Positions 1-64,000 of a DNA stretch of 64,000 nucleotides are shown here, piece by piece; the first letter of the stretch is position 1, and every line of letters begins with the position of its first letter. This DNA is from an uncultured Bacillales bacterium. Its GTDB lineage: Bacteria > Bacillota_I > Bacilli_A > RF39 > UBA660. The notes under the pieces were generated by a model, which saw nothing but the letters and a program-made list of their open reading frames with translations, was not told the DNA's origin and did not search any database. Made by a program: the position numbers and the translations under genes. The stretch spans positions 3,198 through 67,197 of the forward strand of contig CAJLIR010000001.1 in assembly GCA_905206805.1 (NCBI GenBank). The letters run 5' to 3'.

Positions 1-426
1 TCGTCAAACATTCTTTTTGATGCGATAACACCATCTGTATCTTTATATTTATCTTCTTCATATACAATTTCTTTTATTCCTGATTGAATAATTGCTTTTG
101 CACATTCATTGCAAGGAAATAGACTAACATATAGTTTAGAACCATATAAACTCTTTTTTTCACCTGGAAAATTTAAAATAGCGTTTAATTCAGCATGACA
201 AACATACAAATATTTAGTTTCTAGTGGATTGCCAACTCTATCCCAAGGAAAATCGTCATCATTAAAGCCATTAGGGGTTCCATTATATCCAATTGATAAA
301 ATATGATTAGTATTATCAACTATACAAGCACCTACTTGAGTATTAGGATCTTTACTTCTCATTGCTGATAATTTAGCAACATTCATAAAATATTCGTCCC
401 AAGTTAAATAATTTTCTCTCTTCATA
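1..426 (-). CDS. comEB: Deoxycytidylate (dCMP) deaminase, ComEB-like. The C-terminus runs off the window start (partial).
   Basis: The reverse-strand translation reads MKRENYLTWDEYFMNVAKLSAMRSKDPNTQVGACIV...HAELNAILN...LYVSLFPCNECAKAIIQSGIKEIVYEED. It carries the zinc-binding HAE and PCxxC motifs of the CMP/dCMP deaminase family. A GAGGTG RBS lies upstream of the ATG at 426. Confidence 0.8.
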
Positions 427-504
427 AAACACCTCAAAAAAATTATAACACATTTTTTTGATAATTTTTAATTTATTTGATATTATAATAATGAGGGTGA
501 TAAT

Positions 505-1719
505 ATGTTAGAATTGGAAAATAAGTATATTGATTTATTATTAAAAAGATGTTTAAATTTAAAAAAGAGTACATCTTTATTTATAAGTTATGATAAAACT
601 TGTGGTGATTTTGTAAAAAAATTAGTTTTAAGAGCTAAAGAATTAGGTTATAGTGATATATATGAAGATTGTAGTGATATTTTTTATCTTAAAAATAAAT
701 TGATGAATTCAAGTTTATATGAAATAGAAAATGATCCATATTATGATAAAAGTATTTGGGATAAATATGCAGAGAAAAAAGCAAACTTTTTAATGCTTGA
801 AACAGAATTTCCAGGAGTAATGGATGGAGTTGATTCAAAAAAATTAGGGTTAGCAAAATCGGTAAATAGAAAAACTAGACCATTATTTAGACATTTAGAA
901 ACAACTTATCAAATTCCTTGGTGTATTGCTGCTATACCAAATAAAATATGGGCAGATAAGATGTTTCCAAATAGTGAAGACTCATATAAAGAATTATTCT
1001 TGGTTATTTGTAAAATGTGTATGGTTGATAGAGATGATCCTATTAAAAGTTGGAATGACTTTATGTTAAAATCAAAAGGTGATATTGATTGGTTAAATTC
1101 TTTAGAAATTAAGAGTTTACATTATACAAATGAATTAGGAACTGATTTAAAAATAGAAATGCCAAAAGAATATTCTTGGTCAGGACTTACAGATGATTTA
1201 AAAAATAAAATGATAGTTAATATGCCAAGCTATGAAATTTTTGCATCACCAAATTATAAAAAAACAGAAGGAATTGTAGTATCTTCTAAACCACTTTATT
1301 ATGGTGGTGGACTAATCGAAAATTTCTATCTTAAATTTAAGGATGGTAAAGTAATTGATTTTAATGCAGAAAAAGGTCGTGAACTTTTAAAAAGTATTAT
1401 TGAAAGTGATGATAATTCTTATTATTTAGGAGAAGTAGCATTAGTAAACTTTGATTCACCAATTTCAAATACTGGTTTAGTATTCGGTACAACATTATTT
1501 GATGAAAATGCATCTTGTCATTTAGCGCTTGGTGATGGTTTTCCAACTACAATACCAAATGGTGCAAGTTTAAGTCGTGAAGAATTATTAGAACTTGGTA
1601 TAAATTCATCTTCTAATCATGTTGATTTTATGATAGGTACAAGTGATTTAAAAATAGAAGCAGAAACTAAAAATGGTAAACAATTAATATTTAAAAACGG
1701 TAATTTTATAAGTCATTAG
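505..1719 (+). CDS. ampS: Aminopeptidase of the M29 family (AmpS/PepS-like).
   Basis: The 404-aa ORF has the overall composition and length typical of thermophilic-type M29 aminopeptidases. An RBS GAGGGTGA precedes the start. Confidence 0.7.
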   Translation: MLELENKYIDLLLKRCLNLKKSTSLFISYDKTCGDFVKKLVLRAKELGYSDIYEDCSDIFYLKNKLMNSSLYEIENDPYYDKSIWDKYAEKKANFLMLETEFPGVMDGVDSKKLGLAKSVNRKTRPLFRHLETTYQIPWCIAAIPNKIWADKMFPNSEDSYKELFLVICKMCMVDRDDPIKSWNDFMLKSKGDIDWLNSLEIKSLHYTNELGTDLKIEMPKEYSWSGLTDDLKNKMIVNMPSYEIFASPNYKKTEGIVVSSKPLYYGGGLIENFYLKFKDGKVIDFNAEKGRELLKSIIESDDNSYYLGEVALVNFDSPISNTGLVFGTTLFDENASCHLALGDGFPTTIPNGASLSREELLELGINSSSNHVDFMIGTSDLKIEAETKNGKQLIFKNGNFISH

Positions 1720-1742
1720 AAATCTATATTTTATAGATTTTT
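1720..1742 (+). terminator. Rho-independent terminator after the aminopeptidase gene.
   Basis: Hairpin AAATCTATA-ttt-TATAGATTT followed by a T-run, immediately after the stop codon. Confidence 0.6.
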
Positions 1743-2131
1743 GAGAATGTTGAAAAATAATTTTGTTAATATTTGTGTTTCGGCAAAAATAAAAAGCTGA
1801 CACAAAAAAATCCGGGATTATGAAAAAAATTTCTGATTTTTTTATTTTAAAGGTATAAGCATTCCAATTTCTAATATTGCTAGAATTTTAGATGAAGATA
1901 TAAAACTAAATTGTACATTGATAGATTATGTAATAATTTGTTTAATTTATATCATGATTAAAAAATAATTTGGAATAATTATCTTAATGAAGCTAGTAAA
2001 AATATTGTAAAAAAACAAAACTCAAATTTGATTTAGTTTGTAAATATCGTTTTAATATGTTATACTACCTTATGGTAGAGGAAGGTTAGATTATGGTTTT
2101 AGTAAGATTTGTTGAAAGTTTTATATTATAA

Positions 2132-3343
2132 ATGAAAAGATTATTAAAAATTAGTTTAGATTTAGCTTGCCTTTCTTTTATACCAATAATCTCATGGTTT
2201 TTATTAAGTATTATAATTGATAAAAACTTAATAAATATTTTTACACTTACATATCCAATACAATTTATTAGTTATATTCTAAGATCAGTATTTTCAACTG
2301 GAGCAAATATAAGCAAAGAAAAAGATAAAAATGAAAATGCGGTTATGTCAGGTATTTTTGTAGGAGTAATAGTTTCTATAATTATATTTTGTTTTATATT
2401 GGTTAATATAGAATTTTATATTAGCTTTATGAGTATGGATATAAAAATTTATAAATTATTTACAATTTATTCAGTAATAGAAATATTCCTACAAACTATT
2501 TTAATGTTTATACTGGATAAATTATATTATGAAGAAGAAAATGCTTTAGCAAATAAATATTCTTTTATATTTAATTGCATATCACTATTTATATTAGTTT
2601 TTATATCATTAATTACAAAAAATCAACTCTTAATAATTATTGTAACTCTATTTTTTTTAAGTGTTTTTGTAGGTTTTGTATTTTTTAAAACATTTAAGAA
2701 TCATAAATTTAAATTTAGTCTTAATATTTTAAATTGTATAAAATATAATTCTGTAGAATTATCTAGCAATATATTCTTATTAATTGTTTATTTACTTGGT
2801 TTTAGTAATACATTCGAATTTGGCCAAAAATATGTAGCAGCACTAACATTTGCAACATTAATAACAGATACACAGTTGGATACCTTTAATGCTATAACTA
2901 TAGTTGCACAAATAGATATAAGCAAAGGCAATTTTAATTATAAGGAACATAGAAAAAATGCATATAAATTGGTTGCAATATTATTAAGTTCTATTTTTTT
3001 ATTGTTTATAACACTATGTTGGTTTTATAAAATAAATTATTTTTTAACTATATTATATTTATTATTTGATGTCATAGTTTTCTTAATATCACCATTATAC
3101 GACTTAAAGATATCTTATTTACAAATTGAATGGTCGGCAGTGAAAACTACTATTAATGAGTTAATGTCATCCATTGTAAGATCAGCTTTTTCGTTTGTTA
3201 AATTTCCATTTTGTACATCAATTGGTATGCTTTTATCATCTGTATATTCTTTTATTACAATAAATGGTTTGTTTTATAAATATTATAAAATTAGTAATAA
3301 TGGTTTTATTGAGAAAAAGTTAAGTGAAAGGACGAATACTTGA
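2132..3343 (+). CDS. Polytopic integral membrane protein of unknown function (possibly a flippase or polysaccharide-export type).
   Basis: The 403-aa ORF has at least 10 hydrophobic segments and no catalytic motif I can recognise. A short uORF and a hairpin lie upstream. Confidence 0.4.
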   Translation: MKRLLKISLDLACLSFIPIISWFLLSIIIDKNLINIFTLTYPIQFISYILRSVFSTGANISKEKDKNENAVMSGIFVGVIVSIIIFCFILVNIEFYISFMSMDIKIYKLFTIYSVIEIFLQTILMFILDKLYYEEENALANKYSFIFNCISLFILVFISLITKNQLLIIIVTLFFLSVFVGFVFFKTFKNHKFKFSLNILNCIKYNSVELSSNIFLLIVYLLGFSNTFEFGQKYVAALTFATLITDTQLDTFNAITIVAQIDISKGNFNYKEHRKNAYKLVAILLSSIFLLFITLCWFYKINYFLTILYLLFDVIVFLISPLYDLKISYLQIEWSAVKTTINELMSSIVRSAFSFVKFPFCTSIGMLLSSVYSFITINGLFYKYYKISNNGFIEKKLSERTNT

Positions 3344-3896
3344 AATTTAAGAGAAAATTTATAATTTAAGTATTAATTAGTTTTAAATATCTCCAAATAT
3401 ATTAATAAATATACATAAATAGGCAATTATTAAGCTTTTAATTATTTTGCTATGTTTTTTTTGATACCATAGTCATATGAAAAAACTTTTTTATTTTTTG
3501 TTCAATACATTTTATCAAGTCTTTCTTTTTGTATTTTTATCTACAAACTATTTTATACTTTACAATTTTACAAATAGCATATATGCTTGTAGATTATGAT
3601 GTGTTATAGCAATCCTGCTTGTGAAAATATTTATCATGTTTGCCCTGTAATAACAATAAAGAAATAATAAATTTTATAAATATTAAATATGGTAAATTAC
3701 ATAATTTATTTTTATAGATTATGTTTTTTAGTATAAATTTATATTTGTAATTTTGATTATGTTAAATTATATAATTATTTATACTTAATTGACATATTTT
3801 ACCTAAATGATATAATTATTCTTGTAAAAAAAGGAAATAAATTATTTTTTATATATAATTATAATTAGAAATAATAAAATTAATAGGAGGAATATT

Positions 3897-6206
3897 ATGT
3901 TGCAAATAAAAAATGTAAAAAAAAGTTATATAACTGGTACATTTATACAACATGCATTAAAAGGTGTGAGTCTAGATTTTCGTAAAAATGAATTTGTAGC
4001 TATTTTAGGACCAAGTGGTAGTGGAAAAACGACTCTTTTAAATATTATTGGTGGACTTGATCGCTACGATGAGGGTGATTTAGTTATAAATAATAAGTCA
4101 ACCAAAAAATTTAAAGATACTGAATGGGATGCTTATAGAAATAATTGTATAGGATTTATTTTTCAAAGTTATAATTTAATTTCACATATTACGGTATTAG
4201 AAAATGTTGAAATGGGCATGACTTTAAGTGGAGTTAGTGCCAAAAAAAGAAGAAAAAAAGCACTCGAGGTACTTGATAGAGTAGGTTTAAAGGAACATGC
4301 TCATAAAAAGCCAAATCAATTATCCGGAGGTCAAATGCAAAGGGTTGCGATTGCCCGTGCTCTTGCAAATGATCCAGATATTATATTAGCAGATGAGCCA
4401 ACTGGAGCACTTGATTCTAAAACAAGTGTTCAGATTATGGAATTGATTTCAGAAATTGCTAAAGATAAATTAGTTATTATGGTTACTCATAATCCAGAGT
4501 TAGCTAAAAATTATGCAACAAGAATAATTGAACTTAAAGATGGTGAACTTATAAGCGATTCTAATCCAATTAAGGAAGAAGAAAAAAATAATAAAAAATT
4601 CAATATTAAAAAAACAGCAATGAATTTTAGAACTGCACTAAATTTATCTTTTAATAATATAAAAACAAAGAAAGGAAGAACTTTATTAACTGCTTTTGCA
4701 TCTAGTATAGGTATAATTGGAATTGCGTTAATTTTAGCTTTATCGAATGGATTTGATATTCAAATAGACAAATTTGAAAGAAATACCTTATCGTCATTGC
4801 CAATTATTATTTCTGAGCAATCTATGGAATTAACTGAAGAAAAGATGGCTGAAATAAATAATGATACAACTAGTGATTTAGAATCTTATTCGAGTGAAGA
4901 ATATATATACCCTACAAAACCTGCAACAGAAACATTTATGCATACCAATTTATTTGATAAAGATTATATTGATTATATAGAAAAGATAGATAATGATTTA
5001 ATATCAGGAATATCATATACAAGAGCTACAGCTTTAAATGTTATTGGTAATGTAAATGGAACATATATGCAAGTGCCAACAAGTATGGGAGTATTTGTAT
5101 CTATTCCAAGAAAATTAGATGAATCTTCTACTAATGGTGTTATAGAAGATAATTATGATATATTAGCTGGAAGAATACCAGAAAATAAAAATGAAATTAT
5201 TTTGGTAGTTGATAGTAAAAATAGAATTTCAACGGATATTTTATCTTATTTTAATTTAGATGCTAGTGAAGAAAAAATAAAATTTGATGATATTTTAAAT
5301 AAAGAATTAAAATTAGTTTTAAATAATGACTACTATAAACAAGTTGGTGATTTTTATACTTTAAATACTAATTATGAAGAATTATATAATAGTGAAAATT
5401 CTGAAACACTAAAAATTGTTGGTATTGGTCGTGGACGTGAAGGAAATATGTTGGTTGCGTCTGGATATGGCTTAGGTTATACTGAAGATTTAGTTAATTA
5501 TGTTATTGAAAAAAACAAAAATTCTGATATTGTAAAAAAACAAAGCGATGTAGATTATAATGTTTTAACTGGCAGCAAATTTGCGGGCGATGATGCTGAA
5601 AGTGAAAAAAACAATATGTTATCTTACCTAGGAGCTGATATAATCCCACTTGCAATTAGTATCTATCCTAAAGATTTTGATTCGAAAGATGAAATAATTT
5701 CTTATCTTGATAAATATAATGAATCTAAAAGTGATGAAGAAAAAATAATATATACTGATATGGGACAAATGATTTCTTCACTATCTGGTAGTATTATGTC
5801 AGCAATTACAGTTGTTTTAATCGCATTTTCTTCTATATCACTAATAGTTTCATCTATTATGATTGGAATAATTACTTATATTTCAGTGTTAGAGCGAACT
5901 AAAGAAATTGGTGTTTTGAGGGCTTTAGGTGCTAGAAAGAAAGACATAAGAAGAGTATTTAATGCAGAAACATTTATAATCGGAATTTGCTCTGGAACAC
6001 TTGGAATTATAATAGCAAGAATCCTAGTAATACCTGCAAATATAATTATAAAAAATTTAACTGATTTAAAAGATGTTGCTCAATTAAATCCGGTTCATGC
6101 AATTTTACTTATTGTAATAAGTGTGTTATTAACGGTTATTGGTGGTGCAATTCCAGCAAGAGTTGCAAGTCGTAAAGATCCAGTTGAATCTTTAAGAAGT
6201 GAATAA
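3897..6206 (+). CDS. Fused ABC transporter: ATP-binding domain plus FtsX-type permease domain (MacB-like).
   Basis: Walker A GPSGSGKTT, ABC signature LSGGQMQR and Walker B ILADEPTGALD are present. The C-terminal half has several TM helices with an FtsX-like extracellular-domain arrangement. RBS AGGAGG precedes the start. Confidence 0.85.
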   Translation: MLQIKNVKKSYITGTFIQHALKGVSLDFRKNEFVAILGPSGSGKTTLLNIIGGLDRYDEGDLVINNKSTKKFKDTEWDAYRNNCIGFIFQSYNLISHITVLENVEMGMTLSGVSAKKRRKKALEVLDRVGLKEHAHKKPNQLSGGQMQRVAIARALANDPDIILADEPTGALDSKTSVQIMELISEIAKDKLVIMVTHNPELAKNYATRIIELKDGELISDSNPIKEEEKNNKKFNIKKTAMNFRTALNLSFNNIKTKKGRTLLTAFASSIGIIGIALILALSNGFDIQIDKFERNTLSSLPIIISEQSMELTEEKMAEINNDTTSDLESYSSEEYIYPTKPATETFMHTNLFDKDYIDYIEKIDNDLISGISYTRATALNVIGNVNGTYMQVPTSMGVFVSIPRKLDESSTNGVIEDNYDILAGRIPENKNEIILVVDSKNRISTDILSYFNLDASEEKIKFDDILNKELKLVLNNDYYKQVGDFYTLNTNYEELYNSENSETLKIVGIGRGREGNMLVASGYGLGYTEDLVNYVIEKNKNSDIVKKQSDVDYNVLTGSKFAGDDAESEKNNMLSYLGADIIPLAISIYPKDFDSKDEIISYLDKYNESKSDEEKIIYTDMGQMISSLSGSIMSAITVVLIAFSSISLIVSSIMIGIITYISVLERTKEIGVLRALGARKKDIRRVFNAETFIIGICSGTLGIIIARILVIPANIIIKNLTDLKDVAQLNPVHAILLIVISVLLTVIGGAIPARVASRKDPVESLRSE

Positions 6207-6228
6207 AGAGAATTTTTCTCTTTTTTTG
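6206..6228 (+). terminator. Rho-independent terminator after the ABC transporter gene.
   Basis: AAAGAGAA-ttt-TTCTCTTT followed by TTTT. Confidence 0.7.
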
Positions 6229-6295
6229 ATGTAAAAAAATTATTCACTATTTATAAAATGTGATATAATGTATTAGTACGAGGTGTCTCTAGTTA

Positions 6296-6805
6296 ATGAA
6301 AAATGTTGTTTTTGATAATAAATATATGAATTTAATATATGATATATATAATAATGAAGAATTTGTTAAAATTAAGAAAATTGAACATCACGGTATAACT
6401 CGATTTGAGCATTCCGTTCGTGTTTCCTATTATTCATACAAAATAGCAAGATTTTTAAGACTTGACTATAAAAGTGTTGCAAGAGCAGGATTACTTCATG
6501 ATTTCTTTTTTAGTAGTGAAAATAGAACAAAAGGAGAGAGATTTATATCAGTTTTTAAGCATCCTAAGGTTTGTGTTTTGAATTCTTTATTAAACTTTAA
6601 TCTTTCTACAAAAGAAATTGATATAATTGGTAGTCATATGTTTCCAATAAATTTTAAAATTCCTAAATATGCTGAAAGTTGGCTTGTTAGTTTTGTTGAT
6701 AAATGTGCTGCTATTTATGAATTTTCTAAGAAATTGTCTTTTAAGTTTAAGTTCAAATATGCTACTAACATATATTTGTTGTTTTTGATAAATTTTATTA
6801 AATAA
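6296..6805 (+). CDS. HD-domain phosphohydrolase-like protein.
   Basis: Contains H..H and LLHD motifs (EHHGITRFEHSVRV...AGLLHDFF). An extended -10 element TGTGATATAAT lies upstream. Confidence 0.55.
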   Translation: MKNVVFDNKYMNLIYDIYNNEEFVKIKKIEHHGITRFEHSVRVSYYSYKIARFLRLDYKSVARAGLLHDFFFSSENRTKGERFISVFKHPKVCVLNSLLNFNLSTKEIDIIGSHMFPINFKIPKYAESWLVSFVDKCAAIYEFSKKLSFKFKFKYATNIYLLFLINFIK

Positions 6806-6816
6806 ATTTATCTTAT

Positions 6817-6893
6817 GTCCTCGTAGCTCAGTAGGATAGAGCGAGTGCCTCCTAAGCACTAGGCCGTTGGTTCGATTCCAATCGGGGACGCCA
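6817..6893 (+). tRNA. tRNA-Arg with anticodon CCT.
   Basis: Cloverleaf read by eye. Acceptor GTCCTCG/CGGGGAC, D-arm GCTC/GAGC, anticodon stem AGTGC/GCACT with loop CTCCTAA (anticodon CCT), T-arm GTTGG-TTCGATT-CCAAT, and an encoded CCA. Confidence 0.85.
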
Positions 6894-7218
6894 TGTTGAT
6901 ATAAAAGGCTTGTCAAAAGTTTTTTAATTATTAGTACTTAATCTATGAGATTGAGTGCTATTTTTCTTATATGGGTTACTTTTTATCAATTCAAGCGATT
7001 GAACTCTTTGTATCTCATATTTTTTCATCACGCCTGTTATATAGTACCAAACCCTTATATTCAAAAATTAGAACAATAAAAATGAGTTAGGTGGAAATGA
7101 ATATAATAACTCCTGATATAATTTGCCTAAATTGAATGACAAATGTTAAAAGTTTCAACTTTTTCAATTTACTTACCTACATTATACGTGATAAAATAAG
7201 AAATTAGTTGGTGATAAT

Positions 7219-8121
7219 ATGTATAAAAGCAATGTGAATTTTAACTCATACAAAATTTTTTACGAAGTAGCAACAAGTGAAAGTATATCTGATGCTTCTA
7301 AAAAATTATTTATAACACAGTCTGCAGTAAGTAAAGCTATAAAAAAACTTGAAGAAGATTTAAATACTAACTTATTTTATAGAAATAGAAATGGTGTTAA
7401 ATTAACTGATAAAGGCATACAACTTCTTTTTTATGTTAAAGAAGCATTTAATAATTTAATTACTGCAGAAAGGGCAATTATTGAAAGTAAATCTTTGAAT
7501 CAAGGAAAAATTTCTATAGGTGTACCATCACAAATAGGATCTTTCTTTATTTTTGAAAATATTACACAATTTCATAAAAAGTTTCCAAATATAGAAATTA
7601 CAATTATTAGTAAAACCACTACTCAGTTATTAAAATTATTAGAACAACACGAACTTGATTTCATAATAGATACATCTCCAATTAATACAAATATAGATAA
7701 TGTTGTAATTAAACCATTAAAGAAAGTTGAAAGTTGTTTTGCCGTAAAAAAGGATACTGAATTTAATATTAAGGATATTAAAAATATTAATGATTTGAAA
7801 AAATTTCCTTTAGTATTACCAGTAAAAGGTGCATATAATAGACGACAACTCGATAAATTTTTTGAGAAAAACAATTTTGAACCTAATAATGTTATTAATA
7901 TTCATACTAGTGAAATGATAGTTGGCGCAATAAAAAAGGATTTAGGTATTGGCTACATAATTTATGATGTAATTAAAGATAATGTAGAAAATGGTGAGTT
8001 TCAAATTATAAAATTTATAGAAGATTTACCGAAAACAGAAATAAATTTAGTTTATATAGAAAAATATTTAACTATTGCTCCTAAATATTTTATAGAAGAA
8101 TATTTAAAAATTCATATATAA
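7219..8121 (+). CDS. LysR-family transcriptional regulator.
   Basis: N-terminal helix-turn-helix (SISDASKKLFITQSAVSKAIKKLEEDL) followed by a LysR substrate-binding-type C-terminal domain. Length is 300 aa. Confidence 0.85.
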   Translation: MYKSNVNFNSYKIFYEVATSESISDASKKLFITQSAVSKAIKKLEEDLNTNLFYRNRNGVKLTDKGIQLLFYVKEAFNNLITAERAIIESKSLNQGKISIGVPSQIGSFFIFENITQFHKKFPNIEITIISKTTTQLLKLLEQHELDFIIDTSPINTNIDNVVIKPLKKVESCFAVKKDTEFNIKDIKNINDLKKFPLVLPVKGAYNRRQLDKFFEKNNFEPNNVINIHTSEMIVGAIKKDLGIGYIIYDVIKDNVENGEFQIIKFIEDLPKTEINLVYIEKYLTIAPKYFIEEYLKIHI

Positions 8122-8202
8122 TTTTATATGAATTTTTTTCATGATAACTATGAATATTATAGAGGATTTTATATTATGTTGTGATGTTATAATTAATTTG
8201 AG

Positions 8203-9342
8203 GTGTTAAACATGGAAAGAAATAAAACAACAAATATTGCGTTATTTGCAAAATCATTTTATTTGCTAGGAGATAGCTTAAATTTTTGTTATGATTGCAA
8301 ATACTGTAGATTGAATTATGAAAAATGTACCGAAAAACATTATAATATATTGCCAAGTGAAATAAACCCAATTTTTACAAATATACCGATTGCGATAAAT
8401 TTATTTTATGGTGATCCTTTATTACAAATTGAGAATACAATAAATTATTTGGAAATGTTAGAAAAAGTTAAACATAAAGGACCTGTTATAATTATAACAA
8501 AGGGTGATTTTAAAAAATTTCCAGATATAAAATTTGATCTAGATTTGCATGTAGCTTTTTCTACATTTGGAATAGATTCAGAACTTGATGGTAATACCAT
8601 GGAAAGATTTATAAATAATTTAAAAGAAACAAAAAATAGAAAAAATAATTATAAATACTCAATAGAATTTAGACCAATTATCTATAATATTAATGATTCT
8701 TATGAAGTATTTGATAGGATATTAAGTCTTGCAAGTGAATATGATTTAGCAATAGGTTATTCAGGATTACAGGGCAAACCTGAAAGTGTTAAAATTTGGG
8801 AAAGAGATAAAATTGAATTGAGTCCATACCCTGGATTTCAGTTTGGTCATAAAAAAATCATCGACGAAAAAGTTATAAATTTGTTTGAAAAAATGGCACA
8901 ACAGAAAAATGTACCAATATTTAGAAAAACTTCTTGCTTATTTTCTTATGTTCATAATTTAGAAAGAGACTATAATGCTCATTATTATAGACCTAATGAA
9001 ATGGGTTGTCATAATTGTGTAATGAATAATAAATGTCAAAATTTTAAGAATAGTTTGTCACAAAATGTTAATTTATCAAATATAATTCCTTTTCAATATG
9101 AAATTATTAATAAGAAAAAACATGAATGCATTTTAAAAAAATCTGGTGTCTGCAATTTTCCAACTGATGATTGTAGTAATATAAATGGAAATCTTATTCA
9201 TATCCCAGAAATTATTAGTATTTCAGATGTAAGATTAATTAAGTGGTTAACAGGTTATACAGTTGATGCAAATTTTTTTGAATCTTATGAAATGAGTGAA
9301 AAATGGGTAACAAATAAATCTTTGATTTTAAAAAGAAAATAA
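8203..9342 (+). CDS. Cys-rich hypothetical protein, radical-SAM-like, with a non-canonical CxxCxxC motif.
   Basis: CYDCKYC lies at residues about 29-35. A GDPLL motif follows about 40 residues later, in the position of the radical-SAM GGEPLL glycine-rich motif. Extra C-terminal Cys clusters are present (CHNCVMNNKC and CILKKSGVCNFPTDDC). No confident family assignment is possible. Confidence 0.35.
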   Translation: MLNMERNKTTNIALFAKSFYLLGDSLNFCYDCKYCRLNYEKCTEKHYNILPSEINPIFTNIPIAINLFYGDPLLQIENTINYLEMLEKVKHKGPVIIITKGDFKKFPDIKFDLDLHVAFSTFGIDSELDGNTMERFINNLKETKNRKNNYKYSIEFRPIIYNINDSYEVFDRILSLASEYDLAIGYSGLQGKPESVKIWERDKIELSPYPGFQFGHKKIIDEKVINLFEKMAQQKNVPIFRKTSCLFSYVHNLERDYNAHYYRPNEMGCHNCVMNNKCQNFKNSLSQNVNLSNIIPFQYEIINKKKHECILKKSGVCNFPTDDCSNINGNLIHIPEIISISDVRLIKWLTGYTVDANFFESYEMSEKWVTNKSLILKRK

Positions 9343-9417
9343 ATATAAATCTATTTACTTTGATAAATATAATTTTATATAATAATATAAGATGTATTTT
9401 TTTTGGGGAGAATTTAT

Positions 9418-9684
9418 ATGAAAAATCGAATTATAATTGTGGAAGGATTACCATCTACTGGTAAGAGTACAACTACTAAATATATAGCTGAAAATCTAAA
9501 TATAAAATTTGTTGATGAAAGTGATGAAAATCATCCTGCTGATTATGTATATAGGGATTTTATTAACAATAAAATATTAAAAAAATTAGGAATAAATTAT
9601 ATTGTTATAGAAAGTGATCATAAGAACTTTAATAAATCGTATAAAAAAATAATGAGTTGTATTGAAAATTATAGTAGAAAATGA
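9418..9684 (+). CDS. Small P-loop NTPase, nucleotide-kinase-like fragment.
   Basis: Walker A motif GLPSTGKST. Only 88 aa, and it ends 12 nt before the next ORF, so a split gene is possible. Confidence 0.4.
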   Translation: MKNRIIIVEGLPSTGKSTTTKYIAENLNIKFVDESDENHPADYVYRDFINNKILKKLGINYIVIESDHKNFNKSYKKIMSCIENYSRK

Positions 9685-9695
9685 GGTAACAATAT

Positions 9696-10544
9696 ATGAT
9701 AAAAGATAAATATGAATTGCTTTTAAAACTTATATTAAAAATAGAAGCTGCTTATCAATTATTTTTCTATGATGAATTTAATGATTATTATTTATGTTTA
9801 GACGAAATTATGATTTTACTTGATGAATTAAAATTAAATAATAACGATCTTTGTTATTTAAAAAATATTAATCATCAAATATTTATTGATAGAAAATATT
9901 TTAATAATAAATTTGAAAATAATAAACATAGGTTATTTATAGAAAAAAATATAAATAATTGTAATGAAAAGAAATTAAACTTTGATTTTGATTTGATAAA
10001 AAAATACATAACAAATAATTATTATATATTTAACTTTTTAGATAATCCTAGTGAAAATGAAATTGAAGAACTTGCAATTTTAAATCCGAATGTCTTGTAT
10101 TTAGTCTTAAAAATAAATAACAAAATGTTATTAAATGTTTTAAAGAAAAACTATAAGGCCTCAGCGATACTTGATGGATATATTGTTTTAGATTGTAATG
10201 ATACTTGTGGTGATCAATTTTATGTTGATGATTATGCCTATAAAGATTCATATATTACAAAAAATAAAACAAAGTTTTTAAAAAACAAAAATATATATAA
10301 CTTGTATATAAACTGTCTTAAAAAATATTTATCAGATAATGTTTTAATTTACATACATTTATCTTCTTATGCTAGAAATAGTATAGAACTTGCTAGGTAT
10401 GTACTAAGTATTAATCCAAAACTATTAGTTTATACAGGTGATGATATAAAAAATAATAAAGAAATAATGAAAGATATGATTAAAATTGATAAAAATAATA
10501 CTTATTATTTAGGTAAAAAATTAAAAAATTTAAAAGAAATTTGA
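9696..10544 (+). CDS. Hypothetical protein.
   Basis: A 282-aa ORF with no recognisable motifs. It may be the C-terminal part of a gene split from 9418..9684. Confidence 0.35.
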   Translation: MIKDKYELLLKLILKIEAAYQLFFYDEFNDYYLCLDEIMILLDELKLNNNDLCYLKNINHQIFIDRKYFNNKFENNKHRLFIEKNINNCNEKKLNFDFDLIKKYITNNYYIFNFLDNPSENEIEELAILNPNVLYLVLKINNKMLLNVLKKNYKASAILDGYIVLDCNDTCGDQFYVDDYAYKDSYITKNKTKFLKNKNIYNLYINCLKKYLSDNVLIYIHLSSYARNSIELARYVLSINPKLLVYTGDDIKNNKEIMKDMIKIDKNNTYYLGKKLKNLKEI

Positions 10545-10593
10545 TTAATTATTAAAAATATGTTATTTTATAATCAATTAAAGAGGTGTATTT

Positions 10594-11025
10594 ATGAGAG
10601 AATCAAAAATTAGAATAGGTTATATAATAATTAATCCATATTGGAGGGAAGAATTAGAAAGAGGTAAAAGTCATTCAAAAACCGCGTCTGAATGGATAAA
10701 TAGGTATAATTTTCAAAATATTTTTAACACTTTATTGGAAGAAAAAAAGGTGATAGATGAAGAAGATTTTTTAATGAATTATATAGGTGCAGTAAAGTTA
10801 TGTGCTTACCGTGGTAAATTTTATTGTTATTTGCCATCAGTTGTAAATGATGATAAAGAATATATTAAGAATTATTATGAAAATTTAGGATATATTATAA
10901 TTGAAGGAAAAATTTTCGATGAGGAAAAATATAAAGAAAAAACGATTTACAATTATCCATATAATAAAACTTTAATAAAGGTAAGAAACTCATATCACCA
11001 TAATCCAATGCGTAATGGTGATTAA
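10594..11025 (+). CDS. Hypothetical protein.
   Basis: A 143-aa ORF with a GAGGTG RBS and no recognised motif. Confidence 0.35.
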   Translation: MRESKIRIGYIIINPYWREELERGKSHSKTASEWINRYNFQNIFNTLLEEKKVIDEEDFLMNYIGAVKLCAYRGKFYCYLPSVVNDDKEYIKNYYENLGYIIIEGKIFDEEKYKEKTIYNYPYNKTLIKVRNSYHHNPMRNGD

Positions 11026-11034
11026 AAGGAAGTT

Positions 11035-11391
11035 ATGGTTAATAGAGATATTGAGATTATTTTGAGTGAATTATCAAAATCAAAATTTAGAAATAGTTTT
11101 AAATTAAAAAATAAAGATATAGAATACATAAATACTAAAGGCTTTGATACTATAGAAAAACATGCATATGATTTTATAAAAAAAAGAATATCACCTAGTG
11201 TGATATTAAATGATGGCAAACAAACTCCAATGAAAGGACACCCTGTTTTTATCGCTCAACATGCTACAGCTACGTGTTGTAGAAATTGTTTATATAAGTG
11301 GCACAAAATTGAACCTGGTAGAGATTTATCTTCTGATGAGGAAAAATATATAGTAGATTTAATTATGGAATGGCTTAAAAGAAATATTTAG
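11035..11391 (+). CDS. Conserved hypothetical protein, DUF4186-like.
   Basis: The motif HATATCCRNCLYKWH resembles the conserved core I recall for the DUF4186 family. Length is 118 aa. Confidence 0.45.
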   Translation: MVNRDIEIILSELSKSKFRNSFKLKNKDIEYINTKGFDTIEKHAYDFIKKRISPSVILNDGKQTPMKGHPVFIAQHATATCCRNCLYKWHKIEPGRDLSSDEEKYIVDLIMEWLKRNI

Positions 11392-11756
11392 TCATTCCTT
11401 TTTTTATTAATTCCTATCATACTTCCAAGTGTACAACTTATTGTTAAAATAATGTAATAAATTATATTTGTAATTAAAAATTTTTGATTTAATCCTAAAT
11501 ATTTGAATAAAACTAATATTACAGTTACAATTAATCCTAATTTAATACCTTCTAACCATCCTTTTTGTTTACTATTTTTACCTATAATAATACCACCTGT
11601 AAACATTGAAGACAGTATTATTAAAATTTTAAAAATTGTAAGCAATTTTGGACCAATTATATTAAAATAATTAAGAGCTGTTACTAAGAATGTTGAAACT
11701 ATAATAATTGAAAAAATATATAATAATGATTTTAAACTTTTTTTTAAAAATTCCAT
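11388..11756 (-). CDS. Small integral membrane protein.
   Basis: A 122-aa ORF with 3-4 hydrophobic helices. An RBS GGAGG lies upstream. Confidence 0.5.
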   Translation of the reverse strand: MEFLKKSLKSLLYIFSIIIVSTFLVTALNYFNIIGPKLLTIFKILIILSSMFTGGIIIGKNSKQKGWLEGIKLGLIVTVILVLFKYLGLNQKFLITNIIYYIILTISCTLGSMIGINKKRND

Positions 11757-11828
11757 AAAATTCCTCCTAATTAAATTTATTAATTGTATAAAAAAATATT
11801 ACTTTATCATAATAAAATAGGTGATAAT

Positions 11829-12458
11829 ATGTATTTTGAAATAATTTTTAAAACAACATTACTTTATTTTATTATTATTTTGGCATATAGAATTATGGGA
11901 AAAAAGGAAGTCGGTCAATTAAGTATAATTGATTTAATTGTTAGTTTATTGATAGCTGAATTGGCAGCAATTTCAATTGAAGATACTGATCTTTCAATAT
12001 TTAGATCAATAGTACCAATTTTTGTTTTAGTTGTTATACAAGTATTATTAAGTTTTTTATCCCTAAAAAATTCTAATTTTAGAAAATCCGTTGAAGGAAG
12101 TCCCACTGTTATAATAAGAGAAGGCAAAATAAAATTTAATGAAATGACAAAATTACGTTACAGTCTTGATGATTTAATAACTCAATTAAGAGAACAAGGT
12201 ATAAAAAGCATTGAAGAGGTAAGTTATGCGGTTTTAGAAAATGATGGAAAACTTTCTGTTTTTCAAAATACAAAAGATTACCCGATGCCTATCATAATGG
12301 ATGGTGTTATTAACAATGAGGTTTTAAAAGATATGAAGAAGAATACAAATTGGGTAATGAAAATTTTAAAAGATAAAAATTTAAAACTCCAGGATATATT
12401 TTATGCATTTCATACTAAGGAAAAAACTTTTATTATAAAGAAAAGTGATTTGTTATAA
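11829..12458 (+). CDS. DUF421/YetF-family membrane protein.
   Basis: N-terminal TM segments with the conserved ...MGKKEVGQLSIIDLIVSLLIAELAA... pattern typical of the DUF421 (YetF/YdfS) family. RBS AGGTGA precedes the start. Confidence 0.7.
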   Translation: MYFEIIFKTTLLYFIIILAYRIMGKKEVGQLSIIDLIVSLLIAELAAISIEDTDLSIFRSIVPIFVLVVIQVLLSFLSLKNSNFRKSVEGSPTVIIREGKIKFNEMTKLRYSLDDLITQLREQGIKSIEEVSYAVLENDGKLSVFQNTKDYPMPIIMDGVINNEVLKDMKKNTNWVMKILKDKNLKLQDIFYAFHTKEKTFIIKKSDLL

Positions 12459-12517
12459 AAAAACTTGAAAAAAAATATTATAAATGTTATCATAATATTT
12501 AGAAAGTAGATGGTTAT

Positions 12518-12964
12518 ATGAAAAATAATAAAGGTTTTACACTTATTGAATTGATGGCTGTTATTATTTTACTAGCGGTAATAGGACTAATCGTTTTTCC
12601 GACAGCTATAGAATCAATTAATAGTTCAAAAGAAAAATTGTATAAAGAACAAGTTAAAAGAATATTGGATGCCACTGATAGTTGGGCCTCTAGTAATGAT
12701 AATTCACTTCCTACAGGAAGTAGTGCAGTTTATATCACGGTTGACACTTTACAAAAGGCAGGTTTGCTTAAAAAAGAAGATGTAAAAAATCCTTTGGATA
12801 GTAGTGAAAAAATGGATGCTAAAATTGTGATTTATTTTGATAGCGAATATAATCAATATGTTGCTGGATATTGTGATGAAGCATATAGTGAATATTATTA
12901 TACTGATTCTGAATTTAATTCTATAAAAGCAAAGTGTGATATTGCAGAAAAAATATCTGATTAA
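12518..12964 (+). CDS. Type IV prepilin-like protein (ComGC-like competence pseudopilin).
   Basis: Prepilin leader and N-methylation motif MKNNKG|FTLIELM, followed by a hydrophobic helix. Confidence 0.75.
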   Translation: MKNNKGFTLIELMAVIILLAVIGLIVFPTAIESINSSKEKLYKEQVKRILDATDSWASSNDNSLPTGSSAVYITVDTLQKAGLLKKEDVKNPLDSSEKMDAKIVIYFDSEYNQYVAGYCDEAYSEYYYTDSEFNSIKAKCDIAEKISD

Positions 12965-14256
12965 TTTTTCAGATATTTTTTTGTGTAATAAATGTGATGA
13001 AGCGTTATATAAATTGTTCCTAAACTTGTTGCGATAATAAGACCCCATAATCCAATTCTTAAATTTAAGAAAATTATAAGAGCACCTGTCTTAATTATAA
13101 TTCCTATAAGTGTTCCCATCATAGCGCATTTTGCTTTATTCATAGCTTGTAAACTGCTTGTAAGTGGGGACTGGATATAATGTAAAATAAATATTGGAGC
13201 TAAAACTCTTATATAAGTAATTCCCTCACTTGTATTATAAATTGTTTTAAGTAAAAATTCTGGAAAAATCATAAAAACAATTGTTGCTGGAATTCCAATA
13301 ATTAGCGAGAAAAAAATTGCTTGACGAATTTTCTTTTTTGTATAATTTAATTCATTATTACAATATGAATTACTTACTACAGGTAAGAGTGCTTGTGAAA
13401 TAGCTAATGTGAAAAAAGATGGTAACATGAGTAGTGGCATAACATAACCATTTATAATTCCATATTCAGTTACAATAAAATTATTTGTATAACCGATTTT
13501 TAGTAAGATATTTGTAACAATAATTGGCTCAAAAAAGTAAGCAATATTACCTAAAATTCTACTTCCTGTAGATGGAATACTTATATTAAATATATTTTTA
13601 ATATTTTGTTTATTTGGAATAATATCTTCTTTTTTTAAACTAAAATTTTTAGGTAAAAATATAAATAATACAATTATTGATGTTATTTCACTTAATATAT
13701 TTGATAGTACAATAAAACTAATTGCGCTATAAATTCCTTTTTGTATAAAAATAGGAATTCCAAGTAGCAGTGTAATAAGTCTTATAATGTCTTCTGTTAT
13801 ATTAGAAACAACGTGTGGTAACATTTTTTGTTTGCCAAAAAAATAGCTTCTTAAAATACTTGAAATACTAATAAAAGGTAAAACAAGTCCTACACATAAT
13901 AATGGTGTTTTTAAATTTGGATCTTTTAGTAAATTTGTAGATAAAAATCCACTAAAAAATAGTAAAAATATAATTATGATTATATTTATTATAATAGAGA
14001 CAGGTAGTATAGAAAAAACTATATTTTTATTATTACCTTTGTCTTCTGCAACTAATTTACTGATAGCTACTGGAAAACCTAATTGAGCAATTGTTATAAG
14101 TAGCATAAATGTTGGTGAAATCATCATGTAAAGTCCAATTCCTTCAGTTCCTATTAAACGAGTCATTACTATCTTTATAAGCATACCTAATATTTTTGTT
14201 ATAAATCCTCCGATTATTAAAATTATAGTTGATTTAACAAATTTGCTTTTTTTCAT
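12961..14256 (-). CDS. spoVB: MOP/MurJ-Wzx superfamily flippase, stage V sporulation protein B-like.
   Basis: A 431-aa polytopic protein. Its synteny with comN and secDF matches the B. subtilis spoVB–yrzD(comN)–secDF arrangement. Confidence 0.65.
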   Translation of the reverse strand: MKKSKFVKSTIILIIGGFITKILGMLIKIVMTRLIGTEGIGLYMMISPTFMLLITIAQLGFPVAISKLVAEDKGNNKNIVFSILPVSIIINIIIIIFLLFFSGFLSTNLLKDPNLKTPLLCVGLVLPFISISSILRSYFFGKQKMLPHVVSNITEDIIRLITLLLGIPIFIQKGIYSAISFIVLSNILSEITSIIVLFIFLPKNFSLKKEDIIPNKQNIKNIFNISIPSTGSRILGNIAYFFEPIIVTNILLKIGYTNNFIVTEYGIINGYVMPLLMLPSFFTLAISQALLPVVSNSYCNNELNYTKKKIRQAIFFSLIIGIPATIVFMIFPEFLLKTIYNTSEGITYIRVLAPIFILHYIQSPLTSSLQAMNKAKCAMMGTLIGIIIKTGALIIFLNLRIGLWGLIIATSLGTIYITLHHIYYTKKYLKN

Positions 14257-14337
14257 AAATTCTCCTTTAAAAATAGATATTTTTAATATATAATATATTA
14301 TGTAAGTATTTTAAAAATTATTTATTGGAGGGTAGTT

Positions 14338-14646
14338 ATGCAAGAAAATAATAGCGATATTGTCTTTAATTCACTTCAAGAATTATATTTGAGAATAAAA
14401 CCTGCTCTTTATGCTAGAAAATGTGAAATGATAAGAAATGGTTATAGTTATATAACAGAGGAAGATATTTGGAACTATTTTAAAGAAAGTAAATGGAAAA
14501 ATTCAAATAATTTGAGTTTACATGAAATGGTAAGTGATGTATTTAATTGTGATGAAGTTTTGATTGATGCTTACTTAAAAGAAAAATTAAATCAAAAAAA
14601 TCGCAATTTATATTTTAATAGTGAGGATGATGTACATGAAGAATAA
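14338..14646 (+). CDS. comN: Post-transcriptional regulator ComN (YrzD)-like.
   Basis: A 102-aa protein located between spoVB and secDF as in B. subtilis. Conserved ...EEDIWNYFKESKWK...LHEMVSDVF... pattern. Confidence 0.6.
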   Translation: MQENNSDIVFNSLQELYLRIKPALYARKCEMIRNGYSYITEEDIWNYFKESKWKNSNNLSLHEMVSDVFNCDEVLIDAYLKEKLNQKNRNLYFNSEDDVHEE

Positions 14647-16936
14647 GTTTATTAAAAATCTAATATTTATCATTATTTCTTTGTTTTTAGTATGTTTTAT
14701 TTCAATTAGTTTGTTTAAAGATATGAAATTTGGACTTGATCTTCAAGGTGGTTTTGAAATTCTTTACCAAGTTAAGAGTATTGACGGAGAAGAAGTAACA
14801 AGTGACATGGTAAAAAGTACTTACAAAACACTTTTAAGAAGAATTGATGGACTAGGCGTATCTGAACCAGAACTTTCAATTGAAGGTGACAGAATTAGAG
14901 TAAAATTAGCTGGTGTTTATGATCAAGATAGCGCTATTTCAATGCTTAATCGTGCCGCTTCTTTAACTTTTAGAGATACTAGTGATAATTTACTTATGAC
15001 AAGTGATGTTTTAAAAAGTGGTGGCGCTAAAGTTAGTCAAGACCAATACGGAAATTATGTTGTAGGTCTTAGTATAGCTGATAAAGAAAAATTTTATAAA
15101 GTTACTAAGAGTGTAAGTGAAATGACAGATAATAGAATAGTAATTTGGCTTGATTTTGATGAAGCAACAGATAAATATGCAAATTATCAAACTACTTGTG
15201 GAAAAGTAGATAGTAAAGATGCTATCGCAAGTATTAAATGTTTATCTAGTGCTACTGTTAGTGAAGGCTTTGCAGATGACGTTATAATTCAAGGCAATTT
15301 TGAAAAAGAAGAAGTTGAAAATTTAGTTGATTTAATTAACTCAGGAAGTTTAACAACAAAATTAGAAGAGATTTCTTCTCAAGTTGTAACAGCTTCATTT
15401 GGTGAAGATTCTCTTACAAAAACAATTACTGCTGGTGTAATTGGTATTGCTTTAATTTTTGTTTTAATGATAGCTATTTACCGTTTTTCAGGATTTGTAG
15501 CAAGTGTTGGAATGATGATTTATACTTGTGTTACATTATTTGTATTTTGGTTAATTGGTGGGGTTTTAACTTTACCTGGTATTGCTGCTATGATTATAGG
15601 AATAGGTATGGCAATTGATGCTAATGTAATTAATTTTTCAAGAATTAAGGATGAATTATATGAAGGTACAAAATTACAAATGGCTTATAAAAATGGTAAT
15701 AAAAATTCATTTATGTCAATTTTTGACTCAAATGTAACAACTCTTTTAGTTGCAATAATTTTATTTATTTTTGGTGAAAGTAGTGTTAAAGGATTCGCAA
15801 CTATGTTAATAATAAGTACACTTGTAACGATGGTTATAATGGTATTTTTAACAAGATGGTTGTTAGGACTATTTGTAAAAACAGGATATTTCGATAATAA
15901 ACTTACAAGTTTTATTGGGGTTAAAAAGAGTGATATACCAAGTCTTGAAAAAGGCGAAAAAAGAACAAAACAGAATTTCTCTAATGTTGATTTTGTTGGA
16001 AAACATCGTATGATAATAATATTTACTGTTATTTTTATGACCGTTAGTGTTATATCTCTTTGCGTAAATAAATTAAATTTAGGAATTGATTTTAAGGGAG
16101 GATCTTCTATAACTTTAGTAAGTGACGAGAAAATAAAAGAATCCGACTTAGAAGATGATATTAAATCACTTAATTATGATTTAAGTAATATCGAATATTT
16201 AGCTGATAATAGTATTGTTATCACAATTAGTGATGAATTAAGTGATCAAAGTGAAAGCAATAATGAAAAAGAGATTGTAAAATCATATTTTAAAGATAAA
16301 TATGATGCTGAGGTATCTATTGGTGTTGTTACAAATGTTGTAAAACAAGAATTAGTTAAAAATGCCTTTATTTCACTTACAATTGCGATTATTGGTATTG
16401 TTATTTACGTATCATTAAGATTTAGTTTTAGTTACGCTGTTGGTGGAATTCTTGCTTTAATATGGGATGCATTCTTTATAGTTGCTTTATTCAGTATTTT
16501 GAAACTTGAGGTAAGTAGTATATTTATTGCTGCAATATTATCAATTATTGGTTATTCTATAAATGACACAATTGTTACATTTGATAGGGTAAGAGAAAAT
16601 ATTAATAAAATGTATAAAGGAAAAATTAATACAAAAGATGATTTAAAATCTGTTATTAATTTAAGTTTAGCTCAAACTTTATTAAGAAGTTTAATTACAA
16701 CATTTACTACATTAATTCCAGTTGTATGCTTAGTTTTATTTGGCTCTGGCGAGATATTTAATTTCAACATTGCGTTATTATTTGGTTTAGTATCTGGCGT
16801 ATATTCTTCAATCTTTATTGCAACTCAGGTTTTCTATTTTTTAGAAAAGAAAAATATTGGTAAACCTGCAAAGAAAAAATGGTATGAAGATGATAATGAT
16901 GTATCAGAAAAAAAGATAAAGGGAATTAATTGCTAA
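14636..16936 (+). CDS. secDF: Protein translocase subunit SecDF (fused).
   Basis: About 765 aa with a SecD periplasmic domain and 12 TM helices, including the LTLPGIAAMIIGIGMAIDANVI and ...GYSINDTIV... motifs. Likely ATG start at 14636 with an RBS GAGGATGA. Confidence 0.9.
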   Translation: MKNKFIKNLIFIIISLFLVCFISISLFKDMKFGLDLQGGFEILYQVKSIDGEEVTSDMVKSTYKTLLRRIDGLGVSEPELSIEGDRIRVKLAGVYDQDSAISMLNRAASLTFRDTSDNLLMTSDVLKSGGAKVSQDQYGNYVVGLSIADKEKFYKVTKSVSEMTDNRIVIWLDFDEATDKYANYQTTCGKVDSKDAIASIKCLSSATVSEGFADDVIIQGNFEKEEVENLVDLINSGSLTTKLEEISSQVVTASFGEDSLTKTITAGVIGIALIFVLMIAIYRFSGFVASVGMMIYTCVTLFVFWLIGGVLTLPGIAAMIIGIGMAIDANVINFSRIKDELYEGTKLQMAYKNGNKNSFMSIFDSNVTTLLVAIILFIFGESSVKGFATMLIISTLVTMVIMVFLTRWLLGLFVKTGYFDNKLTSFIGVKKSDIPSLEKGEKRTKQNFSNVDFVGKHRMIIIFTVIFMTVSVISLCVNKLNLGIDFKGGSSITLVSDEKIKESDLEDDIKSLNYDLSNIEYLADNSIVITISDELSDQSESNNEKEIVKSYFKDKYDAEVSIGVVTNVVKQELVKNAFISLTIAIIGIVIYVSLRFSFSYAVGGILALIWDAFFIVALFSILKLEVSSIFIAAILSIIGYSINDTIVTFDRVRENINKMYKGKINTKDDLKSVINLSLAQTLLRSLITTFTTLIPVVCLVLFGSGEIFNFNIALLFGLVSGVYSSIFIATQVFYFLEKKNIGKPAKKKWYEDDNDVSEKKIKGINC

Positions 16937-16937
16937 A

Positions 16938-17222
16938 ATGATTAATAAAAATTTAAAAAATTTTGATAGACAAATGATAGAAAATTCATTATTATGGTCA
17001 ATTACATATAATGATTTAATAGAAAAAGCAAAGCTAGAATATTTATATAAAAAAATTGTAGTAAGTAAATTAAATAAAAAAAGGATAGATATTTATTGTG
17101 AACTAAAAAAATTAGATTTGTTAAATTATGTATTAAATACCCAAAATCTAAAGGAAAGTATTCAAGAAAACAACATTAATAATATAAATAAACTTAAAAT
17201 TAAATTGAAAAAGTATTTATAA
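16938..17222 (+). CDS. Lys-rich hypothetical protein.
   Basis: A 94-aa ORF between secDF and relA with no recognised motifs. Confidence 0.3.
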   Translation: MINKNLKNFDRQMIENSLLWSITYNDLIEKAKLEYLYKKIVVSKLNKKRIDIYCELKKLDLLNYVLNTQNLKESIQENNINNINKLKIKLKKYL

Positions 17223-17277
17223 ATAATAGACAAAGTTTATCTTTGTCTATTATCCATAACTTTAGGAAGGTGGTTAT

Positions 17278-19452
17278 ATGACAAAGAAAAATTTCTCATT
17301 AACAATAGATGATATTATTGGAGCAGTTAGTGATTATATAACTGATAGTAAAGAAATAGAAAAAATCAAAGATGCTTATAACTATGCTGCTCTAAAACAT
17401 TTTGGTCAAAAAAGATTAACAGGTGAAGAATATATTGAACATCCTTTAAATGTTGCATATATTTTGACGGATATAAATGCAGACTATCAAACAATTTGCG
17501 CAGCGCTTTTGCATGATGTAATCGAAGACTGCAATGTATCCGAAGAAGAATTTAAAGAACATTTTGGTGAAGAAATTTTTACACTTGTTGATGGTGTTAC
17601 AAAAATTAATAAATTAAATTTTTCTGGAGATACAGAGGTAATGATTGCTAATCATAGAAAAATTTTGGTAGGTCTTTCTAAAGATGTTAGAGTTATTATA
17701 ATAAAACTAGCCGATAGACTTCATAATATGCGTACTCTTTGGGTTCATAGTGAGGCAAAACAAAAGGAAAAAGCCAAGGAAACTTTGGATATTTTAACAC
17801 CTATTGCCCACAGACTTGGTATGTTTAAAATTAAAAGTGAATTAGAAGATTTGTCACTACGTTATTATAAACCAGATGTATATTTTTCAATTGTAGAAAA
17901 ACTAAATCAAACTAAAGTTGAACGAGATTCAATTGTAGAAGCTATGGTAAAAAAAGTTTCTGAACTTTTAGATAGTCAAAATATTAAATATGAAATTAAA
18001 GGTAGATCAAAAAGTATTTATAGTATATATAAGAAACTTGATAAGGGTAAAAAGTTTAGCGATATATATGATTTATTAGCACTTAGAGTTTTAGTTGATA
18101 ATGTAAGTGAATGTTATCAAGCATTAGGTTTAATTCATTCAATATATCATCCACTACCAAAAAGATTTAAAGATTATATTGCGATGCCAAAAACAAATAT
18201 GTATCAATCACTTCATACAACTGTAATTGGGCTTGATGGATATTTTTTTGAAATTCAAATTCGTACTCACGAAATGGATAGAATTGCTGAAAAAGGTATT
18301 GCGGCACATTGGTCATATAAAGAAAAAGGCAGTAATGTATCTGCAAGTATGCAGAATACCATGGAACAAAAATTACAATTTTTCAGATCAATTATCGAAC
18401 TTAGAGATGAAGAAGAAAGTGACAAACAATTTGTTGATTCAGTAAAAGAAGAAGTTTTTAATCATACAATTTACGTTTTCACACCAGGTGGTGATGTTAT
18501 TGAATTACCTAACGGTTCAACTCCTATAGATTTTGCGTACAGAATACATTCTGATGTAGGAGATAAAATGGTAGGAGCTTTAGTAAATGGTAATATTGTT
18601 CCAATTGATTATAAGCTTCAAAGTAATGATGTTGTAAAAATTAATACAAATAAAAATTCGCCTGGTCCAAGTAGAGAATGGTTAAATATCGTTTATACTA
18701 CTCAAGCTAGAAATAAAATTAGAGCATTTTTCAATAAAATTGATAAAAATGATTATTTAAAAAAAGGACAAGAAATAATTACTAAAGAATTAAGAAAAAG
18801 AAAAATTAGTGTTAATGATTTCTATAGTCAAGAAAATATTGATAAGATATTAAATGAATTCAAATTAGAAAATGCTGATGATATGCATATATCACTTGGA
18901 AATAATAAAATTGCGATTGGTCAAATTATGAATTATTTATATAATGATTCAATAACTAAGCAAGAAATTATTTTAAAGAAGGCACAAAATAACACAAACA
19001 CAAAAAATAAAATAAATAAAAATGATGTCGTTGTTGAAGGTATAGATGATATTAAAGTAAATATAGCCTCATGTTGTGCTCCAATTCCTGGTGATAAAAT
19101 TGTTGGATATATTACAAAAGGATATGGTATTAATATTCATAGAACCAATTGTCCAAATGTTTTTGAATTTAATGAAAGATTAATTGATGTTCATTGGAAT
19201 TTTGAAATTCAAAACAAATATTCAACTAATATTCTTATTAGTGCTGATCAAGATACTGATATTTTACTTAACATCATATCTAAAACATCTAATGAAGATA
19301 TTAAAGTACAAAGTATAAACTCATTAAATTCTAAGGAATATTTTATGTATGAAATCAAAATATTGGTTCCTGATACTGAAAAATTAGAAAATTTTATGAA
19401 TGAAATTAGAACTATTCCACATATCATTAAAGTAGAAAGAAGTATTAAATAA
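17278..19452 (+). CDS. relA: Bifunctional (p)ppGpp synthetase/hydrolase of the RelA/SpoT family.
   Basis: 724 aa. N-terminal HD hydrolase motifs (HPLNVA...LLHDVIED), synthetase motifs (DLLALRVLV, YQSLHTTV), and TGS/ACT C-terminal domains. Confidence 0.95.
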   Translation: MTKKNFSLTIDDIIGAVSDYITDSKEIEKIKDAYNYAALKHFGQKRLTGEEYIEHPLNVAYILTDINADYQTICAALLHDVIEDCNVSEEEFKEHFGEEIFTLVDGVTKINKLNFSGDTEVMIANHRKILVGLSKDVRVIIIKLADRLHNMRTLWVHSEAKQKEKAKETLDILTPIAHRLGMFKIKSELEDLSLRYYKPDVYFSIVEKLNQTKVERDSIVEAMVKKVSELLDSQNIKYEIKGRSKSIYSIYKKLDKGKKFSDIYDLLALRVLVDNVSECYQALGLIHSIYHPLPKRFKDYIAMPKTNMYQSLHTTVIGLDGYFFEIQIRTHEMDRIAEKGIAAHWSYKEKGSNVSASMQNTMEQKLQFFRSIIELRDEEESDKQFVDSVKEEVFNHTIYVFTPGGDVIELPNGSTPIDFAYRIHSDVGDKMVGALVNGNIVPIDYKLQSNDVVKINTNKNSPGPSREWLNIVYTTQARNKIRAFFNKIDKNDYLKKGQEIITKELRKRKISVNDFYSQENIDKILNEFKLENADDMHISLGNNKIAIGQIMNYLYNDSITKQEIILKKAQNNTNTKNKINKNDVVVEGIDDIKVNIASCCAPIPGDKIVGYITKGYGINIHRTNCPNVFEFNERLIDVHWNFEIQNKYSTNILISADQDTDILLNIISKTSNEDIKVQSINSLNSKEYFMYEIKILVPDTEKLENFMNEIRTIPHIIKVERSIK

Positions 19453-19475
19453 TTAAGAGAGTAGGTAATGTATTT

Positions 19476-20525
19476 GTGAAAAACAAGTTAAATTATCGGT
19501 TAATAAATCTTGCTTTAATATGTGTAATAATATATTTGGTATATAAATGCAGAAATTTATGGTTAATTATATTTAAAACAATTTACAAAATATTGTTACC
19601 ATTTATTTCTGCTTTTTTTATATCATATATAATTTATCCATTTTTAAATTATTTAAAATCAAAAAAAATTCCTTTACCACTTGGAATAATTATAATAATT
19701 ATTATAGCGTTAGGAATTATAGTAATTACATTTTCCTTAATTTTTCCTTCATTATTTGATCAAATTGTTTCGTTAATTAATTATATAATTACATTTATAA
19801 ATAGAATTTCTATAAAATATAATATTGATTTATTAGATTTTGAAAAATATTTATATGAAATTATAAAATATTTAGGAAAATATATTTCTAGTAGCGCTGT
19901 TTTAGTTATAAATAGTGTTATAGGATATATAACTCAAACATTTGTAGTTTCAACATTAAGTATTTATTTTTTAATAGATATGGAAAAAATAAGAAAAATA
20001 TTGAAAAGATTATTAAAAAATAATTATAGAAATTTTGAATGTGTAAAAATAATAGATTCTGAATTAAGAAAATATTTTATCGCTTTCTTCAAAATTATTA
20101 TTATATCTTTTTTTGAATATAGTTTATGTTATATAGCTATTGGTCATCCAAACGCAATTATTTTAGGTGTTTTAGCTGCACTATTAGGGATTATTCCATA
20201 TTTTGGTGGTATAATAACAAATATTATAGCTTTAGTAACGTCATTTACAATTGGAATACCACTTTTTATAAAAACTTTAGTAGTACTTATTATTCTTTCT
20301 ATTATTGATGGATATGTAATAAATCCTTATGTTTATGGTAAAAGTAATAAAATTCATCCACTTATAATTATTTTTTCCTGTATATGGGGTAATATATTAG
20401 GCGGAATACTAGGTATGTTTTTATCACTTCCTTTAACAATAATAATTGTGACAATTATAAAATATTATAGAGAAAATATATATGGATTTAAAAATAAAAT
20501 AAAAAGTATTTATATAAAATATTGA
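19476..20525 (+). CDS. AI-2E family transporter (PerM/UPF0118).
   Basis: A 349-aa polytopic protein with the conserved ...FLIDMEKIRK... and ...PYFGGIITNII... regions. GTG start. Confidence 0.7.
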   Translation: MKNKLNYRLINLALICVIIYLVYKCRNLWLIIFKTIYKILLPFISAFFISYIIYPFLNYLKSKKIPLPLGIIIIIIIALGIIVITFSLIFPSLFDQIVSLINYIITFINRISIKYNIDLLDFEKYLYEIIKYLGKYISSSAVLVINSVIGYITQTFVVSTLSIYFLIDMEKIRKILKRLLKNNYRNFECVKIIDSELRKYFIAFFKIIIISFFEYSLCYIAIGHPNAIILGVLAALLGIIPYFGGIITNIIALVTSFTIGIPLFIKTLVVLIILSIIDGYVINPYVYGKSNKIHPLIIIFSCIWGNILGGILGMFLSLPLTIIIVTIIKYYRENIYGFKNKIKSIYIKY

Positions 20526-20550
20526 CTATTATTGTTTTTTTTCGTATAAT
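20522..20550 (+). promoter_or_regulatory. Sigma-A type promoter for the hisS leader.
   Basis: TTGACT (20522-20527), a 17-nt spacer, then TATAAT (20545-20550). Confidence 0.6.
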
Positions 20551-20559
20551 TTAAGTATA

Positions 20560-20770
20560 TTAATTATTGATTTAGAGGAGTAATAATATTTATTTTTAAG
20601 AGAAAATACGGTTGGTGAAAGTATTTAAATCAAATATTATGAAAGACACTAATGTTAGATAATCGTTTTCTGCGTTAAAGAATGAGTGTATAGTTATCTA
20701 TAAAATAAGGTGGTACCGCGATAATTCGTCCTTATATTTTATGGATTTTTTTTATTAAATTTTAAAAAGG
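20560..20770 (+). ncRNA. T-box riboswitch leader of the hisS-aspS operon.
   Basis: Conserved T-box sequence AAGGTGGTACCGCG at about 20706-20720. Upstream AGAGA/GGTGA stem I elements are present. A candidate specifier region reads GAAAGACACU. Confidence 0.8.
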
Positions 20771-20780
20771 AGTATAGTTT

Positions 20781-22061
20781 ATGATACAAAAAGCAAAAGG
20801 AACTTATGATTTATTTGGTGAAAATGGAAAAAAAGTAATATATTTAAAACAATTACTTGAAAGCGTAATGAATAAATATAATTATGAATATATAAAAACA
20901 CCTATTTTTGAATCTAGTGAATTATTTCATAGAGGCGTAGGTGAAACTAGTGATATAGTTTCAAAAGAAACTTACGATTTTGTCGATAGAGGAAATCGTA
21001 ATATGACTTTAAGACCAGAAGGAACTGCCGGTGTAGTTAGAAGTTTTATTGAAAATAAAATGTATGGTGAAGGTAGTATGCCTATAAAATTATGGTATTT
21101 TGGTCCAATGTATCGCTACGAAAGACCACAATCTGGTAGATATCGTGAATTTTTACAGTTTGGTGTTGAAACATTTGGTAGTAATGATCCTATGATTGAT
21201 GCTGAAATAATAAGCATACCAGTTAATTTTTATAAATTACTTGGACTTAAAGGCATTAAAGTTAATATTAATACACTAGGTGATACAGAATCAAGACTCA
21301 AATATCGTGAGGCTTTATTGAATTATTTTAGACCACATATTGATTCATTATGTGAAGACTGTAAAAAAAGATTTGAAAAAAATCCACTTAGAATATTAGA
21401 TTGTAAAGTAGATCATGATTTAGATATAATGAAAAATGTTCCTAAAATATATGACTATTTAAATGAAACAAGTAAAAAGCATTTTGAAGATGTACAAAAA
21501 TATTTAAAATGTTTAAATATAGAGTATGTAGTTAATCCTAACATTGTTAGAGGACTTGATTATTATACTCATACTGTTTTTGAGGTAGAAGCTTCAGTTG
21601 CTGGATTTGGTAGTCAAAATGTTTTGGGTGCTGGTGGCAGATACGATGGATTAGTGGAAACGATAGGAGGCCCTTCTACTCCTGGAGTAGGATTTGCACT
21701 TGGAATTGAAAGATTATTAACAGCTCTAGATTATGAAAATATTAAATTACCAATAGATAATGAATTAGACATATATATAATTCCTATGAACGATGAAGCA
21801 AAAGGATATTCAAGTTATATATTAAATAATATTCGTATGAATGGTTTTAGTTGTGATATAGATTATATGTCAAGAAACATAAAAAGTAATTTTCGCCAAG
21901 CTGATAGATTAAAGGCAAAATATGTTATTATTGTTGGTGAAGACGAAATAAAAACAAAACAATTAACTATTAAAAATAATAATACAAAAGAAGAATTTAA
22001 AGTTAGTGAAGAAGATATAATTGAATTTTTTGATGAGATGATTGATGACTATCATGAATAA
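20781..22061 (+). CDS. hisS: Histidyl-tRNA synthetase.
   Basis: Class II aaRS motifs (TLRPEGTAGVVR, FGPMYRYERPQSGRYREFLQFGVE, GGGRYDGL). Length 426 aa. Confidence 0.95.
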   Translation: MIQKAKGTYDLFGENGKKVIYLKQLLESVMNKYNYEYIKTPIFESSELFHRGVGETSDIVSKETYDFVDRGNRNMTLRPEGTAGVVRSFIENKMYGEGSMPIKLWYFGPMYRYERPQSGRYREFLQFGVETFGSNDPMIDAEIISIPVNFYKLLGLKGIKVNINTLGDTESRLKYREALLNYFRPHIDSLCEDCKKRFEKNPLRILDCKVDHDLDIMKNVPKIYDYLNETSKKHFEDVQKYLKCLNIEYVVNPNIVRGLDYYTHTVFEVEASVAGFGSQNVLGAGGRYDGLVETIGGPSTPGVGFALGIERLLTALDYENIKLPIDNELDIYIIPMNDEAKGYSSYILNNIRMNGFSCDIDYMSRNIKSNFRQADRLKAKYVIIVGEDEIKTKQLTIKNNNTKEEFKVSEEDIIEFFDEMIDDYHE

Positions 22062-22503
22062 GTTCGATTTTAATGGTTATAAAAATTTAAAAGATATAAT
22101 AGGTTATGATGGATTTATAGATAGAGATGGATTATTTTATAAAGTAAAAGTGCGACATTCTTACGATATAAATTGTTCTCATATCAATTGGGCTGAGCAA
22201 TATATTAATCAAGATATAAAAAAATTAAAAACTATCTTGATACCTAGTTATAGTATGATTTATACGCTTTCTAAAATGAGAGATAAACAAGATATACTGA
22301 TACAAATTTTTGGATTTGTTTATTACAGCCATGATCATTTAACTAATGAACCAATTATTATAACACCAGATCCAATATACAATGATAAAAAGATAACTGA
22401 TGAACAATTAGATACTTTATATAAAATAATGGAATATAATATGGAAAAACCGTTAGAACATGAAGTTTTTCTAAATCCATATTACTATAAAAAATATAGA
22501 TAG
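22042..22503 (+). CDS. Hypothetical protein inserted between hisS and aspS.
   Basis: A 153-aa ORF overlapping the hisS stop by 20 nt. No known motifs. Confidence 0.35.
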   Translation: MMTIMNKFDFNGYKNLKDIIGYDGFIDRDGLFYKVKVRHSYDINCSHINWAEQYINQDIKKLKTILIPSYSMIYTLSKMRDKQDILIQIFGFVYYSHDHLTNEPIIITPDPIYNDKKITDEQLDTLYKIMEYNMEKPLEHEVFLNPYYYKKYR

Positions 22504-22512
22504 GAGTAAATT

Positions 22513-23823
22513 ATGAAAATAAATTTTAATGAATTAAAAAACTATGAAAATGAAGAAGTAGTATTACAAGGTTTTGTTGATAAAATAAGAAATTTACAAT
22601 ATGTACAATTTGTAATATTGAGAGATTCAACTGGGAAAGTTCAAATTACAATTGAAAAAAATGAAGAAAATGCCAAAATGGTAGAAATAATTGATAATTT
22701 AACACAAGAAAGTACGCTAAAAGTTAAAGGAAAAGTTTTAATAAATGAAAAAGTTAAAATGGGTGGTATTGAGGTTATTCCAAGTTCTATAACAGTTACT
22801 TCCTTATCGCTTCCAGAATTACCGCTTGACATAAAAAGTAAAGATAACTCTTTAAGAGAAACAAGATTAGATTATCGTTTCTTAGATTTACGTAGAGAAG
22901 AAAATAATTTGTTTTTTAAATGTGAAACAATACTTGAACAAGCATTTAGAGAATATTGTGTAGATAAAAGTTTTATTGAAATTCATTCTCCAAAAATTGC
23001 TGCGGGAGCTGCAGAAAGTGGTGCAGAGGTATTTAAAATAGATTATTTTGGTCAGACTGCATGTCTTTCTCAATCACCACAATTTTATAAACAAATGGCA
23101 ATGGCTGCCGGTTTTGATAAAGTATTTGAAATAGGTCCTGCATTTAGAGCAGAAAATTCTCATACATCATATCATGCTACTGAAATTAATATGGCTGATG
23201 TTGAAATTTCTTGGATCGATTCATTTTCCGATGTAATGGATATGGAGGAAGAATGGATTAAATATGCACTTTCTAAAGTAAAAGAAAAATACGGTGAAGA
23301 AATTAAAAAATTATTTAATGTAGAAATAAGTGATACAACTATTAAATTTCCTCGTATTACATTTAAAGAAGCAAAAGAAATATTAAAAAATGAATTTAAT
23401 TATATTGGAGAAAAAGAAGACGATTTTGAAAGAAAAGAGGAAAATTTATTATGTAAGTATGCTAAACAAAAATATAATTGTGATTTCATATTTGTTACAA
23501 AATTTCCTTTTGCAGCAAGACCTTTTTATCATATGTTAGATGAAGATGGACTTACAAACAGTTACGATTTATTATTTAAAGGAATTGAAATAACTACTGG
23601 TGCGCAAAGAGAACACAGAGTAGATATATTAAGAAAACAAATGATTGAAAAAGATGTTAATCCAGAATCATTAGAATTCTACCTAGATTTCTTTAAATAT
23701 GGATGTCCTCCACATGGTGGATTTGCGATCGGTATTGCCAGAATTATGATGCAAATATTTGAACTTGATAATATAAGAGAAGCAACATTTATTTATAGAG
23801 GCCCTACAAGACTTAATCCATAA
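22513..23823 (+). CDS. aspS: Aspartyl-tRNA synthetase, short archaeal/eukaryal-type form.
   Basis: 436 aa. QSPQFYKQ motif, class II motif 2 FRAENSHTSYHATE, and a C-terminal GGFAIGIARI...RGPTRLNP. It occupies the conserved position downstream of hisS. Confidence 0.8.
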   Translation: MKINFNELKNYENEEVVLQGFVDKIRNLQYVQFVILRDSTGKVQITIEKNEENAKMVEIIDNLTQESTLKVKGKVLINEKVKMGGIEVIPSSITVTSLSLPELPLDIKSKDNSLRETRLDYRFLDLRREENNLFFKCETILEQAFREYCVDKSFIEIHSPKIAAGAAESGAEVFKIDYFGQTACLSQSPQFYKQMAMAAGFDKVFEIGPAFRAENSHTSYHATEINMADVEISWIDSFSDVMDMEEEWIKYALSKVKEKYGEEIKKLFNVEISDTTIKFPRITFKEAKEILKNEFNYIGEKEDDFERKEENLLCKYAKQKYNCDFIFVTKFPFAARPFYHMLDEDGLTNSYDLLFKGIEITTGAQREHRVDILRKQMIEKDVNPESLEFYLDFFKYGCPPHGGFAIGIARIMMQIFELDNIREATFIYRGPTRLNP

Positions 23824-23854
23824 AAAAACACTTAAAATTTCTTAAGTGTTTTTT
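23822..23854. terminator. Bidirectional rho-independent terminator between aspS (+) and comGA (-).
   Basis: AAAAACACTTAA-aatttc-TTAAGTGTTTTTT, flanked by A-runs and T-runs on both sides. Confidence 0.7.
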
Positions 23855-23922
23855 GTTTTACCTTTTGATTTTCAGTATTTACCGAATAATCATATTGATT
23901 GTTAAAAATTTTAGATTAATTT

Positions 23923-25362
23923 TTAAAATTTATTATTAATTAAATCTTCTAAATAATCAAGTTGTTGATTTGAATCATTTATCAATGAATTTTGAGCATT
24001 TTGAGTGTTCTGATTATTATTTAATGAATTATTTTGTTTAAATATTTGGTTTGAAGATTGTGTAGGCATTTCAAATTGTATTGTTTCATTTTGAGGTCTT
24101 TCTGCAATTGCGCTTTTTATTTGTAAATCGTTATTTTCTTCACTTTCATCAATTATATCAAATGCCTCTTCTTTTTCGTCATCTTCTAATTCAACAATTT
24201 TTAAAATTTCTTCTAGTGTTGTTTGACCTTGCAAAACTTTTTCTAAACCATCTTGAAGTAGGGTAGTAACATCAGACTTATAAACTAAATGTCTCAATTT
24301 ATCTTTTCTAACGTTAGAACTAATAGCGTCTCTTATTTCTTGATTAATTAGGAGTACTTCATGTATTGCGATACGTCCTTGATATCCATTTGAACATTCA
24401 TCACAACCTTCATTAGAATAAATCTCTTTAATGTCTTTACCAAGTACTTTTTTAAAAATGTCTTTTTCATATTCATTAGTAGGTCGTAATTTTTTACAAT
24501 GTGGACAAAGTTTACGTGCCAGTTTTTGTGATATTATTCCAGTTAATGCACTAGAGAGTAAATATCTTTGAACATCCATATCAAGTAAACGTTCAATAGT
24601 TGTTAGTGAATCATTAGTATGGAGTGTTGACAAGACGATATGACCTGTAATAGATGCTCTAACAGCAATTTGTGCGGTTTCTGTATCACGAATTTCTCCA
24701 ATCATTATTACATTTGGGTCTTGACGCAAAATTGATCTTAATGCATTTGCGAAGGTTAATCCTATTTCACTGTTTGTTTGAACTTGGTTTATACCTTCGA
24801 TATTCATTTCGATTGGGTCTTCTACGGTAATAATATTTGTATCTTCTTTATTAAGTCTTTGCAACATTGAGTAAACAGTCGTTGATTTACCACTACCAGT
24901 TGCTCCAGTTACTAAAATAATTCCGTTGGGAGTACTAATCATTTCCAAAACTTTTCTATAGTTTTGTTCTGAAAAACCTAAGCTTTCAATTCCACTTAAA
25001 CTCATACTATAATCTAAAATACGGATAACTATTTTTTCACCCTCATTTGTTGGTAAACATGACACACGCAAATCAAGTGGAACGCCTTGCAAAGTAGCTT
25101 TTATGGCACCATCTTGTGGTAATCTAGACTCAGTTATATTCATTCCTGCAATTATTTTAATACGAGTTACTAAATTCTTTTTTATTTCATTTGGAACATC
25201 GGTATAATCAATTAATTGACCATCAATTCTTATTCTAATTTTCATGTGATTATCCATAGGATCAAAATGGATATCACTTGCTCCACGTTTAGAAGCATCT
25301 ACTAGGATATCATTTACAACCTCTACAACTGGCATTTTTCCATAATCATATATTTTTAACAT
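23923..25362 (-). CDS. comGA: Type IV pilus/competence assembly ATPase (ComGA/PilB/GspE family).
   Basis: Walker A GATGSGKST, Asp box, Walker B, and a tetracysteine CPHC...CDEC motif. Unusual Q/N-rich tail of about 90 aa at the C-terminus. Confidence 0.8.
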   Translation of the reverse strand: MLKIYDYGKMPVVEVVNDILVDASKRGASDIHFDPMDNHMKIRIRIDGQLIDYTDVPNEIKKNLVTRIKIIAGMNITESRLPQDGAIKATLQGVPLDLRVSCLPTNEGEKIVIRILDYSMSLSGIESLGFSEQNYRKVLEMISTPNGIILVTGATGSGKSTTVYSMLQRLNKEDTNIITVEDPIEMNIEGINQVQTNSEIGLTFANALRSILRQDPNVIMIGEIRDTETAQIAVRASITGHIVLSTLHTNDSLTTIERLLDMDVQRYLLSSALTGIISQKLARKLCPHCKKLRPTNEYEKDIFKKVLGKDIKEIYSNEGCDECSNGYQGRIAIHEVLLINQEIRDAISSNVRKDKLRHLVYKSDVTTLLQDGLEKVLQGQTTLEEILKIVELEDDEKEEAFDIIDESEENNDLQIKSAIAERPQNETIQFEMPTQSSNQIFKQNNSLNNNQNTQNAQNSLINDSNQQLDYLEDLINNKF

Positions 25363-25461
25363 AAAAATTTCATCCCCTTTTTATTCGATAAGACTAGATT
25401 TTACCATAAATATATTATATAATATATTTGAAATAATATCAATAATAAAGGGGCAAAGTTT

Positions 25462-26019
25462 ATGAAAAAAGATGAAAATGGTTTTATGCTTGTTGAAACT
25501 CTAATTGTTTCAACACTTGTTTCCACTATTTTAGTTGTACTATACGTTCAATTTAATAATATTGTAAATAATTTTGATAAAAATTTCAATTATAATAATA
25601 CTAGTAACTTATATGCTGCAAATAATGTAAAAAATTTTATTCTACAAGATAACAATGGTGAATTTTATTTAAATTTGAAACAGTTTTTAAATGAAAATTT
25701 GGAAAATGATCAAAGTTTTTATTTAAAGATTTTTACAACGTGTGATAATAGTAATATCGATCACAAGGCTTATAATGTAAATTTATGCGAAAAATTTAAT
25801 AGTTTAACTAATTTTTATAATATAAAACAAATATTGTTTGTGATGAATTCTGTTGATTTAAAGGATTCAGATTATAAAGAATTAGAAAGTCCAAACTTTG
25901 TGAATTTTATAAAAAACATAAACAAAAGTACTAAAAACAGTAATAATCAAAATGATGACTATAGAATTTTTATTGAATTTGAAAATAATCAATTTGCAAC
26001 TTTAAAAATGTCTGATTAG
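25462..26019 (+). CDS. Prepilin-type pseudopilin (ComG-like).
   Basis: Leader MKKDENG|FMLVETLIV followed by a hydrophobic helix. Confidence 0.65.
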   Translation: MKKDENGFMLVETLIVSTLVSTILVVLYVQFNNIVNNFDKNFNYNNTSNLYAANNVKNFILQDNNGEFYLNLKQFLNENLENDQSFYLKIFTTCDNSNIDHKAYNVNLCEKFNSLTNFYNIKQILFVMNSVDLKDSDYKELESPNFVNFIKNINKSTKNSNNQNDDYRIFIEFENNQFATLKMSD

Positions 26020-26033
26020 AAAAGGTGAAATGT

Positions 26034-26495
26034 ATGAAAGAAAATAAAGGTTTTACTCTTGTAGAAGTAATTGTGTCTTTTGCGCTTACTATGATCATTG
26101 TTTTGTTTTTGTTTCAATTAATTATTACTTTAAAAAATGTTTATAATCATAAATTAATTATTTCAAATTTAATATTAAAACAATCAAATATTAATCAGAT
26201 GATTAATAGCGACTTAATTGTTAGTAATTTAGGCGATATAATTAGTGTTAGTAATGATATGGTTAGTAATTGTTATAATATAAGTTTTCAGTATGGAAGT
26301 AGAAATATTTGCTATAATAAAGAAAATAATACAATTAGTTATAATGATTATGAGTTTGAACTTATTAAAAATAGTAAAATCGGTGATGTATCGGTTGTAG
26401 TAAATAATGGTATGTTATTCATAGATATTCCTATAACATACCCTGATATTGATAATAATTTTGATGTAAAAATTGCTTATTTTAACAGAATTTAA
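26034..26495 (+). CDS. Prepilin-type pseudopilin (ComG-like).
   Basis: Leader MKENKG|FTLVEVIV followed by a hydrophobic helix. Confidence 0.65.
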   Translation: MKENKGFTLVEVIVSFALTMIIVLFLFQLIITLKNVYNHKLIISNLILKQSNINQMINSDLIVSNLGDIISVSNDMVSNCYNISFQYGSRNICYNKENNTISYNDYEFELIKNSKIGDVSVVVNNGMLFIDIPITYPDIDNNFDVKIAYFNRI

Positions 26496-26539
26496 AGGAT
26501 TTCACCTAGTTAATTGTAAATAATTAATTAGGTGATTTT

Positions 26540-28459
26540 ATGTATAACGATTATTTAAACAATATATTTAATGAGTTTAATCCAAACATTAAATTGGATG
26601 ATGAGCAAAAGAGAGTTGTTTTAAACGATTCTAAAAATTCTTTGATAGTTGCAGGTGCCGGAAGTGGAAAAACTACTGTAATAAGTGCTAAAGTAAAGTA
26701 CTTAATAGATATAAAAAAAATTGAGCCAAGTAAAATACTCGTTATTTCGTTTACAAGAGAATCTGTTAATGATTTAAAAAGGCAAATAATTGATGGGTTA
26801 AGCCTTGAAATTATTATTCAAACATTTCATAAACTGGCACTTTCTATTATCGGAAAAAATAATTCATATAAGATATGTGATAATTTGAAAAATATATTGA
26901 GTATTTATTTTTTGAGAGATATTTATTTTACTCCCGATTATTTGAGTTATTTAAATTATTTATATACCTTTGTTTACATTAAAAATAAAGGCTATTTTAA
27001 AATAAATGATAAAATTTCAGTGACAAGTTTAGAAGAAATTGCAATTGTAAATTTTTTAAATTTAACAAAGATTAACTTTAAATATAAAATTATAAATTTT
27101 AATAATATAATTTCAAAATTTATATTGTATATAGAAAATAATATTGTAGTTATAAATTATTTAAATAAATATAAAAGAAAAAAGACAAAAAAGAATATTT
27201 ATAATATTGTTAAAGATAATGATGTGATTTTTAATATAAGAAAAATACTAGAAAAAAATGGTGTTTATAAATATGATATAATTGAAAACAATGAAATTGA
27301 ATATATAAAGTTTTTAAATGTGTGTTGCTCTTTTATAAATTGCTATAAAGTAAATAATATTAATGAATATTTTTTAATTAGTTTAATTAAAAAATATGAA
27401 AAAAATTATCAAATATCTTTATTTTTAAATGTAATCTTTAATGCTTATAAATATTACATAAATCATAATAAAATCAATCATATTCTAGATTTTAATGATA
27501 TTATTAATGAAGCTATAAAAAAATTAAAACAAGAAGAATTTAATAAGTATAAATATGTAATAATAGATGAGTTTCAAGATATTTCAAAAAATAGATTAGA
27601 AATAATTAAATATTTGAGTAAATATAAAACAAATATAATTGCGTGCGGTGATGATTGGCAATCAATATTTGGATTTGCGGGTTCGGATGTAAATTTGTTT
27701 ATAAATTTTCCTAAGATAATTAAAAACTGTGAGGTTTTAAGAATAACAAATACTTATAGAAACAGTAAGCAATTGATTGATATTTCTGGTAATTTTATAA
27801 TGAAAAATAATCATCAGTTAAAAAAAGAATTAAGATCGGGAAAAAGTTTAGATAAGCCTATAATAATTAATTTTTTTGATGAAAAAAACAATATATCAAA
27901 ACTTATATATGATGTTATTTTAAATATCTTTAATAAAAGTGTTGATAGCAATATCCTAATAATTGGAAGATATAAATTTAGTATAAATAAAATAATTGAT
28001 AAAGAATACTTTGATTTTAAAAATAATCGATTGGTTTGTTTAAAAAAGAATATTAATGTAACTTTTTTAACAGCTCATTCATCAAAAGGATTAACATTTG
28101 ATGAGGTGATTATTTTAGATATGGATGATGATATTTATGGTTTTCCATCACAAATTGTTGATAATTTAGAATTATCTATATTAAAAAACAAAGATAACTT
28201 TTATTTTGAGGAGGAGAGAAGACTATTTTATGTGGCCCTTACCAGAACGAGAGGTCATAATTATCTTTTTTCCCATATAGATAAAATATCACCTTATATA
28301 TATGAATTTTTAGATTTAAAAGAAGTTGAAGTTATAAACTATACCAAAAGAAAAATCAAAAGAAATGTGATATTATGTAAAAATTGTGGTTATTTTTTTA
28401 AAAATAATATTAGATTTAAACATATTTGTCCTAATTGTGGTAATATCATTTTAAAATAG
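26540..28459 (+). CDS. Compact UvrD/PcrA-family SF1 helicase with a C-terminal zinc ribbon.
   Basis: Motif I AGAGSGKTT, Ia ILVISFTRES, II IIDEFQDIS, III ACGDDWQSIFGFAGS, IV TNTYRNSKQLIDISGNF, V FLTAHSSKGLTFDEVII, VI YVALTRTRG. C-terminal CKNCG...CPNCG. Long N/K/I-rich insert between motifs Ia and II. Confidence 0.75.
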   Translation: MYNDYLNNIFNEFNPNIKLDDEQKRVVLNDSKNSLIVAGAGSGKTTVISAKVKYLIDIKKIEPSKILVISFTRESVNDLKRQIIDGLSLEIIIQTFHKLALSIIGKNNSYKICDNLKNILSIYFLRDIYFTPDYLSYLNYLYTFVYIKNKGYFKINDKISVTSLEEIAIVNFLNLTKINFKYKIINFNNIISKFILYIENNIVVINYLNKYKRKKTKKNIYNIVKDNDVIFNIRKILEKNGVYKYDIIENNEIEYIKFLNVCCSFINCYKVNNINEYFLISLIKKYEKNYQISLFLNVIFNAYKYYINHNKINHILDFNDIINEAIKKLKQEEFNKYKYVIIDEFQDISKNRLEIIKYLSKYKTNIIACGDDWQSIFGFAGSDVNLFINFPKIIKNCEVLRITNTYRNSKQLIDISGNFIMKNNHQLKKELRSGKSLDKPIIINFFDEKNNISKLIYDVILNIFNKSVDSNILIIGRYKFSINKIIDKEYFDFKNNRLVCLKKNINVTFLTAHSSKGLTFDEVIILDMDDDIYGFPSQIVDNLELSILKNKDNFYFEEERRLFYVALTRTRGHNYLFSHIDKISPYIYEFLDLKEVEVINYTKRKIKRNVILCKNCGYFFKNNIRFKHICPNCGNIILK

Positions 28460-28511
28460 TAAAAATTTATGATATAATGTACTTATAAGTGTATACAGAA
28501 AAGGTGTTAAA

Positions 28512-29435
28512 ATGAAAAAGTGTGTTGTTATTTATAACCCTAATAGTGGTAAAAAAAATAAAGATATTTTTTTAAAACAATATAAACAAGTTTTGGAAAG
28601 TTATGATTATGAAGTTACGACTTTTTTTACAAAATATCATGGACACGCTATTGAAATTGTAAAAAAATTGGATAATCCTGATTTAGTTATTTCAGTTGGT
28701 GGAGACGGGACTTTTAATGAAGTAATGACTGGAAACTTCAAACGACAGGAAAAGGTTTTACTGGCTCATATTCCTCTTGGTACTACAAATGACATCGGTT
28801 CTATGTTTGGATATACTAAAAACCCTATAAACAATTTAAAATTAATTATGAATAGTGGTGTAGTAAAGAAAATCGATATATGCACAATAAATGGAGAACC
28901 TTTTGTATACGTTGCGGGCTTTGGAAAATTTATGAATGTTCCTTATGAAACATCTCGTGATTTAAAGAAAAAGTATGGATATTTAGCTTATATTTTAGAA
29001 GGAGTCAAAAGTTTTAGAGCTAAAACAAATTTATATGATATAACTTACGAAATAGATGGAGAAATTTATAGGGGCTTATATTCATTTATGATAGCTTCTA
29101 ATGCTAATAGAATTGCAGGAGTTAATAATTTTTTCAAAGATATTAAACTTGATGATGATCAATTTGAGGTTTTGTTTTGTAACTTATCAACTAAAAAAGA
29201 CATTATTAAAAGTTTATATTATTTAAAAATGCATGATATTACTAAGGTACCTGGTTTTTATTTCCATAAAACTAATAATTTAAAGATTACATTTAATGAT
29301 TTAAACCGTAAAAAATGGTGTATAGATGGTGAAAAGTATGAAGAAAATACTAACACTTTTGAAATAAAAGTTGTTCAAGGAATTAAGATTATGCTTCCAA
29401 ATAAAAAAATCGATACTTTATTTATTAATAAGTAG
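28512..29435 (+). CDS. Diacylglycerol kinase-family lipid kinase (DagK/YegS).
   Basis: DAGK catalytic motif GGDGTFNEV. Length 307 aa. Confidence 0.8.
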   Translation: MKKCVVIYNPNSGKKNKDIFLKQYKQVLESYDYEVTTFFTKYHGHAIEIVKKLDNPDLVISVGGDGTFNEVMTGNFKRQEKVLLAHIPLGTTNDIGSMFGYTKNPINNLKLIMNSGVVKKIDICTINGEPFVYVAGFGKFMNVPYETSRDLKKKYGYLAYILEGVKSFRAKTNLYDITYEIDGEIYRGLYSFMIASNANRIAGVNNFFKDIKLDDDQFEVLFCNLSTKKDIIKSLYYLKMHDITKVPGFYFHKTNNLKITFNDLNRKKWCIDGEKYEENTNTFEIKVVQGIKIMLPNKKIDTLFINK

Positions 29436-29450
29436 TTAGGTGTTGAAATA

Positions 29451-30143
29451 ATGATAAATATATATAATATAAAAATAATATTTATACTTTTTATTTTTTA
29501 TTCTATGATAGGATGGATAATAGAAGTTTTAGACCAATTTTATAGAAAAAAAAGATTTATAAATAGAGGATTTTTAATAGGACCGTATTGTCCAGTACAT
29601 GGTATTGGTGCATTACTTATGGTTTTATTATTAAGTGGTATTACCGATAGTTATATAATTTTATTTTTTAGTGCATCTTTAATTTGTACAATTTTAGAAT
29701 ATATTACAAGTTTTTTACTCGAAAAAATTTTTAAGGCTAGATGGTGGGATTATTCTTGCTATAAGTTTAATTTAAATGGTAGAGTATGTTTGCAAAATAG
29801 TATATTTTTTGGTATTGCTGGTGTATTTATTGTAAAAATTGCTAATCCATTTGTAGTAAAATTCATTATACAAAATGTTCCAGATTTAAATGTTATTTGT
29901 TTAGTATTGGGAATCATTTTTACCTTGGATTTATTTATATCATTTAATGTAATTGTAAAATTTAAAAACATTACAAATATTTTAACAAAAGATAGTACTG
30001 AGGAAATTTCAAATAGAGTAAAAAAAACATTAGCAAAAAAATCCGTTTTATTTAAAAGGCTTATTAATGCTTTTCCTAATTTAAAAAATGGTGCTAAAAA
30101 AATTAAAGACAATATTATAAGTATTTTTAATGTTATAAAATAA
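29451..30143 (+). CDS. Membrane protein, possibly of the putative ABC-transporter type IV family (PF06541-like).
   Basis: GWIIE and GPYCPVHG motifs. 5-6 TM helices. Confidence 0.4.
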   Translation: MINIYNIKIIFILFIFYSMIGWIIEVLDQFYRKKRFINRGFLIGPYCPVHGIGALLMVLLLSGITDSYIILFFSASLICTILEYITSFLLEKIFKARWWDYSCYKFNLNGRVCLQNSIFFGIAGVFIVKIANPFVVKFIIQNVPDLNVICLVLGIIFTLDLFISFNVIVKFKNITNILTKDSTEEISNRVKKTLAKKSVLFKRLINAFPNLKNGAKKIKDNIISIFNVIK

Positions 30144-30225
30144 AACATATTTAGTGTTTTATTTTTTTTTAGAGAAAAACTTGCTATTTAATTAAATTAT
30201 TTTTTCTTGTTTATTAAAAATAATT

Positions 30226-30291
30226 ATGTTACAATTTAAGAGAGCCTATAGAAACTCTCTATGGCTTTTTTTGTTATTGTGGAGGTTTTTT
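30226..30291 (+). promoter_or_regulatory. pyrG leader with a hairpin and U-tract (possible attenuator).
   Basis: An extended -10 element TGTTACAAT. The transcript then reads AGAGAG-cctatagaaa-CTCTCT followed by ATGGCTTTTTTT, immediately upstream of the pyrG RBS GGAGG. Confidence 0.35.
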
Positions 30292-31890
30292 ATGACAAAG
30301 TATGTTTTTGTAACTGGCGGTGTAGTATCTGGACTAGGTAAGGGTATTACTGCGTCGTCATTAGCGCTTTTGCTAAAATCAAGAGGTTATAAAGTTTTTA
30401 TGCAAAAGTTTGATCCTTATATTAATATTGATCCAGGTACTATGAACCCTATACAACACGGAGAAGTTTACGTTACCTATGATGGATGTGAAACAGATTT
30501 AGATTTAGGACATTACGAAAGATTTATTGATGAAGAACTAAATTATACTTCAAATATTACAAGTGGTAAAATTTTTTCATCGGTTATTGAAAAAGAAAGA
30601 AAAGGTGAATATCTAGGAGCTACTGTTCAAATGGTTCCTCATGTTACTAACGAAATTAAAAACAAGGTATATGAAGCAGGTGTTAGTTCAAAAGCTGATA
30701 TTGTTATTACAGAAATAGGTGGAACTGTTGGTGATATTGAATCACAAACTTTTATTGAATCTTTAAGACAAATTCAGTATGAATTAGGACGTGAAAATAC
30801 ATTTTTTGTTCATACAACATTGATTCCTTATATTTATGGTTCTGGAGAATTAAAAACTAAGCCAACTCAAAATAGTGTAAGAGATTTAAGAAATATGGGA
30901 ATTACTCCTAACGCTATTGTATGTAGGACTCCTATTGAATTAAATGAAAATATAGTAAAAAAATTATCTCTTTTCTGTTCGGTACCAGAAGAAAACATTA
31001 TAAATGCTGTTGATGTTAAAAATATTTATCAGATTCCTATTAATTTTTACAACCAAAAAATTGATGAAATAATTTTAAAACAATTTAAGTTAGAAGTTAG
31101 AAAAGCAGATATTAAATATTGGTTTGATTTAGTAAACTGCGTTGATAATTTAAAAGATGAGGTAGAAATTGCTTTAGTAGGTAAATATGTAGAACTTCAT
31201 GACGCATATTTATCAGTTGCAGAATCGTTACGTCATGCAGGATATAAATATAATGTTAAAGTTAATATAAATTGGATAGATTCTGAATCTTTAGAAAAAA
31301 GTGATGTTAATTTAAGTGATGTGTTTAAAAATTCTAAAGGAATTATTGTACCAGGTGGTTTTGGAAGTCGCGGAATAGAGGGAAAAATAAATGCAATAAA
31401 ATATGCTAGAGAAAACAATGTTCCATTTTTAGGAATATGTCTTGGTATGCAACTAGCTGTAATTGAATTTGCGAGAAACGTATGTAATATTAAAGATGCT
31501 TCATCTACTGAATTTGATCAATTATGTAAAGAACCAATTATTGATTTAATGACTGATCAAAAATCAATTGTAAATATGGGTGGGACACTTCGTTTAGGAA
31601 ATTATGAGTGTAATATTAAAAAAAATACTTTGGCCTTTGATGACTATAAAACAAGTCATATATTAGAACGTCATCGACATAGATATGAATTTAATAATTC
31701 ATATAGAGAAATTTTAGAAAAAAATGGATTAGTTTTTTCAGGAATTAATAAAGTATCAAATCTGGTTGAAATAATTGAATATCCAAAACATAAACATTTT
31801 ATTGCTTGCCAATTTCATCCAGAGTTTAAAAGCAGACCAACTAAACCGCATCCTTTGTTTGATTCATTTATAAAGATGAGTATAAATTAA
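30292..31890 (+). CDS. pyrG: CTP synthase.
   Basis: MTKYVFVTGGVVSGLGKGI N-terminus. Glutamine amidotransferase domain with GICLGMQ and a His-Glu pair. The likely true start is at 30292, not the track ORF start at 30226. Confidence 0.95.
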   Translation: MTKYVFVTGGVVSGLGKGITASSLALLLKSRGYKVFMQKFDPYINIDPGTMNPIQHGEVYVTYDGCETDLDLGHYERFIDEELNYTSNITSGKIFSSVIEKERKGEYLGATVQMVPHVTNEIKNKVYEAGVSSKADIVITEIGGTVGDIESQTFIESLRQIQYELGRENTFFVHTTLIPYIYGSGELKTKPTQNSVRDLRNMGITPNAIVCRTPIELNENIVKKLSLFCSVPEENIINAVDVKNIYQIPINFYNQKIDEIILKQFKLEVRKADIKYWFDLVNCVDNLKDEVEIALVGKYVELHDAYLSVAESLRHAGYKYNVKVNINWIDSESLEKSDVNLSDVFKNSKGIIVPGGFGSRGIEGKINAIKYARENNVPFLGICLGMQLAVIEFARNVCNIKDASSTEFDQLCKEPIIDLMTDQKSIVNMGGTLRLGNYECNIKKNTLAFDDYKTSHILERHRHRYEFNNSYREILEKNGLVFSGINKVSNLVEIIEYPKHKHFIACQFHPEFKSRPTKPHPLFDSFIKMSIN

Positions 31891-31946
31891 AAATTTTCAC
31901 AAAATTTACATAAATAAATAATAAAATAACCTAAGGAAGTGAGAAA

Positions 31947-32603
31947 ATGAAATTATTAATTGTCGATGACGAAGTTTTAATACGTGATGTAATAAAAGAA
32001 TATTGTTTAAATGAAAATTATGATGTTTGTGAAGCAAGTAATGGATTAGATGCTTTAAAAATTATCAATAAAGAGAATATCGATTTAATTGTATTAGATA
32101 TTATGATGCCTAAATTAGATGGTTTTTCTTTGTGCAAACAAATTAAAGATAAAAATATTCCTATTATTATTTTGTCTGCAAGGACTGATGAATTTGATAA
32201 ATTAATGGGTTTTGATTTAGGAATAGAAGATTATGTAACGAAACCTTTTAGTCCAAAAGAGTTAATGGCTAGAATTAAAGTAATATTAAAAAGAAATAAT
32301 TCAGTTAAAGATCAATTTGTCTATAAAGATTTAGTTGTTGATTTTAAAGCACATACTATTAGCATAAATCACGAATATTTGAAATTTACTCCTAAAGAAT
32401 ATGATTTATTAGTTTATTTTATAAATAACGAAAATATTGCTTTATCAAGAGAGACTCTCCTTGACAAGATTTGGGGATATAGTTTTTTTGGCGATGATAG
32501 AACAGTCGATACACATGTAAAAATGTTGAGGAACACTTTAGGAGAATATAGGGACTTAATTGTTACTGTAAGAGGAATGGGATATAAATTTGAAACGAAA
32601 TAA
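31947..32603 (+). CDS. OmpR-family response regulator.
   Basis: Receiver domain (LIVDDE...DIMMPKLDG...K) plus a winged-helix C-terminus. Confidence 0.9.
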   Translation: MKLLIVDDEVLIRDVIKEYCLNENYDVCEASNGLDALKIINKENIDLIVLDIMMPKLDGFSLCKQIKDKNIPIIILSARTDEFDKLMGFDLGIEDYVTKPFSPKELMARIKVILKRNNSVKDQFVYKDLVVDFKAHTISINHEYLKFTPKEYDLLVYFINNENIALSRETLLDKIWGYSFFGDDRTVDTHVKMLRNTLGEYRDLIVTVRGMGYKFETK

Positions 32604-33993
32604 AACACTTAATTCAAAAATTTGGTTTTACCTTATTATTTTTTCAGTAATTATTTTGTTATCCTTATGGTTTTTTCAAGTAGTATTTTTAAAAACATAC
32701 TATCGTATAATGAAAAATCGTGAAATAGATAATATCATAACTTCTATAGGTGAATATTATGGTGAAAATTATGATTCTGATAAATTTAATGATTTGATAG
32801 ACCGTTTATCATTTTCCAATAATGTATGTATTGAAATAATTGATAATGCATCACTTTTATATTCTTCTAATAGTAAAATTAGAGGATGTTTAGTAGATAA
32901 AGATGTAAATGATTTTAAATATATTGATAAAAAATTAAATTTCATAAAGAGTAATAATAACACATTTAGGTATGAAACAAAAAATCCGAGATTTAATAAC
33001 GAAACTTTAATTTATGGTAAGAAAATAAATAACGATTTCATTGTATTTATTACTGCATCACTAGATCCAGTTGATTCTACTGTAAACATTTTAGCAAGTC
33101 AGCTTGTATATGTTACAATAGGAGTTTTAATGTTATCGTTCATAGTTGCGTATTTTATTTCAAAAAAAATATCAAAACCAATTATTCAAATCAATGAAAG
33201 TGCCAAAGAAATGCGTAAAGGAAATTACGAAATTGTTTTTAAAACTGATACTAATATAAAAGAAATAAATGAATTGTCTAAAACCCTTAATGAAACAACT
33301 AGCGAACTTTCTAAAACAGAAAATTTACGTCGTGAACTTCTTGCTAATGTAAGCCACGATTTAAAAACACCACTTACAATGATTAAGGCCTATGCCGAAA
33401 TGGCTAGGGATTTAAATAATAAAAATGTAACAAAAAGAACTGATAACTTAAATACAATAATAGAAGAAACTGATAGATTAAATTTATTAGTTAATGATAT
33501 TTTAGAGTTATCAAAAGTTCAAGCAAATGTAGAAAAATTAAATATTGAGCAGTTTAACTTAATTGATTTAATAAGCTCAATAATAAAAAGATATGATTAT
33601 TTAAAAACAACTGAAAATTATGAATTAATTTTTAACTATGATACTAATAATATTGTAAGAGCTGATAAAAAAAGATTAGAGCAAGTAATTTATAATTTAA
33701 TTAATAACGCAATTAATTATACAGGTGCTGACAAAAAAGTATATATAAACGTAAAAAATCAAAATGGCGGTGTTCTTGTAGAGATTAGGGATAATGGTTC
33801 AGGTATTAGTGACGAAGATTTAAAATTTATCTGGGATAAATATTATAAAGTAGATAAAAGTTATACAAGAGAAGTTCATGGAACAGGAATTGGCCTATCA
33901 ATTGTAAAAAACATATTAATAAATCATAATTTTGAATATGGTGTTGATACAAAAAAGGGAAGTGGCACAACATTTTGGTTTATCATAAAATAA
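32590..33993 (+). CDS. Sensor histidine kinase.
   Basis: Two TM segments flank an extracellular domain. H-box SHDLKTPLT, N-box NLINNAINYT, G-box GTGIGLSIV. It overlaps the response-regulator gene, indicating an operon. Confidence 0.9.
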   Translation: MKRNKTLNSKIWFYLIIFSVIILLSLWFFQVVFLKTYYRIMKNREIDNIITSIGEYYGENYDSDKFNDLIDRLSFSNNVCIEIIDNASLLYSSNSKIRGCLVDKDVNDFKYIDKKLNFIKSNNNTFRYETKNPRFNNETLIYGKKINNDFIVFITASLDPVDSTVNILASQLVYVTIGVLMLSFIVAYFISKKISKPIIQINESAKEMRKGNYEIVFKTDTNIKEINELSKTLNETTSELSKTENLRRELLANVSHDLKTPLTMIKAYAEMARDLNNKNVTKRTDNLNTIIEETDRLNLLVNDILELSKVQANVEKLNIEQFNLIDLISSIIKRYDYLKTTENYELIFNYDTNNIVRADKKRLEQVIYNLINNAINYTGADKKVYINVKNQNGGVLVEIRDNGSGISDEDLKFIWDKYYKVDKSYTREVHGTGIGLSIVKNILINHNFEYGVDTKKGSGTTFWFIIK

Positions 33994-34040
33994 AAAATAT
34001 GATATACTTATAATGTAATTATTAATAAAGGAGTAAGAGT

Positions 34041-34985
34041 ATGATTTATTTATTATATGGAACTAATTATTTTTTAATAAAAAGAGAAATAGAAAAAATA
34101 AAATTAGAAAATAATATAGAAAGTATTGATGTCAACAATTATAATTTAGAAAATACAATTTTAGATAATATTTTAGATGATGCGCTTACTTTATCTTTAT
34201 TTAGTCAAAAAAAGATGATTATAGTAGATAATTCATATATATTTACTCCATCTGTAAGAAAAAAGGGATTAGATCATAATATAGATTTATTAAATAAATA
34301 TATAGAAAATCCAAATCCAGATACAATTTTAATTTTTGTAATCAATGAAGAAAAAATTGATGATAGAAAAAAAATAGTTAAATTAATCAAAATAAATGGA
34401 AATGTAATAGAATTTAATGAAGTTAAAAATATTGATGCTTTTATAAAAAATGAGTTAAATGATTATAAAATGGACGCTATTACAATTAACTCATTTGTAA
34501 ATAGAGTAGGAGATAATTTAGCAATTATTACATCAGAAATAGAAAAATTAAAATTATATAAAAATGATGATAAAATTATAACAAAAGATGATGTGTTTAA
34601 TGTTTGTTCTGAACAAATTGATGTTGATATGAATGAATTAACAAATTCGATCGTTTCTAAAAATATAAGTAAATCATTAAAAATATATAATGAATTAATT
34701 AAACAAGGAGAAGAACCATTACAAATAATTATAAGACTTGCTAATCAATTTAGAATTATATATCAATCGAAAGAATTAACAAAAAAAGGCTATTCAAACA
34801 AAGATATTGCCGATATCCTTGGAATACACCCTTATAGAGTAAAAAAAGCTCTTGAAATTTCTTACAAATTTCCAAGTAAAGAATTACTGTCAATACTAAA
34901 AAAATTATCAAGAATTGATGAAGAAATTAAAATGGGTAATATGGATAAAAATATAGCCTTAGAGCAATTTATATTAGAAATATAA
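34041..34985 (+). CDS. holA: DNA polymerase III delta subunit.
   Basis: 314 aa with the typical N-terminus MIYLLYGTNYFLI. HolA-like length and pattern. Confidence 0.75.
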   Translation: MIYLLYGTNYFLIKREIEKIKLENNIESIDVNNYNLENTILDNILDDALTLSLFSQKKMIIVDNSYIFTPSVRKKGLDHNIDLLNKYIENPNPDTILIFVINEEKIDDRKKIVKLIKINGNVIEFNEVKNIDAFIKNELNDYKMDAITINSFVNRVGDNLAIITSEIEKLKLYKNDDKIITKDDVFNVCSEQIDVDMNELTNSIVSKNISKSLKIYNELIKQGEEPLQIIIRLANQFRIIYQSKELTKKGYSNKDIADILGIHPYRVKKALEISYKFPSKELLSILKKLSRIDEEIKMGNMDKNIALEQFILEI

Positions 34986-35001
34986 AATAACAGTTAAACT
35001 G

Positions 35002-35958
35002 TTATTTTACTATATAATTTAATAATTTTTTAGGATCATCATTATTTAAAATAATATCATATATTAAGTCAATTATTTCTGACTTAATATTTTTTTCTTC
35101 AAAAACTTTTTTGATAGAAATTATTGCGTCTAATCCTTCAACAGTGGTATTTTTTAAATAGTCTTCTATTTTATCCTTATCTGATTTTGATCCTATTAAA
35201 TAACCAAGTGAAAAATTTCTACTTTTTTTGCTACTACAAGTTAAAATTATATCACCAATGCCACAAGATAATAAAATTGTTTCTTTTAGCCCATTAAACT
35301 TGCAAATTATATTCATAGTTTCATTTATAATTTTTGTTAAATAAGAAGACTTTGTCGATTCTGATGTATTCATACCATCTAATATACCACACGATATTGC
35401 AAAAATGTTTTTTAAAGTTCCACAAAGTTCTACACCAATAATATCACTTGTGGTTTCTATCTTTATAAACGATGGAAAAAACTTTTTTAAATCTTTAATA
35501 TTATTTCCTGCTAAAGAAAGAATAATATTTTCTTTTTTTATAGTATCAATCGCAAAACTTGGCCCTGCTAAAACAGATATATTGTCCGTTTTTAAAATAT
35601 CGTGAACAATATCGTATGCGAATTTACATTCTTTATTGTTTATTCCTTTAGAAGCTATACAAATATTTATATCTTTATTTATCTTATTATTAAGAAGATT
35701 AACTGTATCGCTTAAATAATTTGTAGGAATTGCGATTACTATAAAACTTGTGTCATTTAAAGCTTCATCTATATTATTTGTAAATTTAATTTTTCTTGAT
35801 ATTTCAATATTTGGAAATAATTTTTCATTTCTATATGTTTCGTTTAAAGAATCTATTTCACTTTTAATTACTGAATAAACAGTTACGTCGTTTTTTTCAT
35901 TTAAAATAGTTGCAAGTGCAACACCATATGCACCAGCACCTAAAACAGTTATTTTCAT
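35002..35958 (-). CDS. gpsA: NAD(P)H-dependent glycerol-3-phosphate dehydrogenase.
   Basis: N-terminal Rossmann motif MKITVLGAGAYGVALA. Length 318 aa. Confidence 0.9.
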   Translation of the reverse strand: MKITVLGAGAYGVALATILNEKNDVTVYSVIKSEIDSLNETYRNEKLFPNIEISRKIKFTNNIDEALNDTSFIVIAIPTNYLSDTVNLLNNKINKDINICIASKGINNKECKFAYDIVHDILKTDNISVLAGPSFAIDTIKKENIILSLAGNNIKDLKKFFPSFIKIETTSDIIGVELCGTLKNIFAISCGILDGMNTSESTKSSYLTKIINETMNIICKFNGLKETILLSCGIGDIILTCSSKKSRNFSLGYLIGSKSDKDKIEDYLKNTTVEGLDAIISIKKVFEEKNIKSEIIDLIYDIILNNDDPKKLLNYIVK

Positions 35959-37163
35959 TTGCTTAATTCCTCCAATTTTGTCATTATTTCTTTTAATTTT
36001 TTCTCATTAGCATTATTATTGGGAAAATAATATTTTTTCCCCTTTAAATTATCTGGTAAATATTGTTGTTTAACAAAATGATTAGGGTAGTTATGAGGGT
36101 ATAAATAGTCACTAGAATTTGTTTTTATATGATTAGGTACATTACCAGTATTACCAAGTCTTATATCATTTAAAGCAGAATCTACAGCTAAATAAGCACT
36201 ATTAGATTTTGGAGATAGGGCAAGTTCGATTACAATATTTGCTAGAATAATTTGAGCTTCAGGTAATCCAAGTCTTTCACAAGCATTAATTGCAGCATCA
36301 ACCTTAACACCCATCATAGGATTAGCAAGTCCTATATCTTCGTAAGCAATAACAGTCATTCTCCTATAAATTATATCTAAATCTTCTGCTTCTATTAATC
36401 GTGCTAAATAGTGTAAACTTGCATTTACATCACTACCACGAATAGATTTTTGAAATGCACTAATCGCATCATAATAGCCATCCTCATTTTGATCGTGAAA
36501 GAAGACTGGTTTACTATTTATATTTTTTATAACATCAACTGTTATATTAAAATCACTTGTAGAATAATAAGCAACTTCTAAAAGATTATAAGCACTTCTT
36601 AAATCTCCGCTAGAAAGCCTACTTATTAAATTAATACTATCTTCATCAATTTTTAAATTTTCTAAAACATTTTTTTCTACAACTTTATGTATGGCCTTAT
36701 TTATATCATCAGCTGTTAACTCTTTTAATTCAAATATTTGACATCTGCTTCTTATAGCAGGATTAATTTTGTGATATGGATTAGAAGTAGTCATACCTAT
36801 TAATGTAATTAAACCACTTTCTAAATATGGTAAGAGTAAATCTTGTTTATCTTTATTTAATCTATGTATTTCATCCATTACTACAACCATATTTCCATAC
36901 ATTTTTGCTTCTTCAATAATAACATCAAAATCTTTTTTATTATTAATAGTAGCATTAAGTAGTCTATATCTTAAATTTAAACTTCCTATTAAAGCTAAAG
37001 CAACAGTTGTTTTTCCGATACCAGGTTTACCATATAATATCATTGAAAAAAGTTTTTGATTTTTAACTAAATTTCTTAATATTTTATTTTCCCCTAATAA
37101 ATGTTTTTGACCAATTACTTCATCTATATTGCTAGGTCGCATTTTTATTGCTAAAGGTTCCAT
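35955..37163 (-). CDS. rarA: Replication-associated recombination protein A (MgsA/RarA AAA+ ATPase).
   Basis: Walker A GKPGIGKTT and Walker B VVVMDEIHR. Length 402 aa. Confidence 0.9.
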   Translation of the reverse strand: MEPLAIKMRPSNIDEVIGQKHLLGENKILRNLVKNQKLFSMILYGKPGIGKTTVALALIGSLNLRYRLLNATINNKKDFDVIIEEAKMYGNMVVVMDEIHRLNKDKQDLLLPYLESGLITLIGMTTSNPYHKINPAIRSRCQIFELKELTADDINKAIHKVVEKNVLENLKIDEDSINLISRLSSGDLRSAYNLLEVAYYSTSDFNITVDVIKNINSKPVFFHDQNEDGYYDAISAFQKSIRGSDVNASLHYLARLIEAEDLDIIYRRMTVIAYEDIGLANPMMGVKVDAAINACERLGLPEAQIILANIVIELALSPKSNSAYLAVDSALNDIRLGNTGNVPNHIKTNSSDYLYPHNYPNHFVKQQYLPDNLKGKKYYFPNNNANEKKLKEIMTKLEELSK

Positions 37164-37230
37164 ACAATCACCTATATAATTTTATCAAAAAAAATGACAT
37201 TTGAAAATATTTATGTTTTAAATATATAAA

Positions 37231-37270
37231 TATCAATATTAATTTCTAAATATCAATATTGATTTCTAAA
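37231..37270. repeat. Tandem 20-bp direct repeat with a palindromic core, in the rarA/xerD divergent promoter region.
   Basis: TATCAATATTAATTTCTAAA is followed directly by TATCAATATTGATTTCTAAA. The core TCAATATTGA is palindromic. It sits directly upstream of a consensus TTGACA-17-TATAAT promoter. Confidence 0.6.
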
Positions 37271-37321
37271 TTTATTTTGACATTTTATTACTTTCAGTTT
37301 ATAATTATAATAGTGATGTAT

Positions 37322-38209
37322 ATGAATAAGCTAGATGTTTTTATAAATGAATTTATTAATTATTTACTAATTGATAAAAAATATAGCAATGATACAATTG
37401 TTTCTTATAAAAATGATTTAGATAAATTCTATATGTTTTTTAAAAATAAAAAAATAGATAATATAAAAAGAGAAGAAATTAGAGAATATTTAAAATTTTT
37501 GGAAAATGAGAACTTAAGTAGTAAAAGTATCGCACATAATATTTCTGTTTTAAGATCGTTTTATAAGTTTCTAATAATTAATAAGTTTGTTTCTAGTAAT
37601 CCAATTGCTTTTATTGACTTACCAAAGATAAAAAAAACACTACCAAATGTTTTATCTGTTGAAGAAGTTGATATGTTATTGGATATTAAAGTAATTGATA
37701 AATATACTGCTAGAAACAAGGCTATGTTAGAGCTTATGTATTCAAGTGGTCTTAGAATTAGTGAATTAATTAACTTACATATTTCTAATGTATCACTTTC
37801 TGAAGCATTAGTACGTATTTTTGGTAAAGGTTCTAAAGAAAGAATTGTGCCAATTGGCGATTGTGCATTAAATGCCTTAAATAAGTATATATTTAATTAT
37901 AGACAGGAATTATTAAAACAAAATTCGGATTATTTGTTTTTATCTGTTAGAGGTACTAAAATGTCTAGACAAGCTTTTTTCAAAATTATAAAGAAAATTG
38001 CTAGTGAAAAAAATATTAAAACTGATATTTCACCTCATACATTAAGACACTCTTTTGCTACACATATGTTAAACTATGGAGCAGATTTAAGAATTATTCA
38101 AGAATTACTTGGACATTCAGACATTTCAACTACTCAAATATATACACATATTTCTAAAAATAAAATAAGTGATGATTACTTAAATAGTCATCCACATTCT
38201 AAAGAATAG
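37322..38209 (+). CDS. xerD: Tyrosine site-specific recombinase, XerD-like.
   Basis: C-terminal catalytic region HTLRHSFATHMLNYGADLRIIQELLGHSDISTTQIYTH matching the R-H-R-Y XerD pattern. Likely start at MNKLD (37322), not the track ORF start at 37259. Confidence 0.75.
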   Translation: MNKLDVFINEFINYLLIDKKYSNDTIVSYKNDLDKFYMFFKNKKIDNIKREEIREYLKFLENENLSSKSIAHNISVLRSFYKFLIINKFVSSNPIAFIDLPKIKKTLPNVLSVEEVDMLLDIKVIDKYTARNKAMLELMYSSGLRISELINLHISNVSLSEALVRIFGKGSKERIVPIGDCALNALNKYIFNYRQELLKQNSDYLFLSVRGTKMSRQAFFKIIKKIASEKNIKTDISPHTLRHSFATHMLNYGADLRIIQELLGHSDISTTQIYTHISKNKISDDYLNSHPHSKE

Positions 38210-38224
38210 AAAGAGGAGTTAATT

Positions 38225-39388
38225 ATGAAATATAAAAGAGTTTTCCTAATTGTTTTGGATTCTGTTGGAGTTGGTTCCGCTAAAGATTCGGATAAATTTG
38301 GTGATGGTCCAACTAATACATTAGGTCATGTTATTGAAAAAACTCAAGTAAAATTACCTAACTTAGAAAAAATGGGATTACTTAATATTTTGGATTTAAG
38401 TGAGCAAAAAACACTTGGATATTATACAAAAGCAATACCTATTAGTAATGGTAAAGATACATTAACTGGACATTTAGAAATTATGGGAGTAAAAACAAGT
38501 TCTGCCCCTAAAACATTTACTGAAAAAGGTTTTCCTAAGGAACTAATTGAAGCAATTGAGTATGAAACTGATAGACACGTTATTGGTAATTGTGCAGCTT
38601 CTGGAACTGAAATAATAGAAAAACTAGGTGTTGAACATATGAAAACTGGTTCATTAATTGTTTACACATCAGCAGACTCTGTTTTACAAATTGCGGCTCA
38701 CGAATCAATAATTCCTGTTAAAGAATTATATCGTATATGCGAAATTGTTCGTAAATTAACTTTGAAAGATGAATGGAAAGTAGGTCGTGTTATCGCTCGT
38801 CCATTTAAAGGTAAACCTGGATCTTTTGAACGCACTAGCAATAGACACGATTACGCTCTAGACCCATCAGAAAAAACAGTTCTTGATAGTTTAAAAGAAA
38901 AAAATTATGATGTTTTATCAATTGGTAAAATATGTGACATTTTTAATGGAAAAGGTATAACTGCGTCAACTAGAACTGTAGATAATTTTGACGGTATAAA
39001 AAAACTTGTTAAATTAATGAAATTAAACTTTACTGGACTTAGTTTTACTAATTTAAACGACTTTGATAGTAAATATGGTCATAGAAGAGATCCTATCGGT
39101 TATGCTGATGCTTTAGCACTTTTTGATAAATATTTACCAAACATAGTTAATTCTCTAAAACAAGATGATTTATTAATAATTACTGCCGATCACGGTAACG
39201 ACCCTACATATATAGGAACTGATCACACAAGAGAAAATGTTCCAGTGCTAATTTTTTCTAGAAATTTTAAAGAAAGAGGAGAATTACCATATTTGCAAAC
39301 ATTTGCTGATATAGGTGCTACTATAGCTGATAATTTTAATGTTGAAATGCCAAAAATAGGAAAAAGTTTTTTAGATAAATTAAAATAA
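38225..39388 (+). CDS. deoB: Phosphopentomutase.
   Basis: N-terminus MKYKRVFLIVLDSVGVG and the metal-binding ITADHGND motif. Length 387 aa. Confidence 0.9.
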   Translation: MKYKRVFLIVLDSVGVGSAKDSDKFGDGPTNTLGHVIEKTQVKLPNLEKMGLLNILDLSEQKTLGYYTKAIPISNGKDTLTGHLEIMGVKTSSAPKTFTEKGFPKELIEAIEYETDRHVIGNCAASGTEIIEKLGVEHMKTGSLIVYTSADSVLQIAAHESIIPVKELYRICEIVRKLTLKDEWKVGRVIARPFKGKPGSFERTSNRHDYALDPSEKTVLDSLKEKNYDVLSIGKICDIFNGKGITASTRTVDNFDGIKKLVKLMKLNFTGLSFTNLNDFDSKYGHRRDPIGYADALALFDKYLPNIVNSLKQDDLLIITADHGNDPTYIGTDHTRENVPVLIFSRNFKERGELPYLQTFADIGATIADNFNVEMPKIGKSFLDKLK

Positions 39389-39453
39389 AAATTAGTTTTA
39401 TGACTAATTTTTTTGATATATTTGATATAATTGATGTATAAGGAAGTGAATAA

Positions 39454-41556
39454 ATGATATTAATAATTGCTGAAAAACCATCACTTGCTAGAAATATTGT
39501 TGCAGGAATTGGTACAATGAAAAAACTAGATGGATATTTTGAAAATGAAGAATATATTGTAACTTGGGCATTTGGTCATTTATTTACATTATATGATATT
39601 GAAGATTATAGTGAAAAAAAGTGTGAAAATCCTAAATGGAATTTAGATAATATTCCTTGTTATCCTGAAACTTTTAAGTTTTCACTAAAAAAAGACAAAT
39701 CAAAACAAATTGATAAAGGTATTTTAAAACAGTTTAATATTATTAAAAGTTTATGTAATAGAGAAGATGTTGTTCAAATTGTAAATGCTGGCGACTCGGA
39801 CCGAGAAGGGGAAATTATTGTACGACTTTGTATTGAAAATGCTCTAAATAGTGAAAAAAAATTAACTCGTTTATGGTTACCAGACCAAACACCAGAAACA
39901 GTTAAACAAGGATTACTAGAAATGAAAGATGAAATAGAATATAATAATCTTGCCAATGAAGGTTTTGCTAGAACTTATATTGATTGGTTATATGGTGTTA
40001 ATTTAACCCGTTTTGCAACACTTAAAACAGGAACTTTATTAAGAGTAGGTAGAGTAATTGTCCCTATTGTAAAAGCCATTTATGATAGAGATAAAGCAAT
40101 AAAGAATTTTGTTCCTGATATATATTATGGAATTTCTTCAGAAGAAAAAACAAAAGATGAAGTTGTTGAATTAAATTCTAAAGAAAAATTTGATAAAAAT
40201 GACATAAAAAAAGCTATTAATTTATGTGAAAAATATAATAACGAAAAAGCTATTGTTACAAATAAAAGTGTAAAAAAAGATACATTACAACCTGGAAAAC
40301 TATATTCACTTACTAAGTTGCAAAATTACTTAGGAAAAAAATATAAAATGCCAATGGATAAATCACTTTCTATTGTACAGAAACTTTATGAGGAAGGATA
40401 TCTAACTTACCCAAGAACCAATTCTGAGTATTTAGCAACAAATGAAAAAGATAAAATAAAAAAAATAATAGAAAATATATCAAAACTTAACTATCCAATT
40501 AAATTTAAAGATAAAAAAACAATATTTGATGATTCAAAAATAGAATCACACTCTGCTTTAACACCTACATATAAATTACCGAACTTAAATAATTTAACAG
40601 ATGATGAAAAAATTGTATATAAATCAGTTTTAAATAGATTTGTAGCTGTTTTTTGTAGTGAAGAATGTAAGATAGAAAAAACAGAAATAAAAATTAAAGT
40701 AGGGGATTTAGAAGAATTTGTTTTAAAAGGAAATGTTATAATTGAAGCTGGATGGACAAAATATGATGAATATTCTAAAAATGATAAAATATTACCAAAC
40801 TTAAATATTAATGATGAAGTCAATATTAAGTTTGAACCTAAAGAAAAGAAAAAAACACCACCAAAACACTATACAATAGAAACTCTAAATAATTATTTAA
40901 AAAATCCATTTAAAGAAGATAAGGCTAAATTGGATGAAGAAAATGATGATGATACAGAAGATTATAAAGCAATTTTTGAAGGACTAGAACTTGGTACAGA
41001 AGCTACAAGAACTGGAATTATTGAAAATGCGATTAATAGTAAGTATATTGAATTAAAAAAAGATGTTTATTATATATTACCAGGTGGAGAATATTTAATT
41101 GATTCATTGATGCAAATGAATATAAATATGGATAAATATAAAACCAGTACATTAGGTCAAGGACTTAAAAAAGTTTATAGAGGAGAGATAACTATAAATG
41201 ATGTAGTTGATCTAACGAAAAAAGAAATAAATGAAGTATTTGATAAACGTAATAATTGCGGTTTAAACACAGATACAGGATTCTTTAATGATGTTATAGG
41301 TATTTGCCCTATATGTGGGAAAAATGTCGTTAAAACACGATTTAATTACGGATGTACAGGATATAGGGAAGGATGCAACTTTAAAATTAATTTTGTCATA
41401 TGTAAAAGAATAATTTCTAAGAATATGGCTATTGACTTATTAAAAAATAAAAAAACCTTTAAAATAAATGGCTTTATTTCAAAAGATGGCAAACCTTTTT
41501 CTGGAGTTCTAGTTTTGGATAATGAAGGTAAAATTAATTTTGATTTTAGCAATTAA
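39454..41556 (+). CDS. topB: DNA topoisomerase III (type IA) with a C-terminal zinc ribbon.
   Basis: TOPRIM N-terminus MILIIAEKPSLARNI and the active-site tyrosine region EGYLTYPRTNS. C-terminal CPICG...C..C motif. Confidence 0.9.
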   Translation: MILIIAEKPSLARNIVAGIGTMKKLDGYFENEEYIVTWAFGHLFTLYDIEDYSEKKCENPKWNLDNIPCYPETFKFSLKKDKSKQIDKGILKQFNIIKSLCNREDVVQIVNAGDSDREGEIIVRLCIENALNSEKKLTRLWLPDQTPETVKQGLLEMKDEIEYNNLANEGFARTYIDWLYGVNLTRFATLKTGTLLRVGRVIVPIVKAIYDRDKAIKNFVPDIYYGISSEEKTKDEVVELNSKEKFDKNDIKKAINLCEKYNNEKAIVTNKSVKKDTLQPGKLYSLTKLQNYLGKKYKMPMDKSLSIVQKLYEEGYLTYPRTNSEYLATNEKDKIKKIIENISKLNYPIKFKDKKTIFDDSKIESHSALTPTYKLPNLNNLTDDEKIVYKSVLNRFVAVFCSEECKIEKTEIKIKVGDLEEFVLKGNVIIEAGWTKYDEYSKNDKILPNLNINDEVNIKFEPKEKKKTPPKHYTIETLNNYLKNPFKEDKAKLDEENDDDTEDYKAIFEGLELGTEATRTGIIENAINSKYIELKKDVYYILPGGEYLIDSLMQMNINMDKYKTSTLGQGLKKVYRGEITINDVVDLTKKEINEVFDKRNNCGLNTDTGFFNDVIGICPICGKNVVKTRFNYGCTGYREGCNFKINFVICKRIISKNMAIDLLKNKKTFKINGFISKDGKPFSGVLVLDNEGKINFDFSN

Positions 41557-41566
41557 GGAGGTATTT

Positions 41567-42331
41567 ATGGAAGAGAAAAAATTAGATTTAAGTATAGCTA
41601 CTATATTACAAATTTTAACAGTTTCATTAACAGGATTAACATTATTTTGTACATTTATAGATTATATAAGTCAAATGATATGGTTTGATTATTGGAGTAT
41701 AGATAAAGCTTTTTTTAATCAAAACTTATCAAACATTACAAATAACCTAATATATTATTTTTTTGTTACACTAATTTTACTGTTTCCATTTATTAAATAT
41801 TTTAAAAATCTTTATTATAAAGAAAAACTCAGTAGTCGAATTAAATCATATATTTTATTTACTGTCATTTATACATTCTTTTTTATACAAAATACAGCAA
41901 TTTTTAATTCTAAAAATGAAGAATTTCTTGTATATTTTTTTGGTTTATTATTGTGTTTAAAACTAATGAAAATATATATATATAAAATTATTAAATTCAT
42001 TGATAAAATGAAAGAAAAGGACTATATTTTTATTACATATAGAGAAATAATAGAAAATATATTAATATTTTTTGTAGTAATATTCATATCATTTTCTCTA
42101 ATAGGTTTACTTAAACCTTTTTTAAAAAGAGATTATAAAATTATTGATAATGATAATTCTTGCAATACAATTTTATATTCTACGCAGGATTATTACATAG
42201 TAGCAGAATGTAAAATTGAACAAAATGATTTAATTATTTATAAAGATTTACAAAGAAAAATAGATAATTATGACATCGCTTATCAAACAAGAAATTTTAA
42301 TTCTATAAAAATAAAAACTTCGAAATATTAG
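41567..42331 (+). CDS. Hypothetical membrane protein.
   Basis: An RBS AGGAGG lies upstream of the ATG at 41567. Several TM helices and no recognised motifs. Confidence 0.4.
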   Translation: MEEKKLDLSIATILQILTVSLTGLTLFCTFIDYISQMIWFDYWSIDKAFFNQNLSNITNNLIYYFFVTLILLFPFIKYFKNLYYKEKLSSRIKSYILFTVIYTFFFIQNTAIFNSKNEEFLVYFFGLLLCLKLMKIYIYKIIKFIDKMKEKDYIFITYREIIENILIFFVVIFISFSLIGLLKPFLKRDYKIIDNDNSCNTILYSTQDYYIVAECKIEQNDLIIYKDLQRKIDNYDIAYQTRNFNSIKIKTSKY

Positions 42332-42381
42332 TTCTATTCTAATATTTTTTTTATAAAATCATATAATTAATTGGTGATATT

Positions 42382-43146
42382 ATGGACAAAGCTACAATTT
42401 ATTCATTTTTGCTTACAACTATTGCAGGATTATCAACAATTATTGGTAGTTTAATTATATTTATAAAAAAATATGATAAAGATAAAATTATATGTGCTTC
42501 ATTAAGTTTTGCATCTGCTGTTATGATAACTGTGTCATTAACTGATTTAATTCCATCAGCACTTAGTCTTTTTAGAGAAAAATATGTAACAATTTTTTCT
42601 ATTATTTTATTATTGATAGGCATTAATTTAGGATTAATTTTATCTTTTTTAATAGATAAATATTTACCTGATAATGATTTAAAAACAAATAATAAAAAAT
42701 TATATAGAGTAGGGATAATTTCGATGTTAGCAATTATTTTACATAATATTCCTGAAGGTATGGCAACATTTATGGCGAGTAATACCGATATTAGTCTTGG
42801 TATTTCATTAACTATTGCAATAGCTTTACATAATATACCAGAAGGAATTAGTATATCAGTACCAATTTATTATGCAACAAATAGTAAAATAAAAGCTATA
42901 TCTTATACTGCTCTATCTGGATTATCAGAATTATTTGGTGCAATAATAACATATCTTTTTTTAAAACCATTTATTAACGATATAATTATGGGATTATTAT
43001 TTTCTATAATTGCTGGTATAATGATGCACATATCACTATACGAATTATTTCCAACGTCATTAAAACTAAATAATAAAAAAATAACTATTTTTTCTTTTAT
43101 TTTTGGAATATTATTTATGACTATTAATCATTTAATTTTTAATTAA
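42382..43146 (+). CDS. zupT: ZIP-family zinc transporter ZupT.
   Basis: HNIPEGMA and HNIPEGISIS motifs within TM helices. Length 254 aa. Confidence 0.85.
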   Translation: MDKATIYSFLLTTIAGLSTIIGSLIIFIKKYDKDKIICASLSFASAVMITVSLTDLIPSALSLFREKYVTIFSIILLLIGINLGLILSFLIDKYLPDNDLKTNNKKLYRVGIISMLAIILHNIPEGMATFMASNTDISLGISLTIAIALHNIPEGISISVPIYYATNSKIKAISYTALSGLSELFGAIITYLFLKPFINDIIMGLLFSIIAGIMMHISLYELFPTSLKLNNKKITIFSFIFGILFMTINHLIFN

Positions 43147-43162
43147 AATAGAGTAGGGAATA

Positions 43163-43192
43163 ATAAAAAGAGACATTTGTCTCTTTATTTGG
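43163..43192. terminator. Rho-independent terminator after zupT.
   Basis: AAAGAGACA-ttt-GTCTCTTT followed by ATTT. Confidence 0.6.
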
Positions 43193-43194
43193 GT

Positions 43195-43361
43195 TATCTG
43201 CAATCTTTATTATCAAAATTATTGTTTTTGCAGTTAGTAATTATATTGTTTGATTCATTAGTAAATCCAACATTGTCATTATGACGAGCATTACTGTTAG
43301 CTGTGTTACTAATTTTATTATTTTTAGTAGCTTTTGATTGCATTTTACTATTCTTTTTCAT
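43195..43361 (-). CDS. Possible small N/K-rich protein of 55 aa.
   Basis: ATG with an upstream GGGTGA RBS, translating to MKKNSKMQSKATKNNKISNTANSNARHNDNVGFTNESNNIITNCKNNNFDNKDCR. Not in the ORF track because it is under 60 aa. Confidence 0.25.
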
Positions 43362-43413
43362 TCTTGATCACCCAATAATATTATTAACCATTATCAATTA
43401 AATATTCATTTTT

Positions 43414-43529
43414 TATGCAAATAAAATTAAAATTAAAATTGTAATGACTATTGTTGCTATAATTAATGCTAAAAAGGCGTACAATAATTTTCCTACACTA
43501 GAACGTATAATACTTTTAATATATTCCAT
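43414..43529 (-). CDS. Possible 38-aa hydrophobic peptide (small membrane protein or type I toxin-like).
   Basis: RBS AAGGAAG lies 9 nt upstream of the ATG. Translation MEYIKSIIRSSVGKLLYAFLALIIATIVITILILILFA. Confidence 0.3.
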
Positions 43530-43898
43530 TTTTAAATCTTCCTTATTATCATTAGTTAACATAATATAAATTATACGAAGTAAATAATATAATCATTTAT
43601 ATATATATGTTAATCAAATCATTAATATAAAACCAATTAATATTACTATATAAATATATATAATTTTTTAATAAAATTATATATTATGAACATAATATTA
43701 ATATCTTACTATGTATATAATAATTCATAAAATACTATATTTATTTAACAAATTTTACTGCTAAATATCATTTAAATTAATATAATTAATATAATAGATG
43801 TATTATAATTCAACTACAATAATTATTTTGTTAAAACTCTAGTAAAACATCAATAAAAACTAATAGGGGACATTTATATATAATTCCCCTATTTTCTA

Positions 43899-44675
43899 TT
43901 AATTTACTTTTCTAGATTGAATTTCAGCTATTTTTTCAAAAACTTCTGCTGCATTTTGACTACTAATTTCATTATAACCAAGTTCTCTTAATGCTTGAAC
44001 TTTTATTGTGTTTAATTCAAGTGTACGACTCATTTTTTCTTCCATCTTATGTTCAATTTGATTTACAAAACGTTTATGAGATTCAGCCAATCTAGTTTTA
44101 GAAGCACCACCATTATTATATAAGGACATTGCTGAGAACATTATACTTTCAAAAATAAATTGTTCATCTTCATTAAATGCAAATTCAGTTGGTTTAATTG
44201 CTCCGGTAGCTTTAGCCATATAAGCCAAAATATATTTTAGTTCTTTACTTGTTTCCATAGTTTGTAAATAATAATACAAATATCTATAAGCATTATATGT
44301 ATCTGAATCATTATCATCATCAAGATTTTCCCTTAATAATTCAATTATATTATGCAATAATTCTTTTTGCTTTTTTCCAATTCCATTATATAAATTACTA
44401 TCTACAACTTCACTTTTTTGAGAATTATCAAATAAACTATTTAACCTTGTTTCGACACTTAAAATATAATCTGTGTCTACTTTTATATTCTGAACATCTT
44501 CTGCTGATTTAACCCCTAATAAATTTAGTAATAAAACTTTTTTATCTTTTGGCCATTTATTAATATCATCTAACTCCAAATAATTATAAATCATTTGTCT
44601 TGATACACCTAATACTTTTGCTAATTTAACTTTTGATATTCCTAGTTCGTGTAATATATCATTTAGTCTATTCAT
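43899..44675 (-). CDS. XRE-family helix-turn-helix transcriptional regulator with an uncharacterised C-terminal domain.
   Basis: N-terminal HTH LNDILHELGISKVKLAKVLGVSRQMIYNYLE. RBS AGGAGGG precedes the ATG at 44675. Confidence 0.75.
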   Translation of the reverse strand: MNRLNDILHELGISKVKLAKVLGVSRQMIYNYLELDDINKWPKDKKVLLLNLLGVKSAEDVQNIKVDTDYILSVETRLNSLFDNSQKSEVVDSNLYNGIGKKQKELLHNIIELLRENLDDDNDSDTYNAYRYLYYYLQTMETSKELKYILAYMAKATGAIKPTEFAFNEDEQFIFESIMFSAMSLYNNGGASKTRLAESHKRFVNQIEHKMEEKMSRTLELNTIKVQALRELGYNEISSQNAAEVFEKIAEIQSRKVN

Positions 44676-44748
44676 CTTGTACCCTCCTAATATCATTTTA
44701 TCATTTATATGTCAAATGTCAAGTGTAAAGCTTTAGTCTAGTAATTTT

Positions 44749-45855
44749 TTATAAGTACCATAGTTTTTGACCATTTTTTCTTACTTCTTTTATTATGCCA
44801 CCACCTAAACATTCATCGTTTTCATAAAAAACACATGCTTGTCCTGGTGTAACTGATTTAACTCCTTGTGGATATTTAACAATTATATTAAAATTATCTA
44901 AATATTCTAATTTAACTTGATTATCTGTTTGGCGGTATCTAAATTTTGCAGTACATTCAAGTGGTTTATGATCACTTATCCAATTTACTTGTTCAATAAC
45001 TGCTTCAGTACTGATTAAATAATCATTTTTTTCATTAAATGCAACATATAAAATATTTTTATCTAGATTTTTTCCAACAACAAATAATTTATCATTATTT
45101 CCACCTAAATTTAATCCTTTTCTTTGACCAATTGTATAATACATTAATCCAATATGTTCCCCTACTACCTCATTTGTATCAATATTTAGTATTTTACCAG
45201 GTATATTCGGCAAATAATTTTTTAAAAAATCCTTGAAATTTCTTTCTCCAATAAAACAAATACCTGTTGAATCTTTTTTGTGAGCAGTTATTAAATCATA
45301 TTTTTCAGCTATTTTTCTAACAACTGGTTTTTCTAATTCCCCAACTGGAAATAATACATTTTCTAATTGTTTGTTAGATAATTGTGATAAAAAATACGAT
45401 TGGTCCTTATTATTATCTAACCCTCTATATAGTTTACCGTCTTTAACTCGTGCGTAATGACCTGTTGCTATATAATCAGCACCTAATTTTTTTGCTTCTT
45501 TTACAAATGCATCAAATTTAATATATTTGTTACACATAATATCAGGATTAGGCGTTCTTCCTTTTTTTAATTCATCTAGAAAATATGTAAAAACATAATC
45601 CCAATATTCTTTTACAAAATCTATTCTATGTAAAGGAATGTTAAGTTTTTTACAAACTGATAAAGCATCATTATAATCCTGTTCTTGAGGACAAATATTA
45701 TTATTTAGTGTTGGATTTCCTAGAATATCATTATTTATAGAACTATCCCAATTTCTCATAAATAAGCCGATTACATTGTAACCTTCCTCTATTAATTTAA
45801 TAGCAGCAACGCTACTATCTACTCCACCACTCATACCTACTACTACGGTTTTCAT
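44749..45855 (-). CDS. mnmA: tRNA-specific 2-thiouridylase.
   Basis: PP-loop motif VGMSGGVDSS and catalytic Cys residues. Length 368 aa. Confidence 0.9.
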   Translation of the reverse strand: MKTVVVGMSGGVDSSVAAIKLIEEGYNVIGLFMRNWDSSINNDILGNPTLNNNICPQEQDYNDALSVCKKLNIPLHRIDFVKEYWDYVFTYFLDELKKGRTPNPDIMCNKYIKFDAFVKEAKKLGADYIATGHYARVKDGKLYRGLDNNKDQSYFLSQLSNKQLENVLFPVGELEKPVVRKIAEKYDLITAHKKDSTGICFIGERNFKDFLKNYLPNIPGKILNIDTNEVVGEHIGLMYYTIGQRKGLNLGGNNDKLFVVGKNLDKNILYVAFNEKNDYLISTEAVIEQVNWISDHKPLECTAKFRYRQTDNQVKLEYLDNFNIIVKYPQGVKSVTPGQACVFYENDECLGGGIIKEVRKNGQKLWYL

Positions 45856-45942
45856 CCAATCATTCCCTTCACTAGAAATTTACAGTATTATTATAGCACT
45901 ATTTGAAATATATGTAAAATTATAAAAAAGCCATAAGGCTTT

Positions 45943-46569
45943 TTACAAAAATGATATTACTAATTTAATAATATGTGGTGTTATAAAAATTTCTATAGTT
46001 GATGTTAATATTACAGAAATTAAACAGATTATTAATACCTTCAAATATTTATTCATTATAAATTTAAAATCAAGTGTTTGTTTTTTTATAATTGTTTGGA
46101 TCATCTTTAATGATAAAGATATAGAATACATTGCAAGAAAAATATATACAAAAATATTTATAATCATATGCGGAAATATATAGGCAAGCGCTAATAAACA
46201 ACCTTTTAATTTATAATTAACTATTATGCTAGCAATAGAAAACCCCATTATAAATGTTTTTGAAAAAAATATAAATATAGTAATAGGAAGTCCAATTATC
46301 GAAATTCCTAATAACCAAATAAGTAAAATATAGCCAACATTGGATATTATCGAATTGATAAAACTTGCATTATAATCTAAACTATTATTTTGAATATTAT
46401 AAATAAAATTATTTAAAAATTCACTCACTAATTTACTATCATCTGAATTTAAGGCAATGTTTAAAATTGTGCCAATAATTACTCCGATTATTCCAATTAT
46501 ACTTAGAAAAATTAACATATTTTTATTAGTTTTAATATTGCTTTTAATCTTGTCCAATAATTTTTTCAT
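45943..46569 (-). CDS. spoIIM: Stage II sporulation protein M-like membrane protein.
   Basis: A 208-aa polytopic protein. N-terminal pattern MKKLLDKIKSNIKTNKNMLIFLSIIGIIGVIIG is typical of SpoIIM/DUF95. Confidence 0.55.
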   Translation of the reverse strand: MKKLLDKIKSNIKTNKNMLIFLSIIGIIGVIIGTILNIALNSDDSKLVSEFLNNFIYNIQNNSLDYNASFINSIISNVGYILLIWLLGISIIGLPITIFIFFSKTFIMGFSIASIIVNYKLKGCLLALAYIFPHMIINIFVYIFLAMYSISLSLKMIQTIIKKQTLDFKFIMNKYLKVLIICLISVILTSTIEIFITPHIIKLVISFL

Positions 46570-46657
46570 ATCATCACCTATAAAATAATATTTAAAATTA
46601 TAATTAATATTCCAAAAAATTAAAATATATAGTATAATTTATGTTGAGGTGTTATCA

Positions 46658-46744
46658 TGAACGAAAAATTTAAAAAAGCTATGGTAATTTTTATGCTAGT
46701 TGCTGTTATTGCAATGTTTGTATCATCTTTAATATTTATTTAAA
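46658..46744 (+). CDS. Possible 28-aa hydrophobic peptide with its own terminator.
   Basis: RBS GAGGTG plus ATG, translating to MNEKFKKAMVIFMLVAVIAMFVSSLIFI. A strong terminator follows it. Confidence 0.3.
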
Positions 46745-46779
46745 AAAATTAAAAAACTACTAACAAAGTGGTTAAATAA

Positions 46780-46822
46780 AAAACTGATATTTTGAGCTTT
46801 ACTCTCTGTATCAGTTTTTTAT
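46780..46822 (+). terminator. Rho-independent terminator.
   Basis: AAAAACTGATA-ttttgagctttactctctg-TATCAGTTTTTT. Confidence 0.7.
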
Positions 46823-46863
46823 TTAACAAATATTAAGATATTAATTTATTCCTACTTATAATC

Positions 46864-47265
46864 TTATTTTAACTTTGAATTAATTAATTTTCTGATTGCT
46901 TCAATTTCCTCATATTTATCATCTATTTCATTTTTATAATTCTTAGATATTTTATAAATAGTAATTAATGCGGATATATATGATGAAATCGATACAATAA
47001 TTCCTAGTGTAGAAAATCCTTGTATTATTAAAAATAGTCCGAAAATTAATAAGATTAAAAATGTTATTGATAAAATAATTAATTGTAATTTGTTTTTGTG
47101 CTCTTGCTCTAATTCAGTAATTCTTAATTTAAGATAATCTAATTGTTCATCTTTAGTCAACTGCATTTTTTCCATATTGGCTAATACATTATTATAAACT
47201 ATTTGACTTTTAGATTCATCTTTACTTCCAATGCTTATATTTATACTACCCTTTTCCTTTTTCAT
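46864..47265 (-). CDS. Hypothetical protein with a coiled-coil N-terminus and a C-terminal TM helix.
   Basis: 133 aa. A consensus TTGACT-17-TATAAT promoter and a GAGGGA RBS lie upstream. Confidence 0.45.
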   Translation of the reverse strand: MKKEKGSINISIGSKDESKSQIVYNNVLANMEKMQLTKDEQLDYLKLRITELEQEHKNKLQLIILSITFLILLIFGLFLIIQGFSTLGIIVSISSYISALITIYKISKNYKNEIDDKYEEIEAIRKLINSKLK

Positions 47266-47440
47266 ATAATCCCTCTTTCTTGAGGTATTATTATATATTT
47301 TTTATGTATAAAAGTCAATAAAAATTACTATTTTACAATAGTTACCCAAACAAATTAATAAATTTAATACTATATTCTAAAATACAGGTATTAAATTTAA
47401 TTTTTTATAATTATTTAGCTTCATATTTCTAAATTATTAT

Positions 47441-47512
47441 TTTCTTTTTTTCGCAAAATCACATAAACCACACCAAATAACAAGTGCTATTATTAAAATT
47501 GTTCCCATTTTA
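47441..47512 (-). CDS. Possible 23-aa Cys-containing hydrophobic peptide.
   Basis: Strong RBS AAGGAGGAT followed by ATG. Translation MGTILIIALVIWCGLCDFAKKRK. It lies divergent to the repeat array. Confidence 0.3.
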
Positions 47513-47541
47513 CTATATATATCCTCCTTAATTTTGTTTAA

Positions 47542-47709
47542 ATTTTAATACAATTTAATATAACATAGATTTAAAACTAAAGTACAATTAAAAAGAATTA
47601 AAGAACTGTTTTAATACCATTTAAGATGACATAGATCTAAAACATATCGAATAAGACCAGTCTGTAGATAATTGTTTTAATACCATTTAAGATGACATAG
47701 AGAGTTAAA
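47542..47709 (+). CRISPR. CRISPR-like mini-array: three 36-nt direct repeats and two 30-nt spacers. It is orphan, with no cas genes in the window.
   Basis: Repeat 1 at 47608-47643 is GTTTTAATACCATTTAAGATGACATAGATCTAAAAC. Repeat 2 at 47674-47709 matches it at 29 of 36 positions and is degenerate at its 3' end. Repeat 0 at 47542-47577 matches at 31 of 36. The period is exactly 66 nt, with spacers at 47578-47607 and 47644-47673. Confidence 0.45.
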
Positions 47710-47746
47710 ATAAAGCTTTAAGCCTAAATGCTCACATTATGTGTTC

Positions 47747-47768
47747 GACTGTTTAGCAGTCTTTTTTT
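47747..47768 (+). terminator. Short hairpin and T7 tract downstream of the repeat array.
   Basis: GACTG-tttag-CAGTC followed by TTTTTTT. Confidence 0.4.
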
Positions 47769-47876
47769 ATGTCTTCAACTTAATAAAAAAGCTACTACAA
47801 AAACTTTTCAAGTCTGTACTAGCCCTTAAACAATTTAATTTTATCATTTTATACGACATATTTCAACAAATTTCGC

Positions 47877-48572
47877 TTAAGAATTATATTTTTTACGTCC
47901 TTTAAAAAATATCTTACAAATTTTTATAGAATCCTTTATTGGATTAAATCTTGAATGTTTATTTTTATTTATATAAACTGTATTAATAGTAATTTCAATT
48001 ATGTTAATATGTTTTTTTATGCAATAAATTAATACATTAGTTTCAAAATCAAATTTATTACCATCTAAATAACATAACTCTTTAATTAAACTATTTGGAT
48101 ATATTCTAAGTCCTGTTTGAGTATCTGATATATATTTTTTATAGAATATTTTAAACATTCTTGATGTAATTTTATTTCCAAGTTTAGATTTTAATGGAAC
48201 AATCTTTAAATTAAAATTTCTAACACCTAATATTAAACTATTATTATCGAAAAAATTCATTAATTTAAAAGTATCTTCTATTAAATGTTGCGAGTCATCA
48301 TCTAAGGTTATAATTCCATCATATTTATCTTTTAAATTTCTTATATAATATCTAAATCCAGTTTTTAATGCTGCACCTTTTCCTAAATTAATTTGATGAG
48401 TTAAAATGGTACAGTACTTTAAATTTTTTAAATCTTCAAATATTTTTTTATCTTTAGATCCATCATCAACAATTAAGATTTTTAAAAAACCACTTTTATA
48501 TAAGTCTTTAACATACTGAATTAATGAGTTTGTGGGATTAAATGATGGAATAAGCGGTATAATTTTTTTCAT
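47877..48572 (-). CDS. Family 2 glycosyltransferase.
   Basis: GT-A fold signature ...ILIVDDGSKD... and a DxD-type motif ITLDDDSQH. Length 231 aa. Confidence 0.8.
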   Translation of the reverse strand: MKKIIPLIPSFNPTNSLIQYVKDLYKSGFLKILIVDDGSKDKKIFEDLKNLKYCTILTHQINLGKGAALKTGFRYYIRNLKDKYDGIITLDDDSQHLIEDTFKLMNFFDNNSLILGVRNFNLKIVPLKSKLGNKITSRMFKIFYKKYISDTQTGLRIYPNSLIKELCYLDGNKFDFETNVLIYCIKKHINIIEITINTVYINKNKHSRFNPIKDSIKICKIFFKGRKKYNS

Positions 48573-48574
48573 AG

Positions 48575-49846
48575 TTAATTCCCTTCTAATTCATTTAAAA
48601 TAGATTGTGCAATAGATTTAGCATATTTATCATTATTATTTTTAATATTAGTAACATCTTTTTTACTTGTTAAATAACCAAGTTCTAATAAATAGCTTTC
48701 CATTCCTACATTTGAATTGTAATAATAGTTATAAGCAGTACCATCCCTACCATCTTTATAAGCACCACTCATATATCCTCCAGTTTCACGAATAATAAAA
48801 TAATATGTAGTTTTTAGGTCTATATCATAAGGTTTATACCCTTGTGTTTTAGCTGTTTCACTAGCTTCACGTAAATCAATATCCTGAAGTGTTCTTGTAT
48901 AAACACCATTTTGAACTTTGAAAGAATTATTAGTTGAAAATTTTGTTCCAGAACTTTTTACAATATTACTAGCTAAAGAAGACGCAAACGAATAATCAAT
49001 ATTATAAGATGTATATATTTCAAGTCCAGAATCATTGTAATCATTGCTATTTAAATGGATTGCAAACAAATATTTTGCCTTACTATCATTTGCTATATTA
49101 ACTCTTCCATTTTTTCCATAATTTGGCAGCCTTTCTTCTGAACTTAGATCACCTCTAGTTAATTTAACCTTAAGTCCGTTTTTTTCTAATTCTTCTTTTA
49201 CTTTAGAACTAATTAAATAAGTAAAATCAGTTTCACAATAAGAATTACCACAAGCACCCTTATCAATACCACCATGTCCTGGATCTAACACAATATCATA
49301 TACTTCTTCGTTATTATCTTTTTTTACATTAAGATTTATAGTATCATTTTTATTTTGAAAATTATATTTTTTTTGAATATTATTTTTTCTAATTGAATAA
49401 TATTCGGTTTCTCCGTAATTTGTATTATTTTTTAATTTATAATATATAATATCATTTCCATTAATTAATTCTATATATAAGTTATAATTTCCTACATCTA
49501 AGTTATCAATTAAATAACCATTATTTATTTTATCACCGAGGTAAAAATTAATATTATTATTTTCAAATTCATAATTAAGTGGTACCTTTGTATCTTCCTC
49601 AGAATGAAATAATAAATTAATTTCATCAAAACTCAAATTTTCTTCTACATTACCTTTAATATTTAGATGATTTCCATAAATATAAATTTCTGAAATAAAT
49701 GCCACATTATCTGTTTCAATAATATATTTTTTAGGAAATAAGTTAAATAAAATTTTTATTCCACAAAACGTAATATATACAACTATTATAAAAATTATAA
49801 ATAATAATAGTAATTTTTTTGCTTTTTTTGATTTTTTCCTTTTCAT
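48575..49846 (-). CDS. N-acetylmuramoyl-L-alanine amidase (Amidase_3 domain) with an N-terminal TM anchor and an extra domain.
   Basis: C-terminal half carries VLDPGHGGIDKGA...E...H, the MurNAc-LAA zinc motif. Length 423 aa. Confidence 0.75.
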   Translation of the reverse strand: MKRKKSKKAKKLLLLFIIFIIVVYITFCGIKILFNLFPKKYIIETDNVAFISEIYIYGNHLNIKGNVEENLSFDEINLLFHSEEDTKVPLNYEFENNNINFYLGDKINNGYLIDNLDVGNYNLYIELINGNDIIYYKLKNNTNYGETEYYSIRKNNIQKKYNFQNKNDTINLNVKKDNNEEVYDIVLDPGHGGIDKGACGNSYCETDFTYLISSKVKEELEKNGLKVKLTRGDLSSEERLPNYGKNGRVNIANDSKAKYLFAIHLNSNDYNDSGLEIYTSYNIDYSFASSLASNIVKSSGTKFSTNNSFKVQNGVYTRTLQDIDLREASETAKTQGYKPYDIDLKTTYYFIIRETGGYMSGAYKDGRDGTAYNYYYNSNVGMESYLLELGYLTSKKDVTNIKNNNDKYAKSIAQSILNELEGN

Positions 49847-49910
49847 ATCATTACCTCAATATCATTATAACAAAAAAATTAGTAATCAATATACTAATTT
49901 AATAATTTTT

Positions 49911-50792
49911 TTAAGACTTTACATTATCAATTTCTATAATATCCATATCGTTATAATACAACGGGTTGAGTTTTTGTAAAAATTTTGGAGATGATGCTGA
50001 AAATTTAATAATTCCACCAGTTATAATTAAAACTATCTTTTTATTGTTAATAATGAATTCTTTCCTACCTCTTGTATTCTTTGGAAAAAATTTTTTTTGT
50101 GGACTTACTAAACCAATTGTAGTAGGTAATTTTTTCAAAAAAGGAAATAACAATCCATCATGCATGTGTCCAGATAAAATTAAATCAACTGAATTTATTA
50201 TTTTAATTTGTTCTAATGTTTTTTTCTTTATTTTAAGTGGAGAATGACACATCAAAATTGTATATTTATCTTTATTAATATTTTTAAATTTACAATTTAT
50301 TTCTTTAATTAATACTTCTTCACTTTCATGAGATTTAAAATAATCTCTACTTGGCGTATAACCAATAATATTAAAAAGATCATTCTCATATATTGAGTTA
50401 TCCAGTAAAATTACTCGATTATTTTTATTTTTTTTAATCATATTATGCCAATATTTAATGGATTCACTAGAAATATTACCTGTTTTATATTTTTTTAAAT
50501 TACAATAATCATGACTACTTATTGTAAGTAATGTAATAGCATATTTAGATAATTCATTTAAAAAGTTTAATAGAAGGATTTCATTTTCTTTTTTTTCTAA
50601 AACACTAAATTCATCTATAATATCACCACATATGCAAATAAAGTTTGGCTTTTGAATTTTAACATTATTTATAATATCATCTAAAATATTAATATTATAA
50701 TTATTGCATAAATGAATATCCGCAATTAATAATATTTTTTGTTTATTATTAATTTTTTTATTGATTAATTTATATTTTTTTATTTTTAACAT
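49911..50792 (-). CDS. Calcineurin-like metallophosphoesterase.
   Basis: Motifs DIHL, GDIID, and later GHMHDG. Likely start at MLKIKKY (50792). Confidence 0.7.
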   Translation of the reverse strand: MLKIKKYKLINKKINNKQKILLIADIHLCNNYNINILDDIINNVKIQKPNFICICGDIIDEFSVLEKKENEILLLNFLNELSKYAITLLTISSHDYCNLKKYKTGNISSESIKYWHNMIKKNKNNRVILLDNSIYENDLFNIIGYTPSRDYFKSHESEEVLIKEINCKFKNINKDKYTILMCHSPLKIKKKTLEQIKIINSVDLILSGHMHDGLLFPFLKKLPTTIGLVSPQKKFFPKNTRGRKEFIINNKKIVLIITGGIIKFSASSPKFLQKLNPLYYNDMDIIEIDNVKS

Positions 50793-50796
50793 AAAA

Positions 50797-51603
50797 TCAC
50801 CTATCCAAAAAATTACAGGTTTTACATAATAATTCACACTTTTTATGATTTTTAAAACCCTCTAACATATTTATATATCTTTTAGTATTTTTTATATCAT
50901 TTATATCAGATGAAAAAATATTTCCTAAATTTATAGTTCCTTCTGAATCAAGACAACATGGTACTATAGTTCCGTCAACAAGTATACCAATGTGATCACT
51001 TAGTGCATAACAAGTACCCTTTTGATAAATCTTTTTATTATTCAAATTAGGCCATATAAATTCGTGAAAATTATTTATAAAAACATTGTCTTTTATTTTT
51101 ATGAATTTTTTGTTTTCTAAATCTTCTAATGTTATACTTAAATTATATTTTTTATTTATTAAATTTAGTATATTTATTGTATCTTTATTTTTTACCCATA
51201 ATCTAAGCGATATATATGTTTGTTTTGATAAGATATCTATACTCTCAAATATACTATTCATATATTTTTCTAATGTAATATTAAACTCATCAAATGAATG
51301 AAGTGAAATATTTAATTGTCTAATATTCTTATTGTTTTTGATCTTATTAATTAAATAACCATTTGTGGTAATATTTACAAAGAAATCTTTGCTGGCACAA
51401 TCTATATATTCATTTATTTTAGGATGTAGTAATGGTTCTCCCATAAGATGAAAATATAAATATTTAGTATGCGGTTTAATTTTATCTAATATTATATGGA
51501 ATTTTTCTTCATCTAAAAAAGCTTTTGTTCTTTTATTTTTCACACAAAAATTACAACTTAAATTACAATTATTAGTTATTTCTAAATATATTTTCTTATA
51601 CAT
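50797..51603 (-). CDS. Radical SAM enzyme with a C-terminal Cys-rich (SPASM/twitch-like) region.
   Basis: CNLSCNFC (CxxxCxxC) at residues 13-20 and a GEPLL motif. C-terminal PCCLDSEG and CELLCKTC. Only 268 aa. Confidence 0.75.
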   Translation of the reverse strand: MYKKIYLEITNNCNLSCNFCVKNKRTKAFLDEEKFHIILDKIKPHTKYLYFHLMGEPLLHPKINEYIDCASKDFFVNITTNGYLINKIKNNKNIRQLNISLHSFDEFNITLEKYMNSIFESIDILSKQTYISLRLWVKNKDTINILNLINKKYNLSITLEDLENKKFIKIKDNVFINNFHEFIWPNLNNKKIYQKGTCYALSDHIGILVDGTIVPCCLDSEGTINLGNIFSSDINDIKNTKRYINMLEGFKNHKKCELLCKTCNFLDR

Positions 51604-51626
51604 AAATCCTCATTATCTTAATTTTA

Positions 51627-52163
51627 TTAATTAACTTCTGTTATATTTAAAGTTTTAATAAAATTAATTACTTCATCTGCTTCATTATCTTTTAAATTAT
51701 TATTTATAACAGCTATATTTTCATTTATGCTAAAAAATGATATATCACTCCAATATTTAGAATTATCATAGTAACCAACATTCGCATTTTCACCATTATT
51801 TAAAACTATATCTTCAGTTTTTCTTCCAGTTCCACAAACACTAAATGGATTATTATAAACATATAACATTGCATATTGATTTTCATTATTTTTATATAGT
51901 TTTAGAGCAAATTTATAAAAATCATCTTCTAAATCAGTTTCTATTTCTTCATATTTCCAATCGCTTGGAATATTTAAGTCAATTTTAATATTATCTATTG
52001 TTTTAGAATAATTTATATTATTCTCATTACCCTTTATTATTTCATTTTTTGTATTATTTTCAATATCACCATTATTTTCATTTTTTGTTGCTTTACATCC
52101 TGTAATACTAAGCAATATAGTTATACATATTAAAGTATTTAATAACACTTTTTTCATATTCAT
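51627..52163 (-). CDS. Lipoprotein of unknown function.
   Basis: Signal peptide with lipobox LLSITG|C. Length 178 aa. Confidence 0.6.
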   Translation of the reverse strand: MNMKKVLLNTLICITILLSITGCKATKNENNGDIENNTKNEIIKGNENNINYSKTIDNIKIDLNIPSDWKYEEIETDLEDDFYKFALKLYKNNENQYAMLYVYNNPFSVCGTGRKTEDIVLNNGENANVGYYDNSKYWSDISFFSINENIAVINNNLKDNEADEVINFIKTLNITEVN

Positions 52164-52239
52164 TTCTCCTTTTTAATAAATTATTACTTAAATATATATT
52201 ATCTCATATATATGTTAAATAACATAAACTTTTATAATA

Positions 52240-53421
52240 TTAGTGTTTTAACTTCTTTTTATCCTTTATTTTTCTAAATTCTTCCATATAAATATCTCTA
52301 CCATTTTTATAATCTACTATATGTTCTTCGACAAAATAGTCTGGTTTAAAATATATAGGAATTAAATCTTGTTTCGTTACCATTGATTTAAATTCCTCCT
52401 GCGATTTTATTGCTTCAAATTTAAATTTATCTTTATTATATAAAAAATATTTTGTTGTTATTCTAAAATCAAATTTTGTATTTGGCAGTTTATATAATGC
52501 AACTAACTCACCAAAATGATTAATTGTTGACCCAATATCTTCTCCAATTGTTATAGCACCTAATTTTAGCATATCCATAAGAGCAAAAACTCCTGATGAA
52601 AATGTGTATCTATTAACAAATACGTACAAATTTAGTGTGCTTTTGCTTAATAATTCAATTAATGGTTCTATTAATAAAGAGCTTCCACCACTATTATCTC
52701 TTAAATCCAGAATAAAATTTTTTATTTCATTTTTAGCTAATTCTTTTTTCAATTGTTTAACTGAATTAATTACATCATTTTTATAAGATAATAAACAGCT
52801 ATTATATATATAGTGAATAGTATTACCTTCAACATTAAAACTACAGTTTTTATTTTTTAATTCAATACATGCTGTTATATCATTTTCACTAAAACTAAAA
52901 TTCAGTATATTGTTGTCCCAACCCTTGAATTTTAAATTTATTTCATTTTTAGTTGTTTTTATAGATGGTAAATATAGTAAGGAAAATAACTCATCAAATT
53001 CCCTTTCCAAATTTCTTTTTTTATATCCATCTGTGCTATAACAAATTGTTTTATCTATTTCACTTATAAGATTTTTATATGGTACATCATTTACTGAAAT
53101 TAATTTTGAATATAAATATTTTTTATTTTCTTCGGTGGTGTTTATTATATATAATTCATTATCCAATAATTTAAATATAAATGGAAAGAATTGACGCTTA
53201 CGTTTTACTACAGTATGTTCATCTAATACGCCATTAAGTTTTTTTATAATGCATTTTAAAAAATACAAAAAATCCAAATCATTATTTATTATATTATTTT
53301 TTAGATACTCAGCAATATAATCATTTAATTGTTCTTTGCTAAAGCAATAGTATGGAGCAACAAAATTTTCTTCATACTTCTCAATCATGAATTTTAAATC
53401 TTCAATATATTCTTTCATCAC
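52240..53421 (-). CDS. S41-family peptidase (C-terminal processing peptidase-like) with no signal peptide.
   Basis: FILDLRDNSGGSS motif typical of the S41 catalytic core. Length 393 aa. Confidence 0.6.
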   Translation of the reverse strand: MMKEYIEDLKFMIEKYEENFVAPYYCFSKEQLNDYIAEYLKNNIINNDLDFLYFLKCIIKKLNGVLDEHTVVKRKRQFFPFIFKLLDNELYIINTTEENKKYLYSKLISVNDVPYKNLISEIDKTICYSTDGYKKRNLEREFDELFSLLYLPSIKTTKNEINLKFKGWDNNILNFSFSENDITACIELKNKNCSFNVEGNTIHYIYNSCLLSYKNDVINSVKQLKKELAKNEIKNFILDLRDNSGGSSLLIEPLIELLSKSTLNLYVFVNRYTFSSGVFALMDMLKLGAITIGEDIGSTINHFGELVALYKLPNTKFDFRITTKYFLYNKDKFKFEAIKSQEEFKSMVTKQDLIPIYFKPDYFVEEHIVDYKNGRDIYMEEFRKIKDKKKLKH

Positions 53422-53515
53422 ATTTCACCTAAAATAATTATAACAAAATTCTAATAAAAAGTATCTATTATAATCAAAAATTTTATATATCATAAAAGAG
53501 TGAATAAATCACTCT

Positions 53516-54511
53516 TTAATTTTCAGCTTCTTCTAACATATTTGTAATAAATATACCATATCCTTTAGTTGGATCATCTACTACTACGTGAGTTACTGCA
53601 CCAATTATATAATCACCTTGAATAATTGGAGAACCACTCATTCCTTGAATAATTCCACCTGTTTTTTCTAATAATTCTTTATCAGTTATTTCAAACATAA
53701 GGTTTTTTGTTTTTTGATCATCGTTTGAAATTCTTAAAATATTTATAGAATATTCTTTGATATTAGAATCATTTAAAACGGTTAATATTTTTGCTTCTCC
53801 TTTTTTAATATCATTTACTTTTGCAACTTTATAAAGTTTTTTATCAGGTATAGTACTTAGATAATTTCCGAAAATACCTTGCTTTGTATTTTCAAATATA
53901 TCACCATTTACTTTATCGGTATAAAATCTAGCATTTTTTTCACCTGGATTACCATTTTCTGATTTTTGAATACTTGTTACATCAGTTTCAAATATCTTGC
54001 CGTCTTTAACTTCTAATATTTGTCCACTATTTTTTTCGATTATTTCATGTCCTAAAGCTCCAAAAAGTTTAGTTTCAGGGTCAATAAAACTTAATGTTCC
54101 AACACCTGTTATACTATCTTTTACATAAAGACCAGTTTTTATTACGTTGTTATCATCTTTATATAAAGTTAATTTGGTTTTTTTTAGGCTTTTACCTCGA
54201 ATATATCCAACTTCAATAGTATCATATTCATTATAATTGTTAATCTTTTCAACCATTTCCTGAATATTATTTACATCCTCATTTTCAATTGAAACTAATC
54301 TATCGCCAATTTGTAATTTTGCAACAGCTGATGGATCATTATTACCAATTTTATATGTTCCAACAATAATAACACCTTTACTATTAAGTTCAATCCCAAT
54401 ATTTTCTCCACCAGCTATTATATAATCTGAATAAGCTAAGGCACTACTTGGTATAATAAATAATGAAAGAAGAAAGCAAGTTAATGTTTTTTTGAGTTTT
54501 TTAAAAAACAC
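53516..54511 (-). CDS. spoIVB: SpoIVB-like S55 serine peptidase with a PDZ domain.
   Basis: Signal peptide, PDZ (KLQIGDRLVSIEN), catalytic region GALGHEI...QGMSGSPII. Confidence 0.65.
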   Translation of the reverse strand: MFFKKLKKTLTCFLLSLFIIPSSALAYSDYIIAGGENIGIELNSKGVIIVGTYKIGNNDPSAVAKLQIGDRLVSIENEDVNNIQEMVEKINNYNEYDTIEVGYIRGKSLKKTKLTLYKDDNNVIKTGLYVKDSITGVGTLSFIDPETKLFGALGHEIIEKNSGQILEVKDGKIFETDVTSIQKSENGNPGEKNARFYTDKVNGDIFENTKQGIFGNYLSTIPDKKLYKVAKVNDIKKGEAKILTVLNDSNIKEYSINILRISNDDQKTKNLMFEITDKELLEKTGGIIQGMSGSPIIQGDYIIGAVTHVVVDDPTKGYGIFITNMLEEAEN

Positions 54512-54598
54512 TTTAACATCTCCTTTTCATTCAATATAGACCACATTATTATTATGTATAGATTTATTATAGATATGAAAGTAAGTTTCTTCCAAAAA

Positions 54599-55009
54599 TT
54601 AATCATCAAAAATATTACTATTAATGTCTATAATGTCATTAAAATTAATTTTAATATTATTTTTTAATATTATTAAATTTTTTACTTCATCTACTTTAAT
54701 GACATAATCATTTATATTTTTATAAATTCCTCCATCTTTGATTTTATCTTTAATAAAATATATAAAATTAAATTTTTCTTTGTTAATATATTTTTTTATG
54801 ATATTAATTTTTTTATTTATAATATAATTTTGTTCTTCGGTTAAAATACATTTATTGCTAGTGATTCTAGATTCTTCTTCTATAGACTCAGTATAACCCG
54901 TTAAAGCACGAAAAGGGGCAAATTGAAAGGCACGATTGGAAATAGACATTTTTTTGTGATTTTTAATACCATTATATTTTATATCAATTATGTCTTCATA
55001 ATTTTTCAC
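54599..55009 (-). CDS. YolD-like protein.
   Basis: RAFQFAPFRALTGY motif characteristic of the YolD family. It is immediately downstream of, and overlapping, the Y-family polymerase gene. Confidence 0.65.
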   Translation of the reverse strand: MKNYEDIIDIKYNGIKNHKKMSISNRAFQFAPFRALTGYTESIEEESRITSNKCILTEEQNYIINKKINIIKKYINKEKFNFIYFIKDKIKDGGIYKNINDYVIKVDEVKNLIILKNNIKINFNDIIDINSNIFDD

Positions 55010-56490
55010 GCTCTATGTCCTCCTACTTCATTATTTCTTTCTATAGTTCTAGCACCATTACACAAATTCATACCTTTTAAAATTGAATTTTTACCATATT
55101 TTTTCTTAATGTCTAGTAATATATTTTGAAGTTTATTTTCTTCGATTAAAGAATTATGATTAATACTCTGCATATTTGGTTTATTATAATCAAAAAGATT
55201 TAACTGTTCTTTAATCTCTATTTTTTCTATTTCTTCATAAACTCTACTTGCACATATATTTATTCTTTTAATTAAAAGATTTTTATTTACAATTCTATCA
55301 TACAATTGTTCTATTTTTTCTAATATTATTTTAGTTGAAGATGTTTTAAAATCTAAATTTATAGTTCCATGAGTAGGTTTAGGTATTTTTCTACTATATT
55401 GATCAACTACTATTTCAAAATTATTAACATTATTAGTATTTGTTAAATTACTAATATCATAACCAATATTTAAAACTAATTGATCTGTTACTAACTTTTT
55501 TTCTACTAATTCTAGTGTTAATAATTCTGTCATTTCTAAAACAATTAATTTAGCTTTAGAATAATTATAAGGGCAGTGTAAAACCTGACCAGAACTTATA
55601 CTACTTGACTCTGGTTTATAATTTTTTATATCTATAATTGTACACGGTTCATATCCCCAAGCATGGTCTATTAATAGTTCTGCATTAACACCAAATAATT
55701 TATATAGTAAGTCTTCGTTGTCAATTGAAACTCTAGCAATATCACCCATAGTATAAATTTGATATTGTTCTAATCTTTTAGCGTATCCCTTACCTACTCT
55801 CCAAAAATCAGTAATTAGTGTATGATTCCACAACTTTTTTCTATATAAAAATTCATTTAGGTATGCTATTCTAACACCAAATTCATTAGCATTTTCGTGT
55901 TTTGCTTCTATATCCATTGCAATCTTAGCCAAATATAAATTATCGCCTATTCCAGCTGTTGCTGTTATACCAGTTGTATCATATATATCCTTAATTATTT
56001 TAGTAATTAATTCTTCATAAGAAAGATTATAAAGTTTTAAGTACGATGTTATATCACAGAAAACTTCATCAATAGAATAAACATATATATCATCCTTAGA
56101 TAAATATTTTAAATAAATACCATATATTTTAGTACTATATTCCATATATAATTTCATTCTTGGAGGAGCTATAATATAGTCTAATTCTAAGTTTTTATTT
56201 CTTTCTAATTCAATATCATTATAAGATTTAGAAGCAAAATTTTTATATGAATTGTTTTTTCTTCTATCATAATTTATTTTTTTTACTTTAGACACTACTT
56301 CAAATAATCTTGATCTACCAGATAAACCATACTTTTTTAAAGATGGGGTTATAGCTAGGCAAATTGTTTTTTCTGTCCTAGATGAATCTGCAACCACTAA
56401 ATTAGTTGTTAATGGATCAAGATTTCTTTCAACGCATTCACATGATGCATAAAAACTTTTTAAATCGATACAAGCATATACACGTTTCAT
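55006..56490 (-). CDS. Y-family DNA polymerase (UmuC/DinB/UvrX-like).
   Basis: N-terminus YACIDLKSFYASCECVERNLDP...LAITPS. Length 494 aa. A TAGACA-17-TGATATAAT promoter lies upstream. Confidence 0.85.
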   Translation of the reverse strand: MKRVYACIDLKSFYASCECVERNLDPLTTNLVVADSSRTEKTICLAITPSLKKYGLSGRSRLFEVVSKVKKINYDRRKNNSYKNFASKSYNDIELERNKNLELDYIIAPPRMKLYMEYSTKIYGIYLKYLSKDDIYVYSIDEVFCDITSYLKLYNLSYEELITKIIKDIYDTTGITATAGIGDNLYLAKIAMDIEAKHENANEFGVRIAYLNEFLYRKKLWNHTLITDFWRVGKGYAKRLEQYQIYTMGDIARVSIDNEDLLYKLFGVNAELLIDHAWGYEPCTIIDIKNYKPESSSISSGQVLHCPYNYSKAKLIVLEMTELLTLELVEKKLVTDQLVLNIGYDISNLTNTNNVNNFEIVVDQYSRKIPKPTHGTINLDFKTSSTKIILEKIEQLYDRIVNKNLLIKRINICASRVYEEIEKIEIKEQLNLFDYNKPNMQSINHNSLIEENKLQNILLDIKKKYGKNSILKGMNLCNGARTIERNNEVGGHRA

Positions 56491-56588
56491 ACATTTCACC
56501 TTGAAAATTATATCACGAATGTTTGTTTGTGTCTATTAAATAAAATAAAAAATTAGGTGGAAAAATTTACCTAATTTTTATTAAATAA

Positions 56589-56895
56589 CTATCTTAATTT
56601 TATATTACTTTCTTTTTCATTTGATAAAATATAATTATCTATGCTATCTTTTAAAATTTTTACTTTATTCATTAATTCTGCAAATAATGTCTCTTCATAT
56701 TTAAAAATTTCTTTTTCAAGTATTCGTACCTTTAATTTATTGTCATCATAAAAAATAAATAAAGTATTATCAATCCTATTTTTTTAGATTTTCCTGCTCT
56801 TCTTTATCGTAATATTTTAATATTTCTTCTAATATAATATCTTTTATTTCAACAAATGTTTCACCAAAATTAAATATTATATCAATTTCTCTCAT
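56589..56895 (-). pseudogene. Small ORF of about 104 codons, interrupted by a frameshift at an A7 homopolymer.
   Basis: An AGGAGT RBS precedes a 39-codon ORF that stops within CTAAAAAAATAG. The reading continues in the -1 frame for 66 more codons (…RIDNTLFIFYDDNKLKVRILEKEIF…). A perfect 11-bp inverted-repeat terminator lies downstream. Confidence 0.4.
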
Positions 56896-56941
56896 AACTA
56901 ACTCCTATCCTCTGATGTAATTATACAAAAAAACAATTATT

Positions 56942-57172
56942 TTAATTGTTTTCTTCTAATTTAAATTCTTCTAAAGTACCATTTTCTAATACTATTTTAT
57001 TAACTTTTTCTTCTACACTTTTTAACTCTTCATCACATTCTTTTACTAATTTCATTGCTTTAGTGTATTTTTCTATTGAGTCTTCTAATGGAATATTTCC
57101 ATTTTCTAGTTCATTAATTATTGTTTCTAATTCTGTTATTTTATCTTCAAATTTTTGCTTTTTCTCAGCCAT
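56942..57172 (-). CDS. xseB: Exodeoxyribonuclease VII small subunit.
   Basis: 76 aa, and the reading frame overlaps the xseA stop. Confidence 0.85.
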   Translation of the reverse strand: MAEKKQKFEDKITELETIINELENGNIPLEDSIEKYTKAMKLVKECDEELKSVEEKVNKIVLENGTLEEFKLEENN

Positions 57173-58442
57173 TATCTTTCACCAACTCTTCTATTTTAGT
57201 TATTACGTTACCATCAGATAATTTAATTTTTAATTTGTCAGATTTATTTAAATTATCTACACTATTTATAATAAAATCATCTTTATATACAACACTGTAT
57301 CCTCTTTTTAAAACTTTTAAGGGATTAATTAATTCTAATTTCTCTATTATATTATTTAAATCATCTCTTTTTGATTTATATAAAAGATCAGAGTTTTTTA
57401 AAATATAACTATTCTTTAAAAAATTTAATTTATCAATATTTTTATCCATTTTAATTCTTAATATATTATTTAACTTTTCTATAATAGAATCAAGTTTCTG
57501 TTTTTTATTATCATACATAATTAAAGGATTTTTAATTACGAAAGAATTTTTTAAACTATCTAAATATAATTTTTGATAATTAATTACTTTTAAAACATTT
57601 TCATTTAAACGTATTTTTAACTGTCCTATATGTTTTTTCAAATCTACTAAATTAGGTACTGCTAATTCTGCTGCTCCTGTTGGAGTTGGAGCTCTTAAAT
57701 CGGCTACAAAGTCTGCGATTGTATAATCAATTTCGTGACCAACTGCACTAATTATTGGAATACTACTCTCAAATATTGCACGTGCTACTATTTCTTCATT
57801 GAAAGGCCATAAATCTTCAATTGATCCACCACCTCTACCTACAATTAAGACATCTAAATCATAATTTTCTGCCATTTTTATATTTTTTACAATATCACTA
57901 GCTGCAGCTTCACCTTGCACCAAACTTGGAAATAAAATTACTTCACAAATTGGATATCTTCTTTTAATTGTAGATAAAATATCTTTAATTGCGGCACCAG
58001 TTTGAGCAGTTACTACACCAACTCTAGAAGGAATTTTGGGTATTTTCTTCTTAAACCTTGAATCGAATAATCCTTCTTTCGATAATTTTTCTTTTAATTG
58101 TTCAAATGCTATATATAAATTTCCAACACCATCTTCTAACATTTCATCTATATATATTTGATAGTTACCTGTTGCCTCATATATAGTAATACGTCCCTTG
58201 ACCAAAACTTTCATACCATCAATGGGTGTAAATACTATTTTCTTAGCATTAGCACTAAACATAATCGCGTTAATTTTGCTATTTTCATCTTTTATAGAAA
58301 AATATAAATGTCCTGTAGTATGAGATTTAAAATTTGATATTTCACCTTTTAAGTAAACTGTTTTTAAATGTTCATCTACATCAAATTTATACTTTAAATA
58401 TTTTGTTAGAGCGGTAACACTTAAATACTTATCATTATTCAT
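57165..58442 (-). CDS. xseA: Exodeoxyribonuclease VII large subunit.
   Basis: 425 aa with an OB-fold N-terminus followed by the catalytic domain. Confidence 0.9.
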   Translation of the reverse strand: MNNDKYLSVTALTKYLKYKFDVDEHLKTVYLKGEISNFKSHTTGHLYFSIKDENSKINAIMFSANAKKIVFTPIDGMKVLVKGRITIYEATGNYQIYIDEMLEDGVGNLYIAFEQLKEKLSKEGLFDSRFKKKIPKIPSRVGVVTAQTGAAIKDILSTIKRRYPICEVILFPSLVQGEAAASDIVKNIKMAENYDLDVLIVGRGGGSIEDLWPFNEEIVARAIFESSIPIISAVGHEIDYTIADFVADLRAPTPTGAAELAVPNLVDLKKHIGQLKIRLNENVLKVINYQKLYLDSLKNSFVIKNPLIMYDNKKQKLDSIIEKLNNILRIKMDKNIDKLNFLKNSYILKNSDLLYKSKRDDLNNIIEKLELINPLKVLKRGYSVVYKDDFIINSVDNLNKSDKLKIKLSDGNVITKIEELVKDNG

Positions 58443-58450
58443 AAATGCTC

Positions 58451-58852
58451 CTATTTGTTATGATATACTTTATCCAAAACTCCATTAATCATTTTTCTTA
58501 CGTCATCATCACTATATGCTTTAGCAAGTTCAATCGCTTCATTTATAGAAACAACTTCTGGAGTGTCAGTATATAAAAGTTCATATATACCCATTCTTAA
58601 AATAGCTTGATCAGTATTGCCAAGCCTTGAAATTGACCAGTTATTTAAATACTTGTTTGCAAGTTCATCGATTTCGTTTTTATATGTAATTACTCCATAT
58701 ACAGTATCTTTTATAAATTCATTTTCGATAGGACTTACCTCTTTAATTATATCATCAACATTATATTTCATTTTACCATTATCATATATATTTATTTGAT
58801 ATAAAATTGTCATTATTTGTTTTCTTAATTCACTTCTACTTACTTGTTCCAT
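58451..58852 (-). CDS. nusB: Transcription antitermination factor NusB.
   Basis: 133 aa, located upstream of xseA as in the Bacillus nusB...xseAB locus. Confidence 0.85.
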   Translation of the reverse strand: MEQVSRSELRKQIMTILYQINIYDNGKMKYNVDDIIKEVSPIENEFIKDTVYGVITYKNEIDELANKYLNNWSISRLGNTDQAILRMGIYELLYTDTPEVVSINEAIELAKAYSDDDVRKMINGVLDKVYHNK

Positions 58853-58907
58853 ATTATCACCACCATCATTTTATCATAAATATAAAAAATTAAATAGTAT
58901 TTTCTAT

Positions 58908-59921
58908 TTAATTTATTGTTAATGTTTCATTTATTGGTTGAATTTGTATAAATGTATTTCCATCATTAACTTTTATTTCATTACCATTTAAATCAGTATA
59001 AATGGTTTGTTCATCTCTAGCTTTTTTATTCCATTTAATAGGAATAGCATAACCACAAGTTATATAATAACCATCTCCTGTACCAATATTATTCAAATTT
59101 TGTAAATAACCATCTAAAGAATAATTTTCTACTTTTAGAACGATTATGTTTTTATAAGTATATTGATTTTTTGTTATCGCATCAACATGAGGATTACCAT
59201 TAATAAACCTTTTATAATTTTTATTTACTTCATCATAGGTATAACTAGTATTTTGACTGTATGAATAATTTATACTAACATTATATGCTTTAATACTACC
59301 ATTTTCTTTTTCTAAATTAATTAAAGTTGGACTATAATTTAATAGTGTTTTTTTGCTACTAGTCATACGATATCCTTTATTTCTTGCAACATTTAAAATA
59401 TTTTCCATACTAGTAAACGCAGTATGTTCATAAGGAACATTTAAGCTATTATCTCTAAAAAATCCAGAATCTGTAAGACCATTTACATTATTTATACCAA
59501 GTGCACTAATATCATTTTTTGCTATATCAGAATATCCAAAATGAGTATAAATAGCGTCATTTTCCAAAACATAATCTAAGTAATAATGCCTTGAACTTCT
59601 AACTGAACCAATTCTAGCTGTATTCTGATCTTTAAATACAGCCATTAATCTTGTTAATCCTCCTTCAACAACTATTTCATAAGTTATATAGGCATCTTGT
59701 AATCCAGCATGATTTGGTACTGCTAGTGGGTGATTATTGATCATTACTGCAACAGGTCTAGAATCAGACTCAGTATCTATAATACTTATTTTTTTATTTT
59801 CTTCAGGTTCAACTACTTCATCTTTAATATCATTATCATTTTTCTTTACTTCTTCATTTTTCTTACCACAACCTGTAATTAAACTTAAGAATACTAAACT
59901 ACAAATAAAATATTTTTTCAT
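58908..59921 (-). CDS. DUF3048/YerB-like lipoprotein.
   Basis: Lipobox LITG|C and conserved ...VMINNHP.ARPQ.GL..A.IVYE... pattern (PVAVMINNHPLAVPNHAGLQDAYITYE). Confidence 0.6.
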   Translation of the reverse strand: MKKYFICSLVFLSLITGCGKKNEEVKKNDNDIKDEVVEPEENKKISIIDTESDSRPVAVMINNHPLAVPNHAGLQDAYITYEIVVEGGLTRLMAVFKDQNTARIGSVRSSRHYYLDYVLENDAIYTHFGYSDIAKNDISALGINNVNGLTDSGFFRDNSLNVPYEHTAFTSMENILNVARNKGYRMTSSKKTLLNYSPTLINLEKENGSIKAYNVSINYSYSQNTSYTYDEVNKNYKRFINGNPHVDAITKNQYTYKNIIVLKVENYSLDGYLQNLNNIGTGDGYYITCGYAIPIKWNKKARDEQTIYTDLNGNEIKVNDGNTFIQIQPINETLTIN

Positions 59922-59923
59922 AA

Positions 59924-60334
59924 CTACTCCTTAATTAACTCCTCGCCATGACCATCATGGAGAGCAACAATAATATAAATGTGTAAATAAATAAACATAA
60001 CCAACAAGAAAATCCATCCGAATATAGGAATTATTAAACATAATAACCAAATATAATAGGATAAATATATTTCACTACCCTTAACTTTTAACTTAGCTGC
60101 AGTTTGACATAATATTTGAATGTGAAAAATACTAATCATTATTAAACCTGGTACTATGAAACACAAAAATCCTATAGCCCAATTTCTGCCTTTAGCATAC
60201 CAGGCGTCCTTATTATAACAATCACATAATGCGCCTAGGCAAAATACATCACTACCACCGGAAAAAAACATAAGTAATAACCATATCCACCAATTTTCTT
60301 TTTTTAAAATATTCATAATAACCATCCTATCCAT
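59924..60334 (-). CDS. Hypothetical Cys-rich membrane protein.
   Basis: A 136-aa ORF with 3-4 TM helices. Confidence 0.4.
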   Translation of the reverse strand: MDRMVIMNILKKENWWIWLLLMFFSGGSDVFCLGALCDCYNKDAWYAKGRNWAIGFLCFIVPGLIMISIFHIQILCQTAAKLKVKGSEIYLSYYIWLLCLIIPIFGWIFLLVMFIYLHIYIIVALHDGHGEELIKE

Positions 60335-60529
60335 ATATTATTTTCATATAAATTTTTTATTTTCAGTAACTAATATAAGTATATTAGAATCATCAGAAGA
60401 ACTAATTGTCCTACAATATATATTATCTAACGGTCCAAAGTTAAAAAATTATTTTCTACATCAATCAAACTATAATGTAATTTTTAAAAATATTAATCAA
60501 ATTAAAATTCTTTAAATCATCTACCATAA

Positions 60530-63079
60530 CTATTTTACCTTCTCTTTTAATTTATATAAGATATTCATAGCTTCTATTGGAGTAATAGATAATGGATCTA
60601 ACGCCTTAATTTCTTCTTCTATTTCGTTTTTAGTTTCACTAATTAAATCATCAATAGGTAATGATTCTTGTATTTTTATATCTCTTTTTCTTTCTTTATT
60701 TTCGTAAACTTTTAAAATTTGATCTGCTCTTTTAATTAAAGAATCTGGAAGGGAAGCTAATTTAGCAACGTGAATACCATAACTTTTATCGACACTTCCA
60801 TTTTCTATTTTATGCAAAAATGTTACATTACCATTTTCTTCTACCGCACTAACGTGAATATTTTTTAAATTTTCCAAATTATTATCTAAATCTGTTAATT
60901 CATGATAATGAGTAGAAAATAAAGTTTTACATTTTATTTTATCATGAATATATTCAATAATAGATTGTGCAAGTGCCATACCATCGAATGTTGCAGTGCC
61001 ACGACCTAATTCATCAAATAAAATTAATGAATTTTGTGTAGCATTTGAAATTGCGTTATTTGCCTCATTCATTTCAACCATAAAAGTTGATTCACCACTT
61101 ACTAAATCATCACTTGCACCAATTCTTGTATATATTGCGTCAAATATTGGTAATGTTGCCTTATTTGCTGGAACAAAGCAACCGATTTGTGTCATTATTA
61201 CGGTAATTGCAAATTGTCGCATATACGTTGACTTACCTGCCATATTAGGTCCTGTAATAAGTAAAATATTAGTATTTTCATCCATTATGATATCATTTGG
61301 AACATACTCATCTTGAATAACTTTTTCAATAACAGGATGTCTATCATCAATTATAGAAACACGTCTTTCATCACTTATAATAGGACGTACATAATTATTT
61401 TCTTCAGTAACAGTAGCAAACGACTGTAGTACATCTATCTCACTTATAACTTTTGCGATATTTTGTAGCCTTGGAATATATTCTTTTATTTTTTCACGAA
61501 TAGTTGTAAAAATATCATATTCTAAATTAATTATTTTTTCTTCGGCATTTAAAATTAAACCTTCCTTTTCTTTTAATATGGGACTTATATACCTTTCACA
61601 ATTAGCTAAAGTTTGACGTCTTTCATAACCATATTCTTCTTTTATTAAATTAGTATTTCCTTTTGAAACTTCTATATAATAACCAAATACACGATTATAT
61701 CCAACACGTAAATTCTTTATTCCAGTTTTTTCTCTTTCTTCTGCTTCAAATCTTGCTACAAAATCTTTTCCACCTTTTCTTAAATCTTTTAATTCATCTA
61801 ACTCACTATTAAAGCCTTCCTTTATTAAATACCCTTCTTTTATTGATATTGGGGGATTTTCATATACACTTTTTTCTAGTAAGTCATATAACTCAGGAAT
61901 TTCTTCTATATTTTTATAAAAATTTATTTTATTTAAAATATTCTTTATTTCTGGCAAAACTTTTAGAGAATTTCTAAGTTGTAATAAATCTCTAGCATTC
62001 GCATTTCCAAAAGCAATTCTACCACTTAATCTTTCTATATCATATACTTCAAATAATAATTCTTGTAAATCACTTTTTAAAATAAATTCCTTTAGTAAAA
62101 TTTCTACTGTATCAAGTCTTCTATTAATTTCATTTTTATTAATCAATGGATTTTCAATAAAACTTTTAAGCATTCTAGAACCCATTGCCGTCTTTGTTTT
62201 ATCAAGCAACCATATAAGTGAATAATTTCTTTGTTTTAACCGTAATGTTTCAGTTAATTCTAAATTTCTCTTAGTATGAATATCCATTTTTAAATAATTT
62301 TTATTTTCTTTAATAACCGCTTCTTGTAAATGTGATAAATTTCTTTTTTGTGTAGAAGTTATATAAGTTAATAAATGCTTAATTGTTTCAATATAACGTA
62401 CATCACCTATATTTTCATATATATAATTGTATTCCTTATTATCTACAATTTCATCATTTATAGTTACTGTTAATTTGAATTGATTTTTTAAAAGTAAAAT
62501 AATAGCAGAATCTACTTTAGAATGAGCAATTATTTCTTTTATCCCAATACTTACTACTTCACTTACTATTTTTGTTATATTGTGCTCTATCAACATTACA
62601 AAAATTTCTCCAGTTGAAATATCTGCATAACTTAACCCATAAGCATGATCAAAATCCAATATATTTCCAATATAATTATTATCTTTTTCATTTAGTGACT
62701 CATTATCAATAATTGTACCTTTACTTATTATTTGAATTAAATCACGTTTTACAATTCCTTTTGCTAATTTAGGATCTTCTAATTGTTCACAAATACCTAC
62801 TTTATAGCCTTTATCAACTAATTTTTCAATATATATATTAGCAGCGTGATGTGGAATACCACACATAGGAATTTTTTCATCTAATCCAGCATTTTTACCT
62901 GTTAGAGTTAATTCTAATTCTCGTGATACATTTATGGCATCTTCAAAAAACATTTCATAAAAATCACCTAATCTAAAAAATATAATTACATCGGGATTAT
63001 TCTTTTTTATTTCAATATATTGTTGCATCATTGGGGTAACTTTATTTATATCTACATCACTTATTTTCATAATCTTCAC
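60530..63079 (-). CDS. mutS: DNA mismatch repair protein MutS.
   Basis: 849 aa with the MutS N-terminal mismatch-binding region (TPMMQQY), Walker A GPNMAGKST, and the ATPase domain. Confidence 0.95.
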   Translation of the reverse strand: MKIMKISDVDINKVTPMMQQYIEIKKNNPDVIIFFRLGDFYEMFFEDAINVSRELELTLTGKNAGLDEKIPMCGIPHHAANIYIEKLVDKGYKVGICEQLEDPKLAKGIVKRDLIQIISKGTIIDNESLNEKDNNYIGNILDFDHAYGLSYADISTGEIFVMLIEHNITKIVSEVVSIGIKEIIAHSKVDSAIILLLKNQFKLTVTINDEIVDNKEYNYIYENIGDVRYIETIKHLLTYITSTQKRNLSHLQEAVIKENKNYLKMDIHTKRNLELTETLRLKQRNYSLIWLLDKTKTAMGSRMLKSFIENPLINKNEINRRLDTVEILLKEFILKSDLQELLFEVYDIERLSGRIAFGNANARDLLQLRNSLKVLPEIKNILNKINFYKNIEEIPELYDLLEKSVYENPPISIKEGYLIKEGFNSELDELKDLRKGGKDFVARFEAEEREKTGIKNLRVGYNRVFGYYIEVSKGNTNLIKEEYGYERRQTLANCERYISPILKEKEGLILNAEEKIINLEYDIFTTIREKIKEYIPRLQNIAKVISEIDVLQSFATVTEENNYVRPIISDERRVSIIDDRHPVIEKVIQDEYVPNDIIMDENTNILLITGPNMAGKSTYMRQFAITVIMTQIGCFVPANKATLPIFDAIYTRIGASDDLVSGESTFMVEMNEANNAISNATQNSLILFDELGRGTATFDGMALAQSIIEYIHDKIKCKTLFSTHYHELTDLDNNLENLKNIHVSAVEENGNVTFLHKIENGSVDKSYGIHVAKLASLPDSLIKRADQILKVYENKERKRDIKIQESLPIDDLISETKNEIEEEIKALDPLSITPIEAMNILYKLKEKVK

Positions 63080-63156
63080 CTATAAGTATTTTACCAAATT
63101 TTTGAAATATTGTCTATTTTTGTAACAAAAAAATAGATTACTCTATTTTTCTAATT

Positions 63157-63945
63157 CTATTTATTTAACTTTTTTTGCCTATTGTATATAATTTTCATTT
63201 CTTCTGTATCTACACCTTCAAAAGAACCAATTATATTAATATTTTCTAATATAGTTCCATGCAGTGTTTTAAGTTTTACTGCTTGAGGATTTAGAATATT
63301 ATTTCCTACTATTCCTCTAAAATCAGTATTTTCTAAATCAACCCCGTCAAATGATCCTGTTATTTCCATATCACATAATTTTGTACAAAATAAGCTTTTA
63401 GAATAAATTTTCTGAGGATTAATTTTATTATTTCCTAAAATTCCTTTAAAATTTGTTCTTTCCACATTTACATTATTATATGAGCCTATTATTTCAATAC
63501 CTGATAGGGTTGTACCATATAATGACTTTGAATTTAGTGTTTGGGGATTTATTTTGTTGTTTCCTAAAATTCCTTTAAAATTTGTTCTTTCCACATTTAC
63601 ATCATCAAATGAACCTGTTATTTCTACGCCATCTAATACAGAGCAACATAAACTTTTAGAATAAACTTTTTGAGGATTTAACTTAACACCATATAATCCA
63701 GAAAAATCCACATTTTCTGCTAAAAAGTCATCAAAAGAGACTTCAGATAAATCAAGTTTTTTTAAAATACTTTTATCTACAGAGAAAACCTTACATGTTT
63801 TAATTATATTGTTGTAATCTTGAATTTTACAATAACATAATTTATTATCAAAAATTAGTTTTTCTAATACGCTTTTTTTAAGTTTTAGTTGCTTTTTATA
63901 GTTCCATTCTTCGATTAATGCAATTAATTCTTCTCTATTCTTCAT
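63157..63945 (-). CDS. Pentapeptide-repeat protein.
   Basis: Tandem A(D/N)LXX-type pentapeptide repeats, for example NFKGILGNNKINPQ repeated. Length 262 aa. Confidence 0.7.
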   Translation of the reverse strand: MKNREELIALIEEWNYKKQLKLKKSVLEKLIFDNKLCYCKIQDYNNIIKTCKVFSVDKSILKKLDLSEVSFDDFLAENVDFSGLYGVKLNPQKVYSKSLCCSVLDGVEITGSFDDVNVERTNFKGILGNNKINPQTLNSKSLYGTTLSGIEIIGSYNNVNVERTNFKGILGNNKINPQKIYSKSLFCTKLCDMEITGSFDGVDLENTDFRGIVGNNILNPQAVKLKTLHGTILENINIIGSFEGVDTEEMKIIYNRQKKLNK

Positions 63946-64000
63946 TTATCCACCTCTTCAAATATTATAAACATTTATATTTCTTTGTCAATAACGAAAA

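Follow-up and report, generated by a model that had tools for sequence, protein, structure and literature searches.

Gene content of the locus and choice of start codon

The window, that is, the whole 64-kb stretch of DNA analyzed here, encodes a 376-amino-acid (aa) radical-SAM-like protein downstream of a LysR-family regulator and upstream of a truncated P-loop gene. Residues are numbered along the 376-aa product; the numbers of the initial annotation of this DNA are higher by 3. The features are as follows.

6817-6893: tRNA-Arg(CCT)
7219..8121, + strand: LysR-family regulator (Pfam HTH_1, 1.6e-18; LysR_substrate, 8.4e-28), 90 nt upstream of the target gene
8200..8205, + strand: Shine-Dalgarno-like GAGGTG, 6 nt ahead of ATG 8212, read from the sequence
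8212..9342, stop included, + strand: coding sequence of the radical-SAM-like protein, 376 aa, from the open reading frame (ORF) list, homologue N termini, and the recorded product
8287..8307, + strand: C26-Y-D-C29-K-Y31-C32 (CYDCKYC, the CX2CX2C predicted cluster loop), invariant in alignment A1 and aligned to the canonical CX3CX2C
8410..8424, + strand: G67-D-P-L-L71, at the predicted end of strand 2, where radical SAM enzymes carry the GGE/'GEPL' motif that binds the SAM amino group
8935..9036, + strand: first Cys group, C242 (TSC motif) and C266-x2-C269-x5-C275, from conservation across 56 representatives
9127..9174, + strand: second Cys group, C306-x7-C314-x6-C321, invariant in A1, in a small strand-rich C-terminal domain
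9418..9684, + strand: P-loop (PRK06761-like) protein of 264 aa (NCBIfam NF005250), reduced here to an 88-aa remnant, following the target

The ORF that had been annotated at 8203..9342 on the + strand is present and its stop stands, while its start at GTG 8203 probably does not. ATG 8212 is likely the true start rather than this in-frame upstream GTG, as favored by the Shine-Dalgarno-like sequence and by the equivalent Met, which is the start in all homologues (A1). The identical 376-aa product is recorded on 15 contigs. A promoter scan returned 44 sites against 49 expected in DNA of 24% GC and is uninformative.

The target had also been described as the first gene 3′ of a tRNA, which it is not, because the LysR gene lies between. 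Among 22 loci scanned, none has a tRNA directly upstream of the LysR-target pair, and 18 lack any tRNA. A genomic island 3′ of the tRNA is not supported, given the intervening LysR gene and the syntenic pair in other species without an adjacent tRNA, and the tRNA adjacency in the window is incidental. About 33 of 45 genomes of related species have the LysR gene ahead of the target, and its product is the probable regulator of the target gene.

Conservation of the cysteine and GDPLL motifs

The gene shows strong conservation, at 65 to 79% identity, across uncultured gut Bacilli, and a set of 119 full-length close homologues (65 to 99% identity) was used to assess its motifs. The Cys loop (as CxxCx[YFW]C), the first C-terminal Cys group (C-x23-CxxC-x5-C), and the second (C-x7-C-x6-C) are each kept in 119/119 sequences, YGD[P/S] is kept in 118/119, and all ten motif Cys are invariant columns of A1. 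The elements first noted by eye are thereby borne out: a CYDCKYC with CX2CX2C spacing, a GDPLL further on (measured here at 35 residues past C32), and two more Cys groups in the C-terminal half, with the CxxCxxC and GDP pair retained among the homologues. Judged from this conservation, the Cys and GDPLL motifs of the 376-aa protein are not a chance occurrence.

Several of these positions are shared more widely. Y31, the aromatic residue directly ahead of the third Cys, is invariant in A1, and the equivalent Tyr is invariant in alignments A3 and A5, the latter representing a sister clade in which the motif is the canonical CX3CX2C. D68 and P69 are almost invariant over the wide family (56 representatives), C242, C269, and C275 are invariant in 56/56 with the canonical clade included, and R154, P155, N161, G185, and K215 are common to the 376-aa protein and the canonical sister clade. 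The second Cys group is also found in other CX2CX2C clades, where it has more Cys, and is missing from the canonical clade.

Predicted fold and links to the radical SAM superfamily

No Pfam family matched the 376-aa protein at E values up to 1, PF04055 included; no NCBIfam, PHROG, or PADLOC model matched it, and a sequence search of the PDB returned no match for the protein or the A1 profile. Profile-profile alignment by hhalign of A1 with the canonical sister clade A5 gave a probability of 99.86% (E value, 4.7e-31; 306 columns). Many members of this sister clade match the Pfam Radical_SAM model (PF04055), and over the whole family it is matched by 21 of the 56 members, with a best E value of 1.8e-16. 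The best scorer, P0140, holds a second, canonical domain too, and its PF04055 score is the sum of two stretches, the top one of which (110-261) falls in the CX2CX2C domain. Precomputed PF04055 matches are on record for P0134 and P0280, and the CX2CX2C member P0276 is labelled 'DNA repair photolyase' in its JGI record. At the sequence level, the link of the 376-aa protein to PF04055 is transitive, running through relatives that match the model.

The AlphaFold2 model of the protein (pLDDT, 79.9; pTM, 0.84) consists of alternating strand-helix units that form the partial (beta/alpha) TIM-like barrel of the radical SAM superfamily, with confidence lowest at the Cys loop (pLDDT <50, residues 22-28). 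The YGDPLL stretch comes after the predicted strand 60-63, and the wide family profile places 'ygDPf' against the 'GEPLa' SAM motif of PDB 6y1x in a weak match (E value, 0.007). The best Foldseek match in the PDB is pyruvate formate-lyase (PFL)-activating enzyme 3c8f (E value, 4.8e-4; probability, 1.00; 257 columns; 14% identity). This match has a TM score of 0.59 normalized to the matched structure, and the structural matches are modest, at 0.41 normalized to the query. Next come a radical SAM methyltransferase, DesII, TigE, LAM, LIAS, and BioB, and in BFVD a viral PFL-activating enzyme is best, accompanied by radical SAM core proteins. The proposed radical-SAM-like structure is thus supported by the top matches in both databases, and the wider radical SAM reading by the fold, the alignment to the canonical clade, and the PF04055 matches of relatives.

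These data bear on whether the Cys motifs are instead zinc ribbons or part of an unrelated fold, the likeness to radical SAM enzymes being accidental. In favor of this, zinc sites often contain CxxC pairs, and no family model matches the query directly; the predicted fold and its Foldseek matches, among which no zinc ribbon or other competing fold occurs in either the PDB or BFVD, and the hhalign match to canonical relatives contradict this explanation, which we regard as extremely improbable.

The closest structure differs from the query in further respects. The query adds about 130 C-terminal residues with seven conserved Cys, and no glycyl-radical enzyme partner is found in the target neighborhood, unlike the situation of PFL-activating enzyme.

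A contracted variant of the radical SAM cysteine motif

The protein does not have the canonical CX3CX2C motif; its CX2CX2C loop occupies the position of the sister clade's CX3CX2C. The distance from the Lys-Ser anchor to the second Cys is equal in most members of both clades, and in these alignments the first Cys is shifted one residue towards the second with the remaining frame unchanged. ThiC carries a CX2CX4C motif. RadicalSAM.org, the main catalogue for the superfamily, gives the variants CX4-, CX5-, CX6-, CX7-, CX8-, CX9-, and CX11-CX2C, all of which lengthen the first spacing (PMC9477430). The known variants likewise have three Cys per loop and show that altered spacing is tolerated, but those in the RadicalSAM.org list lengthen the first spacing, whereas this family contracts it to two residues, which gives a CX2CX2C of the ferredoxin type. 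Full-text searches of the literature yielded no account of a radical SAM enzyme with CX2CX2C, nor of SAM cleavage by one. Because the RadicalSAM.org variants have only longer first spacings, CX2CX2C looks undescribed as a radical SAM motif variant. The gene appears to encode a real variant within the radical SAM type; that the protein binds a cluster and cleaves SAM is a prediction from sequence and model.

Radical SAM enzymes have been gathered largely through the CX3CX2C motif and PF04055 matches. Since this family keeps the fold, has a shortened loop, and is missed by all curated models tried, motif-based censuses will overlook it. If SAM is cleaved, the cluster loop would withstand contraction as well as expansion, and enzymologists would gain a natural system for probing how the geometry of the loop prepares the unique iron.

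The protein might instead be an Fe-S protein of radical SAM fold that no longer cleaves SAM. The shortened loop would then hold a cluster that transfers electrons, provides a scaffold, or belongs to the noncatalytic partner of a canonical radical SAM enzyme. The motif spacing is of the ferredoxin type, the literature searched offers no precedent for it in SAM cleavage, and in the distant CX2CX2C clades the variant protein always adjoins or is fused to a canonical 'ACPxGCxYC' radical SAM protein of about 300 aa, so that the variant subunit may do something else there. This pairing of two radical SAM proteins resembles that of radical SAM mobile pair protein B (TIGR04470), a model that 11 of the 56 members match weakly and far under its cut-off, while the query subfamily is unpaired. 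Near the query subfamily and near 14 viral homologues no 'ACPxGCxYC' partner was found, and a tblastn search with the partner found none in the 64-kb window. Strong conservation has kept the residues shared with the canonical clade, including the D-P motif and the aromatic position ahead of the third Cys, which is unlike a degenerating active site. We therefore consider a protein that no longer cleaves SAM unlikely, and we favor a catalytically competent radical SAM enzyme.

Permuted relatives and the C-terminal cysteine groups

Some relatives are circularly permuted, with the strand and Cys loop at the C terminus and a barrel still predicted. The relocated loop is either CX2CX2C or CX3CX2C. 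Such natural rearrangement of the radical SAM core would be rare. In a structural search with one permuted relative, SkfB and SuiB were among the top matches, and viperin structures also appeared. A SufS-type cysteine desulfurase is fused to the permuted relatives P0174 and P0176 and adjoins permuted relatives in loci L056 and L076. Among the canonical relatives, fusions with MazG and with nucleoside deoxyribosyltransferase occur.

Given the seven further conserved Cys of the 376-aa protein, auxiliary Fe-S clusters are plausible. Another reading is a radical SAM peptide maturase of the RiPP type whose C-terminal cluster domain is of the SPASM or twitch kind. The CX2CX5C element and the seven C-terminal Cys resemble SPASM, and SkfB and SuiB are top matches of the permuted relative. 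No SPASM, twitch, or Fer4 Pfam match was obtained, however, and the rest of the SPASM pattern (CX9-15GX4C ... CX2CX5CX3C ... C) is missing, C266-x2-C269-x5-C275 having no Cys at +4. The conserved neighbors of the gene include nothing like a precursor peptide, a protease, or an exporter, and the nearest curated sequence families are of the COG1533 type rather than SPASM. Such a maturase is very unlikely.

The SufS fusions and adjacencies, the two extra Cys groups, and the LIAS and BioB structural matches would instead suit an enzyme that inserts sulfur as LipA, BioB, and MiaB do and would thiolate a nucleotide or nucleic acid with a C-terminal cluster as the sulfur source. Neither the 45 species loci of the query subfamily nor the immediate neighborhood of the gene in the window has an adjacent SufS gene, SufS could simply assist cluster assembly, and other radical SAM enzymes match the structure as well as LIAS and BioB do. 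Sulfur insertion is thus improbable, if somewhat less so than peptide maturation.

Relationship to curated families

The nearest curated families are PA0069 (NF033668) and Rv2578c (NF038135), which 31/56 and 19/56 members match weakly; the best E values of the relatives are 8.3e-13 and 4.9e-10, far under the cut-offs of 360 and 430 bits, and the query has no match. An N-terminal 'KS...C..C.YC' layout, a D-P motif at strand 2, and an 'RPI..g.ND' motif at strand 5 recur across the family, a layout that we take to be that of COG1533 proteins as well. COG1533 is the 'SplB / DNA repair photolyase' group, which includes spore photoproduct lyase. In comparison with this group, the query has CX2CX2C instead of CX3CX2C, an extra C242/C266/C269/C275 site, and a second Cys group. 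Spore photoproduct lyase is absent from the PDB sequence matches of the query, A1, A2, and A5 and from the best 50 Foldseek matches.

Neighboring genes and candidate substrate

In 33 of 45 species loci, a HAD phosphatase gene with a 'DIDGVILDFE' motif directly follows the target, often overlapping it. Its Pfam matches are weak and under the gathering scores (Hydrolase, 5.6e-5; NT5C, 1.7e-3), and it has no PDB or NCBIfam match of note. This partner is absent from the window (tblastn) and from about a quarter of loci. The window's species has the P-loop gene after the target instead; compared by blastn with the intact gene of L057 and L058, the remnant in the window results from a 528-bp in-frame internal deletion. 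The P-loop gene matches NF005250 with an E value of 1.4e-49, under the model cut-off. P-loop kinase-like genes are also found downstream in L054, where Fpg, UDG, and LigA are nearby.

Homologues also occur on IMG/VR viral contigs of 55 to 545 kb among nucleotide-metabolism genes. A PurZ/PurA-like gene and a nucleoside 2-deoxyribosyltransferase adjoin homologues on large viral contigs, the PurZ-like gene on one phage-like contig with a homologue, and no neighbor is conserved among 14 viral loci. A prophage or defense origin of the window copy was considered and rejected: neither PHROG nor PADLOC gave any support, and a search of 50,697 deposited phage genomes returned no match.

The LysR, HAD, and P-loop kinase neighbors, the PurZ-like and deoxyribosyltransferase genes, and the MazG and deoxyribosyltransferase fusions hint at a substrate of the nucleotide or nucleic-acid type. 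The neighbors are inconstant, with HAD missing from the window and no fixed viral neighbor, which counts against. Among radical SAM enzymes, viperin uses a free nucleotide as its substrate, and its gene is found paired with those of nucleotide kinases; its motif is the canonical one, and it lacks auxiliary Cys groups. The query family, beside P-loop kinases or a nucleotidase-like HAD, is like viperin in this pairing, a likeness of working only: no sequence relationship to viperin was detected, and the target matched 0 families of PADLOC defense models. The queuine lyase QueL, itself a radical SAM enzyme of salvage, was considered for its setting of gut and salvage and was not adopted; no Q-salvage genes lie beside the target.

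Proposed reaction

We consider it somewhat probable that the protein is a divergent radical SAM member of an unannotated family nearest to PA0069, Rv2578c, and COG1533, with Fe-S clusters, a SAM-derived radical, and, on weaker grounds, a nucleotide-type substrate and LysR control. By analogy with the ferredoxin CX2CX2C, C26, C29, and C32 would ligate a [4Fe-4S] cluster and leave one of its irons free. The free iron would bind SAM, and reduction would yield a 5′-deoxyadenosyl radical that abstracts hydrogen from the substrate. C242, C266, C269, and C275 may coordinate an auxiliary cluster that the whole family has in common, a candidate Fe-S (or Zn) site complete with its fourth ligand. C306, C314, and C321 may form a second site, found in CX2CX2C clades only, with a role in electron transfer or in the handling of substrate or sulfur. 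The genomic context tentatively suggests a (deoxy)nucleotide, nucleoside, or nucleic-acid lesion as the substrate, the handing over of product or substrate to the downstream phosphatase or kinase, and expression under control of the adjacent LysR regulator.

It is possible, though doubtful, that the family forms a new radical SAM branch that combines radical generation at CX2CX2C, natural circular permutation, and an undescribed chemistry on (deoxy)nucleotides or on DNA or RNA lesions. A nucleotide salvage, repair, or modification step as yet undescribed may be at stake in the organisms and elements concerned, the family occurring both in gut Bacilli with small genomes and on phage-like contigs of very large size.

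Target gene and its conserved motifs

The open reading frame placed at 8203-9342 by the initial annotation was recovered in the ORF listing of the window, which has a G+C content of ~24%. Three lines of evidence favor a start at ATG 8212, for a product of 376 aa, over the GTG at 8203 used initially: the spacing of the ribosome-binding site, the N termini of all homologues in the close-homologue alignment (each starting at the equivalent Met), and the identical 376-aa product recorded on 15 public contigs.

Features of the target gene (residues in 376-aa numbering)
8203-9342, + strand, open reading frame
GAGGTG, 6 nt upstream of ATG 8212, + strand, ribosome-binding site (from sequence)
C26-Y-D-C29-K-Y-C32, cluster loop
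G67-D-P-L-L71, strand-2 motif
C242/C266/C269/C275, first C-terminal Cys group
C306/C314/C321, second C-terminal Cys group

A search over 5.8 billion proteins retrieved 429 homologues, and motifs were counted in 119 full-length ones of 65 to 99% identity. CxxCx[YFW]C and both C-terminal Cys patterns are kept in 119/119 and YGD[P/S] in 118/119, and all 10 Cys of the target are invariant columns in the close-homologue alignment. The CX2CX2C loop, the GDPLL motif, and the two C-terminal Cys groups read initially from the sequence are thus borne out; the pattern is real and under selection.

Fold and descent

The target protein, searched by sequence as a single sequence and as a profile, has no match in Pfam, NCBIfam, PHROGs, PADLOC, or PDB, and its only name in public records is "hypothetical protein." In the AlphaFold2 model built from the close-homologue alignment (pLDDT, 79.9; pTM, 0.84), residues 60 to ~200 form a run of strand-helix units; beyond them come a helical linker and a small C-terminal domain rich in strands. 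Radical SAM enzymes rank first when this model is compared with the PDB by Foldseek. The best match is PFL-activating enzyme 3c8f (E value, 4.8e-4; probability, 1.00; TM, 0.41 by query and 0.59 by target), and a radical SAM methyltransferase, DesII, TigE, lysine 2,3-aminomutase, lipoyl synthase, and biotin synthase come next. Matches in the viral structure library BFVD agree, with a viral PFL-AE first (2.3e-4) and radical SAM core proteins after it. The least confident region is the Cys loop (pLDDT of <50 at residues 22-28), as expected because the model is without cofactor. Structure prediction therefore agrees with the radical SAM-like fold proposed initially.

The close-homologue profile, run in an exhaustive HMM search against 1.84 billion cluster representatives, found 187 clusters, including 56 full-length representatives. 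Pfam Radical_SAM (PF04055) matches 21 of these 56. The best match (1.8e-16) is P0140, which also has a canonical domain; its score is the sum of two stretches, and the top-scoring one (110-261) falls within the CX2CX2C domain. Weak NCBIfam matches were obtained to PA0069 (31/56), Rv2578c (19/56), and "radical SAM mobile pair B" (11/56), all of them COG1533-type families. Precomputed PF04055 matches exist on two further CX2CX2C members, and another CX2CX2C member is named "DNA repair photolyase" by JGI. Profile-profile comparison links the query subfamily to a canonical clade of sister relatives with CX3CX2C over 306 columns (probability, 99.86%; E value, 4.7e-31). R154, P155, N161, C242, C269, and C275 are invariant across the 56 representatives, and D68, P69, G185, and K215 nearly so; the target retains the residues that it shares with the canonical clade and has seven further conserved Cys beyond the loop. 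The fold match and the homology to canonical radical SAM proteins support the initial interpretation. By both fold and descent the protein belongs to the radical SAM superfamily, with a predicted catalytic function, but it fails the textbook superfamily motif and every curated model tried.

The shortened cluster loop

The loop reads KSxLSxNxxxG-C-x3-C-x-Y-C in distant members and KSFxxxGxSLxx-C-x2-C-x-Y-C in the query clade. Measured from the Lys-Ser anchor, Cys2 and Cys3 lie equally far along in most members of both clades. Cys1 has therefore shifted one position towards Cys2, and both the frame and the aromatic residue preceding Cys3 are retained. In the profile of the wide family, "ygDPf" lines up with the "GEPLa" SAM motif of PDB 6y1x at an E value of only 0.007, which supports GDPLL as the putative counterpart of that motif, as first placed. 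In the motif variants listed at RadicalSAM.org, the first two Cys are 4 to 11 residues apart, and no listed spacing is <3 (PMC9477430). No description of a CX2CX2C radical SAM enzyme was found in a full-text literature sample, where absence is not proof.

C26/C29/C32 are predicted to hold a site-differentiated [4Fe-4S] cluster at which SAM would be bound and reductively cleaved. The group C242/C266/C269/C275 may carry an auxiliary cluster throughout the family, and C306/C314/C321 a putative second site in the CX2CX2C clades only.

Circularly permuted relatives

At least 13 cluster representatives have residues 5-305 matching profile positions 50-350 and residues 340-380 matching positions 13-55.

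Permuted relatives and loci
P0157, P0158, P0163, P0168, P0171, P0172, P0178, P0186, P0190, P0195, P0197, P0206, P0213, permuted CX2CX2C relatives
L054 8001-9155; L056 1199-2359; L076 5962-7110, loci of permuted relatives
P0196, P0214, P0220, P0230, P0232, P0240, P0256, shorter permuted canonical relatives

These proteins begin at strand 2, with "IPVxINNxYGDP," and their last residues read "NSWWxxxxxxxKC[YF]xC[SK]YC"; this is a circular permutation that puts strand 1 and the cluster loop at the C terminus. The shorter relatives (typically ~310 aa; ~303 to 344 aa) carry a canonical CX3CX2C near the C terminus, not the N terminus, so the permutation does not depend on the shortening of the motif. 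Neither Pfam nor NCBIfam has a model that covers the permuted proteins; in weak matches, the N termini of the shorter ones fall in mid-profile for PF04055 and PA0069. For permuted P0163, the AlphaFold model (pLDDT, 82.5; pTM, 0.85) has radical SAM enzymes as its best structural matches (SkfB at 3.7e-5, then PFL-AE, NifB, SuiB, and viperin). A rough neighbor-joining tree of the motif-free core, which is without support values and therefore indicative only, sets canonical members apart from all CX2CX2C members and groups the permuted ones as a single clade. This family is relevant to radical SAM enzymology for its contracted loop and its permuted relatives.

Gene neighborhood

The target had been described as the first gene of a block of uncharacterized ORFs 3' of a tRNA gene; one detail of this is wrong, as a LysR regulator gene lies between the tRNA and the target.

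Neighborhood of the target in the window
6817-6893, tRNA-Arg(CCT), upstream of the LysR gene
6932-6960, + strand, terminator-like hairpin with T-run, directly 3' of the tRNA
7219-8121, LysR regulator gene
9418-9684, + strand, 88-aa P-loop remnant (blastn against intact L057 6906-7700)
9696-11391, + strand, run of poorly characterized genes 3' of the target (only in this species)

The gaps separating the LysR gene, the target, and the genes after it in the window gave no terminator-like site. Among 45 species-level genomes carrying the query subfamily (uncultured "Bacilli / Tenericutes / Coprobacillus CAG:605"-type gut MAGs and two outliers), the LysR gene precedes the target in ~33 loci. A 207/208-aa HAD-superfamily phosphatase lies directly 3' in 33/45, often with stop/start overlap (N terminus, MKIGLDIDGVILDFE; Pfam matches weak and below gathering scores: Hydrolase, 5.6e-5; NT5C, 1.7e-3). 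The phosphatase gene is absent from the window. Near-identical strains, with a 99% identical target, have a 264-aa PRK06761-like P-loop protein in its place, and the 88-aa ORF is what is left of that protein after the internal, in-frame loss of 528 bp; the blastn segments share ~14 bases at the junction, which suggests that the sequence was lost between short direct repeats. In most related species, the phosphatase occupies the slot of the run at 9696-11391, which encodes a 282-aa protein carrying a DUF4116 repeat at its C terminus, one of 143 aa without matches, and a DUF4186 protein (2e-50). Farther along the window, gene orientation changes from + to - at ~43,150-43,900 and GC skew turns from mostly positive before ~42 kb to consistently negative after, as would be expected at a replication terminus or the boundary of a large inversion.

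Distant clades and viral contigs

A module recurs in distant CX2CX2C clades, with genes adjacent or fused, of a variant or permuted radical SAM protein, a ~300-aa canonical "ACPxGCxYC" radical SAM protein, and a SufS-type cysteine desulfurase.

Module loci and proteins
L056 3-4217; L076 5962-9137; L061 7001-8994; L054 8001-10547, module loci
P0140, P0174, P0176, module proteins

This arrangement suggests a two-enzyme, possibly sulfur-handling system. The same pairing favors the main alternative for the target, in which the variant subunit has lost SAM cleavage and acts in the service of a canonical partner. Against this alternative, no such partner lies near the query subfamily, and the conserved residues of the subfamily are intact.

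In L054, an adenylate-kinase-like gene comes after the permuted member, and Fpg, UDG, and LigA lie a few genes farther along; canonical relatives are fused to MazG or a nucleoside 2-deoxyribosyltransferase. Target homologues number zero among 50,697 deposited phage genomes; homologues of 43 to 58% identity occur on 14 IMG/VR viral contigs of 55 to 545 kb (L062-L075), where neighbors vary. One homologue is two genes downstream of a PurZ/PurA-like synthetase (L062 4143-5138; PDB 6fm1, 3e-50; PurZ 7odx, 4e-46), and another is 1.4 kb upstream of a nucleoside 2-deoxyribosyltransferase (L070 8453-8974; 8rh3, 3e-66). From neighbors and fusions that recur without being constant, the substrate could tentatively be a nucleotide or nucleoside, or a lesion in a nucleic acid. 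L049 and L063 are one 425,361-bp contig, on deposit once as a "Candidatus Pacearchaeota" MAG contig and once as an IMG/VR viral genome, with a huge phage and a DPANN archaeon as alternative sources; 340 nt downstream of the homologue there lies a "Swiss Army Knife RNA repair"-type HAD domain.

Follow-up and report, generated by a model that had tools for sequence, protein, structure and literature searches.

The window (the whole stretch of 64 kb of DNA analyzed here, with a G+C content of about 24%) contains, in the gap between two minus-strand genes, three 36-nt units that start at positions 47542, 47608 and 47674 and alternate with two unique 30-nt intervals, with a spacing of 66 + 66 nt, i.e., an exact 66-nt period. 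The locus comprises the following features:

46864-47265, minus strand: gene for a 133-aa protein, one flank of the locus
47340-47541, minus strand: trailer of the CRISPR island
47437-47508, minus strand: 23-aa open reading frame (ORF) within the trailer, MGTILIIALVIWCGLCDFAKKRK, with the ribosome-binding site AAGGAGGA
47542-47577, minus strand: degenerate terminal (trailer-end) CRISPR repeat, GTTTTAAATCTATGTTATATTAAATTGTATTAAAAT in the minus-strand sense, with 5 mismatches to the canonical repeat
47578-47607, minus strand: spacer S1, AGTTCTTTAATTCTTTTTAATTGTACTTTA, the oldest spacer and the last one in every CRISPR-bearing conspecific allele, intact or cas-less
47608-47643, minus strand: canonical type II-A repeat, GTTTTAGATCTATGTCATCTTAAATGGTATTAAAAC in the minus-strand sense, identical to the repeats of intact arrays
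47644-47673, minus strand: phage-derived spacer S2, AATTATCTACAGACTGGTCTTATTCGATAT, with a 29/30 match in an IMG/VR contig
47674-47700: 27-nt stretch common to the anti-repeat and the CRISPR repeat, the probable deletion junction that would hold both end-points (about 6 kb lost)
47674-47768, plus strand: tracrRNA gene minus its promoter, identified by an Rfam alignment, a terminator call and identity with the tracrRNA of intact alleles
47674-47711, plus strand: tracrRNA anti-repeat, with the upper stem extending to 47700, an AGAG bulge and the lower stem UUAAAAU
47715-47723 and 47733-47743, plus strand: nexus hairpin and hairpin 2 of the tracrRNA
47747-47761, plus strand: tracrRNA terminator, followed by T7 at 47762-47768
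47877-48572, minus strand: gene for a 231-aa GT2 glycosyltransferase, the other flank

A 22-nt core of the units is present in three copies in the 64-kb window, all within these units, compared to a mean of 0.01 in shuffled sequences, and three copies are reached in none of 100 shuffles of the window. The geometry and coordinates given in the initial annotation are confirmed, and the core is not scattered over the window as a dispersed repeat would be. The mismatches of the left unit (47542) are spread along its length, and the right unit (47674) is identical to the central one over the first 28 nt, the divergence (6 mismatches) being confined to the last 8 nt. The neighboring genes are housekeeping ones (GT2, amidase, SpoIIM, tRNA methyltransferase, topoisomerase and MutS), and their synteny is kept in all alleles of the locus; such flanks contradict an origin as a virus-borne mini-array or solitary repeat unit, which would lie on a phage, prophage or plasmid. 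The longest ORF of the window, 849 aa, is MutS, and no cas homolog is detected in the 64 kb, in agreement with the initial annotation: a tblastn search with the conspecific Cas9, Cas1, Cas2 and Csn2 proteins yields a best E-value of 0.16 (1.4 for Cas9). Having repeat units without nearby cas genes and a foreign spacer, S2, the element is an orphan or remnant CRISPR array; lacking cas9, cas1, cas2, csn2 and a leader, it does not count as a complete type II-A system.

The reverse complement of the central unit, GTTTTAGATCTATGTCATCTTAAATGGTATTAAAAC, is very close to the published repeat of the Streptococcus pyogenes type II-A system, and this likeness places the crRNA on the minus strand. A comparison of the canonical repeat with the Rfam family CRISPR-DR22 gives a score of 30.8 bits, which is under the gathering threshold. 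On the plus strand, the third unit reads on as ...GACAUAG-AGAG-UUAAAAUAAAGCUUUAAGCCUAAAU..., downstream of which come two hairpins and U7; this is the layout of a tracrRNA, with anti-repeat, bulge, lower stem, nexus and terminator. The Rfam family RF02348 (tracrRNA) aligns at 47675-47768 on the plus strand over positions 1-92 of the 92 in the model, with 30.8 bits (E = 0.013), a score below the gathering threshold of 70. RNAcofold predicts a repeat:anti-repeat duplex of -41.9 kcal/mol, in which a bulge separates an upper stem of 28 pairs from a lower stem of 7; the same bulged architecture, at -39.5 kcal/mol, is predicted for the S. pyogenes pair. Moreover, the sequence is that of the tracrRNA encoded immediately upstream of, and antisense to, cas9 in the intact alleles described below; the identical RNA gene there has both an adjacent cas9 and a TGnTAnnWT promoter, whereas the copy in the window has neither. 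By its predicted structure, though not by the Rfam threshold, the window carries a tracrRNA gene. Thus, the three direct repeats of the initial annotation exist as three 36-nt units but include only two CRISPR repeats, the third unit being the anti-repeat of the tracrRNA gene (47674-47711, plus strand). Similarly, the hairpin with a T7 tract noted on the right side is the sole terminator-like site in 47200-48000, but it terminates the tracrRNA gene rather than the array.

An alignment of 80 distinct homologs of the tracrRNA (constructed with MAFFT) shows that GUUAAAAUAA is invariant and that the nexus, hairpin 2 and terminator covary. In this alignment, 87.1% of the cells are paired, compared to 31-50% in slid controls, the number of double-sided changes is 134 compared to 16-27, and the observed covariation score is reached in none of 500 shuffles. 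These counts refer to a hand-specified structure, which was used because RNAalifold run on the same alignment returned only the terminator and a spurious 5' hairpin. The conservation of the anti-repeat is not counted as evidence because the search pattern fixed that stretch, and the folding of the single sequence (z = -1.46) is uninformative alone.

A search with the exact sequences of the 231-aa GT2 and 133-aa flanking proteins identifies 20 human-gut metagenome contigs from the same organism, among which the site between the two genes is polymorphic. Five contigs carry an intact locus (L002, L003, L004, L006 and L013) that consists, along the minus strand of the window, of the antisense tracrRNA gene, cas9 (1340 aa), cas1, cas2, csn2, a 79-nt leader ending in ATTTGAG, and the array. 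Pfam identifies Cas9 with the REC, PI, RuvC, HNH and bridge-helix domains as well as Csn2 (PF09711, 1.4e-17), and the system is therefore of type II-A. In these alleles, the promoter of the tracrRNA, on its own strand, is TTGACA, which overlaps the cas9 ATG, followed after 17 nt by TACCAT; across species, it is conserved as an extended -10 element, TGnTAnnWT. Two kinds of cas-less alleles are present: type A, with a 610/611-nt gap between the flanking genes (the window, L001, where S2 has a one-base variant, and L020), and type B, with a 544-nt gap (L016, L017, L019 and L141, the last from a JGI metagenome). In addition, three variant alleles (L011, L014 and L015) contain about 590 nt of unrelated DNA in place of the sequence from the tracrRNA through the array, and two alleles (L012 and L018) are empty sites with a 79-nt gap. 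All CRISPR-bearing alleles have in common S1, the degenerate terminal repeat, and a 277-nt trailer with the 23-aa ORF; the trailer accompanies the array in both intact and cas-less alleles and is missing from the empty sites. Consequently, several details of the initial annotation have to be read differently. The unit described as degenerate throughout does have scattered mismatches but is an ordinary terminal repeat, which closes, unchanged, the arrays of the intact alleles L002, L004 and L013. The 23-codon ORF exists but is not divergent, being co-directional with the array and downstream of it. The spacers vary between arrays save for the shared oldest spacer S1, unlike the strain-conserved segments of a structured or regulatory RNA.

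The intact alleles represent an ordinary S. pyogenes-like type II-A locus. The repeats have the same length of 36 nt and a close sequence (GTTTTAGA.CTATG....T..AATGGT....AAAAC), the spacers are 30 nt long in both, the duplex bulge is the same, and both tracrRNAs contain GUUAAAAUAA, the nexus and the terminator; the gene order, Csn2 and the leader ending in ATTTGAG, the leader-anchoring sequence of S. pyogenes, are shared as well. The window differs from the S. pyogenes locus in the absence of cas9, cas1, cas2, csn2, the leader and the tracrRNA promoter, and in the in-register fusion of the tracrRNA. What remains of the array in the window is one canonical repeat, the terminal repeat and two spacers; the 79-nt leader is missing.

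In the intact alleles, the sequence at the end of the anti-repeat reads ...CTATGTCATCTTAAATGGTATTAA[G/A]AC|AACTTAATGG...ATG(cas9), or, more fully, ...TTTAACTCTCTATGTCATCTTAAATGGTATTAA[G/A]AC|AACTTAATGGTATCATAAAATTGGAGGTATGTCAATATG, where the closing ATG is the start of cas9. In the window, the same anti-repeat, ending in ...AAAAC, is followed directly by AATTATCTACAGACTGGTCTTATTCGATAT (S2), the canonical repeat at +66, S1 and the terminal repeat. In plus-strand coordinates, the sequence to the right of 47674-47700 is the tracrRNA body as in the intact alleles, and to the left, S2 stands where the intact alleles have the tracrRNA promoter and the cas9 start. Since the tracrRNA gene runs against the array, its anti-repeat and the CRISPR repeats stand in the same orientation in the DNA as direct repeats (27 nt identical), with the entire cas operon between them. 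When the intact allele L013 is recombined in silico by a single crossover that joins the anti-repeat to its penultimate repeat, the product is 544 nt long; the cas-less allele L019 agrees with it at 541 of 544 positions, and the window less one spacer-repeat unit at 543 of 545. In the model based on L002, the deleted segment is 6020 nt long. An assembly artifact is unlikely: the junction is identical in the window, L001 and L020, i.e., in independent samples and assemblers, and the shared 27-28 nt fall short of the final k-mer lengths that the contig names indicate (k119-k141, SPAdes).

Taken together, these observations suggest, with a probability of about 0.88, that a type II-A CRISPR-Cas9 locus once occupied this site and that the element is its scar, left by a deletion between the tracrRNA anti-repeat and a CRISPR repeat. 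The ancestral order on the minus strand would have been the GT2 gene, the antisense tracrRNA, cas9, cas1, cas2, csn2, the 79-nt leader, the array, the trailer and the 133-aa gene. A deletion with both ends inside the 27-nt homology would have cost the locus about 6 kb, and a further 66 nt per unit lost, namely the tracrRNA promoter, cas9, cas1, cas2, csn2, the leader and all spacers but the two oldest ones, and would have left behind the tracrRNA body joined in register to S2, the repeat, S1 and the terminal repeat. The most likely cause is recombination between direct repeats, which could be of the RecA type or result from replication slippage. Given the lack of Cas9, the adaptation genes, the leader and the tracrRNA promoter, the remnant is most likely inactive for immunity now. 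A parental array containing S2 was not found in the JGI metagenomes and the 20 conspecific contigs searched, which counts against this model.

Searches for protospacers are in line with the CRISPR origin of the element. S2 matches, at 29 of 30 positions, the IMG/VR contig IMGVR_UViG_3300045988_170415 (L140:6444-6473), within a 451-aa ORF immediately downstream of the gene for the large subunit of terminase, which identifies it as a genuine phage-derived spacer that is neither structural nor regulatory. Two spacers of the intact conspecific array in L013 partly match the same contig (26/30 and 22/30). In all three protospacers in L140, the 3' flank has G at position +3, a weak hint at an NNG-type PAM and the minus-strand orientation. 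The S2 protospacer was reached only through the 5' 21-mer of S2, the exact 30-mers of S1 and S2 and the 3' 21-mer of S2 being absent from IMG/VR; in GenBank phages, both spacers yield only matches at chance level (E >= 0.6). For S1, no protospacer was found in either source. Within the 64-kb window, S1 and S2 match nothing but themselves, so that no regulatory target is evident, and the other spacers show only chance matches of 13-21 nt. The window offers no support for self-targeting as the cause of the loss of cas genes: none of the 474 spacers of related arrays matches the 64-kb window beyond S1 and S2.

The same fusion recurs in other species. A scan of one genome per species with a 24-mer common to the repeat and the anti-repeat yields at least 119 stretches; those listed come nearly all from uncultured gut metagenome-assembled genomes (MAGs) of the 'Bacilli', 'Tenericutes' or 'Mycoplasma sp. 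CAG:956' type. Among the matches listed, L031 is the nearest relative of the window sequence, with 92% identity along 4.5 kb, and its match begins at the anti-repeat. The classification covers 84 anti-repeat sites among the matches listed; three listed sites at stretch ends were left unclassified. At 61 of the 84 listed sites, a cas9 ORF of about 1340-1360 aa follows the anti-repeat, preceded by the conserved promoter and the ribosome-binding site GGAGG, although the count includes L077, which has neither G34 nor the promoter and where the ORF is probably not cas9. At 11 of the 84 listed sites (L052, L055, L058, L069, L110, L113, L117, L118, L120, L126 and L134), there is no cas9 and the anti-repeat is followed by an in-register unique 30-mer and a repeat at +66; the fusion in L134 retains at least 8 repeats. 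Another 11 listed sites have neither a full-length cas9 ORF nor a repeat at +66, and two of these (L063 and L100) still have the promoter, with an ORF cut down to about 350 aa that is probably a cas9 pseudogene. Among the matches listed, position 34 of the unit is A, as in arrays, in 10 of the 11 fusions and G in 59 of the 61 cas9-linked sites, and the TGnTAnnWT promoter of the tracrRNA is found in none of the 11 fusions as against 59 of the 61 cas9-linked sites. The tracrRNA bodies and the spacers differ among the fusions (only L069 and L126 are near-identical), which implies that most of them are independent events. Structural decay does not differ significantly between cas-less and cas9-linked tracrRNA bodies (p = 0.2 and 0.9); as an exact 24-mer served to find the sites, this comparison is uninformative. 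The absence of decay fits recent events yet is also compatible with retained function.

Position 34 bears on the mechanism as well. The one-spacer cas-less alleles L016, L017 and L141, as well as L120 from another species, retain the native G34 of the anti-repeat and would have to result from a crossover in the last 2-3 nt of the homology, from mismatch correction or from another mechanism. Conversely, the intact allele L013 has A34, which suggests gene conversion between an array repeat and the anti-repeat that was not accompanied by deletion. For RecA-dependent recombination across 6 kb, 27 nt of homology is little, a point that counts against the scar model.

A different explanation is that the element is still a working module, with the tracrRNA and two crRNA units transcribed and used in trans by a Cas9 encoded elsewhere in the genome, in a manner comparable to the orphan CRISPR2 array of Enterococcus faecalis that is served by CRISPR1-cas9. 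The tracrRNA body is indeed intact and identical to that of the intact alleles, the cas-less tracrRNAs of other species (at sites found through the exact 24-mer) lack detectable decay, S2 still matches a phage at 29 of 30 positions, and, with the view of the genome being 64 kb, a second cas9 may lie outside the window. However, the leader and the conserved TGnTAnnWT promoter, whose -35 box overlaps the cas9 ATG, are deleted, and the promoter scan reveals no replacement directly upstream of the anti-repeat. Furthermore, among the matches listed, which come from incomplete MAGs, the assemblies with fusions contain no second, cas9-linked site with the same repeat, and the polymorphism beside intact and empty alleles is what recent loss would produce, so that this explanation appears very unlikely. 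Under a related but distinct proposal, the tracrRNA::array fusions are the OFF state of a population-level switch, in which the cas operon behaves as an excisable cassette. The homology arms of the scar (the tracrRNA body on one side, the terminal repeat and trailer on the other) could allow recapture of the cas operon from cas-positive relatives or, alternatively, a Cas9 that enters the cell might be served by the retained RNAs. Both the undecayed state of the cas-less tracrRNAs and the coexistence of intact, fused and empty alleles are compatible with such a switch but do not demonstrate it, and we consider it a speculative and unlikely possibility.

The deletion could also have been the work of a mobile element whose site-specific recombinase recognizes CRISPR repeats as attachment sites: after integration into a repeat, the element would have excised aberrantly with the anti-repeat as a pseudo-site, and general recombination between direct repeats would have played no part. 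There is a precedent for this in S. pyogenes, where prophages integrate into type II-A repeats and aberrant excision leads to the loss of spacers (bioRxiv 10.1101/2020.10.09.333658). In the organism analyzed here, a Resolvase-domain ORF begins about 85 nt past repeat 1 of the intact array in L006, and the array of L013 contains a 550-nt foreign insert; besides, alleles with G34 do not fit easily with simple homologous exchange. Nevertheless, the junction in the window contains neither a remnant of an element nor an att-like duplication, and the array-type base in 10 of the 11 listed fusions is predicted by exchange anywhere in the 24 nt upstream of position 34, which makes the involvement of a recombinase very unlikely. 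The relics resulting from the two routes would be identical. Finally, the plus-strand terminator after the units and the presence of three repeat-like units could be taken to indicate a plus-strand orphan array with three repeats, a regulatory RNA resembling a crRNA, comparable to scaRNA, tracr-L or CreA, or a repeat RNA of a new kind, as envisaged in the initial annotation. This interpretation is almost certainly incorrect: the terminator belongs to a tracrRNA that is found beside cas9 in at least 59 genomes; the repeat sense, together with the leader and the terminal repeat of the intact alleles, puts the crRNA on the minus strand, with which the weak PAM hint (G at +3 in three flanks) agrees; no further matches to the spacers exist in the 64-kb window; and the site is polymorphic, this arrangement being a derived one. 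The promoter proposed on the left (TTGTTT-16-TAATAT) is not called by the promoter scan, and a regulator of the scaRNA, tracr-L or CreA type is contradicted by the absence of an effector at the locus and of a spacer target in the window. Because the conspecific allelic loci show a complete type II-A system at this exact site, the options of a novel RNA or a crRNA-like regulator are superfluous, whereas the possibility, also raised initially, that the element is CRISPR-derived, type II-like and perhaps a remnant array is borne out. Overall, the initial interpretation is partly supported.

Thus, what appeared to be an orphan array can be explained as a relic, with the annotation corrected with respect to the strand, the number of repeat units and the tracrRNA. 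Orphan arrays, such as the I-F arrays of Escherichia coli and CRISPR2 of E. faecalis, are likewise chromosomal, lack adjacent cas genes and have cognate cas genes in other strains; they differ from the element in the window, a two-spacer stub fused to a promoterless tracrRNA with no evident function, in being free-standing, expressed, and functional in trans or anti-cas. In E. coli, the I-F orphan arrays are left after cas loss (PMC8616872). The closest described analog comes from cas-negative Francisella genomes, where the remnant of a lost type V-A system is a solitary repeat unit beside the last degenerate repeat (Shmakov et al., bioRxiv 10.1101/2023.03.03.530964). In both cases, there is a cas-less scar in which a repeat-like sequence upstream of the effector is joined to the trailer-end repeat, and which is recognized through cas-positive relatives. 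However, the Francisella system belongs to type V-A, and its upstream element is a solitary repeat unit the role of which is unknown there, whereas in the window this part is a type II-A tracrRNA anti-repeat and spacers have survived; moreover, the event has occurred repeatedly, in many species. The loss of spacers by recombination between repeats is well known as array contraction (PMC12477760), in which, similarly, the DNA between two direct repeat copies is lost; in the window, by contrast, one partner is the anti-repeat outside the array, and the whole cas operon is lost, not spacers alone. The full-text literature searched, mostly non-subscription, contains no explicit description of a deletion of a type II cas operon between the anti-repeat and a repeat, although a precedent may exist.

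The element itself is an ordinary relic of a known kind, and it is the recurrent route of cas9 loss that is modestly interesting. Wherever an antisense tracrRNA is encoded upstream of cas9, the anti-repeat and the array repeats form direct repeats around the whole cas operon. This arrangement would provide a simple route for the rapid loss of Cas9 immunity that can be diagnosed from sequence and is recurrent in this lineage of uncultured gut Bacilli. The signature of a past CRISPR-Cas9 system is a tracrRNA body followed by an in-register spacer, with the array-type base at the junction, and in the species analyzed here, intact, fused and empty alleles exist side by side.

The tracrRNA anti-repeat in L013 (L013:2092-2127), a contig of the same organism that carries an intact type II-A allele, has A at unit position 34, the base that is characteristic of the array repeats. 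By contrast, the intact alleles of the L002 type and, among the matches listed, 59 of the 61 cas9-linked sites of other species have G at this position. The presence of A34 in an intact allele suggests gene conversion between the array repeats and the anti-repeat that occurred without deletion.

Insertions are present in the array of L013 and, apparently, at a repeat of L006:
L006:7795-8372, Resolvase-domain (serine recombinase) ORF, starting about 85 nt past the first CRISPR repeat
L013:9073-9622, 550-nt non-CRISPR insert located between two repeats, within the array
The L006 allele is otherwise intact, and one of its CRISPR repeats appears to have been the insertion site of a mobile element or prophage, similarly to the phage integration into type II-A repeats of S. 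pyogenes (bioRxiv 10.1101/2020.10.09.333658). The small ORFs of the L013 insert are on the opposite strand.

A third kind of cas-less allele is represented by L011, L014 and L015 (about 8985-10001 in each), where the region from the tracrRNA through the array is replaced by approximately 590 nt of unrelated DNA, so that only the terminal repeat remains; the 23-aa ORF next to this repeat is frameshifted. The replacement DNA contains a 111-aa ORF with no Pfam match. In the empty-site alleles L012 and L018 (9921-10001), the GT2 gene and the 133-aa gene are separated by 79 nt only. At both borders of the CRISPR island there are imperfect copies of a direct repeat, AAATT(T)GT(T/A)(G/A)AAATA (about 47335-47345 and 47860-47876 of the window), which could be a mark of insertion or of microhomology-mediated complete deletion.

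The following features flank the remnant array in the window:
47866-47838, minus strand, promoter-like site (TTGAAA-17-TAAAAT, TG upstream), right past the GT2 stop codon
47824-47817 and 47798-47791, minus strand, arms of a long hairpin followed by a T-run, after the promoter-like site
47437-47508, minus strand, 23-aa hydrophobic ORF MGTILIIALVIWCGLCDFAKKRK, directly downstream of the terminal repeat
The hairpin with its T-run (within 47784-47866) looks like the GT2 terminator, opposing that of the tracrRNA. The 23-aa ORF is preceded by a strong ribosome-binding site, AAGGAGGA, and by an extended -10-like sequence, TGTTATATT, inside the degenerate terminal repeat; it accompanies the island in cas-less as well as intact alleles, and has the variants A8S and V10A.

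Elsewhere in the window, at about 42000-44000, the sign of the GC skew flips and gene orientation converges, giving this region the appearance of a replication terminus. Two other strains have a filamentous-phage-like element encoding Zot and Rep (L015:13735-20402 and L016:13955-20402) inserted here, with the 258-aa gene on one side and the Zip transporter gene on the other. Only two Rfam matches across the window exceed the gathering score:
6817-6890, plus strand, tRNA gene
20559-20736, plus strand, T-box leader (101.7 bits), upstream of a 426-aa ORF (20781-22061)
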